UHGV virus genome: UHGV-1378817
Reading direction: 5' to 3' (one strand)
Length of the DNA stretch: 64,000 bases
From: a virus
Made by a program: the position numbers and the translations under genes
Shown here: piece by piece, positions 1 to 64,000 of the stretch
Layout: the number at the start of each line of letters is the position of its first letter
Position numbering within the stretch: the first letter of the stretch is position 1
Notes under the pieces: generated by a model
The model's input: the letters and a program-made list of their open reading frames with translations, nothing else
Databases searched by the model: none
What the model was told of the DNA's origin: nothing

Positions 1-1202
1 AAGGTCCCTAAGAAACCTTCTCTGTGGATGCCTTGGAAATAAACACTTTCTGTCCAGCTAACTGGCAGGCGTTGCTCAACATATTTAGCTGTAGCAAGAG
101 CTTGATAGTGGATAAAATTTGCCCTAGGGCTATTGTTTGCAGATTGTGCACCAATATCATTACACAAGTTGCGAGAGAATCCACGATACTGCTTAGTGCC
201 ATTGTTGAAGAAAATGCCACTTGTGCCGTACCCACGAGCCATTATTACCTCATGGGTGTAGGTGATATTTAAGGAACGCCATGTGTCATCTCCCCAGACG
301 TCTTGCCCGTAGAATACGTTAACAAGCTGCTGGTCATTGGGTGTGTGCATCCTCTGTGTGGCAATTATTGCCCCGTTAGGACCGCACATAAACCCTTTCC
401 ACTCCTCATCTGCAGGAATGCCTCTCAAATCGTTACGAGTAATCTGCACAGGAGGCCAAACAAGGTCGTTTCTACTGTTATTTCTCAGAAAGTCGTATCC
501 AGCAATCCAGAAACCTCTAGGACCACCGAAAATAACAGAGTTGTCATGAACTTCACAATTAATTCTTGGATTTTTCCAAGGACCTGTCTCTGGACTTTCA
601 GATGTTTCACCGATCTTTACAGGGGTTGCATGCTGATTTTTATCTACATGCAAAGATCCGTAGGTGTTGTTACCAGATCCATACAGGTTCAGTATGCCAG
701 TGCCTTCTGCTTCTGCAATAACCCAGACCGTGTTGTTAATACCTCCCATCACCTCAATAAGGCGCTCTGGGTGGGTGTCAAGGTGCAACCCTTTAACGAT
801 CTGTTCAGGAAGAGGTGTCCACTCTCTTACACAAACATCATTACCGCCTGCAGCATCAGACCCAATAAGCCCTGCCGTGCAGCCGATGTAGAAAAACTGG
901 TTATCAAAAGTTCGGATCACAAACGCACGGTCTGCTCTCCACACATGATCAACGTTCCAGGCAGCCTCGTTGGGATAGTTTATCGTGTCAAGATCCCCAG
1001 TGCGGCACTCTCCGAACCTGTTATAGCCCGTGATATTAAGTTGACCATCATCAAAGAGTATAGCTAAGCTATTTACATAGGATACTGTGTTGCTTGTACC
1101 ATCACTGTTGTCTATTGGGTATGACAGAACAGCAAGTTCCTTAATTCCACCCCTCTTATCGAGGAAATGACGACCAAGTTTTAGCAAAGGGATTGGAAGC
1201 AT
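1..1202 (-). CDS. tail fibre/spike-like structural protein, partial (C-terminal part runs off the window edge)
   Basis: Minus-strand frame is open from ATG (plus 1200-1202) to position 1 with no stop, checked codon by codon; GGAGA 7 nt upstream of ATG; absent from ORF track because it has no in-window stop; lies at distal end of the fibre cluster. Confidence 0.4.
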   Translation of the reverse strand, partial: MLPIPLLKLGRHFLDKRGGIKELAVLSYPIDNSDGTSNTVSYVNSLAILFDDGQLNITGYNRFGECRTGDLDTINYPNEAAWNVDHVWRADRAFVIRTFDNQFFYIGCTAGLIGSDAAGGNDVCVREWTPLPEQIVKGLHLDTHPERLIEVMGGINNTVWVIAEAEGTGILNLYGSGNNTYGSLHVDKNQHATPVKIGETSESPETGPWKNPRINCEVHDNSVIFGGPRGFWIAGYDFLRNNSRNDLVWPPVQITRNDLRGIPADEEWKGFMCGPNGAIIATQRMHTPNDQQLVNVFYGQDVWGDDTWRSLNITYTHEVIMARGYGTSGIFFNNGTKQYRGFSRNLCNDIGAQSANNSPRANFIHYQALATAKYVEQRLPVSWTESVYFQGIHREGFLGT

Positions 1203-1220
1203 TGTGTTCTCCAGATAAGA

Positions 1221-1246
1221 AAACCGCCCCGTCAGGAGCGGTTAGA
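1221..1246 (-). terminator. candidate intrinsic terminator
   Basis: On minus transcript: stem AACCGCUCC / GGGGCGGUU with UGAC loop, followed by U-rich UUUUCUUAU; sits between stop of 1251..2996 and next start. Confidence 0.35.
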
Positions 1247-1250
1247 TATA

Positions 1251-2996
1251 TTAACGTTGTGCAATTACCACGTCTACGATATCACCAACACCGCAATACG
1301 TTAATTGCAGCAAGGTAACACTGTTAGCCTTGTTGTTAATAACAGGTGTTGCCGACAGGATAGCATACTTATCGTGCAAAGTCACGTTGTGACCTACAGC
1401 ATCCTGAATGACATAGATAACTGCAGTGAATGGATAAGGTTTATCTTCCGCTGATGTACCAGGCCATTGCCCTATTGTAAAATCCCCTTTCGCGTGAACA
1501 ACATACATGCTGGCCTGCCCGTTAGGTGTCCATGTCCCACTGGACGCGTCAACCTCCTCTAAATCAAAATCTACCTTTCCTGCGTGGAAAGTAGGGGCAG
1601 TAATGGTTTTACCCGCCTCAATTTCTTGAGAGGTGGTTATCTTACCACTGGAGTTAATGCCATTACAAACAAAGTTGACATTAGAGAAGTCTGGCAGCCA
1701 CCCAGTCACTGTGCCGGATATTTCAAGGTTGTGAAGGTAGGTGGTGCCCGTCCCTGCTGCGTTTAAACTAACATCTCCATTTACCTGCAAGTTTCTGGTA
1801 ACGTTGCAGTTTTCAGAGTTTGCAGTTGTTGCAGTTAAAGTAGTGGTTGTCAGCTCGGTAATTACACCTTTGTTGGCTGTAAGCCCTTCCCCTTCAAAAG
1901 TTGCACGCTCATTGACTCTTAGGGTATTCAGAGCTATGTTTTGGATAGAGGCTGTACCTCGAATAACTACAGATCCGCCAACTTCTAAATCACCATTTAT
2001 TAATGCGTCCCCCGTACTTTCAATATAGCTAGGGTAGATCATGGTGCCATCGACAGAGTAGGTTATCCCTGTAACAGTGCCTGTCACCTCAAGGTTCTTA
2101 ACCCTGGTGGTTCCATCTACCTGCAATGTCGGTTCGGTTGCTGCCTTCATGGCATTACCACGAATGTACACGTAGTCAAAAAAGTTATTACCTAGACCAT
2201 CAAAATGCACATCGTTATTATTAGCCACTGGTTTCCCAGAAGTTATAGTGTCAGCTATAACCCTGTGGGTGGACACTTCATGAGGTTGCAGCTCTGTGCT
2301 TCTCCAGTCTGCATGTTTAGGATCGCTCCACGCAAAAGTAAGTGTAGAAGTATTTGCCGTGAGGATTAGGTTCCTGAAGCGTGCAGTAGAATCTGCTCCA
2401 TTAACAGGCCCATGTAAGGTGAGTGTGCCCCCAACTATGGTGTTAGCAAGTTCTGTAAGACCTTTTACCACCAAAGACCCTACAGTAACTTTCATTCCCT
2501 CCATGGCTTCAAATATGCTATCCACATAGTCAACAACAAACTCTGTGTTTGCTATAGACTCAGACTTATCGTCCATTGGAGGCGTAGGTACTCGCGGGTC
2601 ACCTTCGAACCTCGGGCTGTTAAGTTTTGCGTAGTATTTTGCCATTACTGCAGAATCGGTATATAATCTCCAGTTTGGAGATTGTGAAGGATCTGCTGGC
2701 ATTCTAACAGGGTTAGATTTTGATGCTGCGGGAGCGTACCACCACTGAGGACCTGTGTCCCCTTTAAACTCGTACAGCTGGTTAAAAACTGTTGTGGATG
2801 CGCCATACGCCCAAGGGATCGGTGGCGTTTTAAAATAAAGGTTGTCAAGCATGGCTTTTCGTACCGTAGGGATGGTGGTCCCATCCTCTACGACAACTTC
2901 ATCCACAGCGTTACCGTTGACAACCAAGTGCAAACGTTCAGAATCAACAATTACTTGATCTACCGCCTGCTCAAAGCTTGTCATGTCTTGCGCCAT
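1251..2996 (-). CDS. tail fibre / tailspike protein (581 aa)
   Basis: Long ORF in fibre cluster; Gly/Thr/Asn-rich repetitive beta-type sequence (e.g. TGTVTGITYSVDG, GDLEVGGSVVIRG) typical of fibre/spike shafts. Confidence 0.55.
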   Translation of the reverse strand: MAQDMTSFEQAVDQVIVDSERLHLVVNGNAVDEVVVEDGTTIPTVRKAMLDNLYFKTPPIPWAYGASTTVFNQLYEFKGDTGPQWWYAPAASKSNPVRMPADPSQSPNWRLYTDSAVMAKYYAKLNSPRFEGDPRVPTPPMDDKSESIANTEFVVDYVDSIFEAMEGMKVTVGSLVVKGLTELANTIVGGTLTLHGPVNGADSTARFRNLILTANTSTLTFAWSDPKHADWRSTELQPHEVSTHRVIADTITSGKPVANNNDVHFDGLGNNFFDYVYIRGNAMKAATEPTLQVDGTTRVKNLEVTGTVTGITYSVDGTMIYPSYIESTGDALINGDLEVGGSVVIRGTASIQNIALNTLRVNERATFEGEGLTANKGVITELTTTTLTATTANSENCNVTRNLQVNGDVSLNAAGTGTTYLHNLEISGTVTGWLPDFSNVNFVCNGINSSGKITTSQEIEAGKTITAPTFHAGKVDFDLEEVDASSGTWTPNGQASMYVVHAKGDFTIGQWPGTSAEDKPYPFTAVIYVIQDAVGHNVTLHDKYAILSATPVINNKANSVTLLQLTYCGVGDIVDVVIAQR

Positions 2997-3005
2997 GATT
3001 TCTCC

Positions 3006-3272
3006 TTAAGCTTTTTGCTCTTCGTTTTTAACGTGGTCAGGGTGCTGGCAACCCCACCGGAGCGAGATGAATTTGCTAATAAGCTGGGGGCAAGCTACTG
3101 AAGGTGCATATATCCACGCATACCATTCGGGAAGCGTATCATTGTACCCCATATGAATAAACACCCCAGTCATCACCGCCATGCCTATGTTCGACCATAG
3201 CTTAGATTGGGACACTTTCGTAGGGTCATCAGATGCCGCAACCAGCCCCCATAAAAACTGAGTTAGTTTCAT
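3006..3272 (-). CDS. hypothetical small protein (88 aa) with one hydrophobic segment
   Basis: ORF tightly packed between two fibre genes; hydrophobic stretch WSNIGMAVMTGVFIHMGY; no recognisable motif. Confidence 0.35.
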   Translation of the reverse strand: MKLTQFLWGLVAASDDPTKVSQSKLWSNIGMAVMTGVFIHMGYNDTLPEWYAWIYAPSVACPQLISKFISLRWGCQHPDHVKNEEQKA

Positions 3273-3283
3273 TTACCCTCTTT

Positions 3284-4327
3284 TTAAGCATAAGATATAG
3301 TGATCCATTGACCATTTACAAGTTTTTGGATAGCACCTGTCCAGTAATCACCTTGATAAGGGTGTTTATAAGCGTAGTTACCAGAGCACATCACATGTCC
3401 AGGGTAGACTCTTGACTCTCTGTAGGTGGTTTTGAAACGATTTGCTATCCTTACATCATCAACCCCTCTACTGGGCATAGGGATAGTAAGGTTACCACTA
3501 CCGTCTGCGCTGTTACCATTTACCCTGCGGACCACGTTTCTTCCACCAACTGTTGCATATTGGCCCCTAACGGTTTCATCGTTACAATCAACTCTTTCAC
3601 CTATTTGAGCGCTTCCGCAGGATTGTTGTCCGTTGACAGTTGCTCTTGGTATCGTGACCGCATTGGCATTTGCAGAGGAACTTTTTGCATCATTGCATTC
3701 AAGATTTCCTTGGATAGCCAGTCTTGCACGGTTGGCAGTTATAGCATTGAGCTTCATAGCCGAAAACACAGGCTGCCCACCAGAAGGTTGAAATCTCCAA
3801 CGGAACCCGTCTATTTGGTGAGAAGGATCATCAAGATCTGTGCCGTCAGCACCACCGATGTTGTCCATAATCCAGAAATCCATTGTCGTCTTGTCTGGAG
3901 TTATGGTGGTATATATTGCCGCACTATCTGTTGACGCAGATGCAAACTCGATTCTTTGAAGACCTAAAGTTTGAGTCTGAGTCATTATGTCTCCAGACTT
4001 GTCAACATATAGATCGTCCATTTCTTCAGGCGAGTATACATTGAGAACTTGACGTGCAGCAGCTTTGTCTGGAACGTCTGCTAGATTATTAGTGACCCTT
4101 AAGAATCTATTATCCCATCCTGGGACAACATCTTCTGTTAGATGCTTTAACCACGCAGAAAGCATGTGAAGTTCAAAGTTAACAACTTCACATGCCATTC
4201 TTTGTGTCATATCCCAACCTTTCAATCTCTCTTCTTTTTTTGGTTGAGACTTATTCAACTCTCCCGTATTTTCAAGCACAACATCCTGATTGGCCCAAAT
4301 ATCAAGAGGGATAACTGGTTTAGTCAT
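3284..4327 (-). CDS. tail fibre protein, paralog A
   Basis: N-terminus (PLDIWA..QDVVL.NT....GWD) and C-terminus (QKLVNGQWITISYA) match 5342..6382; GDIMTQTQTLGLQRIEF resembles the GDTMTG motif of phage fibres; start taken at ATG 4327 (AGGAGA 5 nt upstream) rather than GTG 4330. Confidence 0.7.
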   Translation of the reverse strand: MTKPVIPLDIWANQDVVLENTGELNKSQPKKEERLKGWDMTQRMACEVVNFELHMLSAWLKHLTEDVVPGWDNRFLRVTNNLADVPDKAAARQVLNVYSPEEMDDLYVDKSGDIMTQTQTLGLQRIEFASASTDSAAIYTTITPDKTTMDFWIMDNIGGADGTDLDDPSHQIDGFRWRFQPSGGQPVFSAMKLNAITANRARLAIQGNLECNDAKSSSANANAVTIPRATVNGQQSCGSAQIGERVDCNDETVRGQYATVGGRNVVRRVNGNSADGSGNLTIPMPSRGVDDVRIANRFKTTYRESRVYPGHVMCSGNYAYKHPYQGDYWTGAIQKLVNGQWITISYA

Positions 4328-4357
4328 CACGTTCTCCTGAGAAAATTCCTTAGGACT

Positions 4358-4389
4358 ATTTTAACACTTTAGAGAACAAAATGCAAGAA
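4358..4389 (-). promoter_or_regulatory. candidate promoter (TTGCAT-17-TGt-TAAAAT, extended -10) for fibre paralog A
   Basis: Minus strand: -35 TTGCAT (plus 4381-4386), 17-nt spacer, TGT then TAAAAT (plus 4358-4363); about 30 nt upstream of the ATG. Confidence 0.35.
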
Positions 4390-4406
4390 CGGAGTCCTTT
4401 CCGTTC
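4371..4406 (-). terminator. candidate intrinsic terminator downstream of 4417..4731
   Basis: Minus transcript hairpin GAACGGA-AAGGACU-CCGUUC followed by UUGCAUUUUGUUCUCU. Confidence 0.4.
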
Positions 4407-4416
4407 TGACCTTTGT

Positions 4417-4731
4417 TTACCTTTTACTATGCTCTACGAGCATGTGCAAAATCTTTTGTACATCAGCTCGGATACCGGAAACATCTGTCCTGACATCCTG
4501 CTTAAGGTCGTTAATATCGGCCTCTAGCTTGCTTAACCGGGTCTCGATAACGGAATCAAGTCTATCTTTTGTAACCATACTGTTTTTCACTAAGATGAGG
4601 TCTTTCTCCAGCTCATCCAACCTCTTGGAAATGCCTTTCCATTTGGTGTGCCACTGGTTGAAAGCCCATACACAGATCGGGACAACGGTACCCATGCAGA
4701 TACCGTACAATGCCGCCAAATCCAACTCCAC
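4417..4731 (-). CDS. membrane-anchored coiled-coil protein (104 aa), function unknown
   Basis: N-terminal hydrophobic helix (LYGICMGTVVPICVWAF) followed by heptad-rich charged region (ELEKDLILVKNSMV..LSKLEADINDLKQDV). Confidence 0.5.
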   Translation of the reverse strand: MELDLAALYGICMGTVVPICVWAFNQWHTKWKGISKRLDELEKDLILVKNSMVTKDRLDSVIETRLSKLEADINDLKQDVRTDVSGIRADVQKILHMLVEHSKR

Positions 4732-4742
4732 AACACCTCCTC

Positions 4743-5327
4743 TTAGAGGGTAGGTCGCTCCGGGAAGAAAATGTCAGGGGCTTTAGATGTATCTATTTCA
4801 AGAAGTTTTACCCTGTACATTTTCAAATCTCTGATGTTACGTTTCTGGTCATCAGTAAGATCATATTCAAGGTCAATCATGTCTTGATAGGCACCAATTC
4901 TAGCAGTAGCCCAAGCAAGTTCTGTCTCTATGACACCCTCTGCCTGTTGAACAAAGAATTCATTGTCTGTGACAAATTCATCACCAACTAAACGCAAAGC
5001 GTCGTGGTGAAGCATAATGTTTTCTGGTACCTCTTCTTTTTTGGCGATAACCACACGAAGACCTGGAGCAGGCCATAAGGCATCAGGTTCTTCTGTAGAT
5101 GTCTTAAGAATTCCCTTTTCGTCAACAAGTAGGAAGATACAACCCGGATTTTCTTGTCGTAATGTTCGTGACTGCACATACCAATCGCCATCATCATTAC
5201 GTAAAAAATACCCAGTGTATGCGGTGTAATCCTCAACCTCTTGAGGGGTCAGCTCTTTGGTTTCCTTGTTGGCGTGGTATTCGCCAGATCCCGGTTGGTA
5301 AAGTTTAAACTCTTGAAGTATTTTCAT
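4743..5327 (-). CDS. tail fibre assembly protein (Tfa-type chaperone)
   Basis: C-terminal region MYRVKLLEIDTSKAPDIFFPERP matches the conserved C-terminal block I recall for Caudovirales tail-fibre assembly proteins; located immediately downstream of fibre gene 5342..6382. Confidence 0.6.
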   Translation of the reverse strand: MKILQEFKLYQPGSGEYHANKETKELTPQEVEDYTAYTGYFLRNDDGDWYVQSRTLRQENPGCIFLLVDEKGILKTSTEEPDALWPAPGLRVVIAKKEEVPENIMLHHDALRLVGDEFVTDNEFFVQQAEGVIETELAWATARIGAYQDMIDLEYDLTDDQKRNIRDLKMYRVKLLEIDTSKAPDIFFPERPTL

Positions 5328-5341
5328 GCTAGTCCTCCGAT

Positions 5342-6382
5342 CTATGCATAATTAACAGTGATCCATTGACCGTTTACAAGTTTTTGTAAAGGTCCTGCCC
5401 AGTAAGTTGAACCACGCATCTCTTTTTTGTCACCGAAATGCCAGCCTGTGACAACGTAGCCGTTGCGGATTGGAGATTCAGAAACGCCGTCCACAAGTCT
5501 TGCACCGATTCTGATGTCTTGCACACCTGTCTGTGGGATAGTGATCGTTACATCACCGTTACCGTTAGCCGTCACCCCGTTCACAGAGCGAACCACATTT
5601 CTGTTACCGACAACACAGTGCTGGCTTCTTACAACCATACTGTCACAACTTGCACCACCATTAACATATACTGACCCAGCCGTCAACTGACTAGCCACAT
5701 TACAGTTGGTGAATGTTGCGGTATTGCTGATAGTAAGGTTATTGCACCTCATGTTATCGACAACTTCAACATTGCCTACCACTTTCAACAGCGCACGGTT
5801 AGCCGTGATCGCGTTAAGGTACATCAAAGTGAACTCCGGATTAATATCCGGCTGAGTTGGCTGGAATCTCCAACGAAACGCATCTATTGTAGATGTGCCA
5901 CCATCATCAAACGCCCCAATATTATCACTTAACCCAAAGTCGAGAGTTGTCTTATCTGGGCCAATGGTTGTCTCTATCCAAGCCTTATCTGTCTCGGCAG
6001 CTTTAAAGTTGATACGTTGCAAACCCAATGGGCCTGTCATTGTATCACCTGTAACTTTTACATACCTGGCGTCTGCCTCTTCCTTAGTAATAATCCCAAG
6101 GTTTCTACGGGCAACAGGGATGTTCAAAAGATCACTCAAGTTATTATCACGTACCAGATAACGACCTTCTTGAGCGGGGATCTGCTCGTCAGCAATGTAT
6201 TTTGCCCAAGTCCCGAGCATATTGAAAATATAGTTAAGCTCTTCGCACGAGGGCTTTTGACCAAGATCCCAACCTTTTCTCCACAAATCATCAATCGGGC
6301 GTAGCCTGTTCTGTCTGTGGGTGTTAGGCAGAACCTGATCCTCCTCTGCCCAAATCTCTAATGGAAAACTAGGTTTTGACAT
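5342..6382 (-). CDS. tail fibre protein, paralog B
   Basis: Shares N- and C-terminal blocks with 3284..4327 (PLEIWA..QVLPNT....GWD ... LQKLVNGQWITVNYA); contains GDTMTGPLGLQRINF. Confidence 0.7.
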   Translation of the reverse strand: MSKPSFPLEIWAEEDQVLPNTHRQNRLRPIDDLWRKGWDLGQKPSCEELNYIFNMLGTWAKYIADEQIPAQEGRYLVRDNNLSDLLNIPVARRNLGIITKEEADARYVKVTGDTMTGPLGLQRINFKAAETDKAWIETTIGPDKTTLDFGLSDNIGAFDDGGTSTIDAFRWRFQPTQPDINPEFTLMYLNAITANRALLKVVGNVEVVDNMRCNNLTISNTATFTNCNVASQLTAGSVYVNGGASCDSMVVRSQHCVVGNRNVVRSVNGVTANGNGDVTITIPQTGVQDIRIGARLVDGVSESPIRNGYVVTGWHFGDKKEMRGSTYWAGPLQKLVNGQWITVNYA

Positions 6383-6394
6383 TTTATCTCCTGA

Positions 6395-8467
6395 TTATGA
6401 GAAGTCTGGCGGGACAACATCTTCTACATACCCTTTCAAAGCAACCTGCCCCATATGAAGCACGGTAGAATCTCTAGCGGTAACAGTGATGCTGTCGGAC
6501 ATTACTTGCGGGTATGCCCACACATACTGTTTTACCTCAGGGTATCTATACTCTATAGTTGCCATGTTTCCGCAAATACATCTCCATAAAAATTCTTGGT
6601 AATTCCTAGTTGGGTCGTAGCCATATACCGGAGCAAGCTCTTTACTAGGAACGAACCCTGCAAGGTATTGTATTTCGGACGGTTGCCAACCTAACTTAAC
6701 GATAGGTATGTTTACAGACTCTTTTGCCTTTTCAATACCTCCCTGCATCACCCAATCGTAGCACTCGGTGCAGAAGAAATCAAGAGCACCTGCTTCCTTT
6801 TTATATTGGTCAGCAAGGTTCAGCTTTTGTGTAAGCTCAGTTTCCATAATGGTTGGGAAAAACAGCAAAGCTGTCATCTGAGCTGATGCAGCGTGTGCCT
6901 TTATTGCCTTTGAAATAGCCGCAATACGAGCGCCAAGCTTACCACGACAAAATGCTACATACTTGTCGTAAACACCACCAGTTTTAGGATCGTCAATAGT
7001 CCCAATATCTAATGCATACTCACCTGTCTCATCATAAAACGCCTGCTTTGTAGGGTAATCATAAATACAAGGTCTACGAGTATCGGTATTGTACCACCAC
7101 CACGGTTCACCAACCTGCATAATCACTGGCAGGTTGTTTCTCATAGCGGCTGATGCAAAATTCTTAAATACTGCAGTAAGGAAATTCATACCCTCTTCAA
7201 TGGTTGGGGACAGGAGGTAGCTACAAGGTGTATACCCTGTTTTAGCGTAGTTATCGTTCCAGTCTCTTTGGGTCCATTCCAACGGGCAGGCATCGCTGAA
7301 AAGCTCAAAACTTACAGATTGCATAACGTCGAAGTTATGTCGTTTGGCATTGTACATAAAATCATCATGCCATTTATAAGCTGCAGCGTTTAGAGCCCCT
7401 GTTCTGTTTATAGACCATTGGGTTCCGGACCATGTGTAGTCATAATAATGACTCATACCAACATAATGGTTTATGGTTCCGGTATAGCCCAGACGCTTGA
7501 TATTGTTCAACACCCTTAAAGGAGACACGTTCCACATATCGTCATATGCGGTGCAGATCCCAACGTCGTGCTCTCTCACCTGGATATTGTTAAGTTGCAT
7601 CATTTTCCAGCCTGTGTCTGGCTGAAGCAGATCTAGGCGCAACTCACACTCTACATTTTCCGTTCTCGGGTCTGTGCTGTTACTTACCCAGTCTTTAGGC
7701 ATAAGTGGTATTAAAATCCTTCTCACCTGCCGAGGATCAACACCCATCATGCTGTTATTCTGGTCCATCCCGACGCAGTCCTCAAAATCAATATGAATTT
7801 CTGCAACATTCTTATCCTCTGAGATGCTGACAGCATATTGAGCTAAAGGAACATAGATGATTGTGCCATCAACAAGGTCTACAGTCATAATCATCTTTTC
7901 AGGAGTGGAGAAGTTGCTGGCGTTGGTTATTGACATTCTGAACCAAAGCTTGGTGTTTCTCATCTCATAGTGATCATCAAACCCAATACCGAAATGGTCA
8001 TACTTGTCAACTGTTTCCCAAATGCACCCAGCCATACCTCCATATGTTCTTGACACTAAACGGTTAATACAACAGTTGTTATCTGCAACAATACAGGTAC
8101 TTTCAGTCTGCTGAGTAGTTGTAACCCAATATCTTGGGTGAAACATTCTCTCCTCGACAGTATCCCAAGATATCCTGTCAAGATTCTCATCTGAAACTAT
8201 TGTACATTTCGCCCTTTGTGTCCCAATCATCACCCCTTGAGATTTTGATGAAAACTCCATAAAGAAGCTTCTTGGTAACCTGTTGGGTAATTTGTCAACA
8301 ATTTCCACTGGGATCTCAATACTGGTTGCCCCAATTGGGATAGTTACATCGCCCTCAACATGATTATAATCTCTACCAGGAACGGCAGTATCCTGAACTG
8401 TTCGGTAATGAAACTGTGCAGCCATTGTAGAGTAATCACGGTAAGGTTTAAAAACAGCTGTTGCCAT
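6395..8467 (-). CDS. tail fibre/spike protein (690 aa) with Calx-beta-like N-terminal segment
   Basis: TAVPGRDYNHVEGDVTIPIGATSIEIPVEIVD resembles the Calx-beta pattern; large Trp/Tyr-rich C-terminal region could be enzymatic; position in fibre cluster. Confidence 0.45.
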   Translation of the reverse strand: MATAVFKPYRDYSTMAAQFHYRTVQDTAVPGRDYNHVEGDVTIPIGATSIEIPVEIVDKLPNRLPRSFFMEFSSKSQGVMIGTQRAKCTIVSDENLDRISWDTVEERMFHPRYWVTTTQQTESTCIVADNNCCINRLVSRTYGGMAGCIWETVDKYDHFGIGFDDHYEMRNTKLWFRMSITNASNFSTPEKMIMTVDLVDGTIIYVPLAQYAVSISEDKNVAEIHIDFEDCVGMDQNNSMMGVDPRQVRRILIPLMPKDWVSNSTDPRTENVECELRLDLLQPDTGWKMMQLNNIQVREHDVGICTAYDDMWNVSPLRVLNNIKRLGYTGTINHYVGMSHYYDYTWSGTQWSINRTGALNAAAYKWHDDFMYNAKRHNFDVMQSVSFELFSDACPLEWTQRDWNDNYAKTGYTPCSYLLSPTIEEGMNFLTAVFKNFASAAMRNNLPVIMQVGEPWWWYNTDTRRPCIYDYPTKQAFYDETGEYALDIGTIDDPKTGGVYDKYVAFCRGKLGARIAAISKAIKAHAASAQMTALLFFPTIMETELTQKLNLADQYKKEAGALDFFCTECYDWVMQGGIEKAKESVNIPIVKLGWQPSEIQYLAGFVPSKELAPVYGYDPTRNYQEFLWRCICGNMATIEYRYPEVKQYVWAYPQVMSDSITVTARDSTVLHMGQVALKGYVEDVVPPDFS

Positions 8468-9153
8468 TAACCCTCCTGTCTAGTTGCGTTTACTGTAATA
8501 CTTTCACAATAAATGGTTGTGGTGTCCCAATCAGGTCTTACGTCAGGAACATATAGCAAAGTAGCCAGCCCACCAACTCCGAATTGGTTTTCTTCCCACA
8601 CTGATCCGAAGCCAAGAGCTGTAGAGTCCCCTTCAAAACCAAAAGCTTGCCCTTGCGATTCTGTAAGACGCAAATGACAAGGTAATGGTAGCATATCTAA
8701 GATCTGATCGATAGACTGCAATATGTCAAAGCAAGTTTTTCTAATATTTATGTCAAACCTGAAGTTGTCTCCTTTCCACGTATCGAAATTGTCTCTTCCG
8801 AACAATTGTCGCAAGGTGGAGATGACATCTTCGCGAGTCCCGCCCCTTGATGCTGCAGCCTGCTGAATAATTAGTGTGGCACGAAAATCAGCATCTGAAA
8901 GTCCATTCCTAAGAATACCAAGTTGATTACCAACTTCGTCAAGGTATCTTCCGCTGGCATTGTTAAGCAATCTTCCTTCAGCCAAACCTACCAGCATCTT
9001 ATCAACATCCTCCAACCTTTTAAGGTACACGGTTAAGAATGTGACTAAATTAACCTTCTCAGCCAGAAAATCTCCAGGCAGGTAGTCAAGACCTCCCTGA
9101 ACAAAATCTGGCAGAGTGTGGATGTGGTTAACATCCGACTTAATCTCTGCCAT
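8467..9153 (-). CDS. baseplate/tail structural protein (228 aa)
   Basis: ORF with 1-nt overlap to downstream gene (translational coupling); position between baseplate and fibre genes; no diagnostic motif. Confidence 0.45.
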   Translation of the reverse strand: MAEIKSDVNHIHTLPDFVQGGLDYLPGDFLAEKVNLVTFLTVYLKRLEDVDKMLVGLAEGRLLNNASGRYLDEVGNQLGILRNGLSDADFRATLIIQQAAASRGGTREDVISTLRQLFGRDNFDTWKGDNFRFDINIRKTCFDILQSIDQILDMLPLPCHLRLTESQGQAFGFEGDSTALGFGSVWEENQFGVGGLATLLYVPDVRPDWDTTTIYCESITVNATRQEG

Positions 9154-9164
9154 ATCTCGCCGCC

Positions 9165-10655
9165 TTAAATAGTTTGTTGGAAAGTTATATTACTTTCGTC
9201 GAGGTCAAACACCTCGGTCATGTTCGCAACAATATCGTTTGTAGTGTAAGCTTCATCAGAAGCTCCTACAGATTTAACTTGAATTACCAGTCTATTAAAT
9301 CTGCCTATTGACACAGCAGCAGATGCAGCACCGACCAATTGGATATTGTACAACGTATCTGCAACATCCAGCCCGTTAACAACCTGCAAAAGAGCCTCTA
9401 CAATGGCATCTTTTTCGGTTGTGGAAAGCGCAGCACCGGAGTAGGTAATTCTTACATCCAGGCGGTAGGTATTTGCCTTGGAGTAATAAATTCTTTCAGT
9501 TTGACCGTCAGATGTAGTGACATCGTAGAAAATATTACCATAAGTCCTGTTCGTACAGGCTATAGTTTGGTAAAGTGCTTGGCAAATGTCCTCCGTTGCA
9601 CCACCAAACACAACCACTTGGAACTTGTAAGGAGGTATACCTTTAGCATCAGTTTTATCAGTGTTGTTGGAGAACACTCTCACTTTCTCAACACCTTTCA
9701 CCTCGCTTACAGCGCTAAGGATTGCAGGACGGGTAGCCTTAGATGTTAACTGTTTTGTGCTGGAAGCTCTTAAGCGATACTCTGAGTCTTTCTCAACATC
9801 CCTGCCTTCATTGAACCTTTCTCGGTTGGTAAGCTTGATAAATCCACTGGGAGTAGGTGACATTGTTGTCACGGTTTCTGCCTCTCTTGACAGCTCACCA
9901 GCCTCGTTAGCGATAACATCCAGTGTGATAGTTCTTTCCCCTACAATCGGGGATACTCTGAAATCTACTCTACTATTAAGTCCAACTTGATCAAGATTCG
10001 AATTGTACCCTATCCACAACGTTCCTGTCAACATATCGATCTGAATCAAATCGTCGTTCAACAGGGTTGTATTATCGACAATGAATTGCTTAATCTCTCC
10101 GTAAAAGCTTGGCAAATCAGAAGAGTCCAGAGACTTATCTGTTAAAACCAGGCTTTTTGTTTTGATACTTCCATCTGTCTGGTTGGTAATTTGAAAGTTG
10201 TATTTACCAATCCTTAGGTCTGGAGCATTTATTCTGTGAGCAATAAGATTCCCTGCTACTTGCACATCGTTGCTAAGAACAAAGTTGCCACTGTCCAGCG
10301 TATAAGTTTTGGAATCATAAATCATATTGTACGGCACAGTTGTGTTGATTGTCAACTGGCAGGTACCTGATGATTTAGAACGGCCTCTTCGGTAAATACC
10401 CTGTCTTCCAAGAAGCTCATCCAGGTAAATACCTTCTGCCCCATACAGCGTCTGTGATGCGTATACAGATGCTGCCATAAGAATAAGTTGATACTCTCGC
10501 TCGTTGAAGATAGTGGTCAGCTTATCTGCAACGGAGTTACTCTGTACGTTGAAGTTTTCGCCAAAAGCACGGATCAGGCTTTGCTTAGTTTCAACGATTA
10601 GGTCATTTAGGGTTGGTATAACGAAACCAGCCTCTGTCAATCCATACTTAGCCAC
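9165..10655 (-). CDS. baseplate-associated structural protein (496 aa)
   Basis: GTG start with GGAGGA 7 nt upstream; large structural ORF directly after a terminator-promoter cassette; function by position only. Confidence 0.45.
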   Translation of the reverse strand: MAKYGLTEAGFVIPTLNDLIVETKQSLIRAFGENFNVQSNSVADKLTTIFNEREYQLILMAASVYASQTLYGAEGIYLDELLGRQGIYRRGRSKSSGTCQLTINTTVPYNMIYDSKTYTLDSGNFVLSNDVQVAGNLIAHRINAPDLRIGKYNFQITNQTDGSIKTKSLVLTDKSLDSSDLPSFYGEIKQFIVDNTTLLNDDLIQIDMLTGTLWIGYNSNLDQVGLNSRVDFRVSPIVGERTITLDVIANEAGELSREAETVTTMSPTPSGFIKLTNRERFNEGRDVEKDSEYRLRASSTKQLTSKATRPAILSAVSEVKGVEKVRVFSNNTDKTDAKGIPPYKFQVVVFGGATEDICQALYQTIACTNRTYGNIFYDVTTSDGQTERIYYSKANTYRLDVRITYSGAALSTTEKDAIVEALLQVVNGLDVADTLYNIQLVGAASAAVSIGRFNRLVIQVKSVGASDEAYTTNDIVANMTEVFDLDESNITFQQTI

Positions 10656-10688
10656 GTCACTCCTCCGGTATGAAAATCTCTACAAGGT

Positions 10689-10717
10689 ATTTTACCAAAT
10701 TTTGTAACAATAGTCAA
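10689..10717 (-). promoter_or_regulatory. candidate promoter TTGACT-17-TGG-TAAAAT
   Basis: Minus strand reads TTGACT ATTGTTACAAAATTTGG TAAAAT; -10 at plus 10689-10694, -35 at plus 10712-10717; TGn extended -10; about 30 nt upstream of the GTG start at 10655. Confidence 0.45.
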
Positions 10718-10723
10718 TCTGAG

Positions 10724-10752
10724 CATAAAAATAAACCCCGCCGAAGCGGGGC
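10724..10752 (-). terminator. intrinsic terminator (UUCG tetraloop hairpin + U tract)
   Basis: Plus CCCCGC-CGAA-GCGGGG (10736-10751); on minus transcript GCCCCGC-UUCG-GCGGGGU then UUUAUUUUUAU; immediately after stop of 10761..14600. Confidence 0.6.
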
Positions 10753-10760
10753 TTTAAAGG

Positions 10761-13700
10761 TTAGTCGTGAGACTCGTTCCAAGGTCCTTGGAAACTAGAG
10801 TTAGAACGGCTTACCACAACAGTAGGACAGGATATTGCGACCCCTGTTACAGAAGACGTTGACCATGGTGTGTAGATTTCAACAACAATATCTATGGTTT
10901 GTTCACCAAGACCCGTTATCCCTACCGCACACATGCCGTTGTTGTCGTTTCCGTACTTCTTACCTGCAAGGATTTGATGTCCGGCTATCCAAACGTTAAG
11001 CTGGGAGCTGGCAAGAGTACCATTCAGTTTAAAGAAGAATGTTACGTTCTTACCCTGACCTGAAACGTTATCTACGTATCTCCACCTCCAACGGCAAACC
11101 CTTTGCTGGGAGTTATATACTGGAGCACAATCTCCGTAAGTCCTGTGTGCAACAATTGCACCTTCGAACTGGTTAGCGCGGATAACAGAAGCTTCTACAC
11201 GACCACGGAAGGTACCTCCGGTTGCATCTATGGTGCCTCTAAAGCTACCATTATTGGCATAAACATCCCCACGGAAGGTACCACTAGTGGCGTTAACTGC
11301 TCCTGTGAAGTTACCAGAACTGGCGTTGATGTTGCCTTTCACCCACACATCCATAAATTGGGCGTGCCCGTTCTTGTTAATATACCAACCGTATTTATGG
11401 TACCCGTTGCCATCGTAGTTGTTTGACGAAATTTCTTGTGCAATCTTGGCAGAGGAGATCGTGCCATTCTCTATAAAAGCGTCTTTCAAGAACGCTTGGT
11501 TGTTCTTGATTGCGAAAGCAAGGGTTGCTGTTCCATTGCCAGGGTTGTATACCGCAAAATTGTTTGCGCTAACCATGAAGTAGGATTGAACTTGGCCTCC
11601 AGACCCTTCCATCCCCAACTGAATACCTGCAACATATTTATTCCCTGCGGAGTCTACCTGTATTTTTGTGCCCCATTGAGCATTTACTTTACCCTCTAAG
11701 TCGGTTACAGCCTTAGATGTTGTAGCTACTGCAGCCCTGATCTCAGACACATCCCCAACATCATCAATGATCTCCTGCTTAGCAACAGCAAGTTCTTGAC
11801 GAATAGCTGACGCTGTGCCGTTGATAAGGTCCACAGTGGCTTTATTGGTATCGGAAATTGTAGCATCCAGCGCTGTTTTTGTGGAGGTCAGTTTTCCATC
11901 CAAAGCATCAATCGCTTGCTTGTTGGTAGAAATCTCCCCACGTGCAGAAGTTATCTGCTCTGACAGTGCAGATGTTTTCTGATTCAACAAGTCAGTGGTG
12001 GCCTTGTTGGTATTGGCAATCAAGGTGTTGAGGTCAGTTTTTGCGGTAGTTATCTTGCCGTCAAGGGTGGTATAGTTTTTAGATACCGTCGCGTTTGTCT
12101 GACTAATCTTTTGATCCAGAGTTTCAGATGTCCTGTTCAAAAGATCCACAGTGGCCTGGTTAGTGCTCAAGATGCTTGCGTCAAGTTCTGTTCTCTGAGT
12201 ATTGATCTTACCATCCAGAGTTTTATCTCCGGCTAAATACCCGCTCTCAACTCCCTCTATCTGCTCTACCAGCTCACCTTTGGCGGCAACCAATTTCTCA
12301 TCTAAAGCCTCTGTCTTTTTGTTCAGAAGATCAGTAGTTGCTTTATTGGTTGTCTCGATTAGAGATGCCAGTCTGCCACTTTCAGTGTTCAGATCGTTGG
12401 TGAATTTGTTCTGTGCAGCAACAAGTTTCCTATCCAGCGCTGTGATATTGCCATTGACATCCTCAAACTTCTGAGTTGTCTCTGTAACTACCGCACCTAT
12501 TCTGTCTCCAAGTTGCTGGAATGCCTCATCTACCCTACCATCCATGTACCTGTTAAGTTCTGTGACACGATTTTCAACCTCTTCAATAGAGGAATCCAAA
12601 GTGCTCATCAACTCTTTATAAGTTTCTGTCTTTTTGAATTCAGCATCTATCTGAGGCATCAAATCCTCAATAGAGGTGTAGCAGCGTGCAGCGCATTCTA
12701 CAAACTGAGAACTACCAAAAGCGTTTGTGGTTCGAATATACCAATAATAAACCTTATCGTTCTGCAGACCTGAAGATGTCCAAGTTGAACCAACACCCAT
12801 ACGGGTGGCGTTCGAAGTAACGGTTGCATCACTGGTGTCGGGCAACCTTGTCATACCAGATGTCCAAAAGTCATACTGGGTGCTAACACTTGCTAAATCC
12901 CTACTATGCGGAATCAAGGTGATAGCAAAGTATCCTTGCTTAACCTCTACAGAAACCGGAGCTTCAGGTGCCTGAATGTTAAACTCACAATACGCTTCTG
13001 GAGATACACCACCTTTATAAGATGTTGCAACCACGGTTGCTGTGTATGACCCTTTTGTCAAACCTTCTACTCTGACAAACTGCTCAACTGTCTGTGCTGT
13101 CCAAACAATCTCTCCGTTCTTTCTTACCTGCACAATATTTTGAGCGTAAGTCCCAACGTTGTCCCAGGCCAAAACACCGTGAGTTACTTCCCCAGCTTGG
13201 AGAACGGAGTATCTGAAGTTTTGCGGCTGAGCTACACCGGACGGGGATATCGGAATATCTACATCGCCGGAATCCGGAAGTTGCCCTGTGGCATCATTCC
13301 ACTCTTTAGCATCTTGACGAAGTTTTACCTTGACACCGCCCTTTTTGGTGAACTCCCATTCAAGAACCCTCATTTCTTGGCCCACTATACCAATACTTGG
13401 GAGATTCATTGTAACGTAACGGCCAGGCTTAAATTTAAAACCTCGCATATTGCAGGTGACTTCAATAATCCTGCCAGCTCTAGCGCGTCTTAAGAAGATT
13501 GCAGAAACACGCTGAGCTTGATAAGGGCTGGTAACAAAGCGATAGTCTATATCGATTATCTTTCTTTCTCCATCCTTCTCTATCCACTCTGGGACAAACA
13601 CTGATGGAAAATCTGTTTCAGAATACCCTTTGGTCGGACTAGTGAATCTGCCAGTTATTGTGTTGGATCTTTTGTCAAATGAGGCTTCAGGATAGATCTT

Positions 13701-14600
13701 AACCTCACCACAGACACAGTCCTCACTCAGTGTCATTGTTGCAGGGCCATAGTATGCACCAACCAGCAAACCATACTTACCAGCAACATAACTAAGATCT
13801 GCACCGCAAGCTTTCAGCATTTCTGCCATAATACTTGCTGGGGCCTCATCCATATCGAACTCACCATTAATGGTGTAACGGCGCTCACTGGTTCCGTCCG
13901 CGTTTCTTACCGCCTCATCGCATATGTTAGCAGCCTCCTTGAAGGACTCCCAGTTGATGGTTTCGTCAGGACATTTAAGGTACGTTCTTAAATAGTCTAG
14001 AATCACCAAGGCCGCGTTATTGGTATACACCTCTTTACTGATACGGGGATCATAGCATTTTTTACCAACCTTGACGAGTGTAACGTTTGGCAACCCAAAA
14101 GGGAACTTGTTAGGGTCAAACCTGAAGCTGGCACGTAGCCAACTGATCCCTCTACCTATCATGTCTGGTGACCACGATGGACAGTGTGTACCCATGAAAG
14201 GATCAGCTGTTTTTCTGTCGTTATGTAGCTCCCACGATACCAAATCCCCATACGAGGAAATAGGATTACCGTCGATGAGTATATCTTCTATACCTTCCAG
14301 AGGGTGATTGGCAAGAACAATAGCACAGTGGAGAGTTCTGTCTCTATCCTGCTCCAAAAACGCAAGCAATCCGGATGTGCGTGTCTTCCCATACACTACA
14401 GAGCAAGGTGCAGCAGAAGATCTGAGAAGCTTTTGTCTATCTTGCTGACTTCTGTAAGATTTGTTGCCCTCAAAAATCTTATCCAAAGTTCTGGTGGTCA
14501 CAGTGTTCAGGCTGTCAGCCAGAGCTGCCTTGGATGCGTTCCAGTCATAACTTGAAGATCTTGCAGAAGCAACGATGTTATCAATCATTGCAATTGGCAT
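10761..14600 (-). CDS. large tail tip / host-specificity-like fibre protein (1279 aa)
   Basis: 1279-aa ORF; N-terminal globular part, central coiled-coil repeats, C-terminal Gly-rich repeats (SGNFTGAVNATSGTFRGDVYANNGSFRGTIDATGGTFRG). Confidence 0.55.
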   Translation of the reverse strand: MPIAMIDNIVASARSSSYDWNASKAALADSLNTVTTRTLDKIFEGNKSYRSQQDRQKLLRSSAAPCSVVYGKTRTSGLLAFLEQDRDRTLHCAIVLANHPLEGIEDILIDGNPISSYGDLVSWELHNDRKTADPFMGTHCPSWSPDMIGRGISWLRASFRFDPNKFPFGLPNVTLVKVGKKCYDPRISKEVYTNNAALVILDYLRTYLKCPDETINWESFKEAANICDEAVRNADGTSERRYTINGEFDMDEAPASIMAEMLKACGADLSYVAGKYGLLVGAYYGPATMTLSEDCVCGEVKIYPEASFDKRSNTITGRFTSPTKGYSETDFPSVFVPEWIEKDGERKIIDIDYRFVTSPYQAQRVSAIFLRRARAGRIIEVTCNMRGFKFKPGRYVTMNLPSIGIVGQEMRVLEWEFTKKGGVKVKLRQDAKEWNDATGQLPDSGDVDIPISPSGVAQPQNFRYSVLQAGEVTHGVLAWDNVGTYAQNIVQVRKNGEIVWTAQTVEQFVRVEGLTKGSYTATVVATSYKGGVSPEAYCEFNIQAPEAPVSVEVKQGYFAITLIPHSRDLASVSTQYDFWTSGMTRLPDTSDATVTSNATRMGVGSTWTSSGLQNDKVYYWYIRTTNAFGSSQFVECAARCYTSIEDLMPQIDAEFKKTETYKELMSTLDSSIEEVENRVTELNRYMDGRVDEAFQQLGDRIGAVVTETTQKFEDVNGNITALDRKLVAAQNKFTNDLNTESGRLASLIETTNKATTDLLNKKTEALDEKLVAAKGELVEQIEGVESGYLAGDKTLDGKINTQRTELDASILSTNQATVDLLNRTSETLDQKISQTNATVSKNYTTLDGKITTAKTDLNTLIANTNKATTDLLNQKTSALSEQITSARGEISTNKQAIDALDGKLTSTKTALDATISDTNKATVDLINGTASAIRQELAVAKQEIIDDVGDVSEIRAAVATTSKAVTDLEGKVNAQWGTKIQVDSAGNKYVAGIQLGMEGSGGQVQSYFMVSANNFAVYNPGNGTATLAFAIKNNQAFLKDAFIENGTISSAKIAQEISSNNYDGNGYHKYGWYINKNGHAQFMDVWVKGNINASSGNFTGAVNATSGTFRGDVYANNGSFRGTIDATGGTFRGRVEASVIRANQFEGAIVAHRTYGDCAPVYNSQQRVCRWRWRYVDNVSGQGKNVTFFFKLNGTLASSQLNVWIAGHQILAGKKYGNDNNGMCAVGITGLGEQTIDIVVEIYTPWSTSSVTGVAISCPTVVVSRSNSSFQGPWNESHD
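11760..12520 (-). repeat. in-frame tandem coiled-coil repeats inside 10761..14600
   Basis: Roughly 50-aa units repeat about 3-4 times (..TNKATTDLLNxKTxALxExI....LDGKxTxxKTxL..); coordinates approximate, placed from the protein sequence. Confidence 0.4.
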
Positions 14601-15037
14601 TAATACCTCCAGACATCAACAACGATAGAATCTTTCATGTCGAACATAAAGACCCCTTTATCACCTTTAGCCAAAATCTGGTTGTTCCAGAACACACCAG
14701 CGGTGAGCCCGTTCAGACCTTCGAAAATGACAATATCTCCACGCTGAACCTGTTTAGGAGTATCCAGCCGAGTCATAAAGAGATCAAAAATAGTAGGCAG
14801 GTGTGTGGTCTTGAAGCGAAGCATGCACCATCTTTTGCTTTCCAACTCTGTTTTATACGTTCCTTCAAAGCTAGAAAGAAAATCTGTTCCGTATTGGGCA
14901 TCAACACACTTAGCTGCAAATGTGCAACAATCGTGGAATCCCCATTCAAAAGGTATGGTGGCCTCTTCGTCAAACACTTTCCACAATCTTTCTTGCCAAT
15001 CCACTAAACGAGGGTGTGTGCTCATTAAACCTCCCAA
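14600..15037 (-). CDS. minor tail protein (145 aa)
   Basis: ORF overlapping neighbours by 1 and 13 nt (coupled); one of three small genes just upstream of the large tip protein. Confidence 0.4.
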   Translation of the reverse strand: MGGLMSTHPRLVDWQERLWKVFDEEATIPFEWGFHDCCTFAAKCVDAQYGTDFLSSFEGTYKTELESKRWCMLRFKTTHLPTIFDLFMTRLDTPKQVQRGDIVIFEGLNGLTAGVFWNNQILAKGDKGVFMFDMKDSIVVDVWRY

Positions 15038-15591
15038 ATGATCGGGCGGCTCGCCACCTGATCCACATATTTAAAAAATCTGTCGTTATCGTTTCTTGAG
15101 CTGTGGCTTTCCTCCGTGTACCGATAAGGAAAACCTCTTAACCAGCTGTTGAAGATGGAAGAGATGGATATGGACAAAGCACTATTCTCCCCTGTCTGAA
15201 TAGCCATATCTGTTATAAGGCCGTCAAACAAGCCATTAGTTGTAACAGGTAGACCATTCTCCATGGCGGTAATGTACAACGTGGCACGACAACCAGAATA
15301 CTCCGTCTTCAGCAGATCACCTACATACTTAGGATCAAACCCGTTCAATGTTGCTACCACAGATCCGAAGTTGGTGGCATCTTTCTCAGACACAGCGGTC
15401 AATGTTGCTGATCCACCTATCCCTATAAAATGTTGCCCCTCAATTACTACAACACCAGTGCCTGAGCACACCCTGACAGTTCCTGTCGGTAGCTCCAGCT
15501 TTGCAGCAATTAAGATCTCAACACCATCAAGCTCCAGCTTTTCAAGAAATAAATTATCTAATGGCGCTCTGATCATCTTAGAAATCCTCAA
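15025..15591 (-). CDS. minor tail protein (188 aa)
   Basis: ORF in coupled array upstream of the tip protein; no diagnostic motif. Confidence 0.4.
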   Translation of the reverse strand: MRISKMIRAPLDNLFLEKLELDGVEILIAAKLELPTGTVRVCSGTGVVVIEGQHFIGIGGSATLTAVSEKDATNFGSVVATLNGFDPKYVGDLLKTEYSGCRATLYITAMENGLPVTTNGLFDGLITDMAIQTGENSALSISISSIFNSWLRGFPYRYTEESHSSRNDNDRFFKYVDQVASRPIIWEV

Positions 15592-16168
15592 AGAAGTTGA
15601 TAACTATATTATCACCTTTTTGCATAGCATCGACTTTTTGCTTAATTTTATAAATATCTCTGATATGAAACCTACCCTTCGGGGATTGAGTTATTATCTT
15701 CATAGTGTCCCCTGCTGCAATAGGTTTTCTAAGTCTTGGAGATATGCTTATAACAGCAGACCCAACACCATCGCTACGCACTGGAGCTGTTACCACTTTC
15801 AATTCATCATTGACAGATATTTTATCCCCAGCTCTGGCTATGTCTCTGTTTGGCTCCCATCCGACCGTCTTCAAAAAATCGTCGTTACCAGTAGGCCCAA
15901 GGGCGATTGGCTCATTAGCTGTTACTGAGTGACCGTAAGTTTTAATGAGAAAAATGTTCCCATCTTTATACACCTGATCAACAAAGCTCTTAAGCTCTAG
16001 CAACTGTGACTCGCTGATATTGGAGACCGTCAAAGTGCCTTTCCAGTTAGGTGTGGCATAGGTTACTTTTTGCGTCTTACCTGTAAACGGACTTTTAAAC
16101 GTAACAATATCTGCCAGCAGCTCCAATCTGATATCTGGAAGGTATCTAGGCCTTTCCCATAAAAACAT
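15578..16168 (-). CDS. minor tail protein (196 aa)
   Basis: ATG with CCTCC-complement SD (GGAGG) upstream; first gene after a terminator-promoter cassette. Confidence 0.4.
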   Translation of the reverse strand: MFLWERPRYLPDIRLELLADIVTFKSPFTGKTQKVTYATPNWKGTLTVSNISESQLLELKSFVDQVYKDGNIFLIKTYGHSVTANEPIALGPTGNDDFLKTVGWEPNRDIARAGDKISVNDELKVVTAPVRSDGVGSAVISISPRLRKPIAAGDTMKIITQSPKGRFHIRDIYKIKQKVDAMQKGDNIVINFFEDF

Positions 16169-16199
16169 TGTGCCTCCAGGTTAAACAATCATGATAGTT

Positions 16200-16228
16200 A
16201 TTTTACCAGATTTTGAGTTAATACGCAA
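16200..16228 (-). promoter_or_regulatory. candidate promoter TTGCGT-17-TGG-TAAAAT
   Basis: Minus strand: -35 TTGCGT (plus 16223-16228), 17-nt spacer, TGG + TAAAAT (plus 16200-16205); shares TGGTAAAATA with three other late-region sites. Confidence 0.4.
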
Positions 16229-16230
16229 TA

Positions 16231-16260
16231 CAAACAAAAAGCCCCCGCCGAAGCGAGGGC
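16231..16260 (-). terminator. intrinsic terminator (UUCG loop)
   Basis: Plus GCCCCCGC-CGAA-GCGAGGGC (one mismatch); minus transcript hairpin followed by UUUUUGUUUG; directly after stop of 16268..20068. Confidence 0.5.
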
Positions 16261-16267
16261 AAAACAG

Positions 16268-19200
16268 TTACTTCAATTTCTCTTGCAATCCAGTAACAAC
16301 CTCTGTCAATTTTTTAACCTGCTCCTCAAGGGCGGTTATTTTATCGTCCTGTTCCCTGCAAACCTGGACAAGCAAGCCTGTTACAGCTGCGTAGTCAACG
16401 TTATAGAACCTTTCCTCAGTCATTAAAGGAATGCCGTCTTGAGTAGGACCTTCTATTTCCTTCCTTTTCACGAAAGATCCTACTGCCTCTGGCAATGCTT
16501 CCATAACCTCTTGAGCAATCACGCCTGCATAAGGCATACCATTCTCTTTCAAGGTGTAGGTATAGCCTTTCATCTTTCTAATTGCTTCCAGAGCGTTAGG
16601 TATGACCTCTATGTTATCCTTCAGGTCCCTATCGGAACTTTGGCTAACAGTAGTACATTCTACCGTGCCGTTGACAGCAAAATATCTTGATTTAGCCTCA
16701 TCTGCCTTAGCGCCACAGTGGAATACCCAGCTGGCGACTGTTGAGTTATCACTTATCTGAAACTCCAGCACATTCTTCCTATCTGCGCCATTACCCCAAT
16801 AGTACAACCTGCCTGTATTAGAAGGCATGTTGGAAGTGTTGGTAACATCCGTCCCACCACCTGTGTGTATTGTGAACTCCGGCTCAAGATTGGATCCTTG
16901 AGTTTTTAAAGTGATACCTTTACCACCAAGCTGCTGCCAATGGCCCCATGTGAAAACACCACCTATCGTTGTTCCGTAACGCAGGAATTTTTCTCCAAGA
17001 TATGTCGTATATTCCTGTACGCAACTCTCTGGAACGTTGGCATAGTTTCTGTAGACAACTAGAGTACCTGCCTGGGAGCATGGGTAGTTTTTATCAAGTG
17101 CGGCTTGAGCATTAGCCTCTTGATGATAAAAACCCTCTCTATCCCCTTTGTAGTCATTAAGGTCATTAGTCCCCAGCCCTTGACCACGGTGCTGAATAAC
17201 CTTGTTCCATGCCCTATGGTTACCACCCTCGATAGACCTGGTGTATAACTGATCAAGGCGACCAGCCATTTGGAAGGCATAGTTTCCAGAAAACGCCACA
17301 GACAGTCCGCCAACAACCATCGAACCTTCAGGTCCGTTGACGTTGCCAGCCATTATTTTGGACGGATTATTATTCCCGAACTGGTTGTTCCAGTCTGCAC
17401 CTGTGTGGCATACAAAACCACCCGGTGCTGAGAAAGTACCATCTTTGTTGAAATTGTAAAATCTGTGAGCAGAACCTACAATATCGCGAACAATAACTTG
17501 ACCAGCCTCTGGAGTAGATCTGAACTCTGCCTGACCTTTGAGACCAGCACCATTACCGCATTTAGAGGTAAACGTACCGTTAGTCAGATCCTCTGTCCCA
17601 TCGGATGCGCACTGGAATCCTGCATTAGAGAATAACGCCTTTCTAGGACTGCCGTAGCACAAATAGTCAAGACCGTCTGCCCATAGCTCGACTTTTGGCA
17701 TATTCATTTTGCTCATCACAGCATAGCGTTCAGCAGTGCCTATATAGTGCCACTGTGTGCCGCCGCCAGTGTAGAACCCTGAAGTACCTTTGAAGTCAAC
17801 AATAGGTCTGGTATTGGTGTTGTTATCTCCAAGAATAGCAAGATTCAAATCTGCTGACTGAAGAGGTGCAACGAACTTAACCCCATCCTGATTGTCTGTT
17901 ACAGCCCCGACCTGGTAATCTTGCTCTCTGGTAAACACTTCGACAACATTTCTACTTGCGTATATGCTGACAGGGAAAGCACGAGCTTCTACATAGAAAG
18001 CAACATACTCTTGTTTACCCCTTGTTGGAGCAACCATCCCAAGAAGTGCTTTTTCATTCTGGTAGAAATTTACTACCCCGTAGAAAGAGTCTCCTCTGTC
18101 TGTCCAGCCACCAGTTCTATAGTGACACTGCAGAGTGGCACAGTTCATAGGATCATTTCCAGATGAAGACCTGGTGACTATAGTAATATCTGTACCTGTC
18201 GAAGGGGCGTAATACGGATCTGTTCTAACGATGATTGGGTAGTATTTCCCATCTTCCATCCCTGCGGTTCTTGGCAGTGTTAAGAAGTCTTTTACACCTG
18301 CTGCTATAGGAACTTTGAACAGATTCTGAGCATCTGCTAAAGTTGTAGCCCCGGTGCCACCTGCGGCTTGAGGTAGAGGTTCCCACTTGGCCTTCCGGTT
18401 GTTATAAACACCCCATTCCAGAGTGCCGTTACCGGATTCGTCCATCCCGCCATCCCAGACAACCATCTTGGCGGCTTTCTTGGACCCCCAGAAGCCTCTT
18501 TCTGCCCCTGAACTACGGATCCACTCTCCAAGTCCCCAGTTTGTCAGCTGACCAGTAAGATCCCCAACCTGCATATATTTAGGACAGTCTAATACACCGT
18601 CTTCGCGGAAACCTAAATATCTATGAGTTTCAGATCCTTTTGCACCTTTGTGCAGGTGGATTGTCAACCAAGCCTTATTGTCGTTTCTTACCTCAGAGTA
18701 GATCCTATATCCATGCTCAAGGACACCGTCAGCGCTGTATTTGTCCCCGTTAACAATACCTGATGCTGACTTAACATCAGCAGAGCTTTGAGACAGGTAA
18801 AGGTGCCCGAAGGTAGGGGTATTTCTAGGCCCAAGACCGATGTGCGATCTAAAGGTATCATCGTTACGAGGTCTGACCATCGGCTGCCATGCAGTCCACT
18901 GGTTTGTGTTGGCCTGATAGGTTCTCAAATACCAAACATCTACGTTAGAGAATGGATAGTATTCCTGACGACAACCTGTACCGCCGTTAGCATTGTTCTG
19001 CCAAACAATCAAGTGACCAGCACCAGAACCTGCAGGGTAACCATTTGCCTCAGTTGCATTAGCAGTCATCGGCTGGTAGTACACACCATCCTGATTACCA
19101 GTCAAGTTATTGATATTGAAATTTGCCTCAAGGGCTGCACGTTGCTTATAGAAAGCCCCTAAGTTAATGCGTGCACCTGCGGCATCTCTGGCACCTGTAC

Positions 19201-20068
19201 CGCCTTGCTCTATAGCAAGAGGTTGCCACGAGGCTGTTTGTTGGTTCCACATACCCCAACGACCTGTTGCGTCAAGCTGCAAGTACCCTGCCGTGTTTAA
19301 ATCATCTCCAGCACGAATAACTGTTCTTGTTGGGTTATTTGCCTCTAGGCGTTTAAATTCATCACGAAGTGCTATTCTTTTTGTTGTTGCTACACCGTTG
19401 GTTACTGCAATGGTATACATTGCTCCGGAGGTAGCGCCACGGAAAATACCATCAACAGTTGTAGTATCACGACGAGATACCACACCGTTCAGAAATTTTT
19501 CACCAGCTGCTACAGAAGGGTAGTTGGTAGTTCTTCCCTCTTCAATAACTGCAGCGCCAACAAAGTTATCAAGGTGAATAACATCGCCTACAGTATGCAC
19601 TGTACCAAAATCTACACGCTGTGCAAGGGCTTTAGCATCGTTAGCTGTCTGAACAGTAACATCCATTACATCCTGCACAGACTGCCCTTCAGCTGTCATG
19701 ATCATAGATGCGCCAATGGTGGATTCCAGCTCCTCCCTTAGGGACGGGTCAGTATATACCATCCATGCAGCGTCAGTAATCCCACCATCGGAGTACGGTG
19801 AAGATAGTGCAGGAACAGTGTGTGGAAATTCGCCTTTCCAACGCAGGTAGAGGTCTTCCTCTTCGAAGTAGGCAAAATCCATTGGGCCGTTTAACTTACC
19901 ACCTTCCTTAAAGGAGATTACATGAGAAACAGTCCCATCCACATGGACAACATCGCCAATTTTTACACGACGAGTCAGGTCTGGTTGTTGAACAACCAGG
20001 TAATCATCCTCTGTCACTGCGGTAGTGGCAGGAAGAGATTCAATTCTGACAACTTTAATATCAGCCAT
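16268..20068 (-). CDS. long tail fibre with C-terminal intramolecular chaperone (S74-type autoproteolytic) domain
   Basis: 1266 aa; C-terminus has SDRDLKDNIEVI..GYTY..AQEV motif and a terminal coiled coil, matching the self-cleaving chaperone domain of endosialidase/L-shaped fibres; N-terminus has LVV..TRR.KIGDVV anchor-like motif. Confidence 0.65.
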   Translation of the reverse strand: MADIKVVRIESLPATTAVTEDDYLVVQQPDLTRRVKIGDVVHVDGTVSHVISFKEGGKLNGPMDFAYFEEEDLYLRWKGEFPHTVPALSSPYSDGGITDAAWMVYTDPSLREELESTIGASMIMTAEGQSVQDVMDVTVQTANDAKALAQRVDFGTVHTVGDVIHLDNFVGAAVIEEGRTTNYPSVAAGEKFLNGVVSRRDTTTVDGIFRGATSGAMYTIAVTNGVATTKRIALRDEFKRLEANNPTRTVIRAGDDLNTAGYLQLDATGRWGMWNQQTASWQPLAIEQGGTGARDAAGARINLGAFYKQRAALEANFNINNLTGNQDGVYYQPMTANATEANGYPAGSGAGHLIVWQNNANGGTGCRQEYYPFSNVDVWYLRTYQANTNQWTAWQPMVRPRNDDTFRSHIGLGPRNTPTFGHLYLSQSSADVKSASGIVNGDKYSADGVLEHGYRIYSEVRNDNKAWLTIHLHKGAKGSETHRYLGFREDGVLDCPKYMQVGDLTGQLTNWGLGEWIRSSGAERGFWGSKKAAKMVVWDGGMDESGNGTLEWGVYNNRKAKWEPLPQAAGGTGATTLADAQNLFKVPIAAGVKDFLTLPRTAGMEDGKYYPIIVRTDPYYAPSTGTDITIVTRSSSGNDPMNCATLQCHYRTGGWTDRGDSFYGVVNFYQNEKALLGMVAPTRGKQEYVAFYVEARAFPVSIYASRNVVEVFTREQDYQVGAVTDNQDGVKFVAPLQSADLNLAILGDNNTNTRPIVDFKGTSGFYTGGGTQWHYIGTAERYAVMSKMNMPKVELWADGLDYLCYGSPRKALFSNAGFQCASDGTEDLTNGTFTSKCGNGAGLKGQAEFRSTPEAGQVIVRDIVGSAHRFYNFNKDGTFSAPGGFVCHTGADWNNQFGNNNPSKIMAGNVNGPEGSMVVGGLSVAFSGNYAFQMAGRLDQLYTRSIEGGNHRAWNKVIQHRGQGLGTNDLNDYKGDREGFYHQEANAQAALDKNYPCSQAGTLVVYRNYANVPESCVQEYTTYLGEKFLRYGTTIGGVFTWGHWQQLGGKGITLKTQGSNLEPEFTIHTGGGTDVTNTSNMPSNTGRLYYWGNGADRKNVLEFQISDNSTVASWVFHCGAKADEAKSRYFAVNGTVECTTVSQSSDRDLKDNIEVIPNALEAIRKMKGYTYTLKENGMPYAGVIAQEVMEALPEAVGSFVKRKEIEGPTQDGIPLMTEERFYNVDYAAVTGLLVQVCREQDDKITALEEQVKKLTEVVTGLQEKLK

Positions 20069-20104
20069 TCTTTCTCCTGAAAGGGGGCAAACAGCCCCCC
20101 TATG

Positions 20105-22702
20105 TTAAAGGTACAATCCACGGTATTGAGCATAAAGGCCCAGACCGCGAAGGATTTCGCCAGAGTGATAGCCAACCGGATCAGAAACTGCCCAGCAGCC
20201 GTTTAAAATATTATCCCCATTAATGAAGTGGTGCTTTTGCAGTAGCTTCACACAGGCTTCCACAACAATATCTATTTGAGGTATTGTCTCTGAATACCCG
20301 CACAGACCTAGCCAGCAGCAACCTGCAAGCCATTCACCTACCACCCACATCCTGTCTCCTCTGTCCTGATAAGAATATCCCCCAGAGGTGTTAAAGTCTG
20401 TAGGCAGATTTCCTGAATGAGATGACTGGAATCTGTTGAGGAACCATGCCCATTTCTGGCAGAACAGGAATAGTCTTTCATCAACAGGTTCTTTATGTTT
20501 CTTGAGCTCATATATTGTGCGGCACGCAGCAACAAAAGATCTTGACTGGAGCTTAGAGTTATCTACCATCTCCCACCAACCAGTCAACCCTTCATTACCT
20601 CTTTGCCATACATAACGTGAGGCAACTGGACCCTCTGTCTTAAATGTATTATTATACCAGACTTGAGCGTCATACAGAAAGCCTATTGTATTTGACAATC
20701 TATGGCGATCTATGTTTTCTGCACCCATGCAGTAGACTGCTGGGTATTGCATACCAGGGTAGGGCCAATTTGGCCTTTCCTCTAAGAGATAGTTTTCCTT
20801 ATCTATCACCTTTCCGGCAGGGAACACACCCGGTGTGTGCCTGTATGCACCTTGCTTGTAGTTTCTGACATAGCAATCGCCAACCTTAGCGGTTGATTCT
20901 GTCTTGCTTGCCATCCATACGCTAAACCAGATTAGATAAGCATCCCTATCTGCAATATAAAATTGCGGCAGTGTGTTGACGCAATACAGATCAAACAAGC
21001 CATTACCTATCTGCCTGTCGCTTAGACTGAAATCTACAGAGGTTAGCCCCTTAGGATTAGCAAAGAAAGGTTTAATCTCTTCTTCGGTGTGATGAGGTTG
21101 TGTCGGATCTAGTTTGAAATCTCCTAGGGTAAGAGTTTCTGTTATCCATTGTCCATTGGTGGCATATAGATCAGCATACCATAACCACCTGTCTTTGTCA
21201 AGAAATTTGACCCTTACCATCTCATCATCTGATCGATAAGTTACTGAGTTTAAAGAAATCTCTCTTCCAAAATTGAAAGTTACTTTGCCTCTTGCTATAT
21301 TACAACGGGTGAAGTTGTCAGAGTGGTTGTAAATGTCGGTATCATACTGCATACTGACACTAGCACCACCGCTTACGGCAATGTTTTCCTCTTTAGGTAA
21401 GAGATACGGATTACCGTCTTTACCAACTACCTCTACGAAATCGGTAACCTTGGCAACTATTTCTGTTACCTCTGCCCCTCCAAAAGGAACCCCTATCCTG
21501 TACTGTTTTTTGTTATTGTTGCCATCATTAAGGATGAAATGTGGCTGGAATAGAACCCCTTCTCCTCCGAAATTCATAACAATTTCAGCATCTCTGCCTA
21601 TTTTGTATGTAGTCCCTTTTTGAATTATTTCGCAAGGCTGGCGTGCGTTCATTCTAAAATTGATATACCCGTCACTGTCCCTGCTCATGACAGGAACTGT
21701 TCCTGCAACAAGACAAGTACCATCTGTGAACGGTGCCTTAATCAGCGTGGTCTTTCTAAACAGCTTGTCGTAGGCGTTTATATCACTGAAATTAAGCAAC
21801 TTGTTGTAAGACTGTTTAAACGCGGTGTAATACTTTTCCTCACCTGTCAAGGTGTAGAGTTGATAACAAGCGTCACACCACATTTCTTCCCCGTCCAACT
21901 CTGGGGCCTGATTATCTGCAACCACGTTTATAGGATTTACAATTACAGGGGATCCTGCAGGTATCACCGATCCACCCTGCTCTTGAGGTAATCTTACACA
22001 ATAGGTCACCTTGTGGCTGCCTGTAACACCCTTATCTTGTAGTTGGATTGTGCCGAACTCTACAGACGTATGACCACTGTCGGCTATGCTACCGTTAGCC
22101 CAATAGCGGTTACCATCCCATGCTATATACCACTCAACCCACCAACTTAATCCGGATGTTGTCCAATCTGGGTTAGCATCTGTGCCACCGTAAACATCAG
22201 AGTCTACAGTGTTTCTTCCTAACACACCGTTATATGCTTGAAATGCCTTGTCTAGGTATTCCCCCCATGTCGGAGATCCAGCTGGGATTTTTCCTCTACC
22301 ATTGGTAAAAGACACCACCACATCTTTAAACCCACCATGTGATGGAACCCCATCTGTGGATAGAGGGTAGTGGGACAATCTTTGCATTTTACTTTCTACT
22401 GCATATGCACCCAGAAGATGGCTATTGTAAGCTTCCCAAGCATCTTTTGCCCTATCCAAGTAGAAATCGCTTTTCGATGCCCTGTATGCTTCAATGTACC
22501 CCAGAATCAACACAGCTTGGGACTCGTGCATTGCCCAATCATTATTTATCTTATTACCTGCCCACCCTGCAGCTATAAGACCATCAGGGTTTACTAGCTT
22601 ATTTTGTGTAGGGGTGTTGGTAATACCTGTGTTGTTATCGAGGCACTTCCTGTGCCCCTCAATCATCTGAAATACGTTATCAATGTTATGTTGAATACGC
22701 AT
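20105..22702 (-). CDS. large tail-associated protein (865 aa), possible enzymatic spike
   Basis: 865-aa ORF between fibre genes; Trp/Tyr-rich globular sequence without fibre-like repeats; function not assignable by eye. Confidence 0.4.
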   Translation of the reverse strand: MRIQHNIDNVFQMIEGHRKCLDNNTGITNTPTQNKLVNPDGLIAAGWAGNKINNDWAMHESQAVLILGYIEAYRASKSDFYLDRAKDAWEAYNSHLLGAYAVESKMQRLSHYPLSTDGVPSHGGFKDVVVSFTNGRGKIPAGSPTWGEYLDKAFQAYNGVLGRNTVDSDVYGGTDANPDWTTSGLSWWVEWYIAWDGNRYWANGSIADSGHTSVEFGTIQLQDKGVTGSHKVTYCVRLPQEQGGSVIPAGSPVIVNPINVVADNQAPELDGEEMWCDACYQLYTLTGEEKYYTAFKQSYNKLLNFSDINAYDKLFRKTTLIKAPFTDGTCLVAGTVPVMSRDSDGYINFRMNARQPCEIIQKGTTYKIGRDAEIVMNFGGEGVLFQPHFILNDGNNNKKQYRIGVPFGGAEVTEIVAKVTDFVEVVGKDGNPYLLPKEENIAVSGGASVSMQYDTDIYNHSDNFTRCNIARGKVTFNFGREISLNSVTYRSDDEMVRVKFLDKDRWLWYADLYATNGQWITETLTLGDFKLDPTQPHHTEEEIKPFFANPKGLTSVDFSLSDRQIGNGLFDLYCVNTLPQFYIADRDAYLIWFSVWMASKTESTAKVGDCYVRNYKQGAYRHTPGVFPAGKVIDKENYLLEERPNWPYPGMQYPAVYCMGAENIDRHRLSNTIGFLYDAQVWYNNTFKTEGPVASRYVWQRGNEGLTGWWEMVDNSKLQSRSFVAACRTIYELKKHKEPVDERLFLFCQKWAWFLNRFQSSHSGNLPTDFNTSGGYSYQDRGDRMWVVGEWLAGCCWLGLCGYSETIPQIDIVVEACVKLLQKHHFINGDNILNGCWAVSDPVGYHSGEILRGLGLYAQYRGLYL

Positions 22703-22703
22703 C

Positions 22704-23372
22704 TTAGATAGCTCCTGCGATAATCAGTGCCCCGTACCAAGTTAACCCGTTGTCGTAGGTTTCCAACTTGAAAATATCTGTTGCACCAGCTGTAAATGTT
22801 AGGATAGGATCTCTTCCGTAGGACCATTTAACATTACCAGGCCAATAGACTTTGTTGCCGCCAGAGGTCTGAGTAATGCATACGGTTATAGTTCTCGCCA
22901 CCCCTTCAAGACCTTCTGTTTGATTTTCAAAAGAGATTGTGGTATTTGAAGTTAGTCGAACCTTAAAGGTATCCGCAACTTCAAGATCCATATCAAGCTG
23001 ACCACCGATAGATCCGTAATCAACTATTCTGCCAGAAGAAGTTGCAGCAAGCTCACCAAAAACAGACCAGGCATTTGCAGACACGCCCCCAGCACCCTCT
23101 ACAGTGGAGTCTGGTAGGATTATTTTAGGATAATCCCCGTTCCACGTGTAGTAGCGCTTAGTCTCTGGGTCATAAGCAAAGTCCTTCTTGCTCTTAAGAT
23201 AACCACCCTCTGTGAAATAGACTATCTTAGTAATACTAAGATCGTTGACAACATCGTCAATCTTAGCCTTTCTTGTCCCATCAGTCTGGTTGACAACCAA
23301 GAAGTCATCACTCAGGACTGTTTCTGCATCTTCAAGATCTGGAATTGGTATTGTAGGATAAGCTACAGCCAT
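22704..23372 (-). CDS. short tail fibre-like protein (222 aa)
   Basis: N-terminus PIPDLEDAETVLSDDFLVVNQTDGTRKAKIDDVV parallels the N-terminus of 16268..20068 (ESLPATTAVTEDDYLVVQQPDLTRRVKIGDVV). Confidence 0.45.
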   Translation of the reverse strand: MAVAYPTIPIPDLEDAETVLSDDFLVVNQTDGTRKAKIDDVVNDLSITKIVYFTEGGYLKSKKDFAYDPETKRYYTWNGDYPKIILPDSTVEGAGGVSANAWSVFGELAATSSGRIVDYGSIGGQLDMDLEVADTFKVRLTSNTTISFENQTEGLEGVARTITVCITQTSGGNKVYWPGNVKWSYGRDPILTFTAGATDIFKLETYDNGLTWYGALIIAGAI

Positions 23373-23381
23373 GATTTCTCC

Positions 23382-24098
23382 TTAGTTAACATCAACAGCA
23401 CGACCAGACTGGTTGGCAATAGCCTCATCATTGGAGGTAGCAATAACACCAGAGTATTCGCGCTCATCTGGAGCAAGCGTCCAGGTATTGCGGTTAATGG
23501 TTTGTTCTGCCTCAGTCATCAGCAGATCTTTATCCTGAGTCAACAGAGAGCCTACAGGGATCGGGTTTTCCATCTCAGGACCAGCATACTGGTTCCACCA
23601 TGTGGCATCTCCGGTTCTAGGTAATCTGAAGTTGATCAGGTAGTACAGTTTATTAGCCCACTTAATCCAACCCTCATCATCACAGAGAGAGGTTGTCCCA
23701 GAATCAGGTTGTGGGTAGGTGAACTGATCAAGACCTACGAAAGCCAGCCTTACAATCTCGTTCTCTTTGGTAACAACCTCAAAGAACGCTTGGTATGTTC
23801 TCGATCTTCGATCCATGGTAGACTGGAAGTTTATGATGTTTAGCACATCCGGCTCTTGTCTTGCCACTTCCATGATCTTGTTATCAAGAACAGTCTTCAT
23901 GACCTTCTTACTGAGAAAGTCCATATAAGGGAAGCCAAACAACTCGTCAAAGTACCAGCTCCCCTTCCACGTATTAAACCTCATCCACAAGCGCTGGCGC
24001 AGACTTACTTGGTTTGAATCTATCAACTCAAGACCTTTGTCTATCGCCAAATCGCCTGTCTGTGGGTCCATTAATATATCACTATAAAGCGTAGCCAT
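23382..24098 (-). CDS. baseplate protein (238 aa)
   Basis: ORF in coupled baseplate array; position only. Confidence 0.4.
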   Translation of the reverse strand: MATLYSDILMDPQTGDLAIDKGLELIDSNQVSLRQRLWMRFNTWKGSWYFDELFGFPYMDFLSKKVMKTVLDNKIMEVARQEPDVLNIINFQSTMDRRSRTYQAFFEVVTKENEIVRLAFVGLDQFTYPQPDSGTTSLCDDEGWIKWANKLYYLINFRLPRTGDATWWNQYAGPEMENPIPVGSLLTQDKDLLMTEAEQTINRNTWTLAPDEREYSGVIATSNDEAIANQSGRAVDVN

Positions 24099-24110
24099 GA
24101 AAGCCCTCTA

Positions 24111-24788
24111 TTAGTGCGGTCCACTTGTCTCGCCATCAGGGCAAGAGTGGGTATGACCTTTATATTCTGCATAGAATGAATCCAAATCCACACCCGCAGC
24201 AGTTATAATTCTACCAGATGGGTCTATTGTGGCACCATTCATTCTGATATTTCCATCCACAGTAGCTCGCAAATTGGCAGCTCCGTTAGTGAAAGAAAAC
24301 TCCCCGCTACTGTCACACCGTAATGTCCCACCAGGTGTTTGAAGCTCAAAATCACCAGAAGGTGTCAGTTTAAAATAAACCCTATCATTCCATAACTCTA
24401 CGTTATCAGGATCAATCTGTAAAGCGTTTGAGTCTGAATGGACAGAGGTGATTGCCCACCCTGGAAACAGGCCGTGAGTTTGTTGATCGTCGTTATTGTT
24501 TTCATTTCTCTCTGAAAACTGCAATCCTACAACATCCCCAGCCTTAATAGGAAGTGTTAACCTTGCCTTTCCGCTGTTTGCAGACATCACCTGAATTGGA
24601 ACGTCATAGATAAGAGGGTATCTCTCCACATCTCCGTCATCAAACGTGGTTTCAGCTATTGGCTGCACGGCTGCAGAAGGTATACTGTAGTCAACACTGA
24701 CAACTCTGGCCCTGATACTGGTGTGGTAGTCCCTCATTATTTTTTCTATAAAGGATCTTACAGCAGCATCTTTCCTATTTATTGCCAT
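24111..24788 (-). CDS. baseplate central spike protein (gpV/gp5-like)
   Basis: 225 aa; C-terminal GHTHSCPDGETSGPH resembles the His-rich apex motif of phage/T6SS spike tips; position between hub and baseplate genes. Confidence 0.5.
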   Translation of the reverse strand: MAINRKDAAVRSFIEKIMRDYHTSIRARVVSVDYSIPSAAVQPIAETTFDDGDVERYPLIYDVPIQVMSANSGKARLTLPIKAGDVVGLQFSERNENNNDDQQTHGLFPGWAITSVHSDSNALQIDPDNVELWNDRVYFKLTPSGDFELQTPGGTLRCDSSGEFSFTNGAANLRATVDGNIRMNGATIDPSGRIITAAGVDLDSFYAEYKGHTHSCPDGETSGPH

Positions 24789-25792
24789 TATACCTCCTCA
24801 GTTTTGTCAACAACTCCACCCACTGTTTCCCCAAGGCCGAGCTCTGTAGTGTAATCACCACCTTCTATGGTGCCCTTATGATGCACCGTGATCACCTTGT
24901 AGAAGCCTGTATATTGCTTGCTTTTAAGATAAATAGTGGACTCTGGGAGGATAGCTCCGTTAAGGCATGTGGTTACAGTAAGGCCAACATCCTCTCTCGG
25001 GTTTTTCTTTTTCTTTTTAGATGTCGAACCACCTTTGGCAGCAGCTTTAGCTTTTCGTTTTTTAGCAGGTTCTGGGTTTTTAGGGGTGGGAGATCCGTGC
25101 ATCCCAGACTCTGCACTTATTTCAAACACAGAGTCTTTGAACCTTTTTCCAACCTTGGTCCAATACAAAGCCCCATCCTGAACGCTAAATGTGGAGTTGG
25201 TCAGCCTTGCAAACCTGCGGAGGTTCTCTGCAGTGTTTCCAGAGAAAGCCATAGAGTATTGCAAAGTCTGGTTTCCAAAACCAACAACCCTACCTTTTGG
25301 CAAGTTCATATCCTTCAGCAGGTCATTAAGCACAGAGTTCAGAGGTGTGCCTTTCTGATAAGATCTTGTGCTTTGGCACTTAATAATGTTCTCAGTGCCA
25401 TCCCCGAAGATGAACTTAGTTTTTCTGGTCGGACCTTCCCATCTGTCTTCAACAAACTCCACAGTTCCGGAGAATATTAACTGGTTCTCATTATCATAGC
25501 CAGCTTCAAACATAACTGCAAGGGCATCAGCCTGATGCATATCCAGATAGCTAACTGTATCGTCAGACAGGTTGTAAACTGTCACATAACCTTTGTTTGG
25601 CTCTTTGGTATTGTCCTTTTGTATGTCAAACTCTATATTGGCAGCACCAGTGTCCGAGCTAACTTCATAAACTCCGGAATCACTCTCCCCTTTCTTTTCA
25701 ACAGATTTTGGGATATTGGTTTTTGATTTACCGCCATGTTCTACAGGACGACCAAACAATAATCGCCATGTTCTACGTCTGTACTCTGCCAT
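24788..25792 (-). CDS. baseplate hub / tail protein (334 aa)
   Basis: ORF with Lys-rich low-complexity insert (AKKRKAKAAAKGGSTSKKKKK); coupled to neighbours. Confidence 0.4.
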   Translation of the reverse strand: MAEYRRRTWRLLFGRPVEHGGKSKTNIPKSVEKKGESDSGVYEVSSDTGAANIEFDIQKDNTKEPNKGYVTVYNLSDDTVSYLDMHQADALAVMFEAGYDNENQLIFSGTVEFVEDRWEGPTRKTKFIFGDGTENIIKCQSTRSYQKGTPLNSVLNDLLKDMNLPKGRVVGFGNQTLQYSMAFSGNTAENLRRFARLTNSTFSVQDGALYWTKVGKRFKDSVFEISAESGMHGSPTPKNPEPAKKRKAKAAAKGGSTSKKKKKNPREDVGLTVTTCLNGAILPESTIYLKSKQYTGFYKVITVHHKGTIEGGDYTTELGLGETVGGVVDKTEEV

Positions 25793-26172
25793 TATTCTAA
25801 CCCTTGCTGTTCCTTGTAAAGATCAACCGGGGTGCCGTATACAAGTTGTAGCTCAGATCTCGCCCCAAGGTTATATCTTCCAACCCTGCCCCAATATTGA
25901 TCGTCTTTAAACGACAGCGCCATCAGTCTACCTTTCGGTAAATCATCTCGGTAATGCAGTCCGTCTAAAATATCTTGACAAGCTGTTACTTTTCTGGTTA
26001 CTAAAGGGCTGTCACCTACTGGACCAAGAGATAACCACCAGGACTCATCCCTCTCATTCCATTGCATACGCATTTCATACGTTTCATTGTCTAAAACAAC
26101 ACGCATGGTTTGATCAGGAAAGCCGTCAATGTCCCACACAAAGGTGATTATGCACCAATCTTTAAGCTCCAT
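25792..26172 (-). CDS. tail protein (126 aa)
   Basis: ORF coupled to downstream gene by 1-nt overlap; position only. Confidence 0.4.
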   Translation of the reverse strand: MELKDWCIITFVWDIDGFPDQTMRVVLDNETYEMRMQWNERDESWWLSLGPVGDSPLVTRKVTACQDILDGLHYRDDLPKGRLMALSFKDDQYWGRVGRYNLGARSELQLVYGTPVDLYKEQQGLE

Positions 26173-26184
26173 TATACGCTCTCC

Positions 26185-27069
26185 TTATTTCCCGTTAACT
26201 TTGTTGTAGTTTCCCTGCTCAGAGGGGACTATGGTAGAAGGTCTTCCATATTCCTGATAATACCAATCCGCAGCCGATTGGGTAACACCGTTTTCATCTG
26301 TCCACATCATAGATTTGTATGGCTGCCACTCCTCTGCAGCGTTTGTGGATGCAGTGTCTGCGAATGCTCCTGTGTCCCTCTTGTTACCCACGTTACTGCC
26401 ATTCTTACAGTCGTTGACAGCACCTTTTTGCTGGGTTTTGCCTACTTTCTTAGGATTGCTGTATACAGTTGCATTAACAACCTTATTCAAGTAGAATGTG
26501 CGGAACTCTGTAAGCTCTACATCAAACACCATTGCAGCACCTTCACCAACAGACTTGTTGGCAGAAAGACTGGTTATGATGTAGTTCTCAAGAAGTCTCT
26601 CCTCGGTAACCAAAGAAACCAACTGTCGCTTATTGATAATCTCAGTCAAAGCCTCCAATGCAGCGCCTGGTCGCATAGATGCTGCAGGGTTTTTAGAGTC
26701 AGTATTCCTATCAATGTAGTTTTGCTCATAAATTATGTGTGGGGATGTATTTACCCTACCAGTAAAAGAAAATACACCATCTTTAATTACAGCGTGGTCT
26801 GACAGGGTAGATTTATCTTCCACCGCAAACCCAGTCTTATCAACAGAATGTTTGAAAGAGTAATTCTCAACCTGATCGAAGATAATGGCAAGATCGTTAG
26901 TAAAGTTTTTACCCTTCATCTCCGTATTGCGACCGCCATAGTTAAGACCGCTGACAAACATAGTGTACTTTACATCGCTTTCAGTTTGCTGCTCTGCCTT
27001 TTCAGCCTTTGGAGATTTAACCTCTTGAGGCTTGTACAGGTCTTTTTCATCAACTATATTGCTTGGCAT
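26185..27069 (-). CDS. tail protein downstream of tape measure (start revised to internal ATG)
   Basis: Track ORF 26185..27096; the upstream promoter -10 would put the transcript start at about 27096, so ATG at 27069 with GGAGAGG upstream is preferred. Confidence 0.4.
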   Translation of the reverse strand: MPSNIVDEKDLYKPQEVKSPKAEKAEQQTESDVKYTMFVSGLNYGGRNTEMKGKNFTNDLAIIFDQVENYSFKHSVDKTGFAVEDKSTLSDHAVIKDGVFSFTGRVNTSPHIIYEQNYIDRNTDSKNPAASMRPGAALEALTEIINKRQLVSLVTEERLLENYIITSLSANKSVGEGAAMVFDVELTEFRTFYLNKVVNATVYSNPKKVGKTQQKGAVNDCKNGSNVGNKRDTGAFADTASTNAAEEWQPYKSMMWTDENGVTQSAADWYYQEYGRPSTIVPSEQGNYNKVNGK

Positions 27070-27102
27070 AACCTCTCCAGGACACTCCGATACCATCTAG
27101 AT

Positions 27103-27131
27103 ATTGTATCATAAAATAGCCGTTTTTACAA
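27103..27131 (-). promoter_or_regulatory. candidate promoter TTGTAA-17-TGa-TACAAT
   Basis: Minus strand: -35 TTGTAA (plus 27126-27131), 17-nt spacer, TGA + TACAAT (plus 27103-27108). Confidence 0.35.
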
Positions 27132-27135
27132 CACC

Positions 27136-27163
27136 GATAAAATAAAGGGGGCCGGAGCCCCCT
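27136..27163 (-). terminator. intrinsic terminator after tape measure gene
   Basis: Plus AGGGGGC-CGGA-GCCCCCT (27146-27163); minus transcript hairpin followed by UUAUUUUAUC. Confidence 0.55.
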
Positions 27164-27173
27164 GCACAGTTTA

Positions 27174-29510
27174 TTACCAAAGGTCGGTAGACATGAAGTT
27201 GATATCTTTATTGTTCTCCCACTCAAGTTTTGCATCAAATATTTTGTTAAACTCACCCTCATCTATTGAAATCGTGATTTTCCCATCACTGATCTCTAAA
27301 GGTAGCATTTCCATAGTTCTTAATTGAGAAGCAAAACCAGGGCCACCCGGCAACGGAAGAGTCCCGCCCGGTAAGGTGTCCAAAGGATTAACAAACCCGT
27401 TACCTCCCGATATGATATCTTTGCGAATCATATCGCTGATAGTATCCAGCTGCTGATTTCTTTCACTTAGTGGGTTGTAACGGTCATTAAATAATTCCCC
27501 GGCGCTTAGTATTGTACCGATAATGCCCAGCTTACCGAGCAGACCAACTTTGCCACCAGGTGTCTTGAGACCACCTCCACCTTTTCCTGCCGGAGCTCCA
27601 CCACCAGATCCTTCTGTAGTAGCGGCACCCGCTGCTCCAGCTGCACCTCTTAGAGAGTTAAGGAATTTAAAGGTTTTTACAAGCATGGATGCCATGACAA
27701 AACCTTTTGTTAGGGCGTTGACTACCAGCATGATGGCAGCAGCAAACCCTGCCCATTTAGCATAGCTAAAGGTGTCATGAAGCTCTTCAGAATATTCCTT
27801 CGTCTTAGCTGTTATGAATCCCCATTTAATCCCCCATTCAAGGAAAAACATGCGGATCTTGACTATAGTGTTGTTTAGTTCACCAACTACCCAGTTAAGG
27901 CCTCTCACAAACCCGCTAACAAAATCACCAGAGGCATCCCACACAAATTGCAGAGTCTCACCCGTGCGGATTAGTGTATAATAGAACTCTGTTAGTTCGT
28001 CAGACCAACGGGTGAACAGTTTCTGACGAGTCAGTTCGATGAAGGTTTTCAGTCTGTTTTCTGCCAGCACGTTAGACTTCTGCATTCTTTCATAACCAGC
28101 TGCAGATGCCTCGTTCATGTACTTAGCCACATACTTCATGATCTTGGCTGTTTTAACCTCACCTTTCTTCATCATGTCCATGAACTGATCCATGGAGAGT
28201 TCAGAAAGACCAAAAGCCTCTTTGGTGGCCTTGATAAAAGGTTCGTATGCACCAGGCAAGGCTTCAGCAAGTTGTTGCTTCAGTTCTTCGGACATTACTT
28301 GTCCCTTGCCAAGCATCTGTTGGATTGCCATAATACCGCGCTGGTATTTTACCTCATCAGCACCATAAGCAGCAGCGTACTGGGAGTATGCAGAAAACAG
28401 CTCATGCACTTCCTGATTTGTCATCTGGTTTTTGGCGTTTACCGACATCTGGGCGTAACCTTGAAGACCAGATTTGAGATCAAAACCAAGACGCATAGCC
28501 TCTTGCTGGACAAACGCAACCTCACTGTTGGCTTTGTTTGGATCTCCAGTAACAGCAGTAAGAGCAGCACTTGCCCCCTCCATCATGTGACCGGATCTAT
28601 TAACCGCAGCAAATCCAGAAAAAGCTGTATACGCAGCTGTTGCATTAATAACAGATCTACGTAAGTCTCTCATGGCATCGCCTAGTGTAAGCGTTTGGCT
28701 GGTGGCGCTTTTAAACCCAGACTGCAGCGCTGACAGGTGGGCGTTAAAGGTTGACTTTTTCATCTCCCCGCGAGCAAACCTGGACTCTAACTCTGAGTAT
28801 CCTGGCAAGCTTCCACGGAATCCGGCCCCATACTTGGCAGAAAGTCTTATCGCGGAGTTGTAGAGGTGGGTTCTTCTTGCCTCACGATCCGACATAAGCC
28901 TATTATCCATACCAGCTTTACCATCCCTTCTTAGCTGTCTATGATAACGATTCATAGCAGCTGTCTGAGCTTTTACAAGATTAGGGTCGGAAGCCACACC
29001 ACCCATATTAGGGTTACCGGGGATATATTTGAAAGCTTTGGCATTAGCCAGAACTCTTGCCTTAGGTGCCTTATAACCGCCGTAAGACACTGGTGCAGAT
29101 TTGGCAGCCTTTTTGGCCTCTTTAGCTTGCTGCTGGTAGAACTTACGCATCCTAGCCATTTCTGGATTTTTAGCGGTAAGATTACCTACAGCTTGTTTAC
29201 GTCTCGCATTCTCCCTACGTTCTATTGCAGCCCTTACTGCAGCCTCTTTCTTGGCCTGTGCTACGCTCTCCCTGTGAAGTTTAGCATTTGCCTGAGATTG
29301 CTGTCTGGCAACCCTCTGCATTGTCTGCTGGGTTTTAACAGCTACCGCCTGCCATCTACTCATGGGGTTGGCTGAGTTAAAATCCTCACCTAGTTTCCTG
29401 AACTCCCTCCCAATACTGCGAATTTTCTCTACAGCTTTTTTGTAGGAGGAGTTCTCTATCTCAAAGCCAATCTTGTTGACTGTTGTGGCAACTATTTTGT
29501 TTGTAGCCAT
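27174..29510 (-). CDS. tail tape measure protein (778 aa)
   Basis: Long alpha-helical Ala/Gln/Lys-rich N-terminal half, central hydrophobic segments, Gly-rich tract (GAAGAAGAATTEGSGGGAPAGKGGGG), directly downstream of G/GT chaperone pair. Confidence 0.7.
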   Translation of the reverse strand: MATNKIVATTVNKIGFEIENSSYKKAVEKIRSIGREFRKLGEDFNSANPMSRWQAVAVKTQQTMQRVARQQSQANAKLHRESVAQAKKEAAVRAAIERRENARRKQAVGNLTAKNPEMARMRKFYQQQAKEAKKAAKSAPVSYGGYKAPKARVLANAKAFKYIPGNPNMGGVASDPNLVKAQTAAMNRYHRQLRRDGKAGMDNRLMSDREARRTHLYNSAIRLSAKYGAGFRGSLPGYSELESRFARGEMKKSTFNAHLSALQSGFKSATSQTLTLGDAMRDLRRSVINATAAYTAFSGFAAVNRSGHMMEGASAALTAVTGDPNKANSEVAFVQQEAMRLGFDLKSGLQGYAQMSVNAKNQMTNQEVHELFSAYSQYAAAYGADEVKYQRGIMAIQQMLGKGQVMSEELKQQLAEALPGAYEPFIKATKEAFGLSELSMDQFMDMMKKGEVKTAKIMKYVAKYMNEASAAGYERMQKSNVLAENRLKTFIELTRQKLFTRWSDELTEFYYTLIRTGETLQFVWDASGDFVSGFVRGLNWVVGELNNTIVKIRMFFLEWGIKWGFITAKTKEYSEELHDTFSYAKWAGFAAAIMLVVNALTKGFVMASMLVKTFKFLNSLRGAAGAAGAATTEGSGGGAPAGKGGGGLKTPGGKVGLLGKLGIIGTILSAGELFNDRYNPLSERNQQLDTISDMIRKDIISGGNGFVNPLDTLPGGTLPLPGGPGFASQLRTMEMLPLEISDGKITISIDEGEFNKIFDAKLEWENNKDINFMSTDLW

Positions 29511-29517
29511 GGTTTCC

Positions 29518-29561
29518 TCATAATAAAAAGGGCCAGATCCCAGAAAAGGAATCCGGCCCTT
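29518..29561 (-). terminator. candidate terminator/hairpin between chaperone and tape measure genes
   Basis: 7-bp stem AAGGGCC/GGCCCUU with large internal loop, then UUUUUAUUAU on minus transcript, then GAGGAAAC SD and the tape measure ATG. Confidence 0.35.
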
Positions 29562-29564
29562 AGA

Positions 29565-29813
29565 TTATCCTCTCCTGCGCTTAGCTTTCGCAGCAGCTGC
29601 GGCAGCCTTCTGCTCCCGCTCCATTTCCCTGTTTTGGACGGTATCTAGGAATTCTTCGATATCAAGATACTCACAGAGCTTCAGGAAATACGCCATATCT
29701 GCAAGATTTAGCGATTCAAAATTTTCCCCTTTGAAATTCTTGAGCACCCTGCACCAAAGAAAGTCGAACCAGTTAAGTGAACTGTTCTTGGCTGCCCACT
29801 CACTGGCCCTCAC
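29565..29813 (-). CDS. tail assembly chaperone -1 frame extension (gpT-like), probably expressed as a fusion with 29825..30298
   Basis: This frame is -1 relative to the upstream chaperone ORF and stays open from the slippery site (plus 29924-29930) to the stop at 29565; C-terminus Ala/Lys/Arg-rich. Confidence 0.5.
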   Translation of the reverse strand: MRASEWAAKNSSLNWFDFLWCRVLKNFKGENFESLNLADMAYFLKLCEYLDIEEFLDTVQNREMEREQKAAAAAAKAKRRRG

Positions 29814-29824
29814 AACAACCTTGC

Positions 29825-30298
29825 TTATTCCTGCTCTTCCGGAGTCTGATCCAGGTTGTTCACCTGCTGAATCATACCCATCTGCTGTAACATCTCCAGA
29901 AGGCTTCCTAAACCGTCTTGTGTGAAAAAACAGCCGTAGTTAACCTCCAGAACCTTACCTGCCAGCTTAATCATCTCCAGCAGATGCCCTGCAAACACAA
30001 CATCCGGGTTAAGCTTATCCACACCATCTACGGTAATATCTTCGAACAAAATTTTAAATAACTCTTCAATAGAGTTATCATCAAGTTCTTGGAACAGGTA
30101 AGCCAGAGCAGTAGGAAGGACTTCTGCCATGTTCTGACCGCCTGAGATAATAGATCCGCCGATAGCACCTAGCGGGACAGCCACAATCTTACCGATTTTA
30201 GGCATGTTTTTCATTGCTTTCATCGGTCCCCAGTGGGTGATCACAAAGTTGTGCCCTGCTAAATCAATCTCTGTTGTAGGTCTAAAGTTTATAGCCAT
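29825..30298 (-). CDS. tail assembly chaperone (gpG-like, 157 aa)
   Basis: First gene after promoter at 30342-30370; acidic C-terminus; immediately upstream of tape measure gene; contains slippery heptamer. Confidence 0.55.
   Translation of the reverse strand: MAINFRPTTEIDLAGHNFVITHWGPMKAMKNMPKIGKIVAVPLGAIGGSIISGGQNMAEVLPTALAYLFQELDDNSIEELFKILFEDITVDGVDKLNPDVVFAGHLLEMIKLAGKVLEVNYGCFFTQDGLGSLLEMLQQMGMIQQVNNLDQTPEEQE
29924..29930 (-). promoter_or_regulatory. candidate -1 ribosomal frameshift slippery heptamer U_UUU_UUC
   Basis: In the zero frame of 29825..30298 the sequence reads tgT TTT TTC (C-F-F); the heptamer fits X_XXY_YYZ and the -1 frame is open downstream. Confidence 0.5.
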
Positions 30299-30341
30299 TT
30301 TATAGCATCCTTATTAGTCATGTTGTGCACCATATTTGTGT

Positions 30342-30370
30342 ATTTTACCATGATTATGGTGCATTGTCAA
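30342..30370 (-). promoter_or_regulatory. near-consensus promoter TTGACA-17-TGG-TAAAAT
   Basis: Minus strand reads TTGACA ATGCACCATAATCATGG TAAAAT; sits between tube-gene terminator and chaperone gene start (30298). Confidence 0.5.
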
Positions 30371-30410
30371 TTTAACCTTTCAAGCAATTCAAGAACGTGT
30401 GTCAAAACCA

Positions 30411-30442
30411 TAAAAGCAAAAAGCCCCACCCGAAGGTGAGGC
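30411..30442 (-). terminator. intrinsic terminator after tail tube gene (UUCG loop)
   Basis: Plus GCCCCACC-CGAA-GGTGAGGC; minus transcript hairpin followed by UUUUUGCUUUUA. Confidence 0.6.
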
Positions 30443-30460
30443 TTATGCTAAAGTGTGCCC

Positions 30461-30934
30461 TTAGATAATACCTGCAAGACCTGCGAGGCCAGTAAGAGCA
30501 CCAGTGATGTTATCACGGTTGAGCCATGCATCCAGAATACCGATATCCCAGTCCAGTTGACCTACTTCGGTTCCGTAAGTCAGGTCAGGCTGTTTCTGGA
30601 TCCAACCGATTGTGGAAATACCAGGACCCTGGCTACCTTCCAGCAGAACCGGGAAGAATACCAGGCCAGTAATCGATGCCTGTTTCTGCCAGTCAGAAAG
30701 GTAAGCGTTCCATACAGAAGTGTTCTGCAAAGACACGGTCATAACACCGGATTGGTTACGGGACAGAGCCGCAGACATTTCACCATCCACACCGACGTGA
30801 GGATAAATGTTGTCTTCGTTTCTTGAAACAACAATCTTGGTGTCAGCAGCGAAGCCAGTGACACGCTGCTGCATCAGATACAGTTTGACCTTTTTAGGGT
30901 CATACGCATAAGGAGTTAAAATTTGAGTTTCCAT
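30461..30934 (-). CDS. tail tube protein (157 aa)
   Basis: Size and position (between sheath and chaperones); strong terminator downstream as expected for an abundant structural gene. Confidence 0.6.
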   Translation of the reverse strand: METQILTPYAYDPKKVKLYLMQQRVTGFAADTKIVVSRNEDNIYPHVGVDGEMSAALSRNQSGVMTVSLQNTSVWNAYLSDWQKQASITGLVFFPVLLEGSQGPGISTIGWIQKQPDLTYGTEVGQLDWDIGILDAWLNRDNITGALTGLAGLAGII

Positions 30935-30944
30935 CTAGGCTTCC

Positions 30945-32321
30945 TTATTCAGTCATTGCAACAGCATTGGTGGATTTAGAACCAACTTTGTCCAGAAGGA
31001 CGTTGATCCGGATACGAACGAAGTGCAGGGCGTTATTATACACCAGTTCTACTTTCACACCTTCCAGAACACGAGCAGCCAACTGATTGGTTGGGATTTC
31101 TGCACGTTTAGGAACTGTGATGATCGGGTCGTAGAATACATTATTGTCTTCGTCGAAACCTGTCAGGATCGCACCATTCTTAATGCCAGTGTTGATTGGG
31201 TTGTTCATCAGGACAGACTTGATAACCGGAAGATCATCATCAGACATCTTCATGCTTAAACCCATATTAGAGCGACGATGCATGTACCCAAACATAGATT
31301 CTTCAGATCTGAACTTGATCCAGTGTGCAAAACGAATAGCGTCTGCATACTGGCCTGAAGCACACTTGCCTTCCCAGAAAGCACCAACACCGTTAATCAT
31401 TCTGTAGAAGTTAACGTGGTTTTCCCAAATCGCCATACGCTGAGTTAAAGTCATAGATGGTGCAATCACACCCGGCATCTGTTTTAAATGCAAGCTGTCA
31501 CCGTAAGACGGATCGTTGGATGCCATAGCGCCTACGATACCACCCTCTGGAAAATCTTTATCAGCACGAGGGTCGTACATGCCAACACTGTCATATTGTG
31601 CAGCCATCAGTTTGGTGGCGATGTTATTATCTTTACCAGTCACATCTTCTGCAGTAGAGTAGACATGCAGTTTGTAGTTAGCCTGAGCCCACTTAGCACA
31701 TGCTTCAATGTCGGTGTGGTCTTCATGGCACAGGAAGTACCAATTGTCACGCTCAGCATTGATCTTATCAACCACTGTAGAAGGTTTTTCAGCATTGGCG
31801 ATATTTTTGATTGTATAGTTACCGGTATGGTAACCAACAGTACAGTCACCAGTGATAGTGATAACACCATCATCAGCCTCTACGGTGATATCGTTCAAGC
31901 TATCATCTGCTTCAATTTTAGTCTTCATTGACTCTGCAATCTGAGTTGCACCTGTTCCACCAGAGATAGGTACTATCAAAGAAGTATTGTAGCTACCTTT
32001 TGCAATAGTCATTACGACATCGGTATCAGCTGCGGCAGCAATACCTTTAAAATCTACAGTGGTCTTTTCTTTGGCCTGTCTGCCGATCATAACGTATTGT
32101 GGAGGGAATACACCACCAAAAGCTTTTGCTGCAAACTCATACGCTGCAGAGCCTTGTGCGAAACCATCTTCCACCATCTGATCCAGCTCTGCATATACGC
32201 GAGCTCGCTCAGTAAAGTTGTTGTGGATAGCGATGAACAGGGGAGTTTCGAAACCTACAGTGTCTATAGGCTGGGTTCCGAGGTTAACTGTAACATCTAC
32301 CACTTTATCTAAATATGGCAT
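30945..32321 (-). CDS. tail sheath protein (458 aa)
   Basis: 458-aa ORF immediately upstream of tube gene; AAGAGGAAAC SD; order sheath-tube-chaperones-tape measure typical of contractile tails. Confidence 0.6.
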   Translation of the reverse strand: MPYLDKVVDVTVNLGTQPIDTVGFETPLFIAIHNNFTERARVYAELDQMVEDGFAQGSAAYEFAAKAFGGVFPPQYVMIGRQAKEKTTVDFKGIAAAADTDVVMTIAKGSYNTSLIVPISGGTGATQIAESMKTKIEADDSLNDITVEADDGVITITGDCTVGYHTGNYTIKNIANAEKPSTVVDKINAERDNWYFLCHEDHTDIEACAKWAQANYKLHVYSTAEDVTGKDNNIATKLMAAQYDSVGMYDPRADKDFPEGGIVGAMASNDPSYGDSLHLKQMPGVIAPSMTLTQRMAIWENHVNFYRMINGVGAFWEGKCASGQYADAIRFAHWIKFRSEESMFGYMHRRSNMGLSMKMSDDDLPVIKSVLMNNPINTGIKNGAILTGFDEDNNVFYDPIITVPKRAEIPTNQLAARVLEGVKVELVYNNALHFVRIRINVLLDKVGSKSTNAVAMTE

Positions 32322-32362
32322 TTGTTTCCTCTTAATATCTGTGCACGGATATCAAACACGCA

Positions 32363-32389
32363 GTGTAATCATTACACTACACAATTATA
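32363..32389 (-). promoter_or_regulatory. candidate -10 element (TATAAT) followed by palindromic 5' leader element upstream of sheath gene
   Basis: Minus strand TATAAT (plus 32384-32389) then palindrome GTGTAAT-G-ATTACAC (plus 32363-32377); -35 region is weak. Confidence 0.3.
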
Positions 32390-32393
32390 ACGA

Positions 32394-32945
32394 TTACTGA
32401 CCACTGTCTGTAACCGCTTTACCAGAATTGGGTGAAGGGAAGTGTGTGGTTATTTCAGCCTTAATTCCCTGAAGATCCTCAAAAGCCCCAATGTCTGTTT
32501 CAACAAACCTTACGTTAAATGTCAGCATCACAGTGGCTCTATTTTCATACATCTGCTTATTCAACGGCACTCTTTGAGGTGAGATTGTTGAATTGTTAGA
32601 GTAGGCAAAGCACGATCCCAGAGGGAAATACTTGTCATAAAACATTGGAAGGTTTATTGCTTGCAATACTCTGCTAAGTGCAGCATATGCCCTGCCACGA
32701 TAAGCTGTTAACAGATAAGTAACAGTATAGCTGTGGGTGACGTAAGCATTACCCTCCGCGTCTTGAAACTCATTATCTTCCCAAGTGGTTGGATTGATCG
32801 CCAAGGTTTGTAAAAGTACAAACTCACCTTCCGGCTTAGGTATGGTAGAGCTTTCTGCCAGAACTACAGTTCTTCCTGTGGCAACCTTGACGAGCTTGGC
32901 AATGGTTGTTTCAAGATCAGAAAAAACTTTTTCGAAAGCTTCCAT
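32394..32945 (-). CDS. neck / tail completion protein (183 aa)
   Basis: ORF between head-tail joining genes and sheath; position only. Confidence 0.4.
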   Translation of the reverse strand: MEAFEKVFSDLETTIAKLVKVATGRTVVLAESSTIPKPEGEFVLLQTLAINPTTWEDNEFQDAEGNAYVTHSYTVTYLLTAYRGRAYAALSRVLQAINLPMFYDKYFPLGSCFAYSNNSTISPQRVPLNKQMYENRATVMLTFNVRFVETDIGAFEDLQGIKAEITTHFPSPNSGKAVTDSGQ

Positions 32946-33370
32946 CAGTTTTCTCCTTCAGGCTCTTCTACCACAAAAAATCTATATCTCCCACCACCAG
33001 AGGTAACATATGCATCGCATTTTAAAACAGTAAACCATTTCAAGTCACCACGGATGTCGGGCAGCTGAATTTGGTCAGCCATTGCATATGTTCCTTCATC
33101 CGGACTGTACAACTTGGTTGAGGAGTAAACTGTAAAAGCCTCGTACTGTCTGTCACCTTCAGGGTTTATTTGAGAGGAGTAATCTTTGGCTGCCCTTCCT
33201 GTCAACGGCTGCACAACACACTCTAAGACATCAAACTCTTCATACTCAAGTTCTAACCCCTCGTTGGCAAAAGGGCCACCAACTGTTTTGTTATACACTC
33301 TGTGGCGACCTTTGAATGTTTTACGAGGTATTAGTCTGTTCTTTCCTATCAGCTTATAACCTGCTGCCAC
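32945..33370 (-). CDS. head-tail joining protein (141 aa)
   Basis: ORF coupled by 1-nt overlap to downstream gene; position only. Confidence 0.4.
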   Translation of the reverse strand: MAAGYKLIGKNRLIPRKTFKGRHRVYNKTVGGPFANEGLELEYEEFDVLECVVQPLTGRAAKDYSSQINPEGDRQYEAFTVYSSTKLYSPDEGTYAMADQIQLPDIRGDLKWFTVLKCDAYVTSGGGRYRFFVVEEPEGEN

Positions 33371-33385
33371 TCAACCCCCTTATTT

Positions 33386-33844
33386 TCACTGTCCGATTTT
33401 AAAGGTTGCAGATTCAAGCAGCACATCGTAATGCCGCATAGCCTCGTTGAAGCCCTTTTCTTGTGCCCACTGCTCACTAACAGTAGGATTACTAAACTGC
33501 CCAGCCTCAATAACAAACTGAATAGCTTTGGCCCCTGTGTCCCCCATCTGCTTAAGAATATCCTCTGCACTTGATCCTCTAGCCATAGCTCTCAACAATT
33601 TTTCTGTCAAGGTCTGTAGTTGAGTACTATGAAATGCAAAGGCTGTCTCCATGAAATTGCGAACAGGCAGCCCGTTCCAACCGAAGTTGTGAATGGCTGC
33701 CAATGTTGCCATATTTAAGCCTGACGGGTGAGGTTCGTCATAAAAGCCGTAGGTTATTGTTTTACTTTCAAGTCTCACAAGGTCTTTGTAGAAGCGATCT
33801 AAACGCTTTAGGTTGAACCTTGTTTGACATTTAACCTTTAGCAT
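33386..33844 (-). CDS. head-tail connector region protein (start revised to ATG 33844)
   Basis: Track ORF starts at GTG 33856; ATG at 33844 has GAGGGA SD upstream and lies just downstream of a TGGTAAAATA promoter-like site. Confidence 0.4.
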   Translation of the reverse strand: MLKVKCQTRFNLKRLDRFYKDLVRLESKTITYGFYDEPHPSGLNMATLAAIHNFGWNGLPVRNFMETAFAFHSTQLQTLTEKLLRAMARGSSAEDILKQMGDTGAKAIQFVIEAGQFSNPTVSEQWAQEKGFNEAMRHYDVLLESATFKIGQ

Positions 33845-33862
33845 TATATCCCTCACTAATGT

Positions 33863-33891
33863 ATTTTACCACAAAGATACATCAAAAGCAA
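33863..33891 (-). promoter_or_regulatory. candidate promoter (weak -35 TTGCTT, TGG-TAAAAT extended -10)
   Basis: Minus strand TGTGG TAAAAT ACATTAG; shares TGGTAAAATAC with the promoters at 10689 and 30342. Confidence 0.3.
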
Positions 33892-33897
33892 CAATTT

Positions 33898-34518
33898 TTA
33901 AAAACTGCGTTTGCGTCTTGGGTGGCGAGGAGGTTGGTTATTTAGACCACTGATAGGTGTAATCCCCTGGACATCAAACGGTCCGTTGCTGTTTTCATTA
34001 AATTTAACCCGAATTCCTTCGTCTACACGAACACCACCAATGATAATCATTCTGCTGTAAGCATCCAGTTCAGAATCTACATAGTCAGGGTGTGCCAGCA
34101 GCCAATCAAGGAAATCTTTCCATTGGGCGTAGGAAGATCCACCACGAATCTCTATGGTCTCATCACCTATTTTTTCCAGACGGGAAGTTATACTTGCATT
34201 ACCGCTGGACACTTCCTGCATCATCAGCCACCTCACAAGCTGCACAAGCACATTGTACTTAAGCAGAGGTAGCTTATCAGGATCTGCCGGATAATTTAGT
34301 TTCAGCTTCTCCATGTCAAGGAATGTTTTAATTACCTCGTCAGGGAGGGTTTCCTCATCAACATTGCCAAGCAACAACCTCATAATATTAATAAGAGGTT
34401 GATCTGGATCAGGTTCCGGAGGTACAGGATCTTCTTTTGGTGGTTCTTCTGGGGTATCAACTACACCATCATGGTTAGGCGGGGACGGGATAATCTCTTC
34501 ATCTTCATACCATGCCAT
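33898..34518 (-). CDS. structural protein with Pro/Glu-rich N-terminal linker (start revised)
   Basis: Track ORF extends through an upstream terminator to 34575; ATG at 34518 (MAWYEDEE) follows the terminator and a GAGG SD. Confidence 0.4.
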   Translation of the reverse strand: MAWYEDEEIIPSPPNHDGVVDTPEEPPKEDPVPPEPDPDQPLINIMRLLLGNVDEETLPDEVIKTFLDMEKLKLNYPADPDKLPLLKYNVLVQLVRWLMMQEVSSGNASITSRLEKIGDETIEIRGGSSYAQWKDFLDWLLAHPDYVDSELDAYSRMIIIGGVRVDEGIRVKFNENSNGPFDVQGITPISGLNNQPPRHPRRKRSF

Positions 34519-34530
34519 TTGAAAATACCT

Positions 34531-34568
34531 CGTAAAAATAAAGCCCCATTCCTGATTTGGAAGGGGCC
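34531..34568 (-). terminator. intrinsic terminator
   Basis: Minus transcript GGCCCCUUCC-AAAUCA-GGAAUGGGGCU then UUUAUUUUUACG; downstream of stop of 34578..35426. Confidence 0.5.
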
Positions 34569-34577
34569 TTAACAAAA

Positions 34578-35426
34578 TTATGCCAGTGCAGCCTCAAAAT
34601 CTTTCATCATATTTTGGAAAGTTTTTGCCTTACTTAAGGTAACACCGTACTCTTTGGCGAAGGCTTGAAGTGCATCTTTTGAACCACTTTTGTCATCTTC
34701 GTTGTTAAGAGCTGCTGCCTGCTGTAGCAGGGCATCAACATCACTGCGAGAAGATCTTGATTCTTGTGCCTGTTCAGGATCCTGCTCAGTGCCTTCCTCC
34801 GGTACAGTCGGGCCTTGGGATTCTTCACCACCACCACCAGGTTCAGTAGGACCTACAGGCGGCTCCGGCTCTGGTTCAGGCGGTGGAGCTATCGTAGAGA
34901 CCAGTCCAAGATTTACAACCTGAGAACGTTTCTTAGGCCACTCAATGGTGAAAGTTTGGGTATCTTCTTCATAAACAATGCTGCATTGCTCATCGTTTAT
35001 GGTCACTTTTTTAGGCATCCCTACAGGGTCCCATAGATGGCCCTCTGCCACGGAAACTTGGAAAGCCGCATCTACCTCTTTAAACACTGACGGGGTGAGT
35101 GTGATATTGACATCCCCGCTTTGCAGTGTTAAAGTGCTTTCATCAAGGTTCTCTGTGAAGAACAGAAGAATAACACCCATACGGATAGTTGAAATACCAG
35201 TATCAATTGGCAGTCCTGTATGTTTTGCAATCTTCTCGAAGAAGTCTACAATCGTTCTGCACGGATAGTGAACACTGCCGATAACGAATTCTGTTGGTGG
35301 CAGCAGGGCTGATAAACCAACATTGATTTCTGGATTATATTGTGCTAAAAATTGATAAAAACTTAACTGATTGTTGAAAACTCTTAATAGAGGATCATAC
35401 TCAACTGGGTAGACGGTTCGCTTCAC
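34578..35426 (-). CDS. head-associated protein with acidic Pro-rich linker (282 aa)
   Basis: GTG start with AGGAG SD; PPPEPEPEPPVGPTEPGGGGEE low-complexity linker; first gene after capsid-gene terminator. Confidence 0.4.
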   Translation of the reverse strand: MKRTVYPVEYDPLLRVFNNQLSFYQFLAQYNPEINVGLSALLPPTEFVIGSVHYPCRTIVDFFEKIAKHTGLPIDTGISTIRMGVILLFFTENLDESTLTLQSGDVNITLTPSVFKEVDAAFQVSVAEGHLWDPVGMPKKVTINDEQCSIVYEEDTQTFTIEWPKKRSQVVNLGLVSTIAPPPEPEPEPPVGPTEPGGGGEESQGPTVPEEGTEQDPEQAQESRSSRSDVDALLQQAAALNNEDDKSGSKDALQAFAKEYGVTLSKAKTFQNMMKDFEAALA

Positions 35427-35447
35427 GGGACACTCCTGTTAAACCCT

Positions 35448-35483
35448 AATAAATAAAAAGGGGAGGGGGAGAACCCCCTCCCC
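35448..35483 (-). terminator. strong intrinsic terminator after major capsid gene
   Basis: Perfect 10-bp GC stem GGGGAGGGGG-AGAA-CCCCCUCCCC (plus 35460-35483); minus transcript followed by UUUUUAUUUAUU. Confidence 0.65.
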
Positions 35484-35507
35484 ATATGGGATGAATCACA
35501 TCAGTGA

Positions 35508-36518
35508 TTATTCACCACCTTTCAGAGTTGCTTTAACAACCAGCTCTGGACGGGTGTTAACTGCCAGCATGGAAGTTTCAGATTCAATCTTCTCTTCACG
35601 CAGGTATGCAGAGTGTTTATACCACATGTACAGTTCCTGTGCTGGAGTGTTTGCTTCGTTAACATCGTCTGCCGGAGCAAAGTGCAGCTGGAACATCTGA
35701 TCAATACCCATCGGCAGAATGCGAGCTTCTTTCTTAGGAATATTGCCAGAGATATCTTCAATAAAGGTGATACCTTTATGCTCAAACACACGGTATACGC
35801 TGTCTTGACCGCCAGCACCCAGACGGCGACGCAGAGGTTCCTGAGCAGAGCCGTAATAGGTGTATGCCAGTTCTACCAGCGGGTGATGAGTAACAGCACT
35901 GAAGAACTCCGGTGAGCACAGAGCTACAATGCGATAGCCAGCTGCGTTATCACCAGCTTGCAGTGCGATGTGCAGACGAGCTTCTTCCAGAACCTCCATA
36001 GGATCCTGATCTGCTTTTGCAGGGTCGATCTCAACAGACTTCTGAGACACACCCCACAGAGTGTAGTAATCATACTGGCAGGTAGCGTCACCAGGTGCAT
36101 AGGATTTACCAAGAATAGCCTGGAACAGCGCTTTCTCACGCAGTGCTTCATGGGAAACACGGATACGGCGAACAACGCGGGTTACTACGTCCTGAACAGT
36201 TTTCGGAGCATCAGGAGTGAAGTAACGACGGAAGTTCTGGACATCTGCAGCAGTGATACCTTTATCCAGAGGGAAGAACGGGATGTTCAGGTTTTTAACC
36301 TGAGCACGTTCATTACCAACGTAGTTACGCTCACCACCACGACGGCGTGCCGGAATGTCGGTTACAACTTCATCAACACGCTCAATCTGAGCAATTGTTG
36401 AGGTGCCAAGACGAGTTTCGAACAGATCCATGCCGGTAATCAGGCGAAATTGACGCGGAACAAGGTCCAGAGTAGCACCTAAATCGACAATGCCAAATTC
36501 ATCTTTACGAGTAATCAT
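35508..36518 (-). CDS. major capsid protein (336 aa)
   Basis: Size, position after scaffold/decoration genes, GGAGAAATAA SD, and a very strong terminator immediately downstream. Confidence 0.65.
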   Translation of the reverse strand: MITRKDEFGIVDLGATLDLVPRQFRLITGMDLFETRLGTSTIAQIERVDEVVTDIPARRRGGERNYVGNERAQVKNLNIPFFPLDKGITAADVQNFRRYFTPDAPKTVQDVVTRVVRRIRVSHEALREKALFQAILGKSYAPGDATCQYDYYTLWGVSQKSVEIDPAKADQDPMEVLEEARLHIALQAGDNAAGYRIVALCSPEFFSAVTHHPLVELAYTYYGSAQEPLRRRLGAGGQDSVYRVFEHKGITFIEDISGNIPKKEARILPMGIDQMFQLHFAPADDVNEANTPAQELYMWYKHSAYLREEKIESETSMLAVNTRPELVVKATLKGGE

Positions 36519-36569
36519 TTATTTCTCCAAAGTAAAACTTAAATATTTTCCCGAACAATTTAGGGCTTA

Positions 36570-36956
36570 TTATTCACCAAGAGTCTGGACGTGAACTTTG
36601 TTACCTAAAGCTTCCAACTTATCCAGAATTCTTTGGTCTGCTTTAGCTCCATCTGCACCTAACAGCATGTCTTTTGCAAAGGTAACACCATGGACGGCAA
36701 CAACCAGGTTATAGGATTGGCCTACTTCTAACGGTTTTGCAAGATGGACCGTACCAGCATCTTTGACAAGAGCACGGTCAACAAGAACGCCGTACACATC
36801 AGAACCGTCTGCGTTAGCGATGGTACCAGTTTTTGTTACAACAGTGCCAGCGTGGTGATGCTCTGTCAGTGTTACCTTAATCTCTTTAAAATTGTAGCCA
36901 GCATCGCTAGAATCAACTTTGCCGAGCACGATATCAGAATATTGAGCGGTAATCAT
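36570..36956 (-). CDS. head decoration-like protein (128 aa)
   Basis: Small Gly/Val/Ala-rich ORF between scaffold and capsid genes. Confidence 0.4.
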   Translation of the reverse strand: MITAQYSDIVLGKVDSSDAGYNFKEIKVTLTEHHHAGTVVTKTGTIANADGSDVYGVLVDRALVKDAGTVHLAKPLEVGQSYNLVVAVHGVTFAKDMLLGADGAKADQRILDKLEALGNKVHVQTLGE

Positions 36957-36976
36957 TTATTTCCCCCGTTAATGTC

Positions 36977-37954
36977 TTATTTGGTAGATTCTGCACGTGC
37001 ACGAGCAAGTGCTTTTGCAACGTTTTCAGCAAGAATTTCTTCTGCGGATTTCGCAATATCATCCACAACAGGTTCGCCATCATTACCATGTTCAGTGGTG
37101 GCAAACTCTTCTTTGGTTTTATGCACCTCTGCTTCCAGCTCTTCAATTTTTGCTTGAGCTTTCTCCAGCATAGCTACGATAGGTTCGTTAGCTTTTTCCA
37201 GCATGAAGTCAACCAGGGTTGCATGATCTTCTTCACCAACAAAGCTTAAAGCTTGAGCCTTAGTCAGCATTTTAGCTTTTTCAACTTCAACCTGGGCCTT
37301 GATGATTTCTTCAGCTTTACTCTGGGTTGCTTTCAGCTCTTCTACTTGCTTCAGCAGATCCAGATACTCTTTAGTTTTGGTTACGTCCACCGGATTCTCC
37401 TCGGTATTTGCGGATTTTGCAACATCATCCACCTCGGCAGTTTTATCCACCTCAGCAGGTTCCTGTACCGCCTTGATCAGGTTCCCTTCTTTATCGAAGA
37501 GATCAGCGGTTACTTGTTCAAAAATCTGTTGTGTTTTTAACAGGCTGTACTGATCTACCACGCTAAGCTGCTTACCTTCTTTTGCAGCTTTATGAATGGT
37601 CACGTTATCACAACGCTCTTCCAGCCATGCAATACAAGACTCTGCGTCAGCTTGCGCCCATTCCCAATCAGGATGCTCTTTAGCCCAAGCCTCCTCTTCA
37701 ATCTCAAAACCAAGCATGTGTGCAAGTGCTTTAGCATCATCATACCACATATCAAAGAAACGACGCAGGTATTCTTCAAAACTAAGCTCCACAGTAACTT
37801 GGCGAAGTGCCTTAACAATATCGTCTGTTAACTGCTCAGGCTTAAGATCACTCTTCATCAAAAGAGATACAGGTCTGTTGTTAGCGCTATAGCCTTGCGC
37901 CTTATGGCACAGGGCAATCCCCTTCTCTTTAATAGTAATCGTTTTTTCAGACAT
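36977..37954 (-). CDS. scaffolding protein (325 aa)
   Basis: Highly acidic, alpha-helical, Glu/Lys/Ala-rich sequence with coiled-coil segments; position between portal-side genes and capsid gene. Confidence 0.55.
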   Translation of the reverse strand: MSEKTITIKEKGIALCHKAQGYSANNRPVSLLMKSDLKPEQLTDDIVKALRQVTVELSFEEYLRRFFDMWYDDAKALAHMLGFEIEEEAWAKEHPDWEWAQADAESCIAWLEERCDNVTIHKAAKEGKQLSVVDQYSLLKTQQIFEQVTADLFDKEGNLIKAVQEPAEVDKTAEVDDVAKSANTEENPVDVTKTKEYLDLLKQVEELKATQSKAEEIIKAQVEVEKAKMLTKAQALSFVGEEDHATLVDFMLEKANEPIVAMLEKAQAKIEELEAEVHKTKEEFATTEHGNDGEPVVDDIAKSAEEILAENVAKALARARAESTK

Positions 37955-38385
37955 TATTCATTGCCCTCTTCTACAACACTGATCCCGAAGTTTACGTTGG
38001 TAATTTCACCAGTTTCTTCATCAACATTACCTGTTGCCTGAATGCTTAGGCCACCAACAATGCCAGCCTTCTTAGCTTCCCATAATTCAGGATTATTGTA
38101 TTTAACTTTAGCAACCCAAGAGCCAGCCTTGATGACCTGCTCAGTGCCAATTACTACAACATCAAACTCTTCTTGAATCCACGTCTTTTCAATAGTGAAA
38201 GAATCTGTAGAGGTCAAGTGAAAAAGGTTTTCAGAAACTAGGCCTGCGGCGTATGCTGCGTCCCAGTTATCTTTAGCCTTTTTGATGGTGTCTTTACTCA
38301 TCCACTCACCGTGAGCATCTTTAGTGTCAGGTTCGTAGATGATTTCGTAGGAAATCATTTCTTCCTGTGGCATCTTATTCCCCAT
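37954..38385 (-). CDS. head morphogenesis protein (possible prohead protease/assembly factor), start uncertain
   Basis: Track ORF 37954..38529 overlaps the portal gene by 89 nt; first ATG downstream of the portal stop is at 38385. Confidence 0.35.
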   Translation of the reverse strand: MGNKMPQEEMISYEIIYEPDTKDAHGEWMSKDTIKKAKDNWDAAYAAGLVSENLFHLTSTDSFTIEKTWIQEEFDVVVIGTEQVIKAGSWVAKVKYNNPELWEAKKAGIVGGLSIQATGNVDEETGEITNVNFGISVVEEGNE

Positions 38386-38440
38386 GTGGATTATTTTATC
38401 ACGCCAAAGGAGGTTTTGCAACCCCCTGTGTTGATAATTT

Positions 38441-39997
38441 TTAATTTTCCATGTTGGATATGGAATTATCTCTGGTTGATGACATCTTAGAAGTGCCGTT
38501 GCCAGTGGATCCTGCAGCCATTCCATCACCAGCCCTACTAATGTCCTGGCCCAAGAGCTTCATCAGCTCTTCCTGATCCATGTCCTCGTCAAATCTTTCA
38601 TCAAACCCGCCTACTTCAAGAATCTTATTAATTACTGCAGGAGTTTTTGGCAAGTAACCTACAGCACCGATCCTCTGGACAAACTTGGAGAAGCTCTCCA
38701 TATCCACTTCTTCAATCAGACCAGGTTTCAGTTTAGGCATATCATCATCTTCAAGGATGATACCATTCAATGCCAGAAGCTGTGGAATAAGATCTTTATT
38801 GAAGGCCTCAGTGATAATATCTATATCACGCTGAACAAAATGACCATGGATAGACTGTTTTGACTCAGACAGAGAGAAGGACCCAACGTTATCGTTACCG
38901 AGGTTAATAAAGCCAGCACCGAAACGGTCAAGAATCGCCTTCTTACGGGCATCAATCAAATCTTTAGTGGAATACTGCTTACCCATACCGTCAACCCCCT
39001 TCAGGGTCATGGAGTAAAGCTCTTTACCAGACTTATCTCTATCAGACGGAAGTATAAAGAAACTTTGCTCACCACTATGGGCGTTTGCTGCGTCAAGCAT
39101 AAGGTCTGCAACCATTCTCCCTTCCATTGAATTCGGGTCAATGCTGGCCTTGTTCAAAATATTGGAAGGAATTTTCAGCTCAAGCACACCACCAAGGTCT
39201 TTGGAACAGCCAACAACCTCAAGGTTTTCAATCAGAACTTTCTCACGGAAAGATCTGTAGCAACCTATCATCGGTGACACACCTGCAGGGTTAGATTCTG
39301 TTCCTGACAGGGTCATGAGCATAAGCTTTTTAGCAGGGATGAAAATTTCAGGCTCATTAAAGCCTTTTGAAGGCATTGCAGCAAGAGGTCCAGCCCAGCG
39401 TGCATTCTGAGTGTTTAGAAATGCATTAGGTGATTGATAAATACCTGTCAGTGTTCTACTATTCTTGTCAAAGACAAACGGCTCTGATCTGGACAAACTG
39501 GCCTGAGGTCGGAATGCAATTTTATCAATAAGAAGCATCCCGGTATATTTACCTTCTTTCTCTCTGCGGTATACTTTCTCAAACAGTGAAAAACCATACT
39601 CGTTAAAGGTAGCTGCGCTTCTTGCAATATCTCGAAGAGTTTGTTGGTTTGCCAAATTACGCAAAGAATACTCTATAAGCTCTGCAGCTTTCTTAGAGTC
39701 TTCACTTTTAACATTATAAAGGATCTTAAAATCATTGAATGCTTTCGTGATGAAAACATATTTTGTATCTAAGGCAGTAGCAACTGTGGAATCACATTTC
39801 ATAGTCTCCACTGTGGCAATCAGCTGAGGCCAACGCAATTCCTCAACCATCATAGATTGCGATTCTGCCATAATTTGGGAAAGTGCGCCAGAACCGATCT
39901 CACTCATACGAACATTATGAGTTGGTGCGCCTGCGTTCCCAGATTTATTCACAGTTTTGGCTGTGGCGTTGTGTTTCCTGCGGTTCTTTTTGGACAC
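38441..39997 (-). CDS. portal protein (518 aa)
   Basis: Approx 500-aa ORF immediately downstream of large terminase; basic N-terminus, acidic C-terminus. Confidence 0.65.
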   Translation of the reverse strand: MSKKNRRKHNATAKTVNKSGNAGAPTHNVRMSEIGSGALSQIMAESQSMMVEELRWPQLIATVETMKCDSTVATALDTKYVFITKAFNDFKILYNVKSEDSKKAAELIEYSLRNLANQQTLRDIARSAATFNEYGFSLFEKVYRREKEGKYTGMLLIDKIAFRPQASLSRSEPFVFDKNSRTLTGIYQSPNAFLNTQNARWAGPLAAMPSKGFNEPEIFIPAKKLMLMTLSGTESNPAGVSPMIGCYRSFREKVLIENLEVVGCSKDLGGVLELKIPSNILNKASIDPNSMEGRMVADLMLDAANAHSGEQSFFILPSDRDKSGKELYSMTLKGVDGMGKQYSTKDLIDARKKAILDRFGAGFINLGNDNVGSFSLSESKQSIHGHFVQRDIDIITEAFNKDLIPQLLALNGIILEDDDMPKLKPGLIEEVDMESFSKFVQRIGAVGYLPKTPAVINKILEVGGFDERFDEDMDQEELMKLLGQDISRAGDGMAAGSTGNGTSKMSSTRDNSISNMEN

Positions 39998-40099
39998 AAG
40001 CTTTACCCCTCAAAACAGTATAACAAAATAGCCCTCGTGTTAGAGGGCTAGTATCTCCGATTACTCTATTCTACCACATCTAATTAAGATTGGCAACAC

Positions 40100-41647
40100 T
40101 TAGATAAAACGCTTGAACATAGAAGGTGATGAGATTGATGGAATCACACAAGGAAGTGCTACCTCCTCTTTCTCCAGGAAATTAATCGCAGAAGCTACAC
40201 AGTCGGCCCAGTCGTCTTTTCTATTAAATGTTGATCTTTCCCCGTTGAATTTTTCAAGTTCAGTCAGAAATGCTTCCAGAGTATCAGGATGGAAACTGGA
40301 TTTTACAATCCTCACCATTCCTTGTTGGGCAAGATTGGCAAAAGGTGAGAACCTTGTCAGTTTAGATTTGTTGGAAGGCATTGGGTCTTCTTCAACCCTA
40401 AACCCTTCGGCGAGCAAGGATCTAGAGGAGGTTAAGAACTCACTCTTACCTGCCTGACCTGGGTCCACAGAGAAGACGATTATGCAATCATCACCATCAA
40501 ACTGCGCCTGTTTCCTGATGATCACATCTCGTTCACCAGCCTTTTTACAGAACTTGCCTTCCAGACCTGTGGAATACCTCCCGTCATCCACGTTCTCAGG
40601 ACAATAATCACCGGACAGGTAATAAAAGCCGTCGCTATCTTTACTTACCTTAACACTGGCGGTAAAGTCAGGAAACTTATTACCAGAAGTTCTCTCGGTT
40701 CCTGCCTTATCCCATGCCCTACAAGATACTGATCCAAGGGGCACTCTGTCGGCATCACGAAGGAAAGATCTTTGAAAATAGTTTGCACCCTCAGGCTTTG
40801 CAAACCAGTTACCATGGAGAAGCTGAGCTTTTTCAAGCTCGGGCAGACCTTCAAGGAAAGCAAGGTATTCTGGGTTGTCTCTTAAGCAGACAGGATTATC
40901 GAATATTGTTGCGCCTATAAACGAGAATGACAACGGTCTTGGCTTGATCTCCACACCCAGTCCGTTAACCGTGGTGTATTTCTCTATCAACTCTTCTTTA
41001 GAGTCTCCCCAGATAAATTCACCGTCGCGTCGGATAAAATATCTTTTCTTACCACATTTCTCCGGATCTGGATACCCTTCATCGTCCAACCACCATCTAA
41101 CCAGTTTGGCAAGCATGTGTTCTGAATCGGGGTTACAGCTGATAACCATTCTTGATGGATACTTTGACTGAGATCGCAGACGAGACATCAGATAGTCTAT
41201 CTGCTCCCATTCGAACTGCGTGCCCTCATCGAAGCAAACCATGGTATACTCAAGCCCTTGATGGTTAAGCTTATCTTGTACATACTCCATGTGGCAGTAT
41301 TTTACAACAGCTCCCTTTTTGCTTCTATCCCACTTGCCAGTGTTCGGATCAAACCGTGGAAAAATGAACTTATGATCCTTCTCTCTGAACTTTGGCTTAA
41401 TGTTTTCAGGCAGATCACTATAAATAGCTACTGCTTTAGGCCATAGTCCACCCTCACCTTCCAACTGTGGGGTTGTTCTTCGGAACATAACCACAGAGCT
41501 GTGGGGGTCATCAATAATTTTAAGTGGCATCAATTGCAAGAGGAACGACTTGCCAGACCCTGCGGCACCGCCGATTACCAAAATATCTGCATCGTTTTCG
41601 AGGATCATCTTCTGCTTTTCAGAACACGGTCCGTAAATCTTAGACAT
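40100..41647 (-). CDS. terL: terminase large subunit
   Basis: Walker A GGAAGSGKS near N-terminus (ILVIGGAAGSGKSFLLQ); 515 aa; followed by portal gene. Confidence 0.75.
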   Translation of the reverse strand: MSKIYGPCSEKQKMILENDADILVIGGAAGSGKSFLLQLMPLKIIDDPHSSVVMFRRTTPQLEGEGGLWPKAVAIYSDLPENIKPKFREKDHKFIFPRFDPNTGKWDRSKKGAVVKYCHMEYVQDKLNHQGLEYTMVCFDEGTQFEWEQIDYLMSRLRSQSKYPSRMVISCNPDSEHMLAKLVRWWLDDEGYPDPEKCGKKRYFIRRDGEFIWGDSKEELIEKYTTVNGLGVEIKPRPLSFSFIGATIFDNPVCLRDNPEYLAFLEGLPELEKAQLLHGNWFAKPEGANYFQRSFLRDADRVPLGSVSCRAWDKAGTERTSGNKFPDFTASVKVSKDSDGFYYLSGDYCPENVDDGRYSTGLEGKFCKKAGERDVIIRKQAQFDGDDCIIVFSVDPGQAGKSEFLTSSRSLLAEGFRVEEDPMPSNKSKLTRFSPFANLAQQGMVRIVKSSFHPDTLEAFLTELEKFNGERSTFNRKDDWADCVASAINFLEKEEVALPCVIPSISSPSMFKRFI

Positions 41648-41934
41648 TAACCTCTCTCCTTTGGAAACAGTGTTCTAATATAGTCTTGCAAAATGATCAA
41701 TTTAGCTCTATCATTGCTACAAGACAGATTATTATCCCTCATAATGCCAGAATTCACTGCATCTGGAGCACCTTTCTTCAAAGGCATAGCTTTAGCAGGT
41801 GGTTTCATGGCACCTTCCGGGGGTTTAACAATCAACCTTCCTACATCCGGAGGGTCAATCTTGTATTCTCTCTCAACGCTGGTTGCACACCCACATAATA
41901 ACAAGCACACAATAAACAGTGTAGCAACTCTCAT
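41647..41934 (-). CDS. outer-membrane spanin (Rz1-like lipoprotein)
   Basis: Signal peptide with Cys-containing lipobox-like LLLCGC; Pro-rich mature part; 4-nt overlap with upstream i-spanin-like gene. Confidence 0.55.
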   Translation of the reverse strand: MRVATLFIVCLLLCGCATSVEREYKIDPPDVGRLIVKPPEGAMKPPAKAMPLKKGAPDAVNSGIMRDNNLSCSNDRAKLIILQDYIRTLFPKERG

Positions 41935-42329
41935 CGATCCTCCTGATTGATACTCTCATTATAAATATCTATAAGCTGATCAGGGAGTGTTGACTTCTTG
42001 CCTTCAGGTGATTGGAGGTAGATAATCTGCTTTTCTTTACCTGCCCTCTCAGCCATATTTAATTTATCCTGCAGATCAGAAAGAGATTTTTCAAGGTTTT
42101 TAACCTCCTCTGCGTGGCCCATTTTAATTTTGTCGGCCTGCTTTTGTTGCTGATCAAGGATCCGTTCCCACTTTAACTCTGTTGCTGACACACCCTCTTG
42201 GTAGGCATCATTAAGCTTGGAGTTAAACCAATACACGGCCCCAAGATAAGCTGTACCTATCGCAGCTGCAAAAACTAAACCTTTTATGATCCCTCTATAC
42301 CTACTCAGCCATGTTAAAACTGAAATCAT
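41931..42329 (-). CDS. inner-membrane spanin (Rz-like)
   Basis: N-terminal TM helix (GLVFAAAIGTAYLGAVYWF) followed by coiled-coil periplasmic domain; paired with overlapping lipoprotein gene. Confidence 0.5.
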   Translation of the reverse strand: MISVLTWLSRYRGIIKGLVFAAAIGTAYLGAVYWFNSKLNDAYQEGVSATELKWERILDQQQKQADKIKMGHAEEVKNLEKSLSDLQDKLNMAERAGKEKQIIYLQSPEGKKSTLPDQLIDIYNESINQEDR

Positions 42330-42345
42330 TTTAAGGCTCCAGAAA

Positions 42346-42380
42346 CGAAAAAACCCCGCAGCTATACAGCTAACGGGGCG
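42346..42380 (-). terminator. candidate intrinsic terminator
   Basis: Minus transcript stem CCCCG/CGGGG with 15-nt loop followed by UUUUUUUCGUUUCUGG. Confidence 0.4.
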
Positions 42381-42434
42381 GGTTAAAATTGAGTAACCTA
42401 AATAGATCGAAACTAACTAAAAGGAGACTAATAC

Positions 42435-42704
42435 TTATCGAGGCACTCGGTGGATGATTCTAACAGTAACTGCATTTTCATTCATCAAGTATGCATCTAC
42501 ATCTCTGTAAATATAAAACTTCTGCTCACTATCAACAACACAAGCTACCGCCCCTTCAGAGTTGTCTTCAAAAAAGACCACCACTGCATCGCAGCTGAGT
42601 TCATGATATGACTCTCGAAGATTTACAGCCAGAGGATTGAAATCGTCACGAAAATCTACGGTATGGGTTGGATTTACACGCTCTACAATTTTAAGTGTAT
42701 ACAT
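42435..42704 (-). CDS. hypothetical protein (90 aa), start revised
   Basis: Track ORF 42435..42794 would overlap tRNA-Pro; internal ATG at 42704 has AAGGAA SD 8 nt upstream. Confidence 0.4.
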   Translation of the reverse strand: MYTLKIVERVNPTHTVDFRDDFNPLAVNLRESYHELSCDAVVVFFEDNSEGAVACVVDSEQKFYIYRDVDAYLMNENAVTVRIIHRVPR

Positions 42705-42750
42705 TTTAAAGGTTCCTTTTGTTTGTATATGTTTAAAGTATAACTGAAAG

Positions 42751-42827
42751 TGGTCTCCACGGAGTGATTCGAACACTCGACCTCCTGATCCCAAATCAGG
42801 CGCTCTACCAAGCTGAGCTACGCGGAG
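42751..42827 (-). tRNA. tRNA-Pro (anticodon UGG)
   Basis: Hand-folded cloverleaf: acceptor CUCCGCG/CGUGGAG (one G-U), D-arm GCUC..GAGC, anticodon loop UUUGGGA, T-arm GAGUG-UUCGAAU-CACUC, encoded CCA. Confidence 0.8.
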
Positions 42828-42838
42828 TATTTATTATT

Positions 42839-42913
42839 TGGTGGCCCTGGGTGGAATTGAACCACCGTCTGGCGATTATGAGTCGCTTGCTTGAACCTTC
42901 CAGCTACAGGGCC
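42839..42913 (-). tRNA. tRNA-Met (anticodon CAU; elongator Met or Ile2, G1-C72 paired)
   Basis: Acceptor GGCCCUG/CAGGGCC perfect, anticodon loop CUCAUAA, T-arm GGUGG-UUCAAUU-CCACC, encoded CCA. Confidence 0.75.
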
Positions 42914-42914
42914 A

Positions 42915-42990
42915 TGGTGCTGATAGCAGGACTCGAACCTGCAACCTATTGATTACAAATCAATTGCACTACCAATTGTGCTACATCAGC
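42915..42990 (-). tRNA. tRNA-Thr (anticodon UGU)
   Basis: Acceptor GCUGAUG/UAUCAGC (one G-U), D-arm GCAC..GUGC, anticodon loop UUUGUAA, T-arm GCAGG-UUCGAGU-CCUGC, encoded CCA. Confidence 0.8.
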
Positions 42991-42995
42991 AAAAA

Positions 42996-43094
42996 GGTGC
43001 TAGGTGATGGAATCGAACCACCTATGTATTCAACGACTACCTCGTCTATTTTCAGGATTAAAAATCCTCGCCCTTGCCAAAGGGCTTACCTAGC
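42996..43094 (-). ncRNA. atypical tRNA-like gene (98 nt), possible pseudo/variant tRNA with UUU anticodon-like loop
   Basis: Perfect 7-bp acceptor GCUAGGU/ACCUAGC, D-arm GCCC-UUUGGCAA-GGGC, T-arm GGUGG-UUCGAUU-CCAUC, but 3' end is CC not CCA and there is a 30-nt extra region between anticodon and T arms. Confidence 0.35.
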
Positions 43095-43100
43095 TCAGTA

Positions 43101-43189
43101 TGTTGACCATGTTGCTAGTCGGCGATGACGACTGTAACATTTGATAATCCGGTTCTGCTTCCGGCTTTCGCTTAATTACAAGGTCAACA
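43101..43189. ncRNA. candidate structured RNA element inside tRNA cluster
   Basis: 8-bp terminal helix UGUUGACC...GGUCAACA encloses about 72 nt with two internal hairpins (AGUCG/CGACU and CCGG/CCGG); does not fold as a canonical tRNA by hand. Confidence 0.2.
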
Positions 43190-43192
43190 ATA

Positions 43193-43283
43193 TGGCTGAG
43201 GGTAATGGAATCGAACCATCATCGAGTCATCCTCAACGGGACGGTTTTCAAGACCGCTTGAGCACCATTGCTCCCTACCCTCA
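43193..43283 (-). tRNA. tRNA-Ser (anticodon UGA), type II
   Basis: 91 nt; acceptor UGAGGGU/ACCCUCA, anticodon stem GCGGU/ACCGU with loop CUUGAAA, long variable arm, T-arm GAUGG-UUCGAUU-CCAUU, discriminator G, encoded CCA. Confidence 0.7.
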
Positions 43284-43397
43284 TTTATAAACAATACTGA
43301 TAATGACACTGATTTTCGAGCAGTTAGTGACTAGTATAAACGACGATAAATATCAATGCCATTATCTGTATGATTTATGCATTTAAAACTATAAATT

Positions 43398-43484
43398 TGG
43401 TGGGGAGTGGTGGAGTCGAACCACCCGAGTCGCAATGACAATAGATTTACAGTCTACACCGCTACCTCTACGGGATAACTCCCC
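43398..43484 (-). tRNA. tRNA-Tyr (anticodon GUA), type II
   Basis: 87 nt; acceptor GGGGAGU/ACUCCCC, anticodon arm GUAGA-CUGUAAA-UCUAU, long variable arm, T-arm GGUGG-UUCGACU-CCACC, encoded CCA. Confidence 0.8.
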
Positions 43485-43488
43485 AATT

Positions 43489-43563
43489 TGGCACCCCGTA
43501 CTGGACTCGAACCAGTGTCAACGGCTTAGAAGGCCGCTGCTTTATCCACTAAGCTAACAGGGC
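43489..43563 (-). tRNA. tRNA-Arg (anticodon UCU)
   Basis: Acceptor GCCCUGU/ACGGGGU (two G-U), D-arm GCUU..AAGC, anticodon arm GCGGC-CUUCUAA-GCCGU, T-arm CUGG-UUCGAGU-CCAG, encoded CCA. Confidence 0.75.
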
Positions 43564-43621
43564 ACTGGGTGGCTTTCTTTTACACCTTAGCCGCCAGAAA
43601 AGGTGGGAGACCATGTTTACA

Positions 43622-43650
43622 ATATTACACTGTTAAGCAAAGTTTGTCAA
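43622..43650 (-). promoter_or_regulatory. near-consensus sigma70-type promoter for the tRNA cluster (TTGACA-17-TAATAT)
   Basis: Minus strand reads TTGACA AACTTTGCTTAACAGTG TAATAT; predicted start about 50 nt upstream of tRNA-Arg 5' end. Confidence 0.5.
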
Positions 43651-43659
43651 GAAAATATT

Positions 43660-43998
43660 TTAGCTATTGCCAACAGGTTGTATTTCTGTGGTAAATGGCA
43701 TAAAAGGTGCTGGTTTTTCAGCCTCTTCTACTACCACCTCTTCCTCTTCACCAAACATCTCATCATATTCTTCCTGCATTCGGTCTGCCTTATCAAGAAC
43801 ATACTCTGCAATGCTTTGACGAATATTTTGTTTGGTTTTCGGGTCCAACATCAGCTCTCTTAAAACTTTGTGAGCTTCTGGAACCATCGCTATAAAAGAT
43901 TCCTTCATATCAAGGATGTTCTTCTCTAGCTGAATGGCGTTGGACTCCTCTTTCAGAGGTCTGCCTCTACGGCGACGCTTTTTAGTTGTATCCGCCAT
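43660..43998 (-). CDS. small AT-hook-type DNA-binding protein (112 aa), start revised
   Basis: ATG at 43998 with GGAGGA SD; N-terminal KKRRRRGRPLK (AT-hook-like GRP core); acidic C-terminus; track ORF extends upstream without SD. Confidence 0.45.
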   Translation of the reverse strand: MADTTKKRRRRGRPLKEESNAIQLEKNILDMKESFIAMVPEAHKVLRELMLDPKTKQNIRQSIAEYVLDKADRMQEEYDEMFGEEEEVVVEEAEKPAPFMPFTTEIQPVGNS

Positions 43999-44039
43999 GT
44001 TTCCTCCATTATCACGTGATAGGTGGATTTTATCATAGC

Positions 44040-44300
44040 AAATACTGATTGTCAAGTTCGCCGCAGGGTGGTATTCCCTGCGACTTGCCCAGCGTCCTGG
44101 ACCAGCAAGACCCAACAAGTGGGTTTTCCAGCTATACCCATTACCGCACACAGGCTCGACCTTATTACAGGTTGGCTGGGGTCACATCGTCATGTGCTGG
44201 CTGCCCCTACCATTTTAAGTGTGGTGCACTATCAAGCCCTCTAAGGGGAACTCAGCCTTCTCCGAACCCTGTTTCAAAGCATCCGGAGATAAAGCCATCA
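44040..44300. other. GC-rich non-coding island (candidate structured RNA or acquired fragment)
   Basis: Visibly GC-richer than flanking AT-rich phage DNA; local hairpin GCAGGG-UGGUAUU-CCCUGC; overlapping plus-strand ORFs lack SD/start context. Confidence 0.2.
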
Positions 44301-44346
44301 AATTCATCTTTAAATTGGATATTCATCATAATACACGAAAACAACC

Positions 44347-44589
44347 TCATTGTAAAGCACAAATAAATAAAACATACTTAATTTGTTTGTTATCAGGCTC
44401 AGGGTAGAAGTAGAAGATCTTGCTATCACCGATCTGAACACCACCATCCCAACAGCATAGCCCATAACCCGTATTCATACAAGCTAAGTCGTTGGCAAAA
44501 TCTATTGCATCATCCAGTGCACGAAATTCACCTTCATCTTCTAAATAATCCTCATTCATGGAACGAAAAACGAGCTTAACCTTAAACAT
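44347..44589 (-). CDS. hypothetical protein (80 aa)
   Basis: ORF from track; acidic, Cys-containing; no motif recognised. Confidence 0.35.
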   Translation of the reverse strand: MFKVKLVFRSMNEDYLEDEGEFRALDDAIDFANDLACMNTGYGLCCWDGGVQIGDSKIFYFYPEPDNKQIKYVLFICALQ

Positions 44590-44665
44590 AGCATTACCTG
44601 TAGACCTCGTAAGTTAAAATTGTATCACATCATATTGCAGATCTTATCAGGTAACATTATTTTTG

Positions 44666-44875
44666 TCAACAGATTCCGGCCTTATCTCGCCTGTCTGCGT
44701 ATTCTTTAATCGCAACCTCCTCGGCATGGGTGACTAAATCTTCAAAGTAACTCTCAAGCTCCTCGTCAATGTCAGGAAACCAACTCTTTTTCCTGTCAGT
44801 GTGAATCGCAGACTTGTTGAATTTATTACAGTTCTTTGCTACCGGATTGTTCATTAATCGCCCCTCAGCGTTCAT
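44666..44875 (-). CDS. hypothetical protein (69 aa)
   Basis: ORF from track, overlaps upstream gene end by 11 nt. Confidence 0.3.
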   Translation of the reverse strand: MNAEGRLMNNPVAKNCNKFNKSAIHTDRKKSWFPDIDEELESYFEDLVTHAEEVAIKEYADRRDKAGIC

Positions 44876-45443
44876 AGTAAATCTTATTTAACATTACCTC
44901 ATCCTTTGCAGAGAGAATACCGAGATATGCATCACCGAACCTACCTGCAACAACCTCTACATGATACATAACTTCGTTAATATCGTCAAGAGTGATAACT
45001 GGATGACCGTATCTCTCTGAGTATTGTCTCAGAGTGCGATGTAGGGAATCATCATCGTAGGCAGACTTTTTAATATCACAAACACGACGAATAGCCTTGA
45101 TGTCGAAAAACCCTGTGCGATACCAACCAAGAAAAAGGTTTCGTACAGTGTCAACACCTACATCAACACCGTCAAGAACCTTATCTACAAGATAGCTGTC
45201 ATCCTTTGGACCTGCTTCCTTAGTTCGAATGTAGTTGCCATCTTTTCCAGGTGACAGCTCCTTCTCATCACCAACCTGAATGCCATCATTTGGCGGTGTT
45301 AACCACTTATCCGGATGCTTACGATCACGAGCGTTAGAATGATTACGCTGGAAACCTGGCTTCCACTTGAAAGTTTTCTCCATCTGTTCTTCATTCTGAT
45401 AACGTTTTGCAATCTTTTCACGGTCATCTTTGCGTGGACTCAT
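44865..45443 (-). CDS. hypothetical protein (192 aa)
   Basis: ATG with GAGGAGG SD; basic N-terminus; first gene downstream of the long non-coding region. Confidence 0.45.
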   Translation of the reverse strand: MSPRKDDREKIAKRYQNEEQMEKTFKWKPGFQRNHSNARDRKHPDKWLTPPNDGIQVGDEKELSPGKDGNYIRTKEAGPKDDSYLVDKVLDGVDVGVDTVRNLFLGWYRTGFFDIKAIRRVCDIKKSAYDDDSLHRTLRQYSERYGHPVITLDDINEVMYHVEVVAGRFGDAYLGILSAKDEVMLNKIYYER

Positions 45444-45539
45444 AACTACCTCCTCTTCAAGTTATAGAAAAACTCACTGTATCGCTTTGTAACGAGCTTT
45501 TCTATCAAACTGGTGCGATTGCCTTACCTGGTATAGTTT

Positions 45540-45820
45540 ATATAGCTGTGGAGCGATTTAGGTGCCTTCTTGTCCGTTTCCACACATAAACTTCATCCAA
45601 GCTCGCGCGGGAGACTCTCAACCGACTCCTTACGGCGCTGGCAAGCTTTCGTCGGTGGTCCACATCAGTGCTCGGCCTTTGGCCTGCGCTATCGCTTCGC
45701 TCCCACACATGTTAACAGACCTGCATGTATGCACTTCTGTTATTGTGTGCACCAGGGAGGCCCGGCATCTCGCCCCTCGTAGGCGAGTGCCAATGAAGGG
45801 CCGACACTACCCATAGTAAG
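45540..45820. other. GC-rich non-coding island (candidate structured RNA)
   Basis: GC-rich block within an AT-rich intergenic region; plus-strand ORFs 45562..45816 and 45570..45782 lack SD and look like composition artefacts. Confidence 0.25.
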
Positions 45821-45846
45821 TAATAAATTTAAAACATGGTACTTAG

Positions 45847-45904
45847 GATCTAGTATATTCTACATAAGTTAAGTATATGTACTTAGTACCATAAGTACTA
45901 GATC
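45847..45904. repeat. 9-bp inverted repeat (GATCTAGTA ... TACTAGATC) spanning an AT-rich tract
   Basis: Arms at 45847-45855 and 45896-45904 separated by 40 nt of AT-rich sequence containing repeated GTACTTAG. Confidence 0.4.
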
Positions 45905-45946
45905 TTTTATTTTTTATTATTTAGTTATTTTAGTTATATTCTTTAT

Positions 45947-46029
45947 GTGTCCGTATCACGGACAGTTAGTGTCCGTATTACGGGCAGATGTGTCCGCGTG
46001 ACGGACAGTAGTGTCCGTATCACGGACAG
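45947..46029. repeat. four phased dyad-symmetric iterons (candidate operator array or origin iterons)
   Basis: GTGTCCGTATCACGGACAG at 45947, variants at 45969 and 45990, exact repeat at 46011; each has arms TGTCCGT/ACGGACA; spacing 22, 21, 21 bp. Confidence 0.6.
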
Positions 46030-46103
46030 TTACTAACCTCTGTTCCATAGCGAACATAAAACATACGAATCCTTATAGTACAGATATTTAAGTTTTTACT
46101 GGT

Positions 46104-46454
46104 CTAACCAGTTGTTGACATTCGAATAACCTCTTCTGGTGGCAAAACTTTGGAAAATGTGCATCTTTTACCTCTCCCTTGTGTGGATATTTCAACCACT
46201 CCTGCACATTCTAAAGTTTTAACGCACGCTGCTGCTTTTGTTTTCTTTATCCCAACATCTGCTGCAATTTTCCTTGTGCTGGGTGTGAAGCGTGAACTTC
46301 CTCCAAGCTTATACCAGTTGTGCAGGTAGCAGTATACGATCTTGTCATACAAGTCAAGAACAACAACCTCCCCAGTTGTGTCATTCAAAACTTTTGACAT
46401 AGACAGTATTTCAAGGGGGACTTTAAGATATAGCAGCTTATCCCCATCTTTCAT
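46104..46454 (-). CDS. putative helix-turn-helix DNA-binding protein (116 aa)
   Basis: Segment SSRFTPSTRKIAADVGIKKTKAAACVKTLECAGVVEI resembles an HTH/winged-helix recognition unit; iteron array lies 75 nt downstream of its stop. Confidence 0.45.
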   Translation of the reverse strand: MKDGDKLLYLKVPLEILSMSKVLNDTTGEVVVLDLYDKIVYCYLHNWYKLGGSSRFTPSTRKIAADVGIKKTKAAACVKTLECAGVVEISTQGRGKRCTFSKVLPPEEVIRMSTTG

Positions 46455-46501
46455 ATCTCCTGATTCTCCTTGTGTGGCAATTTTCTTTAAAATAGCAGGG
46501 A

Positions 46502-47056
46502 TTACTCCCCGCTGTCAATAGCAAGACTCATTGCAATACTGTATGCCTCTTCTAATGGTAAGAGTCTACCCCACACATCCCAACCGACATCAAACTGCCT
46601 GCCAAACAACTGTTGTGTGGTTCCGTGAGCATGACCGAACAGTTGTACTGATCCGTGAGGCTTTCTGTTCCACTTTGCAAACTGGTAATGGCTCATACAG
46701 ATCAAATTCTTGTTGTGGCGAAGCTCGTAATAATCTACAACCTCATGATAGAACTCTTTCATAATTCTGACAGTCGTCCTTGTGTCATGGTTGCCACGAA
46801 CAAGAATAATATGTCCGTTCAACATATTTAGAATATCTGGAAGTAAGTTGTTGATATTTTTATCAGTAGTGCACGCAATATCTCCCAAGTGGAACACAGT
46901 GTCTGCAGGTGACACAACAGAGTTCCACTCGGCGATGATTCCCGCATTCATACTGTCAAGATTGTGATCATACTGAGATCTGTGTTTTTGACATGAATCA
47001 AACTCCATGACCCGCTGGTGGAGAAAGTGTGTGTCGCTTGTTACAAAGTATTTCAT
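46502..47056 (-). CDS. calcineurin-like metallophosphoesterase (candidate RNA-repair phosphatase), start revised
   Basis: Motifs SDTHF, HLGDIA, VRGNHD, FGHAHG; ATG at 47056 (MKYFVTSDTHF) lies just past the stop of the kinase gene; track ORF extends to 47161. Confidence 0.65.
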   Translation of the reverse strand: MKYFVTSDTHFLHQRVMEFDSCQKHRSQYDHNLDSMNAGIIAEWNSVVSPADTVFHLGDIACTTDKNINNLLPDILNMLNGHIILVRGNHDTRTTVRIMKEFYHEVVDYYELRHNKNLICMSHYQFAKWNRKPHGSVQLFGHAHGTTQQLFGRQFDVGWDVWGRLLPLEEAYSIAMSLAIDSGE

Positions 47057-47063
47057 ACATTCC

Positions 47064-47474
47064 TCATTTAAGTTTAATGCAGTTTTTAAGCTGGCGTTCC
47101 ATACGATCCACAACCCTGTCTGGAACATCATGAATGCTTTTATTACCGTGTCGGTTTTCAACCACGATTACGGTATAATTATACCCATGGCTGATTGCCA
47201 TGTCAACATATTCTTGCACATGTTTTTCTTTTGTAAACGTATTACTTACCACGATACGGTCGTATCCCATACGCATCATATCTTCTACGTTATCTTTGCA
47301 CCATTTTGCTGCAAGTGTTACTTTACTTGCATCCCAGTTGTAATTGCCGTCATCGTCGTACCAGAACATGTCGTTCTCAAAATGTGGATACAGACCTTCT
47401 AAAGATAGCGCATTTGCCAGTGTTGATTTGCCAGACCCTGGTAGACCACGCACGATATATAGCATTTTAGACAT
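47064..47474 (-). CDS. P-loop kinase, polynucleotide kinase-like, start revised
   Basis: Walker A GLPGSGKST (as in T4 Pnk kinase domain); ATG at 47474 with GGAGG SD; track ORF extends to 47531. Confidence 0.6.
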   Translation of the reverse strand: MSKMLYIVRGLPGSGKSTLANALSLEGLYPHFENDMFWYDDDGNYNWDASKVTLAAKWCKDNVEDMMRMGYDRIVVSNTFTKEKHVQEYVDMAISHGYNYTVIVVENRHGNKSIHDVPDRVVDRMERQLKNCIKLK

Positions 47475-47502
47475 AGTAATCCTCCGTTTTAATTTCAAAG
47501 AT

Positions 47503-47531
47503 AGTATACCTAACTGTTTTGTTAATTTCAA
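47503..47531 (-). promoter_or_regulatory. candidate promoter TTGAAA-17-TATACT for kinase/phosphatase operon
   Basis: Minus strand reads TTGAAA TTAACAAAACAGTTAGG TATACT in the 100-nt divergent intergenic region. Confidence 0.4.
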
Positions 47532-47592
47532 GTGTTGACACTAGGTTATTTGTGTGGCAGGATAGACTGACAAAATGACAAATGAGGAACGT

Positions 47593-48510
47593 ATGATGAA
47601 GTATTTTAATGCAGACGACCTAGTTGACAAAGGTCTTGTAACCAGTAGATATTACCCAGATCTTGGGTTAAAGATCTATAAATACGCCAGAAAAGTATTT
47701 TACAACAATTTATGGCATTTGTCCCCTCGTTTACTGGAGTGCCGAGGCATTGTTGTCGGTAATGAAGGAAATGTTGTGGCATGGCCCTTCACAAAAGTGT
47801 TTAACTTGGGAGAAAACTCCACCAACCTGCCTGACAATAAGCTTGTGACGGCGGTAGAGAAAAAGAACGGATTCCTTGGTGTGGTATCATCTCATAAAGG
47901 TGAACTATTGTTCTCAACAACCGGATCTCTTGATTCTCCATATTGTAACCTTGCAAAGGAAACCATCCAGGAGCAATGCGGTAATTTAGATCTTATCAAG
48001 AAGGTTATGGGCAATGAAAACATGACATTCATGTTTGAAATTTGTCACCCTTCAGATCCGCATATTGTTCAGGAAGATCATGGCGCATATTTGATAGGTT
48101 GCAGGTATAATGATTCTGGAATAATGCTACCAGAGGCAGCTTTAGATGGGATTGCCAAATACCTTGGTGCAAAACGTCCTCACACTGTGCGTGAAATTCC
48201 GTTCAGCTATGCAAAAGAATTGGCTGCAGAAACAAGAGGTGAAGGGTATATGATTCGTAAGCCTTACTATCCTTATGATCTGCAGCTGAAGATCAAGTCT
48301 CCATACTATCTGGCACGGAAGGCCGTAATGAGGGGTAAAGCTTGGAAGATTTGGGATGATGATATCTTTAAACGTGTTGACGAAGAGTTTTACGGCATGG
48401 TAAACTTCATTCGCAACAACTACACAGAGGATGTATGGAACTGCCTCCTGGAGCAGGAACGCCGTGAGATACTTGACTACTATTTCCACAACGAGGACTA
48501 TATGCAATGA
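47593..48510 (+). CDS. nucleotidyltransferase-superfamily ligase, RNA-ligase-like
   Basis: Motif I KKNGF (KxNG), motif IV-like EGYMIRK, motif V-like LKIKSP; start taken at ATG 47593 after GAGGA (track 47575); a TTGACA -35-like hexamer lies upstream at 47535. Confidence 0.5.
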   Translation: MMKYFNADDLVDKGLVTSRYYPDLGLKIYKYARKVFYNNLWHLSPRLLECRGIVVGNEGNVVAWPFTKVFNLGENSTNLPDNKLVTAVEKKNGFLGVVSSHKGELLFSTTGSLDSPYCNLAKETIQEQCGNLDLIKKVMGNENMTFMFEICHPSDPHIVQEDHGAYLIGCRYNDSGIMLPEAALDGIAKYLGAKRPHTVREIPFSYAKELAAETRGEGYMIRKPYYPYDLQLKIKSPYYLARKAVMRGKAWKIWDDDIFKRVDEEFYGMVNFIRNNYTEDVWNCLLEQERREILDYYFHNEDYMQ

Positions 48511-48857
48511 AGAAGTTGATTGTGTGGCTGGATGACTTGAGAGACCCGTCAAATTATGGGCTCCCAGACGCTATTTGGCTAAAGAATTCCTCCGAGTTTA
48601 TGGATTTTATTAACGATAATAGAAAGCTCTACAGACGCGTTTCTGAGTGGCATATGGACAACGACCTTGGAGAGGTATTAGAAGGGTACGATTGTCTATC
48701 TATGTTGGAGGAAAAATTTGTATTTGGTAAGCCTCCTGTAGTTGACAACGTGAAGATTTTCGTGCATACTTCTAACCCATCAGCTGCTCGTAAATTCATG
48801 CTTGCAGCTGACTCGTTTAAAAAGTTTGGAATAGAGATTAAACAAAACATCTACTGA
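48507..48857 (+). CDS. hypothetical protein (116 aa), receiver-like fold suspected
   Basis: ATGA overlap with upstream gene; pattern IVWLDDLRD...WHMDNDLG...VKIFVHTSNP loosely resembles a CheY-like receiver topology (weak). Confidence 0.4.
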   Translation: MKKLIVWLDDLRDPSNYGLPDAIWLKNSSEFMDFINDNRKLYRRVSEWHMDNDLGEVLEGYDCLSMLEEKFVFGKPPVVDNVKIFVHTSNPSAARKFMLAADSFKKFGIEIKQNIY

Positions 48858-48865
48858 GGACACTT

Positions 48866-49627
48866 ATGCGACGACTTATTATTATCTCCGGTGCTGGTTT
48901 GAGCGCTGAATCTGGTATTCCCACTTTCCGATCTGGTAGCACTGCAATGTGGGAGAATTTCAGCATCGATGAGGTGTGCAACATCCACACCTTTGCCAAG
49001 AACTACTATAAGGTGCATGACTTTTACAATGCACGTCGTGTAGCTCTAGGCAGTGTTGAGCCTAACCTTGCACATCTTCGGATCGCTGAGTGGTATTCCC
49101 GCTGGTCTGGTCGTGTGATCAACCTTACCACCAATGTAGATGATTTGCTGGAGCGTGCTGGTGTAAAACATGAAGATATTTTACATGTCCACGGGTATTT
49201 GCCAGAAATAGTCTATGAGGACGATGAAGGAAGTGACGTCATTAAGGACATTGGATACTCTGAGGTAGACGCAGGAAAGTATACCTGGGTTAAGCCTAAT
49301 GTGGTGTTCTTCGGAGAAGTAGCTCCGAAGTATACAGACATGTATGACCTGTTGACTTCTCTTACGAGCAATGATATGGTTATCCTTGTAGGGTGCTCCA
49401 ACACAGTTATCAATTTTAACTGGGAGCTATTCCCTGCCTGCAATAAGGGAACAAAACTGCTGATCGTTAACAAATACGACTCACAGCAGCTAGGGGAGAA
49501 TGGCATTTCACGTAGTGATATTTACCAATATGAGGATCGCGGCATCCCAGTTTGGTTTAACGGGGCGGTTGATGCTTTCTCTGATAAAACATTCATTGAG
49601 ACCGTAGAAAACTTTATGGAACTTTAA
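48866..49627 (+). CDS. Sir2-family NAD-dependent protein (sirtuin-like)
   Basis: GAGLSAESGIPTFR matches the sirtuin GAGIS..SGIP.FR motif; later TTNVDDLLERAG and HG..P blocks; GAGGA SD. Confidence 0.7.
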   Translation: MRRLIIISGAGLSAESGIPTFRSGSTAMWENFSIDEVCNIHTFAKNYYKVHDFYNARRVALGSVEPNLAHLRIAEWYSRWSGRVINLTTNVDDLLERAGVKHEDILHVHGYLPEIVYEDDEGSDVIKDIGYSEVDAGKYTWVKPNVVFFGEVAPKYTDMYDLLTSLTSNDMVILVGCSNTVINFNWELFPACNKGTKLLIVNKYDSQQLGENGISRSDIYQYEDRGIPVWFNGAVDAFSDKTFIETVENFMEL

Positions 49628-49640
49628 AAGGAGACCTTTA

Positions 49641-50354
49641 ATGCTGAATACCAAATTAATTGACAACCTGGAAAAACTGTCCCAACCTGAAAACTACCTT
49701 TGGTCTGCCAACTGGGTGGAAAACTGGAACCGTGTGGCAGCTAAAGTGAAAAAATCATACACACCATTCGAATTACAGCTTAGCTTCATTGAGGAAGAGT
49801 TCAATGAAGTTTTGGAAGAGCTGGAGAAAGGTGATGGCGGAGATCACCTGCTAAAAGAGGCCTGCGATCTTCACGTTGTCACAAGTTATGCCGCTTATCT
49901 TGTTAATGATAATCACGAAAAGTGGTCAAACCTGTTTGATAATCCACAGGGTCTTAAGTTCAAGATCGGTGAGTTCTATGATACACTGATCGCTGCGAAA
50001 AACACCTCTAAGCAAAAAGCGTCCGCTTACCGCTTAGCAGAGTTGTCAACAGCTTTGCTGTTCCAGCTTCGCGGCGATGTGTGCGGGATGATGCGTAAGG
50101 TTCTCAAATCGAATGACAGCAAGTTTGCACGGGTCAACCATCTACGGTATTCACACGGTGCCAGTGCAGATATGCCTGCTGAACAACTCATCGAGTTGGA
50201 GATTAAAGATCTTGAGCGACGCTTTGATGGTCGATATGAAGGTTTTGTTGCTAAGGAAGAATTCTACAACGGTAATAAAGTTATCATATTCCTTGACAGC
50301 AAAGGTAAGATCATGAAGCCTTCGAGCTTCAAGGATGTAACAGAGTATATTTAA
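49641..50354 (+). CDS. MazG-like all-alpha NTP pyrophosphohydrolase domain protein
   Basis: EEEFNEVLEELEKGD ... EACDLH fits the ExxE...ExxD metal-binding pattern; AAGGAG SD. Confidence 0.4.
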   Translation: MLNTKLIDNLEKLSQPENYLWSANWVENWNRVAAKVKKSYTPFELQLSFIEEEFNEVLEELEKGDGGDHLLKEACDLHVVTSYAAYLVNDNHEKWSNLFDNPQGLKFKIGEFYDTLIAAKNTSKQKASAYRLAELSTALLFQLRGDVCGMMRKVLKSNDSKFARVNHLRYSHGASADMPAEQLIELEIKDLERRFDGRYEGFVAKEEFYNGNKVIIFLDSKGKIMKPSSFKDVTEYI

Positions 50355-50360
50355 CAACAT

Positions 50361-50386
50361 AGCCGGGATTACCCGGCTTTACTTGT
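50361..50386 (+). terminator. intrinsic terminator
   Basis: AGCCGGG-AUUA-CCCGGCU followed by UUUACUUGUUG immediately after stop of 49641..50354. Confidence 0.5.
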
Positions 50387-50417
50387 TGTGGAAAGTATGC
50401 AAGTGAGGAAGATAGTT

Positions 50418-50726
50418 ATGTACAAGCACTCTAGAGATCTTGAAAACGATGCTGTGTTTGGGGATCAGATGAAAGAGTTGGTTAAACTCATAGGCAGGAT
50501 AGAGGATAAGTTTGACACTAAGATCTACATCGACAGCAAAGTATTCAACCACAAAATATGGACAAATCTGTGTGTTGGACTACATGGAGATAAAGATGTG
50601 GTAAATTTAGTTGTAATTAAGTTCATAGTGTGGCAGAATAAAACTATAAATTATTACGATCCACACCTGCTTGTTTACCCGATAAAAGACCTATTAGATA
50701 AGGAGGACTGCAGTGCCGTTATTTAA
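50418..50726 (+). CDS. hypothetical protein (102 aa), start revised
   Basis: Track start GTG 50388 lies inside terminator tail; ATG 50418 has GAGGAAG SD. Confidence 0.4.
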   Translation: MYKHSRDLENDAVFGDQMKELVKLIGRIEDKFDTKIYIDSKVFNHKIWTNLCVGLHGDKDVVNLVVIKFIVWQNKTINYYDPHLLVYPIKDLLDKEDCSAVI

Positions 50727-50982
50727 TCTTGCTAAACCTGTAGAAGCACACCAGTTTGACGGAAGCTCTTCATCAGTATCTGATCTGCAACGGTGGATTG
50801 ATACAGGTGTGTTTACATCGTCACCTGTTCGTACCAGAGATCTTCGTCGCATGTGTGAGCTTGTCGAGCCGTTTGGTAACCTGGTCTTGTACCAGGGAGA
50901 TTGGTTAGTTGACTTTATGGGAGACTGGTTGGTAATGAGTAAAGAAGAGATGTTTAACATTTTTAAGGAAGAGGCCGAGTAA
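50713..50982 (+). CDS. hypothetical protein (89 aa)
   Basis: GTG start with AAGGAGGA SD 6 nt upstream. Confidence 0.4.
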   Translation: MPLFNLAKPVEAHQFDGSSSSVSDLQRWIDTGVFTSSPVRTRDLRRMCELVEPFGNLVLYQGDWLVDFMGDWLVMSKEEMFNIFKEEAE

Positions 50983-52265
50983 TGCATCAGATCAAAACAA
51001 CACTGTACGCACTGAACAAAGATGGCAGCTACCAACAGTGGAAAGTATTCACGGATGGTGATAAGGTTATCGTAGAGTTTGGCAAGCTTGATGGTAAACT
51101 GCAATACAAAGAGACGGTATGCACGCCTAAGAACGTAGGTCGTGCCAACGAGACTACCGCTGAGCAACAGGCCGAGCTTGAGGCTATTAGCAAGTGGGAA
51201 AAACAAGTCCGTCTTGGGTATGTTGAGAATATGGAAGATTGCGAGCAGGGTGTTGACCTTTTACCCATGCTGGTGCATGACTACCTGAAGCGTGGCAAGG
51301 CTCTTAAATTACCTTGCTGGATCTTGCGTAAGTTAGATGGCCTTCGTCTACTTGTTGTTTTCCAGAATGGTGAGCCCAAATTTATTTCCCGTGGTAATAA
51401 GTCCTACCCTATTCAAGGAAAGCTTCTGGAGCAACTTCGCTCTTTCCACCTCACCACTGGGATTAAACAGCTCGACGGAGAGCTCTATATTCATGGTCTG
51501 CCTCTGCAGAAAATAGTTTCTCTTGCTAAACGATGGCGCACACAGGAAGAAATTCAGGCCGAGATCGATAAAGACTACAAGGCAGATAAAAAACGCCGTC
51601 AGGCTGCTATTAAGGCAGGTTTAGCAACATACAAAAACTTCAATAAGATGGACATTCCTGTTGATGTTGAGCCTGTTCGTGATGATTTGCGTTACGGAGG
51701 GTATTGCAGCTACGACTTAGAGTATCATATTTTCGATATCCCTAGCGATAAGGTGTGGTGGGATCCTGAAACAGAGTCTGGGCGCTGTAAGGATCTTATG
51801 GAGGCAAATGGTGCCATTTCTTCTTTGATGCTTGATCATATTAAGGTTGTTGATGCAGAGCTTGCATATACAGTTGATCGGTGCGAAGAGTCTGTTGGTA
51901 TATTTATGTCTGAGGGATATGAAGGTACCATTATGCGTAACTTCTGTGGTAAGTATGAGTATGGTCAGCGAACATCTGAAGCATTGAAATGGAAAAAGTT
52001 CAACGACGCAGAGGTGAAAGTTATTGACGTTGAGAAAGATAAGAATGATGAAGGTGTTCTTATCTGTGTTGACAAGGAGGGTGTTGTTGTTAAAATGAAG
52101 ATGAAAGGCACGCACGAGGAGCGTAGCTATGACAGGATGCAGGAAATGATCGGCAAGTTTGTCACCTTCAAATATCAAGCAAGGACAGAAGACAACAATT
52201 ACCAATTCCCTGTCGGTATCTGCGTCCGAAATGTTAACCCGGACACTTGGGAGGTGCTGGAATGA
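50982..52265 (+). CDS. ATP-dependent DNA ligase
   Basis: Motif I KLDGLR (KxDGxR adenylation lysine) at about aa 115; 427 aa. Confidence 0.7.
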   Translation: MHQIKTTLYALNKDGSYQQWKVFTDGDKVIVEFGKLDGKLQYKETVCTPKNVGRANETTAEQQAELEAISKWEKQVRLGYVENMEDCEQGVDLLPMLVHDYLKRGKALKLPCWILRKLDGLRLLVVFQNGEPKFISRGNKSYPIQGKLLEQLRSFHLTTGIKQLDGELYIHGLPLQKIVSLAKRWRTQEEIQAEIDKDYKADKKRRQAAIKAGLATYKNFNKMDIPVDVEPVRDDLRYGGYCSYDLEYHIFDIPSDKVWWDPETESGRCKDLMEANGAISSLMLDHIKVVDAELAYTVDRCEESVGIFMSEGYEGTIMRNFCGKYEYGQRTSEALKWKKFNDAEVKVIDVEKDKNDEGVLICVDKEGVVVKMKMKGTHEERSYDRMQEMIGKFVTFKYQARTEDNNYQFPVGICVRNVNPDTWEVLE

Positions 52266-52279
52266 TGTAGTGAGGTTCA

Positions 52280-52327
52280 GTAGGTAACGGTAGCCAATTG
52301 AATGATGGTTTTTCAATTGGCACCTAC
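52280..52327 (+). other. long imperfect hairpin downstream of DNA ligase gene
   Basis: Inner 10-bp stem GCCAATTGAA/TTCAATTGGC with 9-nt loop plus outer 6-bp GTAGGT/ACCTAC and a 7-nt bulge; no U tract follows. Confidence 0.3.
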
Positions 52328-52389
52328 ATAACCACACTATGTAGTGTTGTTGATCGGGTTAGTTATGAGTAAACTGGAGAGTATGAAAG

Positions 52390-52860
52390 ATGAAACTTGA
52401 TAAAAATGTTCAACGAAAAGCTTTCTTGGATATGATCGCATATTCGGAAGGCACAGATAATGGTAGACAACCTACCAAGGATCGGGGGTACGATGTCATA
52501 GTCGGAGGCAAGCTGTTCAGCGATTACAGCAAGCATCCCGGTGTTTACGTTAAGCTAAATGCTAAGCTTACCTCCTCCGCTGCTGGGCGTTACCAGGTTT
52601 TGGAGAAGTTTGCTAAACACTACATGAAACAGTTAGGATTACCAGATTTTGGCCCTGCCAGTCAGGACAAGATTGCGTTGCAACTGATCCGTGAGTGCAA
52701 GGCTCTCGCCGACATTGACGAAGGGCGTATCCACGAAGCTATCCGCAAATGCCGTTCCCGCTGGGCTTCGTTACCCGGTGCCGGATATGGTCAGCATGAA
52801 CAGAAGATCGAGAAGTTGATCGAGGTGTTTAAAAAGGCAGGCGGCATTGTTCTGGATTGA
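52390..52860 (+). CDS. endolysin, lambda R-type lytic transglycosylase
   Basis: Near-colinear match to lambda R as I recall it: QRKAFLDM..SEGTDNGRQ..GYDVIVGG..AGRYQ..KQLGL.DF..WASLPGAGYGQ. Confidence 0.85.
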   Translation: MKLDKNVQRKAFLDMIAYSEGTDNGRQPTKDRGYDVIVGGKLFSDYSKHPGVYVKLNAKLTSSAAGRYQVLEKFAKHYMKQLGLPDFGPASQDKIALQLIRECKALADIDEGRIHEAIRKCRSRWASLPGAGYGQHEQKIEKLIEVFKKAGGIVLD

Positions 52861-52863
52861 TCA

Positions 52864-52892
52864 TTGACATAACCACACGGACGTGGTATTGT
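52864..52892 (+). promoter_or_regulatory. candidate promoter TTGACA-17-TATTGT
   Basis: TTGACA at 52864-52869, 17-nt spacer, TATTGT at 52887-52892, then AGGAGGG SD and ATG 52924. Confidence 0.4.
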
Positions 52893-52923
52893 TACCTCAT
52901 AAGATGTTCAGGAGGGTTTAACC

Positions 52924-53130
52924 ATGAAAGATTTTCTGTTGGCAATTTTGTTCATGGCAGCATGTCTGTCCTGTGGTGTCGTGTTTGCAGGTGAAACAGC
53001 GTATCTTGTCGATGTGTATCGGGACAATGGTAAACGTATTTGCCTTTATGAGACAAGCCAAGGTGAGCTCTACGAGCTTGTGAAACAAGGCGAGGCAGGT
53101 TCCTGCCCTCGCACCCATTTCTTTGAATAA
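52924..53130 (+). CDS. small secreted/lipoprotein-like protein (68 aa)
   Basis: N-terminal signal peptide LLAILFMAACLSCG with Cys near cleavage region; strong SD; own promoter; directly downstream of endolysin. Confidence 0.5.
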   Translation: MKDFLLAILFMAACLSCGVVFAGETAYLVDVYRDNGKRICLYETSQGELYELVKQGEAGSCPRTHFFE

Positions 53131-53139
53131 GGGGGATAC

Positions 53140-53604
53140 GTGGAAGACGGACGTTTAATGAAGTCTGAACGCAGGCTTATTGTGCAACTGATCCCAGAAA
53201 CAGCTTGGTATAATAACCTCCGAAACGCTGTGAAGAAGAGTGAGTGGGATAAGATCCGTAAGAAGTGCTACAGAGAAGCCAACTACACTTGTGAGGTGTG
53301 CGGCGGTAAAGGCAGCAAACATCCAGTGGAATGTCATGAACTTTACACTTTCGAAGAGGGAGTGATCCGGCTTGTCGGACTGATAGCGTTGTGCCCAGAT
53401 TGTCACACATCTGTGCATCCTGGGTTAGCAAATATCCGTGGAAAGTATGCTCAGGCAGTTAGTCAGTTGGCTAAGGTGAATAAGATCACTAAGGGTATGG
53501 CAGAGGCGTATTACCGAGACTGCTTTGCAGAGTGGCGTGAGCTTAGTAAAGTTCCGGAATGGAAGACTGACTTTTCTTGGATACATCAGTATTTGGAGAG
53601 TTAA
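53140..53604 (+). CDS. HNH endonuclease-like zinc-finger protein
   Basis: CEVCGG...HPVECH...LIALCPDCHTSVH fits the CxxC...H...N/L..C..CH HNH pattern; GTG start after AAGGGGGAT. Confidence 0.45.
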   Translation: MEDGRLMKSERRLIVQLIPETAWYNNLRNAVKKSEWDKIRKKCYREANYTCEVCGGKGSKHPVECHELYTFEEGVIRLVGLIALCPDCHTSVHPGLANIRGKYAQAVSQLAKVNKITKGMAEAYYRDCFAEWRELSKVPEWKTDFSWIHQYLES

Positions 53605-53606
53605 GT

Positions 53607-54461
53607 GTGGTATACTACAATGACAATGATAAAGATGCAGTTGCTTGGTTGAAGAATCTAATATCTTTAGGACTACTTCCTCAAGGCGAGGTGGATGATC
53701 GTTCTATTACAGAGGTTACTGTAGAAGATCTTAGAGGTTTCACTCAGTGGCACTTCTTCGCTGGCATAGGTGGATGGCCTTTGGCCTTGAAACTTGCTGG
53801 CATTCCAGAAACTTGGTCGGTATGCACAGGATCTCCGTGCTGCCAACCTTTCTCTCAGGCAGGTAAGCAACGTGGAAAATTTGACCCAAGACATCTTGCA
53901 CCAACATACCTCCGGCTCGTTAAACAGCTTAAACCTGAGTTCATGTTTGGAGAGCAGGTTGCAAAAGCGGTTGAATCTGGATGGCTCGACGATATGCAGA
54001 ATGAAATGGAAAACTCTGGTTACAGCTTCGGGGCTTCCATACTTAATGCTGCAATCCTCAACGCCCCGCACCGCCGCGAACGACTTTACTTCGGGGCAGT
54101 TAGCAACGTGGTTAACCCCTACGGTAACTCAGGTAGGGTGCAGATCTCAGGAAGCGATGGAAAGGCGCAAGCAACAACGCTTAGCAACTGGCAGGAAGTC
54201 ATTAAGTCCTGGGAATCTGTGGGAGCAGGTGAGGATGTATTACGGGTGTGGGAGCATACAAGACAGTATCTATGCCGAGACGGAAAATGGCGTAAACTTC
54301 CTGAACCCGGCATTCCCTTGTTGGTTGATGGGCTATCCACCCCAATGGGATTGTCTCGCCACAAAGGCTTCGGTAACGCTATAGTTCCGCAAATAGGGGC
54401 ACTTTGGGTGCAAGAGTTTATGAAGTCAGTGGATGATTGTGTAAGAGGTGAGTATGGCTAA
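53607..54461 (+). CDS. DNA (cytosine-5)-methyltransferase
   Basis: Motif I FFAGIGGW, motif IV GSPCCQPFSQAG (PCQ), motif VI-like FGEQV; start ambiguous between ATG 53577 (overlaps HNH gene) and GTG 53607. Confidence 0.75.
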   Translation: MVYYNDNDKDAVAWLKNLISLGLLPQGEVDDRSITEVTVEDLRGFTQWHFFAGIGGWPLALKLAGIPETWSVCTGSPCCQPFSQAGKQRGKFDPRHLAPTYLRLVKQLKPEFMFGEQVAKAVESGWLDDMQNEMENSGYSFGASILNAAILNAPHRRERLYFGAVSNVVNPYGNSGRVQISGSDGKAQATTLSNWQEVIKSWESVGAGEDVLRVWEHTRQYLCRDGKWRKLPEPGIPLLVDGLSTPMGLSRHKGFGNAIVPQIGALWVQEFMKSVDDCVRGEYG

Positions 54462-54744
54462 GAAACCTGTAAAAGAGAAATTTGATAAGACAGCTTTTGT
54501 ATTCGATACACCTCTGGACGACATCATCAGAGGTATGCAATCCTTGTATCGGAAGGCTGAATCTGAGCAGTTGTCTGAATCAGAACTTTACTGGCTTGGT
54601 TGGTGGGAGTTAAACCTGCCTAAAGCTGAAAGTTCTTGTCTGAGAACTGTTAAAACGTGCGCCCAAGAAAACGCTGCACTTGGAATCTACCACAAAAGGA
54701 AAAGATCAACAAAAAGCTCTCCAAGAAAGACCAAAAAGTCTTGA
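54454..54744 (+). CDS. hypothetical basic protein (96 aa)
   Basis: ATG 54454 with AAGAGGTGAG SD, overlapping methyltransferase stop; Lys/Arg-rich C-terminus. Confidence 0.4.
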   Translation: MAKKPVKEKFDKTAFVFDTPLDDIIRGMQSLYRKAESEQLSESELYWLGWWELNLPKAESSCLRTVKTCAQENAALGIYHKRKRSTKSSPRKTKKS

Positions 54745-54770
54745 CAAAAGTGTTATTAATCTGATATTAT
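54741..54770 (+). promoter_or_regulatory. candidate promoter TTGACA-18-TATTAT
   Basis: TTGACA at 54741-54746, TATTAT at 54765-54770, then AGGAGA SD and ATG 54804. Confidence 0.45.
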
Positions 54771-54803
54771 CGGTCAGATATCTATAAACTAGGAGAACTA
54801 GAT

Positions 54804-55112
54804 ATGCTTAAAATTTTTATTGTTGAAGATAAAGATATTGTCCAGTTGTATGCAAACGAGAATCATAAAGGTATGATTCTGAAGAAGGCAAGCAACCTTC
54901 ATGAAAACACAATTCAACCTGGCGATGTAATTAAGATCTGTGGTTATATGATATCAGACTCCTTGATGAAAATAACCCACCACTGGGGGTCTAATCCGTT
55001 CCTTTTTGAAAAGTATTGGGATGTTGAGTCACTTATTGCAGAGAGTGATGATGCATTCCATTACAGCATCCAACCATCTTGCAGAATAACTAACAGGAGG
55101 GTCTTTGAGTAG
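54804..55112 (+). CDS. hypothetical protein (102 aa)
   Basis: ATG with AGGAGA SD downstream of promoter; no motif recognised. Confidence 0.45.
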   Translation: MLKIFIVEDKDIVQLYANENHKGMILKKASNLHENTIQPGDVIKICGYMISDSLMKITHHWGSNPFLFEKYWDVESLIAESDDAFHYSIQPSCRITNRRVFE

Positions 55113-56244
55113 AGAATATCCACTTATTGAGTCCATAGATTGTCTGGCTGATCTTCTTGAACCTGACGCTATAGTTTATTATGACTTCGATCAAGTTGCA
55201 TATCAAGCTGCAGCAAGTTGTGAAAAAAGGACAATTGAGGTAACACACAAAGCCTCCGGACGTAAGAAGATGTTTAAAACACGAACAGAGTTCTGGGGGC
55301 GGCAGAAGAACACCGTTGGTGGTTGGTTAAAAGCTGAGAATACCAACCGTGAAGCTGCATGTAAAAAGGCTGGCAAGGAGTTTATTCCGTGGACACGAGA
55401 AGATTTCGATGTCTTGGATATCCAAACCCCTGATCCTGTAGAGAACTGCTTGCACACAATTAAGTGTAAAGCTAATGCAGTCCTTAATTATCTCGGTATT
55501 CCGGAAGATCGGTGCGTGGGGGTACTTGGAGGCACAGGTAATTTCAGACTAGATCTTCCCATGCCGGAAAGATATAAAGCCAACCGTAACAATACTCTTC
55601 GACCACTGCTGCTTGGAGATGCAAGACAGTATCTCCAAAAGCAGTATAATGCTCAAGTGATCAACGGTATCGAGGCTGACGACTGGTTAGCTATCCAGCA
55701 ATTTGAAGGTTGGAACCACTACCAAAAAACAGGTAAGTTCAACAAGTTTATTATCTCTATTGATAAGGACCAAAGAACACTACCGGGGCTTGTGTTCGAT
55801 CCCATGCGAAACGATAAGGGAGATTTTGTAAGAGAAACCCCTATGCTGATCGATAACGGTATGGGAAACATCTTCATGAAGCCTAATGGAGAGGTTGGTG
55901 GTTACGGAATGCTGTTCTTCGGATACCAAATGCTGTGTGGTGATTCTGCTGACAACATCAAGCCGTATCAGGGACTTATCGGTAAGGGTAAGTTCGGAGA
56001 TGCCTCAGCATTCTACCTACTGTCTCAGTGCAGCACTCCAAAGGAGATGTGGATGGCTATTATTGATCAGTACAAGAAGTGGTTCCCGAAAGGTGTTGTT
56101 AAGTATACTGACTTCAATGGTATTGATCGTAGAATTTCCGTAGGTCAATGGATGAGTATAATTTTTGACTGTTTGTATATGAAGCGAACATTCAATGATC
56201 AAACAAAACTTGTTAACGTTCTTAGAAATGTTGGAGCAATTTGA
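55105..56244 (+). CDS. 5'-3' exonuclease / flap endonuclease (RNase H-like)
   Basis: GIEADDWLA matches the conserved acidic EADD block of FEN/T5-D15-type nucleases; TTG start with AGGAGGG SD. Confidence 0.6.
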   Translation: MSREYPLIESIDCLADLLEPDAIVYYDFDQVAYQAAASCEKRTIEVTHKASGRKKMFKTRTEFWGRQKNTVGGWLKAENTNREAACKKAGKEFIPWTREDFDVLDIQTPDPVENCLHTIKCKANAVLNYLGIPEDRCVGVLGGTGNFRLDLPMPERYKANRNNTLRPLLLGDARQYLQKQYNAQVINGIEADDWLAIQQFEGWNHYQKTGKFNKFIISIDKDQRTLPGLVFDPMRNDKGDFVRETPMLIDNGMGNIFMKPNGEVGGYGMLFFGYQMLCGDSADNIKPYQGLIGKGKFGDASAFYLLSQCSTPKEMWMAIIDQYKKWFPKGVVKYTDFNGIDRRISVGQWMSIIFDCLYMKRTFNDQTKLVNVLRNVGAI

Positions 56245-56576
56245 TGACTAAAAATTCTGTAGATAACGCAATTATGGAAGCTGTTTTTGAGGATGATCAC
56301 ACAACAGGGACACTTAAAACAAAAAATACATTCGTTGTTGCCACAGGTATGTGGCGGTTGTATGAAGATGACACCATTTCATACATCCTGTACACGGATG
56401 ATTACGCAGATGACCGTGTATGGTCTGCTGTTTTAAAAGAGGATTGTGAGCTGATTGAGGGCGAGCGGTTATGCATGTTCACCAGTGTGGAAACAGATGT
56501 TAAGCTTTGCTCTCTCGTATTGTTCAAAGATAAGGCTTATGCTCCTGATGAAGGAGAGGAGGATGAGGAAGCATGA
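56241..56576 (+). CDS. hypothetical acidic protein (111 aa)
   Basis: ATGA overlap coupling with upstream gene; acidic C-terminus. Confidence 0.4.
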   Translation: MMTKNSVDNAIMEAVFEDDHTTGTLKTKNTFVVATGMWRLYEDDTISYILYTDDYADDRVWSAVLKEDCELIEGERLCMFTSVETDVKLCSLVLFKDKAYAPDEGEEDEEA

Positions 56577-57202
56577 GAGAGCGTCTATTATCCATAGACC
56601 AGTCGTTGACACACACAGCTTGCGTTGTATGGGACGATGGAAAGCCTGTTCATAAGGTTGTGTTACGAACTCAAAGCTCATCTGCAAAAGAGAAGAAACC
56701 AGGGACGGTTTCTTTTGCAACAGCTGCTGAGCGTATTGACTGGATCTGCAAACAGGTCAGATATTATATCCACACGCACGGCGTTGACACCGTAGTTATG
56801 GAAGGGCTTTCCTTTGGATCACGCGGGGATGCCACACGTGAACTGGCTGGGTTGTTTTACGGTCTTGAAGTTATGCTTTGGGATGCCTTAGCTGATTGTG
56901 AAAATGACGGCCTGTTTAAGGTCCACACAGTGACACCAACAACTGCCAAAAAGTTTGCTCGTAGTCATCTTCCTGAGGAACTGGCTTTCGAGGAGAAGAA
57001 AAAGCTTGACAAAAAGACAGGTAAAGAGCATACTGTGAAGAAACCTGTTACAATGGATAAAAAGTTGATGGTTAAGGCCTGCGAAGTATCTGAACCTGGG
57101 TTCCTAGATGGGATCAATTTGGTACAAGGTAAGGCCGATCTCGCAGATGCTTATTGGATAGGCAGGGCGCATCTGGAGGGATTATCGCAAAGCGTAAAAT
57201 AA
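56573..57202 (+). CDS. RuvC-like Holliday junction resolvase (tentative)
   Basis: N-terminal LSIDQSLTHTACVVW resembles the RuvC beta-1 Asp motif; later VVMEGL acidic residue; overlap coupling. Confidence 0.4.
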   Translation: MRERLLSIDQSLTHTACVVWDDGKPVHKVVLRTQSSSAKEKKPGTVSFATAAERIDWICKQVRYYIHTHGVDTVVMEGLSFGSRGDATRELAGLFYGLEVMLWDALADCENDGLFKVHTVTPTTAKKFARSHLPEELAFEEKKKLDKKTGKEHTVKKPVTMDKKLMVKACEVSEPGFLDGINLVQGKADLADAYWIGRAHLEGLSQSVK

Positions 57203-57759
57203 GAAAGAAAGCTGTCAAAGCCCCCGTTCATAACGGGTGGTTAAAAGATTCTAAGGACATAGCCAACTTTCGAAAAGAATTGTCAGAGGAGCAGGATGGT
57301 CTTGATCCGATCTTGTGCGAGCCACTTCGTAAGCCTTGTTTGGATCATGACCATCTGACTGGTCGTTGCAGGGGTGTTTTGTCACAATGCACTAATACCT
57401 TTGAGGGGTATGTGCTTAAATACTGGATGAAATACTGTAACGAGTATACAGATTGCAGTTTATCAGAGGCGTTGCGCCGGATGGCTGACTATTTGGAGAA
57501 AGACTACAGCGACTTCCCGCTCCACAAAAACTACAGAGATGATATGACAAAGTTCTTGAGGAGATGCTCTAAAGCTACGATCATTGCACGAGCAGAATCA
57601 GATCTCAATCTTGTCATTAATCCAGAGTGCACCAAGCATGAGGCTATTGAGTTCTACATGCAGGAGTTTATAAAGAAAACTGAGGAGAGAGATTTCTATG
57701 GGGATGAAAAAGGTATTCAATCCTTGCGACTCAGTCCTGATCAGGATGAAATACCGTAA
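57154..57759 (+). CDS. endonuclease VII-like recombination endonuclease
   Basis: ILCEPL...CLDHDHLTGRCRGVLSQCTNTFEG parallels T4 endo VII CLICQREL...HLDHDHELNG..RGLLCNLCN; start uncertain (TTG 57154 overlaps upstream gene). Confidence 0.55.
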   Translation: MDRQGASGGIIAKRKIRKKAVKAPVHNGWLKDSKDIANFRKELSEEQDGLDPILCEPLRKPCLDHDHLTGRCRGVLSQCTNTFEGYVLKYWMKYCNEYTDCSLSEALRRMADYLEKDYSDFPLHKNYRDDMTKFLRRCSKATIIARAESDLNLVINPECTKHEAIEFYMQEFIKKTEERDFYGDEKGIQSLRLSPDQDEIP

Positions 57760-57919
57760 CTGGAAAGGTGTTGTTGCAGATCGCTGCGTTACTGAGCCTA
57801 ATTTATGGTTTGGCTCTACAGAGTATCATAAAGAAGAGCAGTGGTTGATGCGTGCCTTCGATGTAGACAAGGGCGAATATCGTGACTTCGCTTTAAAAGA
57901 CATTCTTCAGTTTTACTAA
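57746..57919 (+). CDS. hypothetical small protein (57 aa), start uncertain
   Basis: Track ORF 57698..57919 overlaps upstream gene by 62 nt; internal ATG 57746 chosen; weak SD. Confidence 0.3.
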   Translation: MKYRNWKGVVADRCVTEPNLWFGSTEYHKEEQWLMRAFDVDKGEYRDFALKDILQFY

Positions 57920-57931
57920 GGAATCTTAACG

Positions 57932-58915
57932 ATGATGACAAAGTTAACTCTTGAGCAAATTTTAACACTAAAGCAACAGGGATACACTAATAGACAAATT
58001 GCTCGTGAATTTTTAGGCCGTGAGTCACGTGAGAGCTGGATCCGACTACAGCTTAAACGTGCACAAGAGAATATGTCAGAGATTGTAGGAGAAGCAACGG
58101 AGCGCTTCCTTGAAGAGCACAAAGGTGCTAAAGTTTGGGTGTATGATACAGAGACATCTCCAACAAACGGCTGGTTCTTTGGGCACTATAAGACCAACAT
58201 TCAAACCTGCGGTATTGAAATTATGCCCTACATGCTAACTTTCGCAGGTAAGTGGTTAGACAGTCCTAGTGTGGTTGACTGCGCTCTTCCTGATTACAAA
58301 ATGTGGGATGAGGATATTCACAATGATCTCGAATTGATTCAGGATTTGTGGTATTATCTGGATACATGTGATGTCGCAGTAGCCCACAATTCAGGTTTTG
58401 ACTGTGGGTGGGCCAACCAACGATTTGCATTTCACGGATTGCCTCCAACAAGCCCCTACAAAGAGGTTGACACCCTTAAAATGATCAAGAAGGCATTCCG
58501 TTTGAATGCAAACACTTTGGAGTATGCATGCAAATACTTCCAACTTGCCCGACAGAAACTGATTGACCACACATTTGAAATGTGGATCAAGTGTGTTCAC
58601 GGTGATCTTGAGGCGTTTAAACAGATGCGGGAGTACAATGTTGGCGATATCCTATCTCTGGAAGGCCTGTATTTGCTGGCTCGCCCGTTTGCTAAGCAGC
58701 ACCCCAACATGTCATTGTACTACCAGGATGAGGAGCCAAAAGTTCGTTGCCCACGCTGTGGTGGAGAACACCTTCACGAGGAAGAAGCTTTGGCGTATAC
58801 TCAACTGAGTGCATTTAAAACATACCGCTGCGAAGGTTGTGGATCTGTTGTTCGTGACCGTAACAACATCCGCACCAGAGAAGAAATGAAAAATACCCTG
58901 ATTCAGATAATCTAA
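57932..58915 (+). CDS. DEDD-family 3'-5' exonuclease with N-terminal HTH
   Basis: Exo I VYDTETS, Exo II AVAHNSGFD, Exo III region HGDLEAF..Y..D; N-terminal LKQQGYTNRQIAREF HTH-like. Confidence 0.6.
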   Translation: MMTKLTLEQILTLKQQGYTNRQIAREFLGRESRESWIRLQLKRAQENMSEIVGEATERFLEEHKGAKVWVYDTETSPTNGWFFGHYKTNIQTCGIEIMPYMLTFAGKWLDSPSVVDCALPDYKMWDEDIHNDLELIQDLWYYLDTCDVAVAHNSGFDCGWANQRFAFHGLPPTSPYKEVDTLKMIKKAFRLNANTLEYACKYFQLARQKLIDHTFEMWIKCVHGDLEAFKQMREYNVGDILSLEGLYLLARPFAKQHPNMSLYYQDEEPKVRCPRCGGEHLHEEEALAYTQLSAFKTYRCEGCGSVVRDRNNIRTREEMKNTLIQII

Positions 58916-58923
58916 CAATTATA

Positions 58924-58951
58924 GGGAGGCTTGCGCCTCCCTTTTCCTTTT
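58924..58951 (+). terminator. intrinsic terminator
   Basis: GGGAGGC-UUGC-GCCUCCC perfect 7-bp stem followed by UUUUCCUUUU, directly after exonuclease stop. Confidence 0.6.
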
Positions 58952-58960
58952 GGAGGCACT

Positions 58961-59779
58961 TTGAGCAAGAAAGAGTCCAACGACAAATACTACACAAACC
59001 CTGAGTATGCAGAATATCTTGTTGGTAAAGTAAAAGATAAGTATGGGAATTGTGCATACGTTGAGCCTTCTGCTGGAAGGGGTTCTTTTTCAAAACTATT
59101 TTCAGAGATACTGTCGTACGATTTAGTACCAGATCCTGAATTTGAAGGACCAACACCGTGCATTCAGGCAAACTTCTTGGAGGTGCATCCCAAGGCAGAT
59201 GTCTTCATAGGTAACCCACCATTTGGCAAGAATTCATCCTTAGCTTGCAAATTCTTTAACCATTGTGCATCATTGCTAGAGCTTGGAGGGGCTATAGCCT
59301 TCATCTTGCCACGGACATTTGAAAAAATATTTTTTGCAAACAAACTGGACATGTCGATGCACCTTGTCTACAGCGAAAGGTGCCCTAAGAATTCGTTTTT
59401 ACTTAATGGCAAACCTTATGACGTGCCATGTGTTTTCCAAATTTGGGAGAAAAAGGCGTGCAATAGGGATCCTGTAGAGATTGGAGAGAATAAGTTATTT
59501 TCTTTTAGCACACCAGATGACTACGACTTCTGTGTAAGACGTGTTGGGTATAATGCTGGAAAAGTATTGGGGGATGATGACCCAAAATCTGAAGAATCAA
59601 CATATTTCATAAAATCTTTAGTTAACGGTGTTGACAGAGTGTTTGCTGAATGCTATTCTTCTTTTCAAGAAGAAGCAGGTAAGACTGCTGGAATGAAGAG
59701 TATAGGTAAGAAAGAACTACAATACATTTTGGAGACCAGGTATGATCAAAAGCATAGACTTGACCAAAGAACTTACTGA
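58961..59779 (+). CDS. DNA amino-methyltransferase (N6-adenine or N4-cytosine class)
   Basis: Motif I YVEPSAGRGSF then motif IV FIGNPPFGK (NPPF); start moved from track 58931 (inside terminator hairpin) to in-frame TTG 58961 after GGAGG. Confidence 0.6.
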   Translation: MSKKESNDKYYTNPEYAEYLVGKVKDKYGNCAYVEPSAGRGSFSKLFSEILSYDLVPDPEFEGPTPCIQANFLEVHPKADVFIGNPPFGKNSSLACKFFNHCASLLELGGAIAFILPRTFEKIFFANKLDMSMHLVYSERCPKNSFLLNGKPYDVPCVFQIWEKKACNRDPVEIGENKLFSFSTPDDYDFCVRRVGYNAGKVLGDDDPKSEESTYFIKSLVNGVDRVFAECYSSFQEEAGKTAGMKSIGKKELQYILETRYDQKHRLDQRTY

Positions 59780-60200
59780 TGCAAAAGCTTTTGGTGAGAC
59801 AGCGGTACAAAGAGGACAGGCGATGGGACTGGCACTACCTTTCGTCTTAAAAGAGCACTTTACAGATTTTCAACTTATCAAAGGTGATAAGGGAATGCTT
59901 ATCCTGGAGCATAAGTTGAGTAAGAAACGCTATAAAGTCGTTTTTAATTCTAAAGCTCCAACAAAACTGGGATTCAGAACTTACAATCTTAACCCTTCCT
60001 ACACTAAGGGTGTTGGAAGGGTAGAACAACAGCATTTCAGTGCCAGAGCTTCTTTAGCCCCTTTGATGCTAAATTTCTCAGGGGTGGCTTTAGGATACCT
60101 TGATAAGAAAAGGGTTCTTCATGTTCGTTTCACAGACTTTGTAACGCTTTTAGCTAACAACGAGGTTGATGAGAAGGGACGTGTAAAAACAAACTTCTAA
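59742..60200 (+). CDS. hypothetical protein (152 aa)
   Basis: ORF from track overlapping methyltransferase end; no motif recognised. Confidence 0.4.
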   Translation: MIKSIDLTKELTDAKAFGETAVQRGQAMGLALPFVLKEHFTDFQLIKGDKGMLILEHKLSKKRYKVVFNSKAPTKLGFRTYNLNPSYTKGVGRVEQQHFSARASLAPLMLNFSGVALGYLDKKRVLHVRFTDFVTLLANNEVDEKGRVKTNF

Positions 60201-60215
60201 TAACGCATAGTATGA

Positions 60216-60419
60216 TTGGAGACCGAAATGACACTAGAGTTAACAATTCCAGACAGCTTTTCAGAAAACTTTATCCCAGAAATGATGAGTAAGATGCGAT
60301 CATTGCTTGATCAGATTGAGGAGGCTGTTTGGGAAGACGATGCTGTAGTGGCTAACGAGCTGGTAGATAAGTGTAAAAGTATTATTGATGCAGTTGAAGA
60401 ATACCACGGAGGTTTTTAA
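60216..60419 (+). CDS. hypothetical small acidic protein (67 aa)
   Basis: ORF from track with GGAGA SD; coupled to downstream gene. Confidence 0.4.
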   Translation: METEMTLELTIPDSFSENFIPEMMSKMRSLLDQIEEAVWEDDAVVANELVDKCKSIIDAVEEYHGGF

Positions 60420-61033
60420 TGGATATTATTGTTCTTAACGCCCCACCCAGCAGTGGTAAGGATCACATTGCAGATCTCTTGTTGGAAGCTATTCCTAACT
60501 CACACCACCGTGAGGTTAAGGAAATGCTCTTCAGTGTGGCAATTAAGGCAGCTGGTGTAACTCCTCAACTCTGGAATGCACTTTATGACCGCCACTACAA
60601 AGAAGAGCCTTGCCCTTTCTTAATGATAGACGGCAAGCATGTTTCTCCGCGAGAATGGATGATCCATTGTAGTGAAAATCTGATTAAACCTATCTTTGGT
60701 GAAGATGCTTTCGGTAAAGCCGCAGTCGCATCTTTGAAGAAAGATTTCCCTGAAGGTAAAGGGGTTATTGTTTACTCCGATGGGGGATTCAAAGAGGAGC
60801 TGGCATGCCTTAGCGAGTACGCATACAGCACAGGTGGAGATCTGTTGTTGTTCCGTATTCACCGTGTAGGATATGACTGGGGAAATGATTCCAGAACCTA
60901 TCTAAGTCTGGAAAAGAACGGAATAAAAGGGGTTGAGTTTGATGTTGTAAACCCTGAAGGTGCACCTTGGGAGTGTGCATCGGAGATTGTGTGCAAGTAT
61001 ATTGATGCTAAAGAGGCCCAAGAAGAATGTTAA
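60419..61033 (+). CDS. deoxynucleoside monophosphate kinase-like
   Basis: N-terminus MDIIVLNAPPSSGKDHIADLL parallels T4 gp1 MKLIFLSGVKRSGKDTTADF as I recall it. Confidence 0.55.
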   Translation: MDIIVLNAPPSSGKDHIADLLLEAIPNSHHREVKEMLFSVAIKAAGVTPQLWNALYDRHYKEEPCPFLMIDGKHVSPREWMIHCSENLIKPIFGEDAFGKAAVASLKKDFPEGKGVIVYSDGGFKEELACLSEYAYSTGGDLLLFRIHRVGYDWGNDSRTYLSLEKNGIKGVEFDVVNPEGAPWECASEIVCKYIDAKEAQEEC

Positions 61034-61620
61034 TCGGAATTGATGTAGATCTGACACTGGTAGATTCAGGAACAGCATGGTGGGAGTGGTTGGAGCGTTT
61101 GTATGGTCCAGCCAGTAAGACAGTAGCTAAACCTTCTAATGGGCTAATGTATTACGATTTGTCAAAGTATTGGCCTGATCGTCCCAAAGAAAACATCATA
61201 GGACCTTTTGATTTCTGGAGTGATCCGTTCCTCTACGACTTCCTTAAGCCTGAAGAGGGGGCTATTGAGGTTATGAAAGATTTGGTGGCTCGTGGTCACA
61301 AGCTTGCATTTATCTCGGTATGCAAGAAAGGTCACCTTGCATCTAAATCAAGGTTCTTAAAGCGTTGGACCAGTGATTTTATGGACCTGGACGATCACAC
61401 CCAGGGCCACGGCTTCTACGCCACACATTTCAAAGGGAATGTGGCTGTAGATGTTATAATTGACGACAGGCATGAATACCTGAACCAATTCGCTTCACGA
61501 CCTGAAGTTATTAAAATCCTAAAAGATACGCCTTATGAGCAATTCGAGGAGTTAAAGGTCAGTGTTGACTATACCGCTAATAGCTGGTATAAAATAGGAA
61601 AATTTTTAGAAGGTATTTGA
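61027..61620 (+). CDS. HAD-family phosphatase, 5'(3')-deoxyribonucleotidase-like
   Basis: N-terminal IGIDVDLTLVDS fits HAD motif I DxDx(T/V). Confidence 0.5.
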   Translation: MLIGIDVDLTLVDSGTAWWEWLERLYGPASKTVAKPSNGLMYYDLSKYWPDRPKENIIGPFDFWSDPFLYDFLKPEEGAIEVMKDLVARGHKLAFISVCKKGHLASKSRFLKRWTSDFMDLDDHTQGHGFYATHFKGNVAVDVIIDDRHEYLNQFASRPEVIKILKDTPYEQFEELKVSVDYTANSWYKIGKFLEGI

Positions 61621-61621
61621 A

Positions 61622-61822
61622 ATGGGCAGATGTTCTAAAGGTGGCGATCCTGTAGTCAGATACGGTGACTGGCTAGAGGTGTATGATCTAGGAGGTAAGC
61701 TAGTGTATGCCTCTAGGATCACCCAAGATATGTGCTCTGACATGTTCAACAGATACCTTGCATTTAAGGCCAACATAAACCCAGACGAAATTTCCAAAAT
61801 TAAAACAAGGAGAGCTAAATAA
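61622..61822 (+). CDS. hypothetical small protein (66 aa)
   Basis: ORF from track, coupled to ThyX-like gene start. Confidence 0.4.
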   Translation: MGRCSKGGDPVVRYGDWLEVYDLGGKLVYASRITQDMCSDMFNRYLAFKANINPDEISKIKTRRAK

Positions 61823-62805
61823 TGCTAAAACTGTGCACTGCAAAGATTATTGCTGACAGCATTTCCGAGAAAGGTAAGCGTATCACCACTTTTGAACTAG
61901 AGTATCCTCGAATTATTCACTCAGAGCTTATGACGCACCGAGTGTTCAGCCGAAACGCCATGTCTTCCCGTGCAGTACCTGTCGGCAAGATGCTGCAACA
62001 GATTGTGGAGAATCCGGCAATGCCAGTTCGCTTCGGTGTAAATAAGCGAGGAATGGAAGATGGTGGGGAACACGATCAAAAGATCCGTGTAGAGTACACT
62101 GACATGGAGCTAACTCCTGAAGAGTTTTGGAAAGAAGCTGCAAAAAACGCCGCTTGGCATGCAGAGAAGTTCGCCCTTGCTGGTTACCATAAGCAAGTAT
62201 GTAACCGCTTAGTGGAGCCGTTCCAGCGCATGAAAACAGTTGTAACAAGCACCGAGTGGAATAATTTTTTCCACCTCCGTTGCTGGCACGATGCGGATCC
62301 TACGATTCAGATGTTAGCTAATTGTATGTGGGAGGCTCTTGAGAATAGCACTCCTGAAATCCTTAAACCGGGTCAATGGCACACCCCATATGTAGAGCAC
62401 GTTTATTTGGACGGAGAGTTTAACTACGCTGTACGTGACACAGAAGGAAAGCTCTGCATTCTCGATACTAAAGAAGCTCTGTCTATCAGTGCTAGTTGCT
62501 GTGCACAAGTATCTTATCGAAATATTGACAGCACGTTTGAAAAGGCAGATAGTGTGGCTAAAAAATTGATTGGTGGGGATCGTATTCATGCAAGCCCTTA
62601 CGAGCACCAGGCAACACCTATGGATCACGATAACGCAATGGAACGTTTAAACTACTACCTGTCTTCATGTGAAATCACACAAGACATCAGTACTTGGCAG
62701 GAAGGTGTAACCCATCAAGACCGTGATGGTAAATTCTGGTCTGCCAACTTTTGTGGGTGGGTTCAGCACAGACAACTGCTTAATAACCACTTCGTGAAAG
62801 GTTAA
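61822..62805 (+). CDS. thyX: flavin-dependent thymidylate synthase (ThyX-like)
   Basis: SELMTHRVFSRNAMSSRA aligns with the ThyX RHR..S.N..S.R signature; GGAG SD. Confidence 0.7.
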   Translation: MLKLCTAKIIADSISEKGKRITTFELEYPRIIHSELMTHRVFSRNAMSSRAVPVGKMLQQIVENPAMPVRFGVNKRGMEDGGEHDQKIRVEYTDMELTPEEFWKEAAKNAAWHAEKFALAGYHKQVCNRLVEPFQRMKTVVTSTEWNNFFHLRCWHDADPTIQMLANCMWEALENSTPEILKPGQWHTPYVEHVYLDGEFNYAVRDTEGKLCILDTKEALSISASCCAQVSYRNIDSTFEKADSVAKKLIGGDRIHASPYEHQATPMDHDNAMERLNYYLSSCEITQDISTWQEGVTHQDRDGKFWSANFCGWVQHRQLLNNHFVKG

Positions 62806-62806
62806 T

Positions 62807-62823
62807 CCTATCACAGTGATAGG
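62807..62823 (+). terminator. perfect palindrome CCTATCAC-A-GTGATAGG (terminator hairpin or operator)
   Basis: 8-1-8 dyad immediately after ThyX-like stop, followed by TAACTTTTGTG; overlaps region upstream of a consensus promoter. Confidence 0.4.
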
Positions 62824-62834
62824 TAACTTTTGTG

Positions 62835-62863
62835 TTGACTAATAGTATTAGATAATCTATAAT
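62835..62863 (+). promoter_or_regulatory. consensus-like promoter TTGACT-17-TATAAT
   Basis: TTGACT at 62835-62840, 17-nt spacer, TATAAT at 62858-62863; the track ATG at 62865 lies only 2 nt after the -10. Confidence 0.45.
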
Positions 62864-62903
62864 AATGGCTCACTTTGTTGGTGAGCCAGAAATGGAGACA
62901 GAT

Positions 62904-63365
62904 ATGAGTAATGTTATGATTCCTAAAAAGACATTTATTTCAGTTACTTTAGATTTTCTATCTACCGTCCCCGGGTTTAACGTTCGCACACGAAACGGTC
63001 TCCGAGCTGCACTCTTTGCCGTAGGGTTTGATTTAAAAAGTATTGATGTTCTTCGTGGAAAAAACGTTCGATGCAAAAATAAGCCAACACATTATCGAAA
63101 GGCAGATGTATTTGCTGGTGTCATGCGTGCAGACTTTAGATACCCACAAATGTATAACGGTGTAGATATTTTAGATGTAGATAAAGCACCTGGTGAGGCA
63201 ATGCTTGTTCAAGATCTCCCGTATGATATCCCCGTAGAGGATCGTGTTAATGTAAGAAAGTATACAAAACAATCTGAAAAGGCTGAAGATATTCATATTG
63301 TTGATGAACCTTTCAATTTTGAAGATCTGCATCGCCTGGAAAAATTATTCGGTATTGAAAGCTAA
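62904..63365 (+). CDS. hypothetical protein, start revised to internal ATG
   Basis: Track ORF 62865..63365 would begin upstream of the predicted transcript start; ATG 62904 (MSNVMIPKK) is preceded by GGAGA. Confidence 0.35.
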   Translation: MSNVMIPKKTFISVTLDFLSTVPGFNVRTRNGLRAALFAVGFDLKSIDVLRGKNVRCKNKPTHYRKADVFAGVMRADFRYPQMYNGVDILDVDKAPGEAMLVQDLPYDIPVEDRVNVRKYTKQSEKAEDIHIVDEPFNFEDLHRLEKLFGIES

Positions 63366-63375
63366 GGTGGTGAAG

Positions 63376-63606
63376 ATGAATCATAACTCCAAGTGGAAGG
63401 ATCTTGGTTTTGCAAGTCGGGCAGAATATGTTGGTTGGCTTTGGTTCAACGGCCTGACAAACGATATTAAAATGTATGATGATGTTTATTATGACGAGTA
63501 TACAGGTAAAATTATAAATATCTCTGTAGAAGAGGATACCTTTATCCAGCAAGATACTGATACCTGCCTTGATAAATACGTTAATGAAGTGGAGGAAGCA
63601 AATTGA
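63376..63606 (+). CDS. hypothetical small protein (76 aa)
   Basis: ATG 63376 with GGTGGTGAAG upstream; in frame with track ORF 63298..63606. Confidence 0.4.
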   Translation: MNHNSKWKDLGFASRAEYVGWLWFNGLTNDIKMYDDVYYDEYTGKIINISVEEDTFIQQDTDTCLDKYVNEVEEAN

Positions 63607-64000
63607 TCACCAAGGTAATTAAAAGCAACGGATGTGAAGTGGCATTCGATCCAGAACGTTTAAATAAGGCAGCTATTTTCGGTGACGACGGTAACGGCAA
63701 TTGGTCACACATTGCACTGGATGCATACAAACGACTGTATGATGGATGTACAACCAAAGAAGTTAACCAAGCTATCATAGACTCCTGTGTTAGCCGTAAA
63801 GACGAAGCACATTCCCGTATGGCTGGTCGTGTTCTTATTGGTCAGATTTATAAAGAGGCTTTTGGAGGGTTTACAAAGATCCCTTCCTTACCATCATTTT
63901 ACAATGACATGGTTGAGAAAGGTTATTGGGAGGATATGGGTTATAGCTTTACCGAGCTAAACACTTTAGACGCTGTTATTGACCACAGTAAAGATCTCGG
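63603..64000 (+). CDS. nrdA: ribonucleotide reductase large subunit, N-terminal ATP-cone region (partial, continues beyond window)
   Basis: TTG start with GGAGGA SD 6 nt upstream; ITKVIKSNGCEVAFDPERLNKA ... resembles the ATP-cone N-terminus of NrdA-type reductases; no stop before window end. Confidence 0.55.
   Translation, partial: MITKVIKSNGCEVAFDPERLNKAAIFGDDGNGNWSHIALDAYKRLYDGCTTKEVNQAIIDSCVSRKDEAHSRMAGRVLIGQIYKEAFGGFTKIPSLPSFYNDMVEKGYWEDMGYSFTELNTLDAVIDHSKDL

Follow-up and report, generated by a model that had tools for sequence, protein, structure and literature searches.

A tRNA-shaped RNA gene of an rV5-like coliphage belongs to a conserved, phage-restricted family

A tRNA-like gene within a phage tRNA cluster

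The 64,000-nucleotide stretch of phage DNA analysed here (the window) includes the tRNA cluster of an rV5-like coliphage, within which lies a tRNA-shaped RNA gene on the minus strand (43094..42996, with the 5′ end of the RNA at 43094). The gene measures 99 nt with an encoded CC, or 97 nt to the discriminator. It was detected by ARAGORN (as 'tRNA-???'), by the Rfam tRNA model (35.5 bits against a gathering score of 29, E = 9.5e-4 for the window) and by R1, a covariance model of the family described below (103 bits, E = 1e-22). As the preliminary description expected of a genuine element, ARAGORN and Infernal/Rfam did not split it into unrelated pieces. A sigma-70-type promoter for the cluster (43622..43650, minus strand; TTGACA-17-TAATAT, 10 of 12 consensus matches in a scan) lies upstream of tRNA-Arg and appears as P(tRNA) in the rV5 RefSeq record, and a complete RNA repair module is found 4 kb from the gene. 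All six neighbouring tRNAs encode their CCA, whereas the tRNA-like gene does not. The rV5 genome paper counts six tRNAs, this RNA not among them (PMC3606486), and neither ARAGORN nor that paper places another tRNA-Lys in rV5-type phages. Depositors have annotated the gene as Lys, Ile, Arg, Ser, TERM, OTHER or 'hypothetical protein', or have left it out of the record, and our literature search found no prior description of this RNA.

With all features on the minus strand, the RNA begins with GCUAGGU (43088..43094), which forms a perfect 7-bp acceptor stem with ACCUAGC (42999..43005). A8 and A9 (43086-43087) directly precede the D arm (GCCC-UUUGGCAA-GGGC; 43070..43085), which is drawn with a 6-bp stem and a 4-nt loop in MFE folds and in alignment to the tRNA-Sec model. 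The hairpin at the anticodon position (AGGA-UUUUUAA-UCCU; 43054..43068) has 15 nt compared with 17 in tRNA. Its sequence, AGGAUUUUUAAUCCU, can be read as a 4-bp stem with the loop UUUUUAA or as a 5-bp stem with the loop UUUUA, and it is bordered on both sides by an invariant G (43069 and 43053). At positions 31-39, eight of nine bases are identical to E. coli tRNA-Lys. The extra region before the T arm is 31 nt long, reading G-AAAAUA-(GACGA GGUAG UCGUU)-GAAUACAUA. It contains a 5′ linker, AAAAUA (43047..43052), whose AAAA is near-invariant in alignments A1 and A2; a hairpin predicted in the MFE fold (GACGA-GGUAG-UCGUU; 43032..43046); and a 3′ linker (43023..43031) in which AAUACAUA is near-invariant family-wide. 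The T arm (GGUGG-UUCGAUU-CCAUC; 43006..43022) has a canonical T-loop and one G.U pair in the Rfam alignment. Discriminator A73 and the encoded CC (42996..42998) are followed by UUUUU (42991-42995), not A, and then by the first base of tRNA-Thr.

This anatomy bears out the preliminary description, which had noted the perfect acceptor stem, a good D arm, a canonical T arm, an oversized region with its own hairpin, the UUUUUAA loop and a 3′ end of CC rather than CCA. The anticodon hairpin it described is also present. Our reanalysis adds that canonical tRNAs always have 2 nt more in this hairpin, that the gene is on the minus strand and that positions 8 and 14 are A and U rather than U and A.

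Selection on the fold and distribution of the family

The MFE fold of the window copy is a cloverleaf with the extra hairpin (z = -3.66), and none of 200 shuffled sequences was equally stable. We assembled 31 distinct homologues and measured covariation on 29 of these, in which 99.3% of helix cells were paired compared with 34-47% in slid controls, and every helix had more than 98% of its cells paired. Compensatory double changes were found in 12 of 20 pairs, and the covariation score was reached by 0 of 500 shuffles. The acceptor stem was paired in 100% of cells, with compensatory double changes in five of its seven pairs; the pairing that the preliminary description wished to see checked in relatives is therefore preserved by compensatory change. 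Three of the four D-stem pairs were compensatory, as were two pairs of the T arm (98.6% paired). The anticodon-position stem covaries across homologues, and the extra-arm hairpin shows a compensatory change from A-U to G-C in the Av-05/TH18 clade. Covariation extended to a tertiary elbow pair between position 19, the second G of the D-loop, and position 56, which is G:C in 18 and U:A in 11 of the 29 homologues.

The copies in FENT2, NDO71, K54rec2 and L035 are identical over positions 1-73 apart from two central loop bases (107 of 109 positions the same), whereas identity in the flanks falls to 83-96% and 61-88%; a divergence of 17% would predict about 18 differences. Collectively, these results show that the gene is real and that its fold and body are under strong selection. 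The element is neither a chance fold nor a decaying pseudogene. It had been judged too well formed for chance yet non-standard, and both halves of that judgement hold (z-score and covariation on one side, the short arm and A8/U14 on the other). The further idea of a pseudo-tRNA, in the sense of a decaying relic, is contradicted by compensatory substitutions across phage genera, the tertiary pair and the 107/109 identity.

To date, homologues have been found in two myophage subfamilies, Vequintavirinae and Stephanstirmvirinae (phi92-like phages), and in one N4-like podovirus of the Schitoviridae, a spread that marks the family as mobile. There were 0 matches in 185,579 bacterial genomes, which shows the family to be phage-restricted and led us to reject a host origin. 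More than 200 sequenced enterobacterial phages carry it, including therapy candidates and members of the BASEL collection. Members score 94-118 bits with model R1 and occur once per genome; the next-best matches of the model are long-arm tRNAs at ≤27 bits. The gene is dispensable, as it has been naturally deleted in V18, without replacement, and in typing phage 4.

The loop at the anticodon position falls into four classes of three lengths (UUUUUAA, UUUAUAA, YAUCAAA and CC-NN-CCAG), the last with six different NN. YAUCAAA, the UCA type, is the most widespread class and is conserved across very divergent bodies, so loop sequence matters at least in this class. UUU combined with A73 occurs in all five rV5-type variants and is confined to the rV5 clade, where the encoded tail is CC-U, or CA-U in one variant. 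The sister clade has the same body with an anticodon reading UAU and either U73 or C73, and compensatory maintenance persists there. Across the family the discriminator is U, A or C, with U/C variation inside the Av-05 clade; other clades encode U73-CCA, and E. coli-phage clades have degenerate tails. The extra region reaches 39 nt elsewhere in the family, and its hairpin has been swapped wholesale between clades, independently of loop class. This hairpin is a minimal 5 bp with a variable loop in the rV5 clade, and carries a conserved GAAYUAAYAGUAC loop in Henunavirus, FENT2-like, L037/L046 and N4-like copies. Phi92-like phages with a UCA-type element also carry a canonical tRNA-Lys(UUU), and the Hena1 copy, annotated as tRNA-sup(tca), scores 39 bits on the Rfam tRNA-Sec model.

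Departures from tRNA and comparison with known RNAs

The element has the tRNA cloverleaf, with a 7-bp acceptor stem, D and anticodon stems, a 5-bp T stem and D-loop/T-loop contacts. It lacks the 17-nt anticodon arm of tRNA (5-bp stem, 7-nt loop, U33 and purine 37), as this arm is 15-16 nt across the family, and aligning the window copy to the Rfam tRNA model requires a deletion and a non-standard 27:43 pair. The widespread loop class has A33 in place of U33, and the CC-NN-CCAG class has a loop of 8 nt or 6 nt. Anticodons are not conserved among orthologues, which span four loop classes and differ in two central bases on identical bodies. In addition, A8 and U14 are invariant in place of the U8/A14 reverse-Hoogsteen pair, and the variable region measures 31-39 nt compared with 4-5 nt or about 13-21 nt in tRNAs. 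Only the rV5 copy passes the Rfam tRNA gathering score, copies from other clades being below threshold or undetected; no Rfam model reached threshold for copies outside the rV5 clade, and ARAGORN missed every one of them. The tRNA-Lys combination of UUU and A73 is present in the rV5-type variants, but neither the sister clade nor any other part of the family has it. The element is not a standard tRNA.

Like the element, class II tRNAs (Leu, Ser and Tyr; RF00005) combine 7-bp acceptor, 4-bp D and 5-bp T stems with a canonical T-loop, make elbow contacts through G18/G19, carry an extra arm that separates the anticodon arm from the T arm and are encoded in tRNA operons. The phage's own Ser, Tyr and Leu tRNAs are the best non-family matches of model R1. 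The family differs from them in its 15-16-nt arm, variable loop, A8/U14, varying discriminator and extra region of 31-39 nt with long single-stranded A-rich linkers. Like the family, tRNA-Sec (RF01852) lacks U8 and has a long extra arm, and its D arm corresponds to the 6-bp stem and 4-nt loop that the family may form; with the widespread class it shares a UCA-AAA loop. It is the best Rfam match of non-rV5 copies, yet at 23-39 bits against a gathering score of 47. Its acceptor/T architecture is 8/5 rather than 7/5, the first acceptor pair being mismatched in the tRNA-Sec alignment, and its discriminator is G rather than U; the family has A33, and for the window copy, with its UUU, the tRNA model outscores tRNA-Sec. 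We rejected membership of tRNA-Sec, as scores were below threshold and no better than those of ordinary Ser and Tyr tRNAs.

Phage T4 likewise encodes small RNAs in its tRNA cluster, namely the stable RNAs C and D (species 1 and 2), and rnaC has a canonical T arm (CCGGG-UUCGAAU-CCCGG) beside its terminal stem. These T4 RNAs are larger (139 and 119 nt) and have no cloverleaf, and homology was rejected as model R1 gave no match at L057:2909-3172, even at E ≤ 10. Non-decoding tRNA mimics include YrlA (RF02553), Bacillus cereus 'tRNA-Other' and a Staphylococcus non-proteinogenic tRNA-Gly, in which the elbow and acceptor features of tRNA persist and on which tRNA enzymes act, although they do not serve ordinary decoding. 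None of these matches the element in sequence or model, and the tRNA-like module of YrlA is internal to a Ro-binding stem, whereas the acceptor stem of the element is terminal with a CCA-type end. The Rfam models for YrlA, tmRNA and mascRNA gave spurious low scores on neighbouring tRNAs only, YrlA reaching 25 bits elsewhere in the cluster.

A candidate protein partner, the 190-aa class-II-synthetase-like protein of phi92-like phages with its YqeY-like neighbour, was also rejected, being absent from the window and from 1-100 kb of rV5. These proteins are present in many phages in which the RNA was not found, and the 190-aa protein had no match to a solved structure. The Rnl1 ligase is common to all myophage carriers, but this co-occurrence is uninformative because the ligase is also widespread elsewhere.

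Candidate functions

The reading we tentatively consider most likely is that the element matures as tRNAs do but, rather than decoding, mimics tRNA and titrates a factor directed at tRNA, for example a nuclease of the host's defences, because the anticodon arm is both shorter and more variable than normal decoding would allow. The element represents the rV5 clade within a conserved family of non-coding RNAs that have the shape of tRNA and are specific to phages. It would be transcribed from the strong tRNA-cluster promoter and, given that the gene sits between tRNA genes, presumably excised by the enzymes that process tRNAs, with RNase P cutting at G1, the 3′ end being trimmed and the host enzyme completing the CCA. 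Its fold is a genuine L-shaped tRNA body, in which the acceptor and T stems make up a 12-bp helix, the D-loop and T-loop meet at the elbow and the core is of the long-arm type. With an arm one helical layer (2 nt) short and a loop that has not been constant in evolution, it would not decode codons; it may rather occupy or titrate a factor that recognises tRNA bodies, most plausibly a tRNA-cleaving or tRNA-modifying enzyme of the host's anti-phage defence. The rV5-clade loop would imitate host tRNA-Lys(UUU), a favourite target of E. coli defence nucleases that is cut by PARIS AriB (PMC11464382), PrrC170 (PMC11555353) and a Schlafen nuclease (PMC13056530). The toxin MenT3 selects tRNAs via the long variable arm, the D/T core and the acceptor-T helix, not the anticodon (PMC11162799), and these are exactly the parts conserved in the family. 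The RNA repair module 4 kb away belongs to the same defence context. We infer tRNA-type processing, a lack of decoding and a decoy function from these features. A decoy for an anticodon nuclease, one of the possibilities raised in the preliminary description, would be compatible with all of our observations and is the direction we favour.

Against such a mimic, a stoichiometric decoy would have to outcompete a very large host tRNA pool. The near-invariant A-rich linkers, and the GAAYUAAYAGUAC loop of several clades, point to a specific partner that is not necessarily a defence enzyme. From the 3′ side, every loop class resembles a legitimate anticodon context (N34-36, A37 and R38). LysRS identity resides in U35 and A73, and GlyRS identity in U73, G1-C72 and C2-G71 with NCC; two classes carry discriminators that match these synthetases (UUU with A73, and NCC with U73, G1-C72 and C2-G71). 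Anticodon switching in a chargeable RNA would give such a match, which counts against a mimic. That the family is a mobile phage chassis whose loop is re-tuned by lineage (UCA, NCC, UUU and UAU), as an RNA counter-defence mimicking the host tRNA that is under attack from local immune nucleases or transferases, seems to us possible, if on balance somewhat unlikely.

The main rival to the non-decoding mimic, which we consider unlikely, is a cleavage-resistant spare tRNA-Lys of the rV5 clade that would be charged by LysRS, decode AAA/AAG and evade nucleases through its foreign stem, U32 and odd body. It takes this place because the rV5 clade alone combines UUU and A73 with the lack of any other tRNA-Lys, whereas UCA-type phi92-like phages have a canonical one. 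The loop U32-U33-UUU-A37-A38, closed by A31-U39, provides the 8/9 match to host tRNA-Lys on an unrelated stem, the window copy exceeds the Rfam tRNA threshold and several depositors label it tRNA-Lys. The RNA repair module shows that the lineage meets tRNA breakage, and AriB reads the anticodon stem-loop, cutting between positions 40 and 41, such that one base-pair swap in the stem confers resistance (PMC11464382). Known nuclease-resistant phage tRNAs include T5 tRNA-Lys (PARIS), a phage tRNA-Lys (PrrC170) and T5 tRNA-Tyr (Retron-Eco7), and the window RNA shares with the resistant tRNA-Lys a Lys-type loop, a stem unlike that of the host and a lytic coliphage with tRNA-repair genes. Those tRNAs are canonical 76-nt molecules shown to decode and to rescue infection (PMC11464382, PMC11555353), whereas the window RNA has a non-canonical structure, comes from a family whose loops are unrelated and is only a candidate for such a role.

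The arm of the window RNA is one layer short: read as a 4-bp stem it has a G.G at one end, and read with 5 bp its loop is left with 5 nt. The extra region has 31 nt, and A8/U14 replace U8/A14. The UAU and U73/C73 of the sister clade would abolish lysine identity on the same body, which is nevertheless maintained, and the rest of the family, with UCA-type or 8-nt loops, cannot be tRNA-Lys. The encoded tail is CC-U (CA-U in one variant), and V18 lost the gene without replacement. The earlier suggestion of a variant tRNA-Lys thus holds as a possibility for the rV5 clade only, with the short arm, the UAU of the sister clade, the other loops and the non-CCA tail against it.

We find it doubtful that the RNA is instead a natural tRNA scaffold, in which the chassis serves processing and stability and the hairpins displayed at the anticodon position and in the extra arm are the active parts, binding a protein or base-pairing with an RNA target that has nothing to do with tRNA-directed defence. 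The constant chassis, the exchange of extra-arm hairpins between clades independently of loop class, the GAAYUAAYAGUAC loop shared by Henunavirus, FENT2-like, L037/L046 and N4-like copies, and the retention of YAUCAAA across very divergent bodies would all fit such a design, and T4 rnaC is a stable RNA with a T arm on a non-tRNA body inside a phage tRNA cluster. However, neither target nor partner was found, the rV5-clade extra hairpin is minimal (5 bp) with a variable loop, and A-rich linkers and a D-loop as strictly conserved as these would be superfluous in a pure scaffold. The sole internal complementarity noticed, a kissing contact between loop UCCA and extra-arm UGGA, was rejected as the motif is missing in FENT2-type copies with the same loop.

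A special-purpose tRNA that decodes or can be charged is improbable as an account of the family as a whole. Its ancestor would have suppressed UGA (opal) codons and combined a long extra arm with a D arm like that of tRNA-Sec, before being re-targeted to NCC, UUU and UAU, the NCC form with its 8-nt loop possibly reading quadruplets or frameshifts. The UCA-type loop is indeed the most widespread and conserved, the Hena1 copy carries the tRNA-sup(tca) annotation and 39 bits on tRNA-Sec, and discriminators match anticodons (UUU/A73 and NCC/U73). Yet tRNA-Sec scores are all below 47 and are equalled by ordinary Ser and Tyr tRNAs, the acceptor stem has 7 bp rather than 8, A33 replaces U33, and an 8-nt loop with two free bases is unlike the evolution of a used anticodon. 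TGA accounted for 4 of 64 stops against 41 of 181 in a first sample, and with more data the share was 8.9% for a phi92-like genome and 22% for rV5-type sequence (Fisher p = 0.01), a depletion confounded by GC content (37.8% versus 44%) and accompanied by many persisting TGA-terminated genes.

A functionless long-arm tRNA relic, or a mere RNase P/processing spacer in a polycistronic transcript, would fit dispensability in V18 and typing phage 4, the non-CCA tail, the defective anticodon arm and inconsistent annotation, but is very improbable and largely refuted by compensatory evolution in every helix and one tertiary pair, near-perfect identity where flanks diverged by 4-39%, retention across three groups of phages, one of them represented by an unrelated N4-like phage, and invariant single-stranded linkers that a spacer does not need.

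Phage tRNA genes have recently been recognised as acting against tRNA-cleaving immunity, so far with only ordinary decoding tRNAs shown to do so. A dedicated covariance model would mend the inconsistent annotation of this gene. Should the RNA prove to be a tRNA-Lys, it would reveal an unusual build of nuclease-proof tRNA. If the counter-defence chassis is real, the RNA would, depending on its loop, either serve as a decoy, sacrificial or inhibitory, or replace the attacked tRNA in an uncleavable form, and would represent a new class of anti-defence non-coding RNA common to rV5-like, phi92-like and N4-like phages. A conserved, non-canonical tRNA look-alike of this kind would extend the arms race over tRNA to non-decoding RNA mimics.

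The element in the rV5-type tRNA cluster

The window comes from part of the genome of an rV5-like coliphage (Vequintavirus), and the 901 bp surrounding the tRNA-shaped RNA gene studied here (the element) are 99.8% identical in phages APECc02, CM1 and others. A consensus sigma-70 promoter (43650-43622, minus strand; TTGACA-17-TAATAT), annotated in rV5 as P(tRNA), is followed on the minus strand by tRNA-Arg(UCU), tRNA-Tyr, a 114-nt spacer, tRNA-Ser(UGA), a 98-nt spacer and the element (43094..42996, minus strand). Five U residues come next, and then tRNA-Thr(UGU), tRNA-Met/Ile2(CAU) and tRNA-Pro(UGG).

The element has an acceptor stem (GCUAGGU/ACCUAGC), A8 and A9 between the 5′ acceptor strand and the D arm (GCCC-UUUGGCAA-GGGC), an anticodon-position hairpin (AGGA-UUUUUAA-UCCU) with one G on either side, an extra region composed of a 5′ linker (AAAAUA), a hairpin (GACGA-GGUAG-UCGUU) and a 3′ linker (GAAUACAUA), a T arm (GGUGG-UUCGAUU-CCAUC) and a 3′ end of discriminator A plus CC. 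The preliminary description of an atypical tRNA-like gene was right about all of these parts, from acceptor stem to CC end, and the cloverleaf with extra hairpin is the minimum-energy fold (z = -3.66). Infernal scoring, proposed there as a check, gave 35.5 bits with the Rfam tRNA model (threshold 29), in an alignment that needs a 26-nt insertion, one deleted anticodon-stem position and a flagged non-standard 27:43 pair. ARAGORN reports 'tRNA-???'; GenBank records label the same sequence tRNA-OTHER, tRNA-Lys, tRNA-???(atcc) or tRNA-TERM, or omit it, and it is absent from the six tRNAs listed in the original rV5 paper (PMC3606486).

Other parts of the cluster are also structured. The 98-nt spacer between tRNA-Ser and the element (43095-43192, minus strand) folds into a 9-bp terminal stem (GUUGACC...GGUCAAC core) with internal hairpins (z = -2.6) and may be another processed small RNA. 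The A+T-rich 114-nt spacer between tRNA-Tyr and tRNA-Ser (43284-43397, minus strand) folds into one long hairpin with almost perfect pairing (z = -4.2; 0 of 200 shuffles were as stable). The long-arm tRNAs of the cluster are all atypical, because tRNA-Ser(UGA) (43193-43283, minus strand) falls under the Rfam tRNA threshold, with tRNA-Sec as its best match (40.2 bits, below 47), and tRNA-Tyr (43398-43484, minus strand) is borderline at 29.9 bits.

A conserved, phage-restricted and accessory family

Similarity searches and pattern scans yielded 31 distinct versions of the element, from E. coli phages (Vequintavirus and Avunavirus), Seunavirus (Salmonella, Cronobacter and Enterobacter), Mydovirus (Klebsiella and Proteus), Henunavirus (Erwinia), phi92-like Justusliebigvirus of the Stephanstirmvirinae (E. 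coli) and several metagenomic lineages. An unexpected copy lies in the tRNA cluster of an N4-like podovirus, Salmonella phage UTK0002 (Schitoviridae). A pattern search with the most conserved segment returned no matches in 185,579 bacterial and archaeal genomes. R1, a covariance model built from the family, scores members at 94-118 bits and finds a single copy per genome, the next-best matches being the phages' own long-arm tRNAs (Ser, Tyr and Leu; ≤27 bits).

In an alignment of 29 sequences (16 in an earlier version), 99.3% of cells in the four cloverleaf helices are standard pairs, compared with 34-47% when the partners are slid by 1-3 columns. Changes on both sides were found at 12 of 20 helix pairs, and none of 500 shuffles reached the observed covariation score. 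The proposed tertiary elbow pair is G19:C56 in 18 sequences and U19:A56 in 11, with zero exceptions, and this switch is strong evidence for a tRNA L-shape. Copies from FENT2, NDO71, K54rec2 and contig L035 (a related phage sequence) are identical over positions 1-73 but for two loop bases, in 700-bp flanks that share 83-96% identity upstream and 61-88% downstream (the latter with many gaps); a divergence of 17% over 107 nt would give ~18 differences. Judged from these comparisons, purifying selection on the RNA is intense. The element is a conserved gene family, neither a chance structure nor a relic.

Individual phages have nonetheless lost it. In phage V18 (L005:~955-1042), a deletion has taken out tRNA-Ser, both spacers and most (the front) of the element. 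What is left, a chimera of the 5′ half of tRNA-Tyr and the element's last third, has two mismatched acceptor halves that cannot pair; in O157 typing phage 4, only the 3′ end is left. The element is dispensable, and the family is phage-restricted, moves between phage groups and is accessory.

The related records held further observations. Across the tRNA cluster and the RNA ligase, approximately 18-23 'Campylobacter phage' records (GenBank MG0656xx) are nearly identical to rV5-like or phi92-like coliphages, and they probably carry an incorrect host name. The rV5 RefSeq record assembles the terminase large subunit from three segments, with an HNH endonuclease gene lying among them (58027-60872, corresponding to ~38800-41650 of the window). 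Seunaviruses carry an HNH homing-endonuclease gene within the tRNA cluster shortly downstream of the element (L011:516-1010 and L012:1323-1718), a placement like that of segB in the T4 tRNA cluster.

Departures from a decoding tRNA

Across the family, two invariant G residues border the anticodon-position hairpin. Its length is 15 nt in the rV5, Av-05 and UCA-type copies and 16 nt in the Seuna/Mydo type, and no copy reaches 17 nt. If the stem is taken as 5 bp (closing pair U-A, C-G or C.A), the loop has 5-6 nt; if it is taken as 4 bp, the loop has 7-8 nt. Under both readings the arm is one helical layer short. With a 4-bp stem, the loop is UUUUUAA in the rV5 clade, UUUAUAA in Av-05 and TH18, CAUCAAA or UAUCAAA in Henunavirus, phi92-like, N4-like and three metagenomic lineages, and CC-NN-CCAG (NN = AU, CA, CG, AG, UU or CU) in Seuna/Mydo and the related phage sequence L053. 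The two N positions are the sole differences among four otherwise identical molecules; the chance that four random substitutions on 109 sites would all land there is ~1e-7, so either no other sites are free of constraint or these two are under diversifying selection. For an anticodon in use, one would expect the highest conservation in the tRNA rather than the lowest. Both in structure and in evolution, the anticodon arm of the family differs from a decoder's.

The rest of the molecule also departs from the standard. A8 and U14 are invariant, whereas tRNAs have U8 and A14, and a 6-bp stem with a 4-nt loop is a possible fold of the D arm. Within the 31-39-nt extra region, the single-stranded linkers (GAAAA... 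and ...AAUACAUA) are nearly invariant, and the hairpin between them is swapped wholesale from clade to clade. Of the discriminators, 24 are U, 2 are C and 5, all from the rV5 clade, are A. Copies outside the E. coli-phage clades always encode U73-CCA, and within those clades the tails are CCU, CAU, ACA, UCA or CCC; all six canonical tRNAs beside the element in the window encode CCA. ARAGORN called the RNA in no non-rV5 lineage, and no Rfam model reached threshold for copies outside the rV5 clade, the best being tRNA-Sec at 23-39 bits (threshold 47), scores equalled by ordinary Ser and Tyr tRNAs; the phi92-type copy was detected by none of the Rfam models. The element thus lacks the defining features of a canonical tRNA in anticodon-arm geometry, anticodon conservation, U8/A14 and variable-region length.

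Odd tRNA-like genes also occur elsewhere in related phages (L016:731-805, L029:192-261, L035:1035-1104, L058:1715-1793, L016:1167-1245 and L004:1298-1380). Some have two-base ARAGORN 'anticodons' (ga, gt), that is, 6-nt loops; others are unannotated and score 35-39 bits as Rfam tRNA or below threshold as tRNA-Sec. These clusters may repeatedly harbour non-canonical anticodon loops.

A candidate tRNA mimic and a nearby RNA repair set

The structure and conservation of the element are solid; its function we infer. It is quite possible, if short of probable, that the element mimics a tRNA and thereby titrates or misdirects a factor that acts on tRNA; an anti-phage nuclease or transferase by which the host attacks tRNA is the most plausible candidate. 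The tRNA-processing machinery would mature the RNA, the short anticodon arm would exclude it from translation, and it would function through recognition of its tRNA body. A precedent for body-based tRNA choice is MenT3, a toxin of the same superfamily as the AbiEii abortive-infection toxins, which selects substrates by the long variable arm, D/T-loop core and acceptor-T helix; its action on the CCA end does not depend on the anticodon (PMC11162799). The parts selected by MenT3 are those conserved in the family RNA.

A complete RNA 'healing and sealing' set lies ~4 kb from the element within the window. Its minus-strand genes encode a metallophosphoesterase (46502-47161) and a P-loop (AAA_33) kinase-like protein (47064-47531), and its plus-strand genes an Rnl1-family RNA ligase (47575-48510) and a cyclic-phosphate-processing receiver domain protein (48507-48857). 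A gene for a Sir2-family protein (48866-49627) comes next. The T4 counterparts of these repair enzymes mend tRNA-Lys cut by the anticodon nuclease PrrC. An Rnl1-family ligase is present in every myophage group with the family RNA; the association is not specific, as the ligase is also common in phages without it.

Separately, phi92-like phage EmilieFrey (L061:14003-15022) has adjacent genes for a YqeY-like protein and a 190-aa protein without a Pfam hit, the latter with a CYRTEE...HFNIFLKLELIEF stretch like motif 2 of class II aminoacyl-tRNA synthetases. Homologues are present in 273 phage records (E. coli, Acinetobacter, Caulobacter, Microcystis and others); the window has none, and their distribution does not track the family RNA.

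In the rV5 clade only, the element could instead be a nuclease-resistant tRNA-Lys, which we consider rather unlikely. E. coli tRNA-Lys, a single species with a median of 6 copies (all 5,426 genomes), is targeted by PARIS AriB (PMC11464382), PrrC170 (PMC11555353) and a bacterial Schlafen nuclease (PMC13056530). AriB recognizes the anticodon stem-loop and cleaves between positions 40 and 41, and a single stem base-pair swap makes T5 tRNA-Lys resistant (PMC11464382). Over positions 31-39, the element (A-UUUUUAA-U) equals host tRNA-Lys (A-CUUUUAA-U) at 8 of 9 bases, with an unrelated stem. The combination of UUU and A73 is unique to this clade, which has no other tRNA-Lys and whose copy exceeds the Rfam tRNA threshold, and phi92-like phages, with UCA-type loops, possess a normal tRNA-Lys(UUU). 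However, the anticodon arm is short, the tail is not CCA, the sister clade combines a UAU loop and variable discriminator with the same conserved body, and V18 has lost the gene.

A natural tRNA scaffold displaying functional hairpins would fit the way in which loop and extra-arm types assort as modules, and also the conservation of the GAAYUAAYAGUAC loop, but no target was found, and we regard this as unlikely. A special decoding tRNA, for example an ancestral opal suppressor, is improbable, although each loop class, read on the 3′ side, offers a legitimate N34-36/A37/R38 context, and the NCC class bears U73, G1-C72 and C2-G71, the E. coli GlyRS identity set. TGA stops make up 8.9% in EmilieFrey versus 22% in rV5-type sequence (p = 0.01), but the two also differ in GC content (37.8% versus 44%), and many genes still end in TGA. 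The pseudo-tRNA that the preliminary description allowed, taken as a functionless relic or spacer, is contradicted by the helix covariation and by near-identical copies amid diverged flanks, making it highly improbable.

The element descends from a long-arm tRNA and would work like one. In D arm and extra arm it is similar to tRNA-Sec, but its score is below the tRNA-Sec threshold and it has no 8-bp acceptor stem. Stable RNAs C and D of T4 are analogous, not homologous, and nuclease-resistant phage tRNAs and non-decoding tRNA mimics are conceptual neighbours. A literature search found no account of the family RNA, and Rfam has no dedicated family for it; tRNA-like phage RNA is a timely topic. 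Our comparisons show a real, transcribable gene in a tRNA operon, with a predicted L-shaped, tRNA-like product under strong selection, and the nearby repair module implies an ability of this phage lineage to cope when the host cleaves tRNA or other RNA.

What the first reader, a model, noticed from the sequence alone, without database searches (positions are those of the whole stretch)
43101..43189. Unclassified structured element embedded between tRNAs
An 8-bp terminal helix (TGTTGACC ... GGTCAACA) encloses about 72 nt with two internal perfect hairpins. It occupies the space of one tRNA inside the operon but does not fold as a cloverleaf by hand. T4-type tRNA clusters are known to contain small stable RNAs of unknown function.
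Basis: seen in the sequence. Interest (0 to 1): 0.4.

Follow-up and report, generated by a model that had tools for sequence, protein, structure and literature searches.

The report
Conserved small RNA among phage tRNAs
The roughly 90-base gap between two tRNA genes of this rV5-like coliphage holds a conserved, helix-closed RNA fold that also sits unannotated in phage lambda's late leader and in P7/D6 plasmid prophages; it matches no described RNA family, and its function is unknown.

Summary
An 8-bp helix (12 nt with one mismatch) at 43101-43112/43178-43189 encloses two perfect hairpins. The element lies on the minus strand, the strand of the seven tRNAs, in an rV5/FV3-like Vequintavirus, not a T4-type phage.

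It is not a tRNA (ARAGORN, Rfam) and matches none of 4227 Rfam families, even at E<=10.

Its 65-nt core recurs at about 87% identity in three otherwise unrelated coliphage groups:
- rV5-likes, in the tRNA array.
- P7/D6 plasmid prophages, directly 3' of the same odd tRNA-Ser(UGA).
- Lambda and lambdoid prophages, between tR' and S, abutting the recently reported LPR2 sRNA.

The core is nearly invariant, while the closing helix P1 occurs in seven different sequences that all pair. All nine P1 pairs change on both sides, and G-U pairs mark the tRNA strand. P3 also covaries. P2 and both loops are invariant.

The best reading is a new family of small structured RNA, cut out of polycistronic tRNA/sRNA transcripts and acting in trans on a host factor. 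That it is a structured RNA is well supported. Processing is inferred from context. The target and function are unknown. It shows no homology to T4 rnaC/rnaD.

The parts
43178..43189 (-). P1 5' strand, UGUUGACCUUGU (outer 8 nt perfect, one U-U mismatch, then 3 bp).
   Evidence: covariation
43165..43177 (-). J1/2, AAUUAAGCGAAAG. AAUUAAGCGA is near-invariant in the family and the last 3 nt vary. GCGA (43171-43168) could pair with UCGC in L3 as a pseudoknot.
43149..43164 (-). P2 hairpin, CCGG-AAGCAGAA-CCGG. Stem and 8-nt loop are invariant in all family members.
   Evidence: four scans for P2 variants gave only chance hits
43134..43148 (-). J2/3, AUUAUCAAAUGUUAC. AU..A..AAAUG is conserved. UGU (43139-43137) can pair with GCA (43115-43113) as a short P3a.
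43117..43133 (-). P3 hairpin, AGUCG-UCAUCGC-CGACU. The 7-nt loop is near-invariant. The stem covaries with the lambda type (GGCG/CGCC).
43113..43116 (-). J3/1, AGCA (3' half of the possible P3a).
43101..43112 (-). P1 3' strand, ACAUGGUCAACA.
43193..43283 (-). Upstream neighbour: tRNA-Ser(UGA) with an 8-bp acceptor stem. Together with the element it forms a module of about 175 nt shared with P7/D6 at about 83% identity.
42996..43094 (-). Downstream neighbour: odd 99-nt tRNA. An RNase P cut at its 5' end would define the 3' side of the released element (inferred).
43622..43650 (-). Promoter-like site TTGACA-17-TAATAT upstream of tRNA-Arg, the likely start of the transcript that carries the element.

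Best explanation
The stretch is a gene for a small structured non-coding RNA of a family not yet described. It is transcribed on the minus strand as part of the tRNA operon, with a promoter-like site at 43650-43622. Because it sits 3 nt after the CCA end of tRNA-Ser and 6 nt before the next tRNA, ordinary tRNA maturation should free it. That means an RNase P cut at the 5' end of the downstream tRNA, and endonuclease plus 3' exonuclease trimming behind tRNA-Ser. The product would be an RNA of about 90-95 nt whose ends are locked in helix P1. The fold is a three-way junction. P1 is variable in sequence but always paired. P2 (CCGG/CCGG) has an invariant 8-nt loop AAGCAGAA. P3 has an invariant 7-nt loop UCAUCGC. 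The joining strands are conserved, and GCGA in J1/2 may form a pseudoknot with UCGC in L3. In P7/D6 the same core is enclosed by a roughly 23-bp helix. That helix is homologous to the stem that encloses the lambda sRNA LPR2. In lambdoid phages the core lies directly 3' of LPR2. So three different processing contexts deliver the same core. I infer that the freed RNA acts in trans during lytic growth on an E. coli component, a protein or an RNA, through its invariant loops and junctions. Shown here: the fold, its conservation, covariation and strand, its distribution, and the absence of any known-family match. Inferred: transcription, excision and stability. Guessed: trans action on a host target.
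For: The window is rV5/FV3-like and its tRNAs are on the minus strand.

The core recurs in unrelated phages. Window 43110-43177 is 87% identical to lambda 44866-44934 and to D6, which share nothing else with rV5-likes. P7 carries it too. An exact 18-mer of the core finds 120 or more viral contigs. Complete E. coli genomes carry unannotated copies on chromosomes and plasmids.

P1 is selected as a helix. It occurs in seven different sequences, all paired except in one recombinant. On the model-fitted alignment all nine P1 pairs change on both sides and 93.9% of cells pair. The covariation score is 0.382 against 0.102 in shuffles (0 of 500 reach it) and at most 0.096 when partners are slid. The plain MAFFT alignment gives the same direction.

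Window against the most divergent rV5-like copy (L119): core 97% identical, tRNAs 91-100%, P1 strands 42% identical yet both helical.

Strand: G-U pairs occur at nine pair positions on the tRNA strand. The reverse signal, A-C, occurs at two.

The element is tightly packed between tRNAs, with a promoter-like site upstream of the array.

The lambda neighbour is a proven processed RNA. The LPR2 northern probe P844 maps inside the hairpin that abuts the element. LPR2 is a roughly 63-nt, Hfq-bound RNA of the lytic cycle (bioRxiv 10.1101/2024.10.31.621285). The D6/P7 closing helix uses the same stem sequence.
Against: There is no expression, processing or stability data for this element in any phage. 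The lambda RIL-seq study named LPR2 and 6S from this region but not this element, so it may not be an abundant Hfq-bound species.

The family is narrow, limited to coliphages and one Enterobacter prophage, and its members are closely related. The effective sequence number is 1.36. The covariation therefore rests on few independent events. Some P1 changes may come from recombination at cassette boundaries rather than stepwise compensation.

P2 and the proposed pseudoknot never vary, so they are untested as pairs. One recombinant (L032, 2 contigs) lacks P1.

No target is known. There is no significant identity or complementarity to E. coli rRNAs, 4.5S, M1, the tmRNA region or 6S RNA.
Confidence: 0.45

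Rival explanations
1. It is a cis-acting processing or folding module. The helix-closed fold serves only to insulate and help mature its neighbours (the 3' end of tRNA-Ser or LPR2, the 5' end of the next tRNA). For example, it could present cleavage sites or prevent misfolding, and it would have no function of its own once released.
For: P1 always starts 0-4 nt after the 3' end of an RNA that must be released: tRNA-Ser in the window, L119, D6 and P7, and LPR2 in lambda. In lambdoids GUUGUG is shared between the LPR2 stem and P1, and both pairings are kept by compensatory changes in L007 and L113. That suggests a coupled refolding or processing step. tRNA-Ser and the element travel together as one module.
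Against: A mere spacer or insulator would not need about 45 invariant unpaired nucleotides and an invariant P2. Other tRNAs in the same arrays are separated by 1-12 nt with no such element. Lambdoid copies persist where the flanking tRNAs have decayed or are absent.
Confidence: 0.2
2. It is a new self-cleaving ribozyme or a ligand- or protein-binding aptamer, with a compact pseudoknotted three-way junction whose invariant nucleotides form an active or binding site.
For: The conservation pattern is that of a tertiary fold. Stems P1 and P3 covary, while loops, junctions and a possible GCGA/UCGC pseudoknot are invariant. The element sits exactly at RNA boundaries. LPR2's size of about 63 nt fits a cut at the 5' edge of P1; that is my arithmetic.
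Against: There is no match to any Rfam ribozyme or riboswitch at E<=10. No expression platform is present in the rV5 context. Invariance may simply reflect recent horizontal spread. Host RNases (RNase III, P, E) suffice to explain the processing.
Confidence: 0.08
3. It is a decayed tRNA or other relic that hitch-hikes with the tRNA-Ser gene and has no function.
For: It occupies a tRNA-sized slot. Lambdoid late leaders contain obvious tRNA remnants around it. It is absent from phi80 and from T4 and T5 tRNA clusters, so it is dispensable for those phages.
Against: It is not tRNA-like by ARAGORN or by the Rfam tRNA model, even at E<=10. The core is as conserved as the functional tRNAs (97%), while its flanking helix strands diverged to 42% yet stay complementary. 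It is kept in three phage lineages, including lambdoids where neighbouring tRNAs decayed.
Confidence: 0.07
4. It is a classical Hfq-dependent base-pairing sRNA or sponge, like its lambda neighbour LPR2 or the anti-sRNAs AgvB/AsxR of the same prophage region, for example one that titrates GcvB through CACAAC motifs.
For: In lambda it adjoins LPR2. Lambda-type P1 and its flank carry CACAAC, the GcvB R1 target consensus quoted by Tree et al. 2014.
Against: CACAAC is absent from the window and L119 copies, whose P1 reads ACAUGGUCAACA and UGAUCCUU, so it is not a family feature. AgvB/AsxR are 51-60 nt, terminator-ended and antisense to pR'. This element has no terminator or U-tail, and the lambda RIL-seq study did not report it.
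Confidence: 0.05
5. It is a DNA-level signal or a small protein-coding gene.
For: A conserved AUG opens short ORFs of 14-21 codons in all classes. The region is an inverted repeat in DNA too.
Against: A 1-nt indel puts the rV5-type and lambda-type ORFs in different frames, giving MLQSSSPTS... against MRTGVIAAQ..., and there is no Shine-Dalgarno sequence. The arms vary while the core is fixed, the opposite of terminal repeats or operators. G-U pairs are strand-specific.
Confidence: 0.02

Closest known systems
T4 small stable RNAs rnaC and rnaD (species 1 and 2)
   Same: They are non-tRNA RNAs encoded inside a phage tRNA cluster, co-transcribed with the tRNAs and of unknown function. The T4 record annotates both as small, stable RNAs directly after tRNA-Arg.
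   Different: No homology is detectable. The covariance model of this element scores 11 bits or less across the T4 cluster and nothing over rnaC/rnaD. The T4 RNAs are 119-139 nt, and rnaC carries a T-arm-like hairpin. This element has none. The phage here is rV5-like, not T4-like.
Lambda LPR2 sRNA (bioRxiv 10.1101/2024.10.31.621285)
   Same: It comes from the same lambda late-leader region and the same strand, and is excised from the late transcript as a discrete small RNA in the lytic cycle. The stem that encloses LPR2 is the same stem family that encloses this element in D6/P7.
   Different: It is a different RNA. The LPR2 probe maps to the hairpin immediately 5' of the element. The LPR2 insert varies among lambdoids, whereas this core is fixed. 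Hfq binding has been reported for LPR2 and not for this element.
Hairpin-like phage RNAs matured by RNase P: P1/P7 C4 antisense RNA, P4 CI RNA, phi80 M3 RNA
   Same: They are small structured coliphage RNAs cut from longer precursors by host tRNA-processing enzymes. By my own knowledge, C4 acts through two loops that pair with a target, which is a plausible model for two invariant loops here.
   Different: There is no match to the Rfam C4 model or any other. A 3' CCA after P1 is present only in some lambda-type copies. phi80 M3 is the oop homologue, located elsewhere in the genome, and phi80 lacks this element. No target with complementarity to the loops is known.
tRNA-operon spacer RNAs with their own function, such as the E. 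coli 3'ETS-leuZ sponge (own knowledge: Lalaouna et al. 2015)
   Same: An RNA released as a by-product of tRNA operon processing acts in trans.
   Different: That RNA is an unstructured base-pairing sponge bound by Hfq. This element is a conserved three-way-junction fold. The comparison is an analogy only and was not tested.
Transfer RNA (RF00005)
   Same: It has the size and position of a tRNA gene and is closed by a terminal helix of 8-12 bp.
   Different: It has no cloverleaf, no T-loop or D-loop sequence, and no hit with ARAGORN or the Rfam tRNA or tRNA-Sec models.

Membership tests
tRNA (RF00005 / clan CL00001) | A cloverleaf with a 7-bp acceptor stem, D arm, anticodon arm and T arm with the UUCRANY loop, detectable by ARAGORN or Infernal. 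| tested here: not met
   ARAGORN finds 7 tRNAs and none in 43101-43189. cmscan at E<=10 gives no tRNA-clan hit there. The loops are AAGCAGAA and UCAUCGC.
Any Rfam 15 family, including C4 antisense RNA, hammerhead, twister, pistol, hatchet and HDV-like ribozymes, and riboswitches | A covariance-model score at or near the family's gathering threshold. | tested here: not met
   No match overlaps the element in the window, nor its lambda and D6 copies, with permissive filters at E<=10.
T4 rnaC / rnaD small stable RNAs | Sequence or structure homology to the T4 species 1 and 2 RNAs. | tested here: not met
   Model R1 run with filters off over the T4 cluster gives a best score of 10.8 bits, located elsewhere, and nothing over 2909-3172 of L168.
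T4 rnaC / rnaD small stable RNAs | Location in a phage tRNA operon and release as a stable RNA by tRNA-processing enzymes. | tested here: inconclusive
   The location criterion is met. Release and stability cannot be tested with sequence tools.
Lambda LPR2 sRNA | Identity with the roughly 63-nt RNA detected by probe P844. | tested here: not met
   The reverse complement of the probe, UCGUGAAGAGUCGGCGAGCCUGGUUAGCCAGUGCU, lies in the hairpin 5' of the element and does not overlap the core.
AgvB/AsxR anti-sRNAs of lambdoid prophages | 51-60 nt long, antisense to pR', with a conserved 3' terminator part of about 42 nt and a variable 5' seed. | tested here: not met
   The element is on the pR'-sense strand, has no terminator, and its ends vary while its core is conserved.
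New family proposed here (three-way-junction core RNA) | A P1 closing helix of free sequence; AAUUAAGCGA; CCGG-AAGCAGAA-CCGG; AAAUG; a P3 stem with loop UCAUCGC; AGC. | tested here: met
   The window copy scores 92.2 bits (E 1.6e-21) and is the only hit in 64 kb. 30 of 30 representative loci score 87-119 bits.

The most novel reading that the evidence does not exclude
The core is a new functional RNA class, either a catalytic or ligand-binding fold, or an RNA decoy or inhibitor of a host factor such as an RNA-targeting anti-phage nuclease. It would have been exchanged horizontally among three unrelated coliphage lineages as part of their anti-defence tRNA arrays, and would have stayed hidden in phage lambda's late leader until now.
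Probability: 0.15. Interest if true: 0.85.

Novelty: new variant of a known kind. Interest (0 to 1): 0.55.

Why it matters
Phage tRNA arrays are now understood largely as counter-defence cargo, yet the non-tRNA RNAs embedded in them, such as T4 species 1 and 2, have had no assigned function for fifty years. This element is a tractable case. It is short and has a defined fold. It is present in lambda, P7 and easily handled rV5-like phages, and it has natural variants that already mark which parts must pair and which must keep their sequence. If it acts on a host factor, it would add a structured, apparently Hfq-independent RNA to the small set of phage RNAs known to manipulate E. coli. Even if it only aids processing, it explains a conserved unannotated block in lambda's late leader next to LPR2. 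It also deserves a covariance model for genome annotation: copies in complete E. coli genomes currently carry no feature.

Tried and rejected
- **tRNA or pseudo-tRNA.** ARAGORN and Rfam are both negative.
- **Known RNA family.** Three Rfam scans, including lambda and D6, found nothing.
- **Homology to T4 rnaC/rnaD or to anything in a T5-like tRNA cluster.** The covariance model finds nothing.
- **phi80 M3 RNA as a late-leader relative.** M3 is the oop homologue, and phi80 lacks the element.
- **AgvB-like anti-GcvB RNA.** Its strand, size and terminator are wrong, and CACAAC is lambda-type only.
- **Small ORF.** The frame is not conserved.
- **Mimicry of, or antisense to, host stable RNAs.** Tested against 16S, 23S, 5S, 4.5S, M1, the tmRNA region and 6S. 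The longest exact runs are 8 nt for the window copy, within the shuffle null. A 12-mer shared by lambda and 23S includes family-variable bases. Resemblances I recalled to SRP RNA, RNase P CR-V, the 16S 3' end, a twister P4 and the I-F CRISPR repeat all fall on positions that vary in the family, or are 8-mers.
- **Extending the family.** A degenerate loop pattern over 185,579 species' genomes found only lambda contamination, one Enterobacter prophage and chance hits. Four scans for P2 variants gave only chance hits in coding DNA.
- **RNAalifold on the plain alignment.** It chose invariant pairings with no covariation, one of which (AUGC/GCGU) is broken in rV5-type copies.
- **Literature.** The core sequence is not in the library. 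No paper describing the element was found. RIL-seq supplements gave no usable rows for this locus.

Full report
**What is there**

The window is from an rV5/FV3-like coliphage (genus Vequintavirus). A 941-nt query spanning the tRNA cluster (42700-43640) is 99.8% identical to phages APECc02, CM1 and rV5 variants.

ARAGORN finds seven tRNA genes, all on the minus strand:

| tRNA | Coordinates |
|---|---|
| Arg | 43563-43489 |
| Tyr | 43484-43398 |
| Ser(UGA) | 43283-43193 |
| odd 99-nt tRNA | 43094-42996 |
| Thr | 42990-42915 |
| Met | 42913-42839 |
| Pro | 42827-42751 |

A promoter-like site, TTGACA-17-TAATAT, lies just upstream at 43650-43622.

The finding fills the 98-nt gap between tRNA-Ser and the odd tRNA. 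It is 8 bp perfect and extends to 12 nt with one mismatch, at 43101-43112 / 43178-43189. Both internal hairpins are perfect. Read on the tRNA strand the element is:

UGUUGACCUUGU (P1) - AAUUAAGCGAAAG - CCGG AAGCAGAA CCGG (P2) - AUUAUCAAAUGUUAC - AGUCG UCAUCGC CGACU (P3) - AGCA - ACAUGGUCAACA (P1').

Its folding energy beats shuffles only modestly: z = -2.6, and -3.3 on the other strand. The sequence alone would therefore not be convincing.

**It is not a known RNA**

- ARAGORN calls no tRNA in the element.
- Rfam 15 gives no match over the element at gathering thresholds.
- Rfam also gives no match with permissive filters at E<=10.
- The lambda and D6 copies are equally silent.
- A text search for the core sequence found no paper.
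- A 2025 review of phage sRNAs does not mention the element.

**Relatives**

A sensitive BLAST of the 98 nt found the expected rV5-like phages. Unexpectedly, it also found phage lambda (44866-44934) and the P1-like phage D6, at 87% identity over the 68-nt core. These phages share nothing else with rV5.

- **Lambda.** The match lies between orf-64/tR' and the holin gene S, on the late-transcript strand.
- **D6 and P7.** The match lies in the C1-controlled tRNA-tciA-ban operon. It sits directly after a tRNA-Ser(UGA) that is homologous to the one in the window.
- **The module.** tRNA-Ser plus the element form one module of about 175 nt, shared at about 83% identity between P7 and rV5-like phages.
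- **Viral contigs.** These gave 85 distinct sequence contexts, nearly all lambdoid late leaders or D6-like arrays, plus two more rV5-like variants.
- **Complete E. coli genomes.** A 161-nt lambda query matches in 584 of 5426 genomes. 285 genomes carry the lambda-type copy in full, and 123 matches lie on plasmids. None of the listed matches carries an annotated feature.
- **One genome per species.** A degenerate pattern over 185,579 species' genomes found only one Enterobacter prophage, contaminating lambda DNA and chance hits.

The family is therefore confined to phages of E. coli and close relatives. It is absent from phi80, T4 and a T5-like tRNA cluster.

**Evidence that it is a structured RNA on the tRNA strand**

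Across 29 distinct variants the core is almost invariant, but the closing helix is not. P1 occurs in seven different sequences:

| P1 5' strand | P1 3' strand | Where |
|---|---|---|
| GUUGUGCUG | CAGCACAAC | lambda type |
| UGUGGUG | CACCACA | lambdoid variants |
| UGUGUGGUG | CACCACACA | L113 |
| GUUGUGGUG | CACCGCAAC | L114 |
| AAGAGUAUUUGGCU | AGCCAAGUGCUCUU | D6/P7; inner part of a helix of about 23 bp |
| UGUUGACCUUGU | ACAUGGUCAACA | window |
| GAGGAUCA | UGAUCCUU | L119 |

All pair except one recombinant (L032, found in two contigs), whose two P1 halves come from different classes.

On an alignment fitted to the covariance model:
- All nine P1 pairs change on both sides.
- 93.9% of P1 cells pair.
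- The covariation score is 0.382, against 0.102 in shuffles (0 of 500 reach it) and at most 0.096 when the 3' partners are slid.

The plain MAFFT alignment puts three classes out of register by one column. It still gives 0.189 against 0.085.

P3 covaries between classes: G-C in the lambda type against U-A in the rV5 type. Its fifth pair is A-U in rV5-types, G-C in L057 and A-C in most lambdoids. A 3-bp extension, P3a (UGY/GCA), tolerates only wobble-compatible changes.

Window against the most divergent rV5-like copy (L119):

| Segment | Identity |
|---|---|
| core | 97% |
| tRNAs | 91-100% |
| each P1 strand | 42%, yet both copies form the helix |

G-U pairs occur at nine pair positions on the tRNA strand. 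The opposite signal (A-C) occurs at two. The structure therefore belongs to the RNA of the tRNA strand, which in lambda is the late-transcript strand.

Caveats:
- The sequences are close relatives, with an effective number of 1.36, so independent events are few.
- Some P1 swaps may be recombinational.
- P2 (CCGG/CCGG), both loops and a possible GCGA/UCGC pseudoknot never vary. They can be neither confirmed nor refuted as pairs.
- Four scans for P2 variants found only chance matches.

**Not coding, and not a DNA repeat**

A conserved AUG opens short ORFs, but a 1-nt indel shifts the frame between classes. The peptides are MLQSSSPTS... in the rV5 type and MRTGVIAAQ... in the lambda type. The arms vary while the interior is fixed, which is the reverse of what terminal repeats or operators show.

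**Context and likely mechanism**

The core is delivered in three ways.

- **rV5-like phages.** It sits in a tRNA slot, 3 nt after the CCA of tRNA-Ser and 6 nt before the next tRNA. RNase P and the 3'-trimming enzymes that mature the neighbours should free an RNA of about 90-95 nt sealed by P1. This is inference from established tRNA processing.
- **D6/P7.** The core is enclosed by a helix of about 23 bp, CGCAACGUUAAGAGUAUUUGGCU / AGCCAAGUGCUCUUACCAUUGCG.
- **Lambdoid phages.** A homologous stem, CACAACAGGUAAGAGCA / UGCUCUUUCCGUUGUG, follows tR' directly. It encloses an insert that differs from phage to phage. The element follows at once and re-uses GUUGUG as the 5' strand of P1.

In lambda that upstream hairpin is the recently reported sRNA LPR2. 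The northern probe P844 is complementary to its 3' half. LPR2 is a species of about 63 nt, Hfq-bound and expressed in the lytic cycle. Trimming the 76-nt hairpin by the six outer nucleotides on each side leaves 64 nt. That fits cuts at the CACAAC|AGG and UCC|GUUGUG junctions, that is, at the 5' edge of P1. This is my arithmetic, not a measured end.

Compensatory changes preserve both the LPR2 stem and P1 in variants L007 and L113. Both pairings therefore seem to matter, perhaps one after the other.

RNAs enclosed by this stem family are thus demonstrably excised in lambda, and the D6/P7 core sits in exactly that position. Together with the invariant loops and junctions, this makes a released, trans-acting small RNA aimed at something all three phage groups share, namely the E. 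coli host. That is the best-supported reading. I give the whole chain 0.45. I give about 0.9 to the narrower statement that this is a selected RNA structure.

The main rival, at 0.2, is a purely cis-acting processing or insulator module. A new ribozyme or aptamer, a functionless relic, an Hfq sponge, and a DNA or coding signal are less likely, for the reasons listed under each.

**Search for a target**

I found none. Exact-run comparisons with E. coli 16S, 23S, 5S, 4.5S, M1, the tmRNA region and 6S RNA give only 8-mers for the window copy, which is within the shuffle null. A 12-mer shared by the lambda copy and 23S includes bases that vary in the family. A transcriptome-wide prediction could not be run with these tools.

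**Comparison with known systems**

- **T4 rnaC/rnaD.** The element works like these small stable RNAs in position and probable biogenesis, but it is not homologous to them.
- **LPR2.** It is a neighbour and cassette-mate of LPR2, but a different RNA.
- **Hairpin-like RNase P substrates.** It resembles C4, P4 CI and phi80 M3 only in being a processed phage RNA. phi80 M3 is the oop homologue and lies elsewhere in the genome.

I therefore file it as a new family of a known kind of entity.

**Verdict**

The surprise is the element's distribution, including an unannotated copy in phage lambda. Interest is moderate to high for phage RNA biology, limited by the unknown function.

Noticed in passing
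window 42996-43094 (-): An odd 99-nt tRNA. ARAGORN cannot name it and the Rfam tRNA model gives 35.5 bits. It has a normal acceptor, D and T arms and an anticodon arm AGGA-UUUUUAA-UCCU, which gives UUU (Lys) if the loop is 7 nt. Its variable arm is about 30 nt, unusual for tRNA-Lys. GenBank records call it tRNA-Lys, tRNA-OTHER or '???'. It may be a nuclease-resistant replacement tRNA.
   Followed up: partly
window 43193-43283 (-): tRNA-Ser(UGA) with an 8-bp acceptor stem (UGAGGGUA/UACCCUCA) and G73-CCA. It scores higher with the tRNA-Sec model (40 bits) than with the tRNA model. Homologues sit directly 5' of the element in P7, D6 and many plasmid prophages.
   Followed up: partly
L001 (lambda J02459) about 44781-44856, just 5' of the element: The hairpin that is the published sRNA LPR2 shares its 3' GUUGUG with the element's P1 5' strand, so the two pairings are mutually exclusive. 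The stem is conserved, but its insert differs completely among lambdoid prophages, giving a cassette-like arrangement. D6 has several such CACAAC...GUUGUG-bounded hairpins between its tRNAs.
   Followed up: partly
L001 about 44950-45000, and L057 14430-14500: Directly 3' of the lambdoid copies lies a long hairpin, GCCGUAG...CUGCGGC, followed by a U-run. It looks like a decayed tRNA or a terminator. It shares ACUGAGC and CCUGAA with the start and anticodon region of the window's odd tRNA.
   Followed up: no
window 43284-43397 (-): A 114-nt AT-rich spacer between tRNA-Tyr and tRNA-Ser is 85% conserved against the divergent relative L119. It contains a weak promoter-like site (43362-43333).
   Followed up: no
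window 44056-44300: A GC-rich stretch of about 250 nt with no convincing ORF lies upstream of a near-consensus promoter (TTGACA-17-TAAAAT, 44055-44027, minus strand). It has no Rfam hit and its fold z-score is only -1.6.
   Followed up: partly
L002 (D6) 1360-1480 (-): A sub-threshold match to Rfam STnc100 (39.6 bits against a gathering score of 47) lies between the element and tciA in D6.
   Followed up: no
loci L124-L166 (genome-contig scan): Sequence identical to phage lambda turns up in assemblies of about 25 unrelated species (Pseudomonas, Bradyrhizobium, Veillonella, Kitasatospora and others). It often lies on low-coverage contigs of about 48.4 kb, which points to laboratory lambda DNA contamination.
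   Followed up: no
GenBank MG0656xx records: About 19 records labelled 'Campylobacter phage' are about 98-100% identical to rV5-like coliphages over this region. One, CJLB-4, is identical to lambda over the 85-nt element. The host labels look wrong.
   Followed up: no
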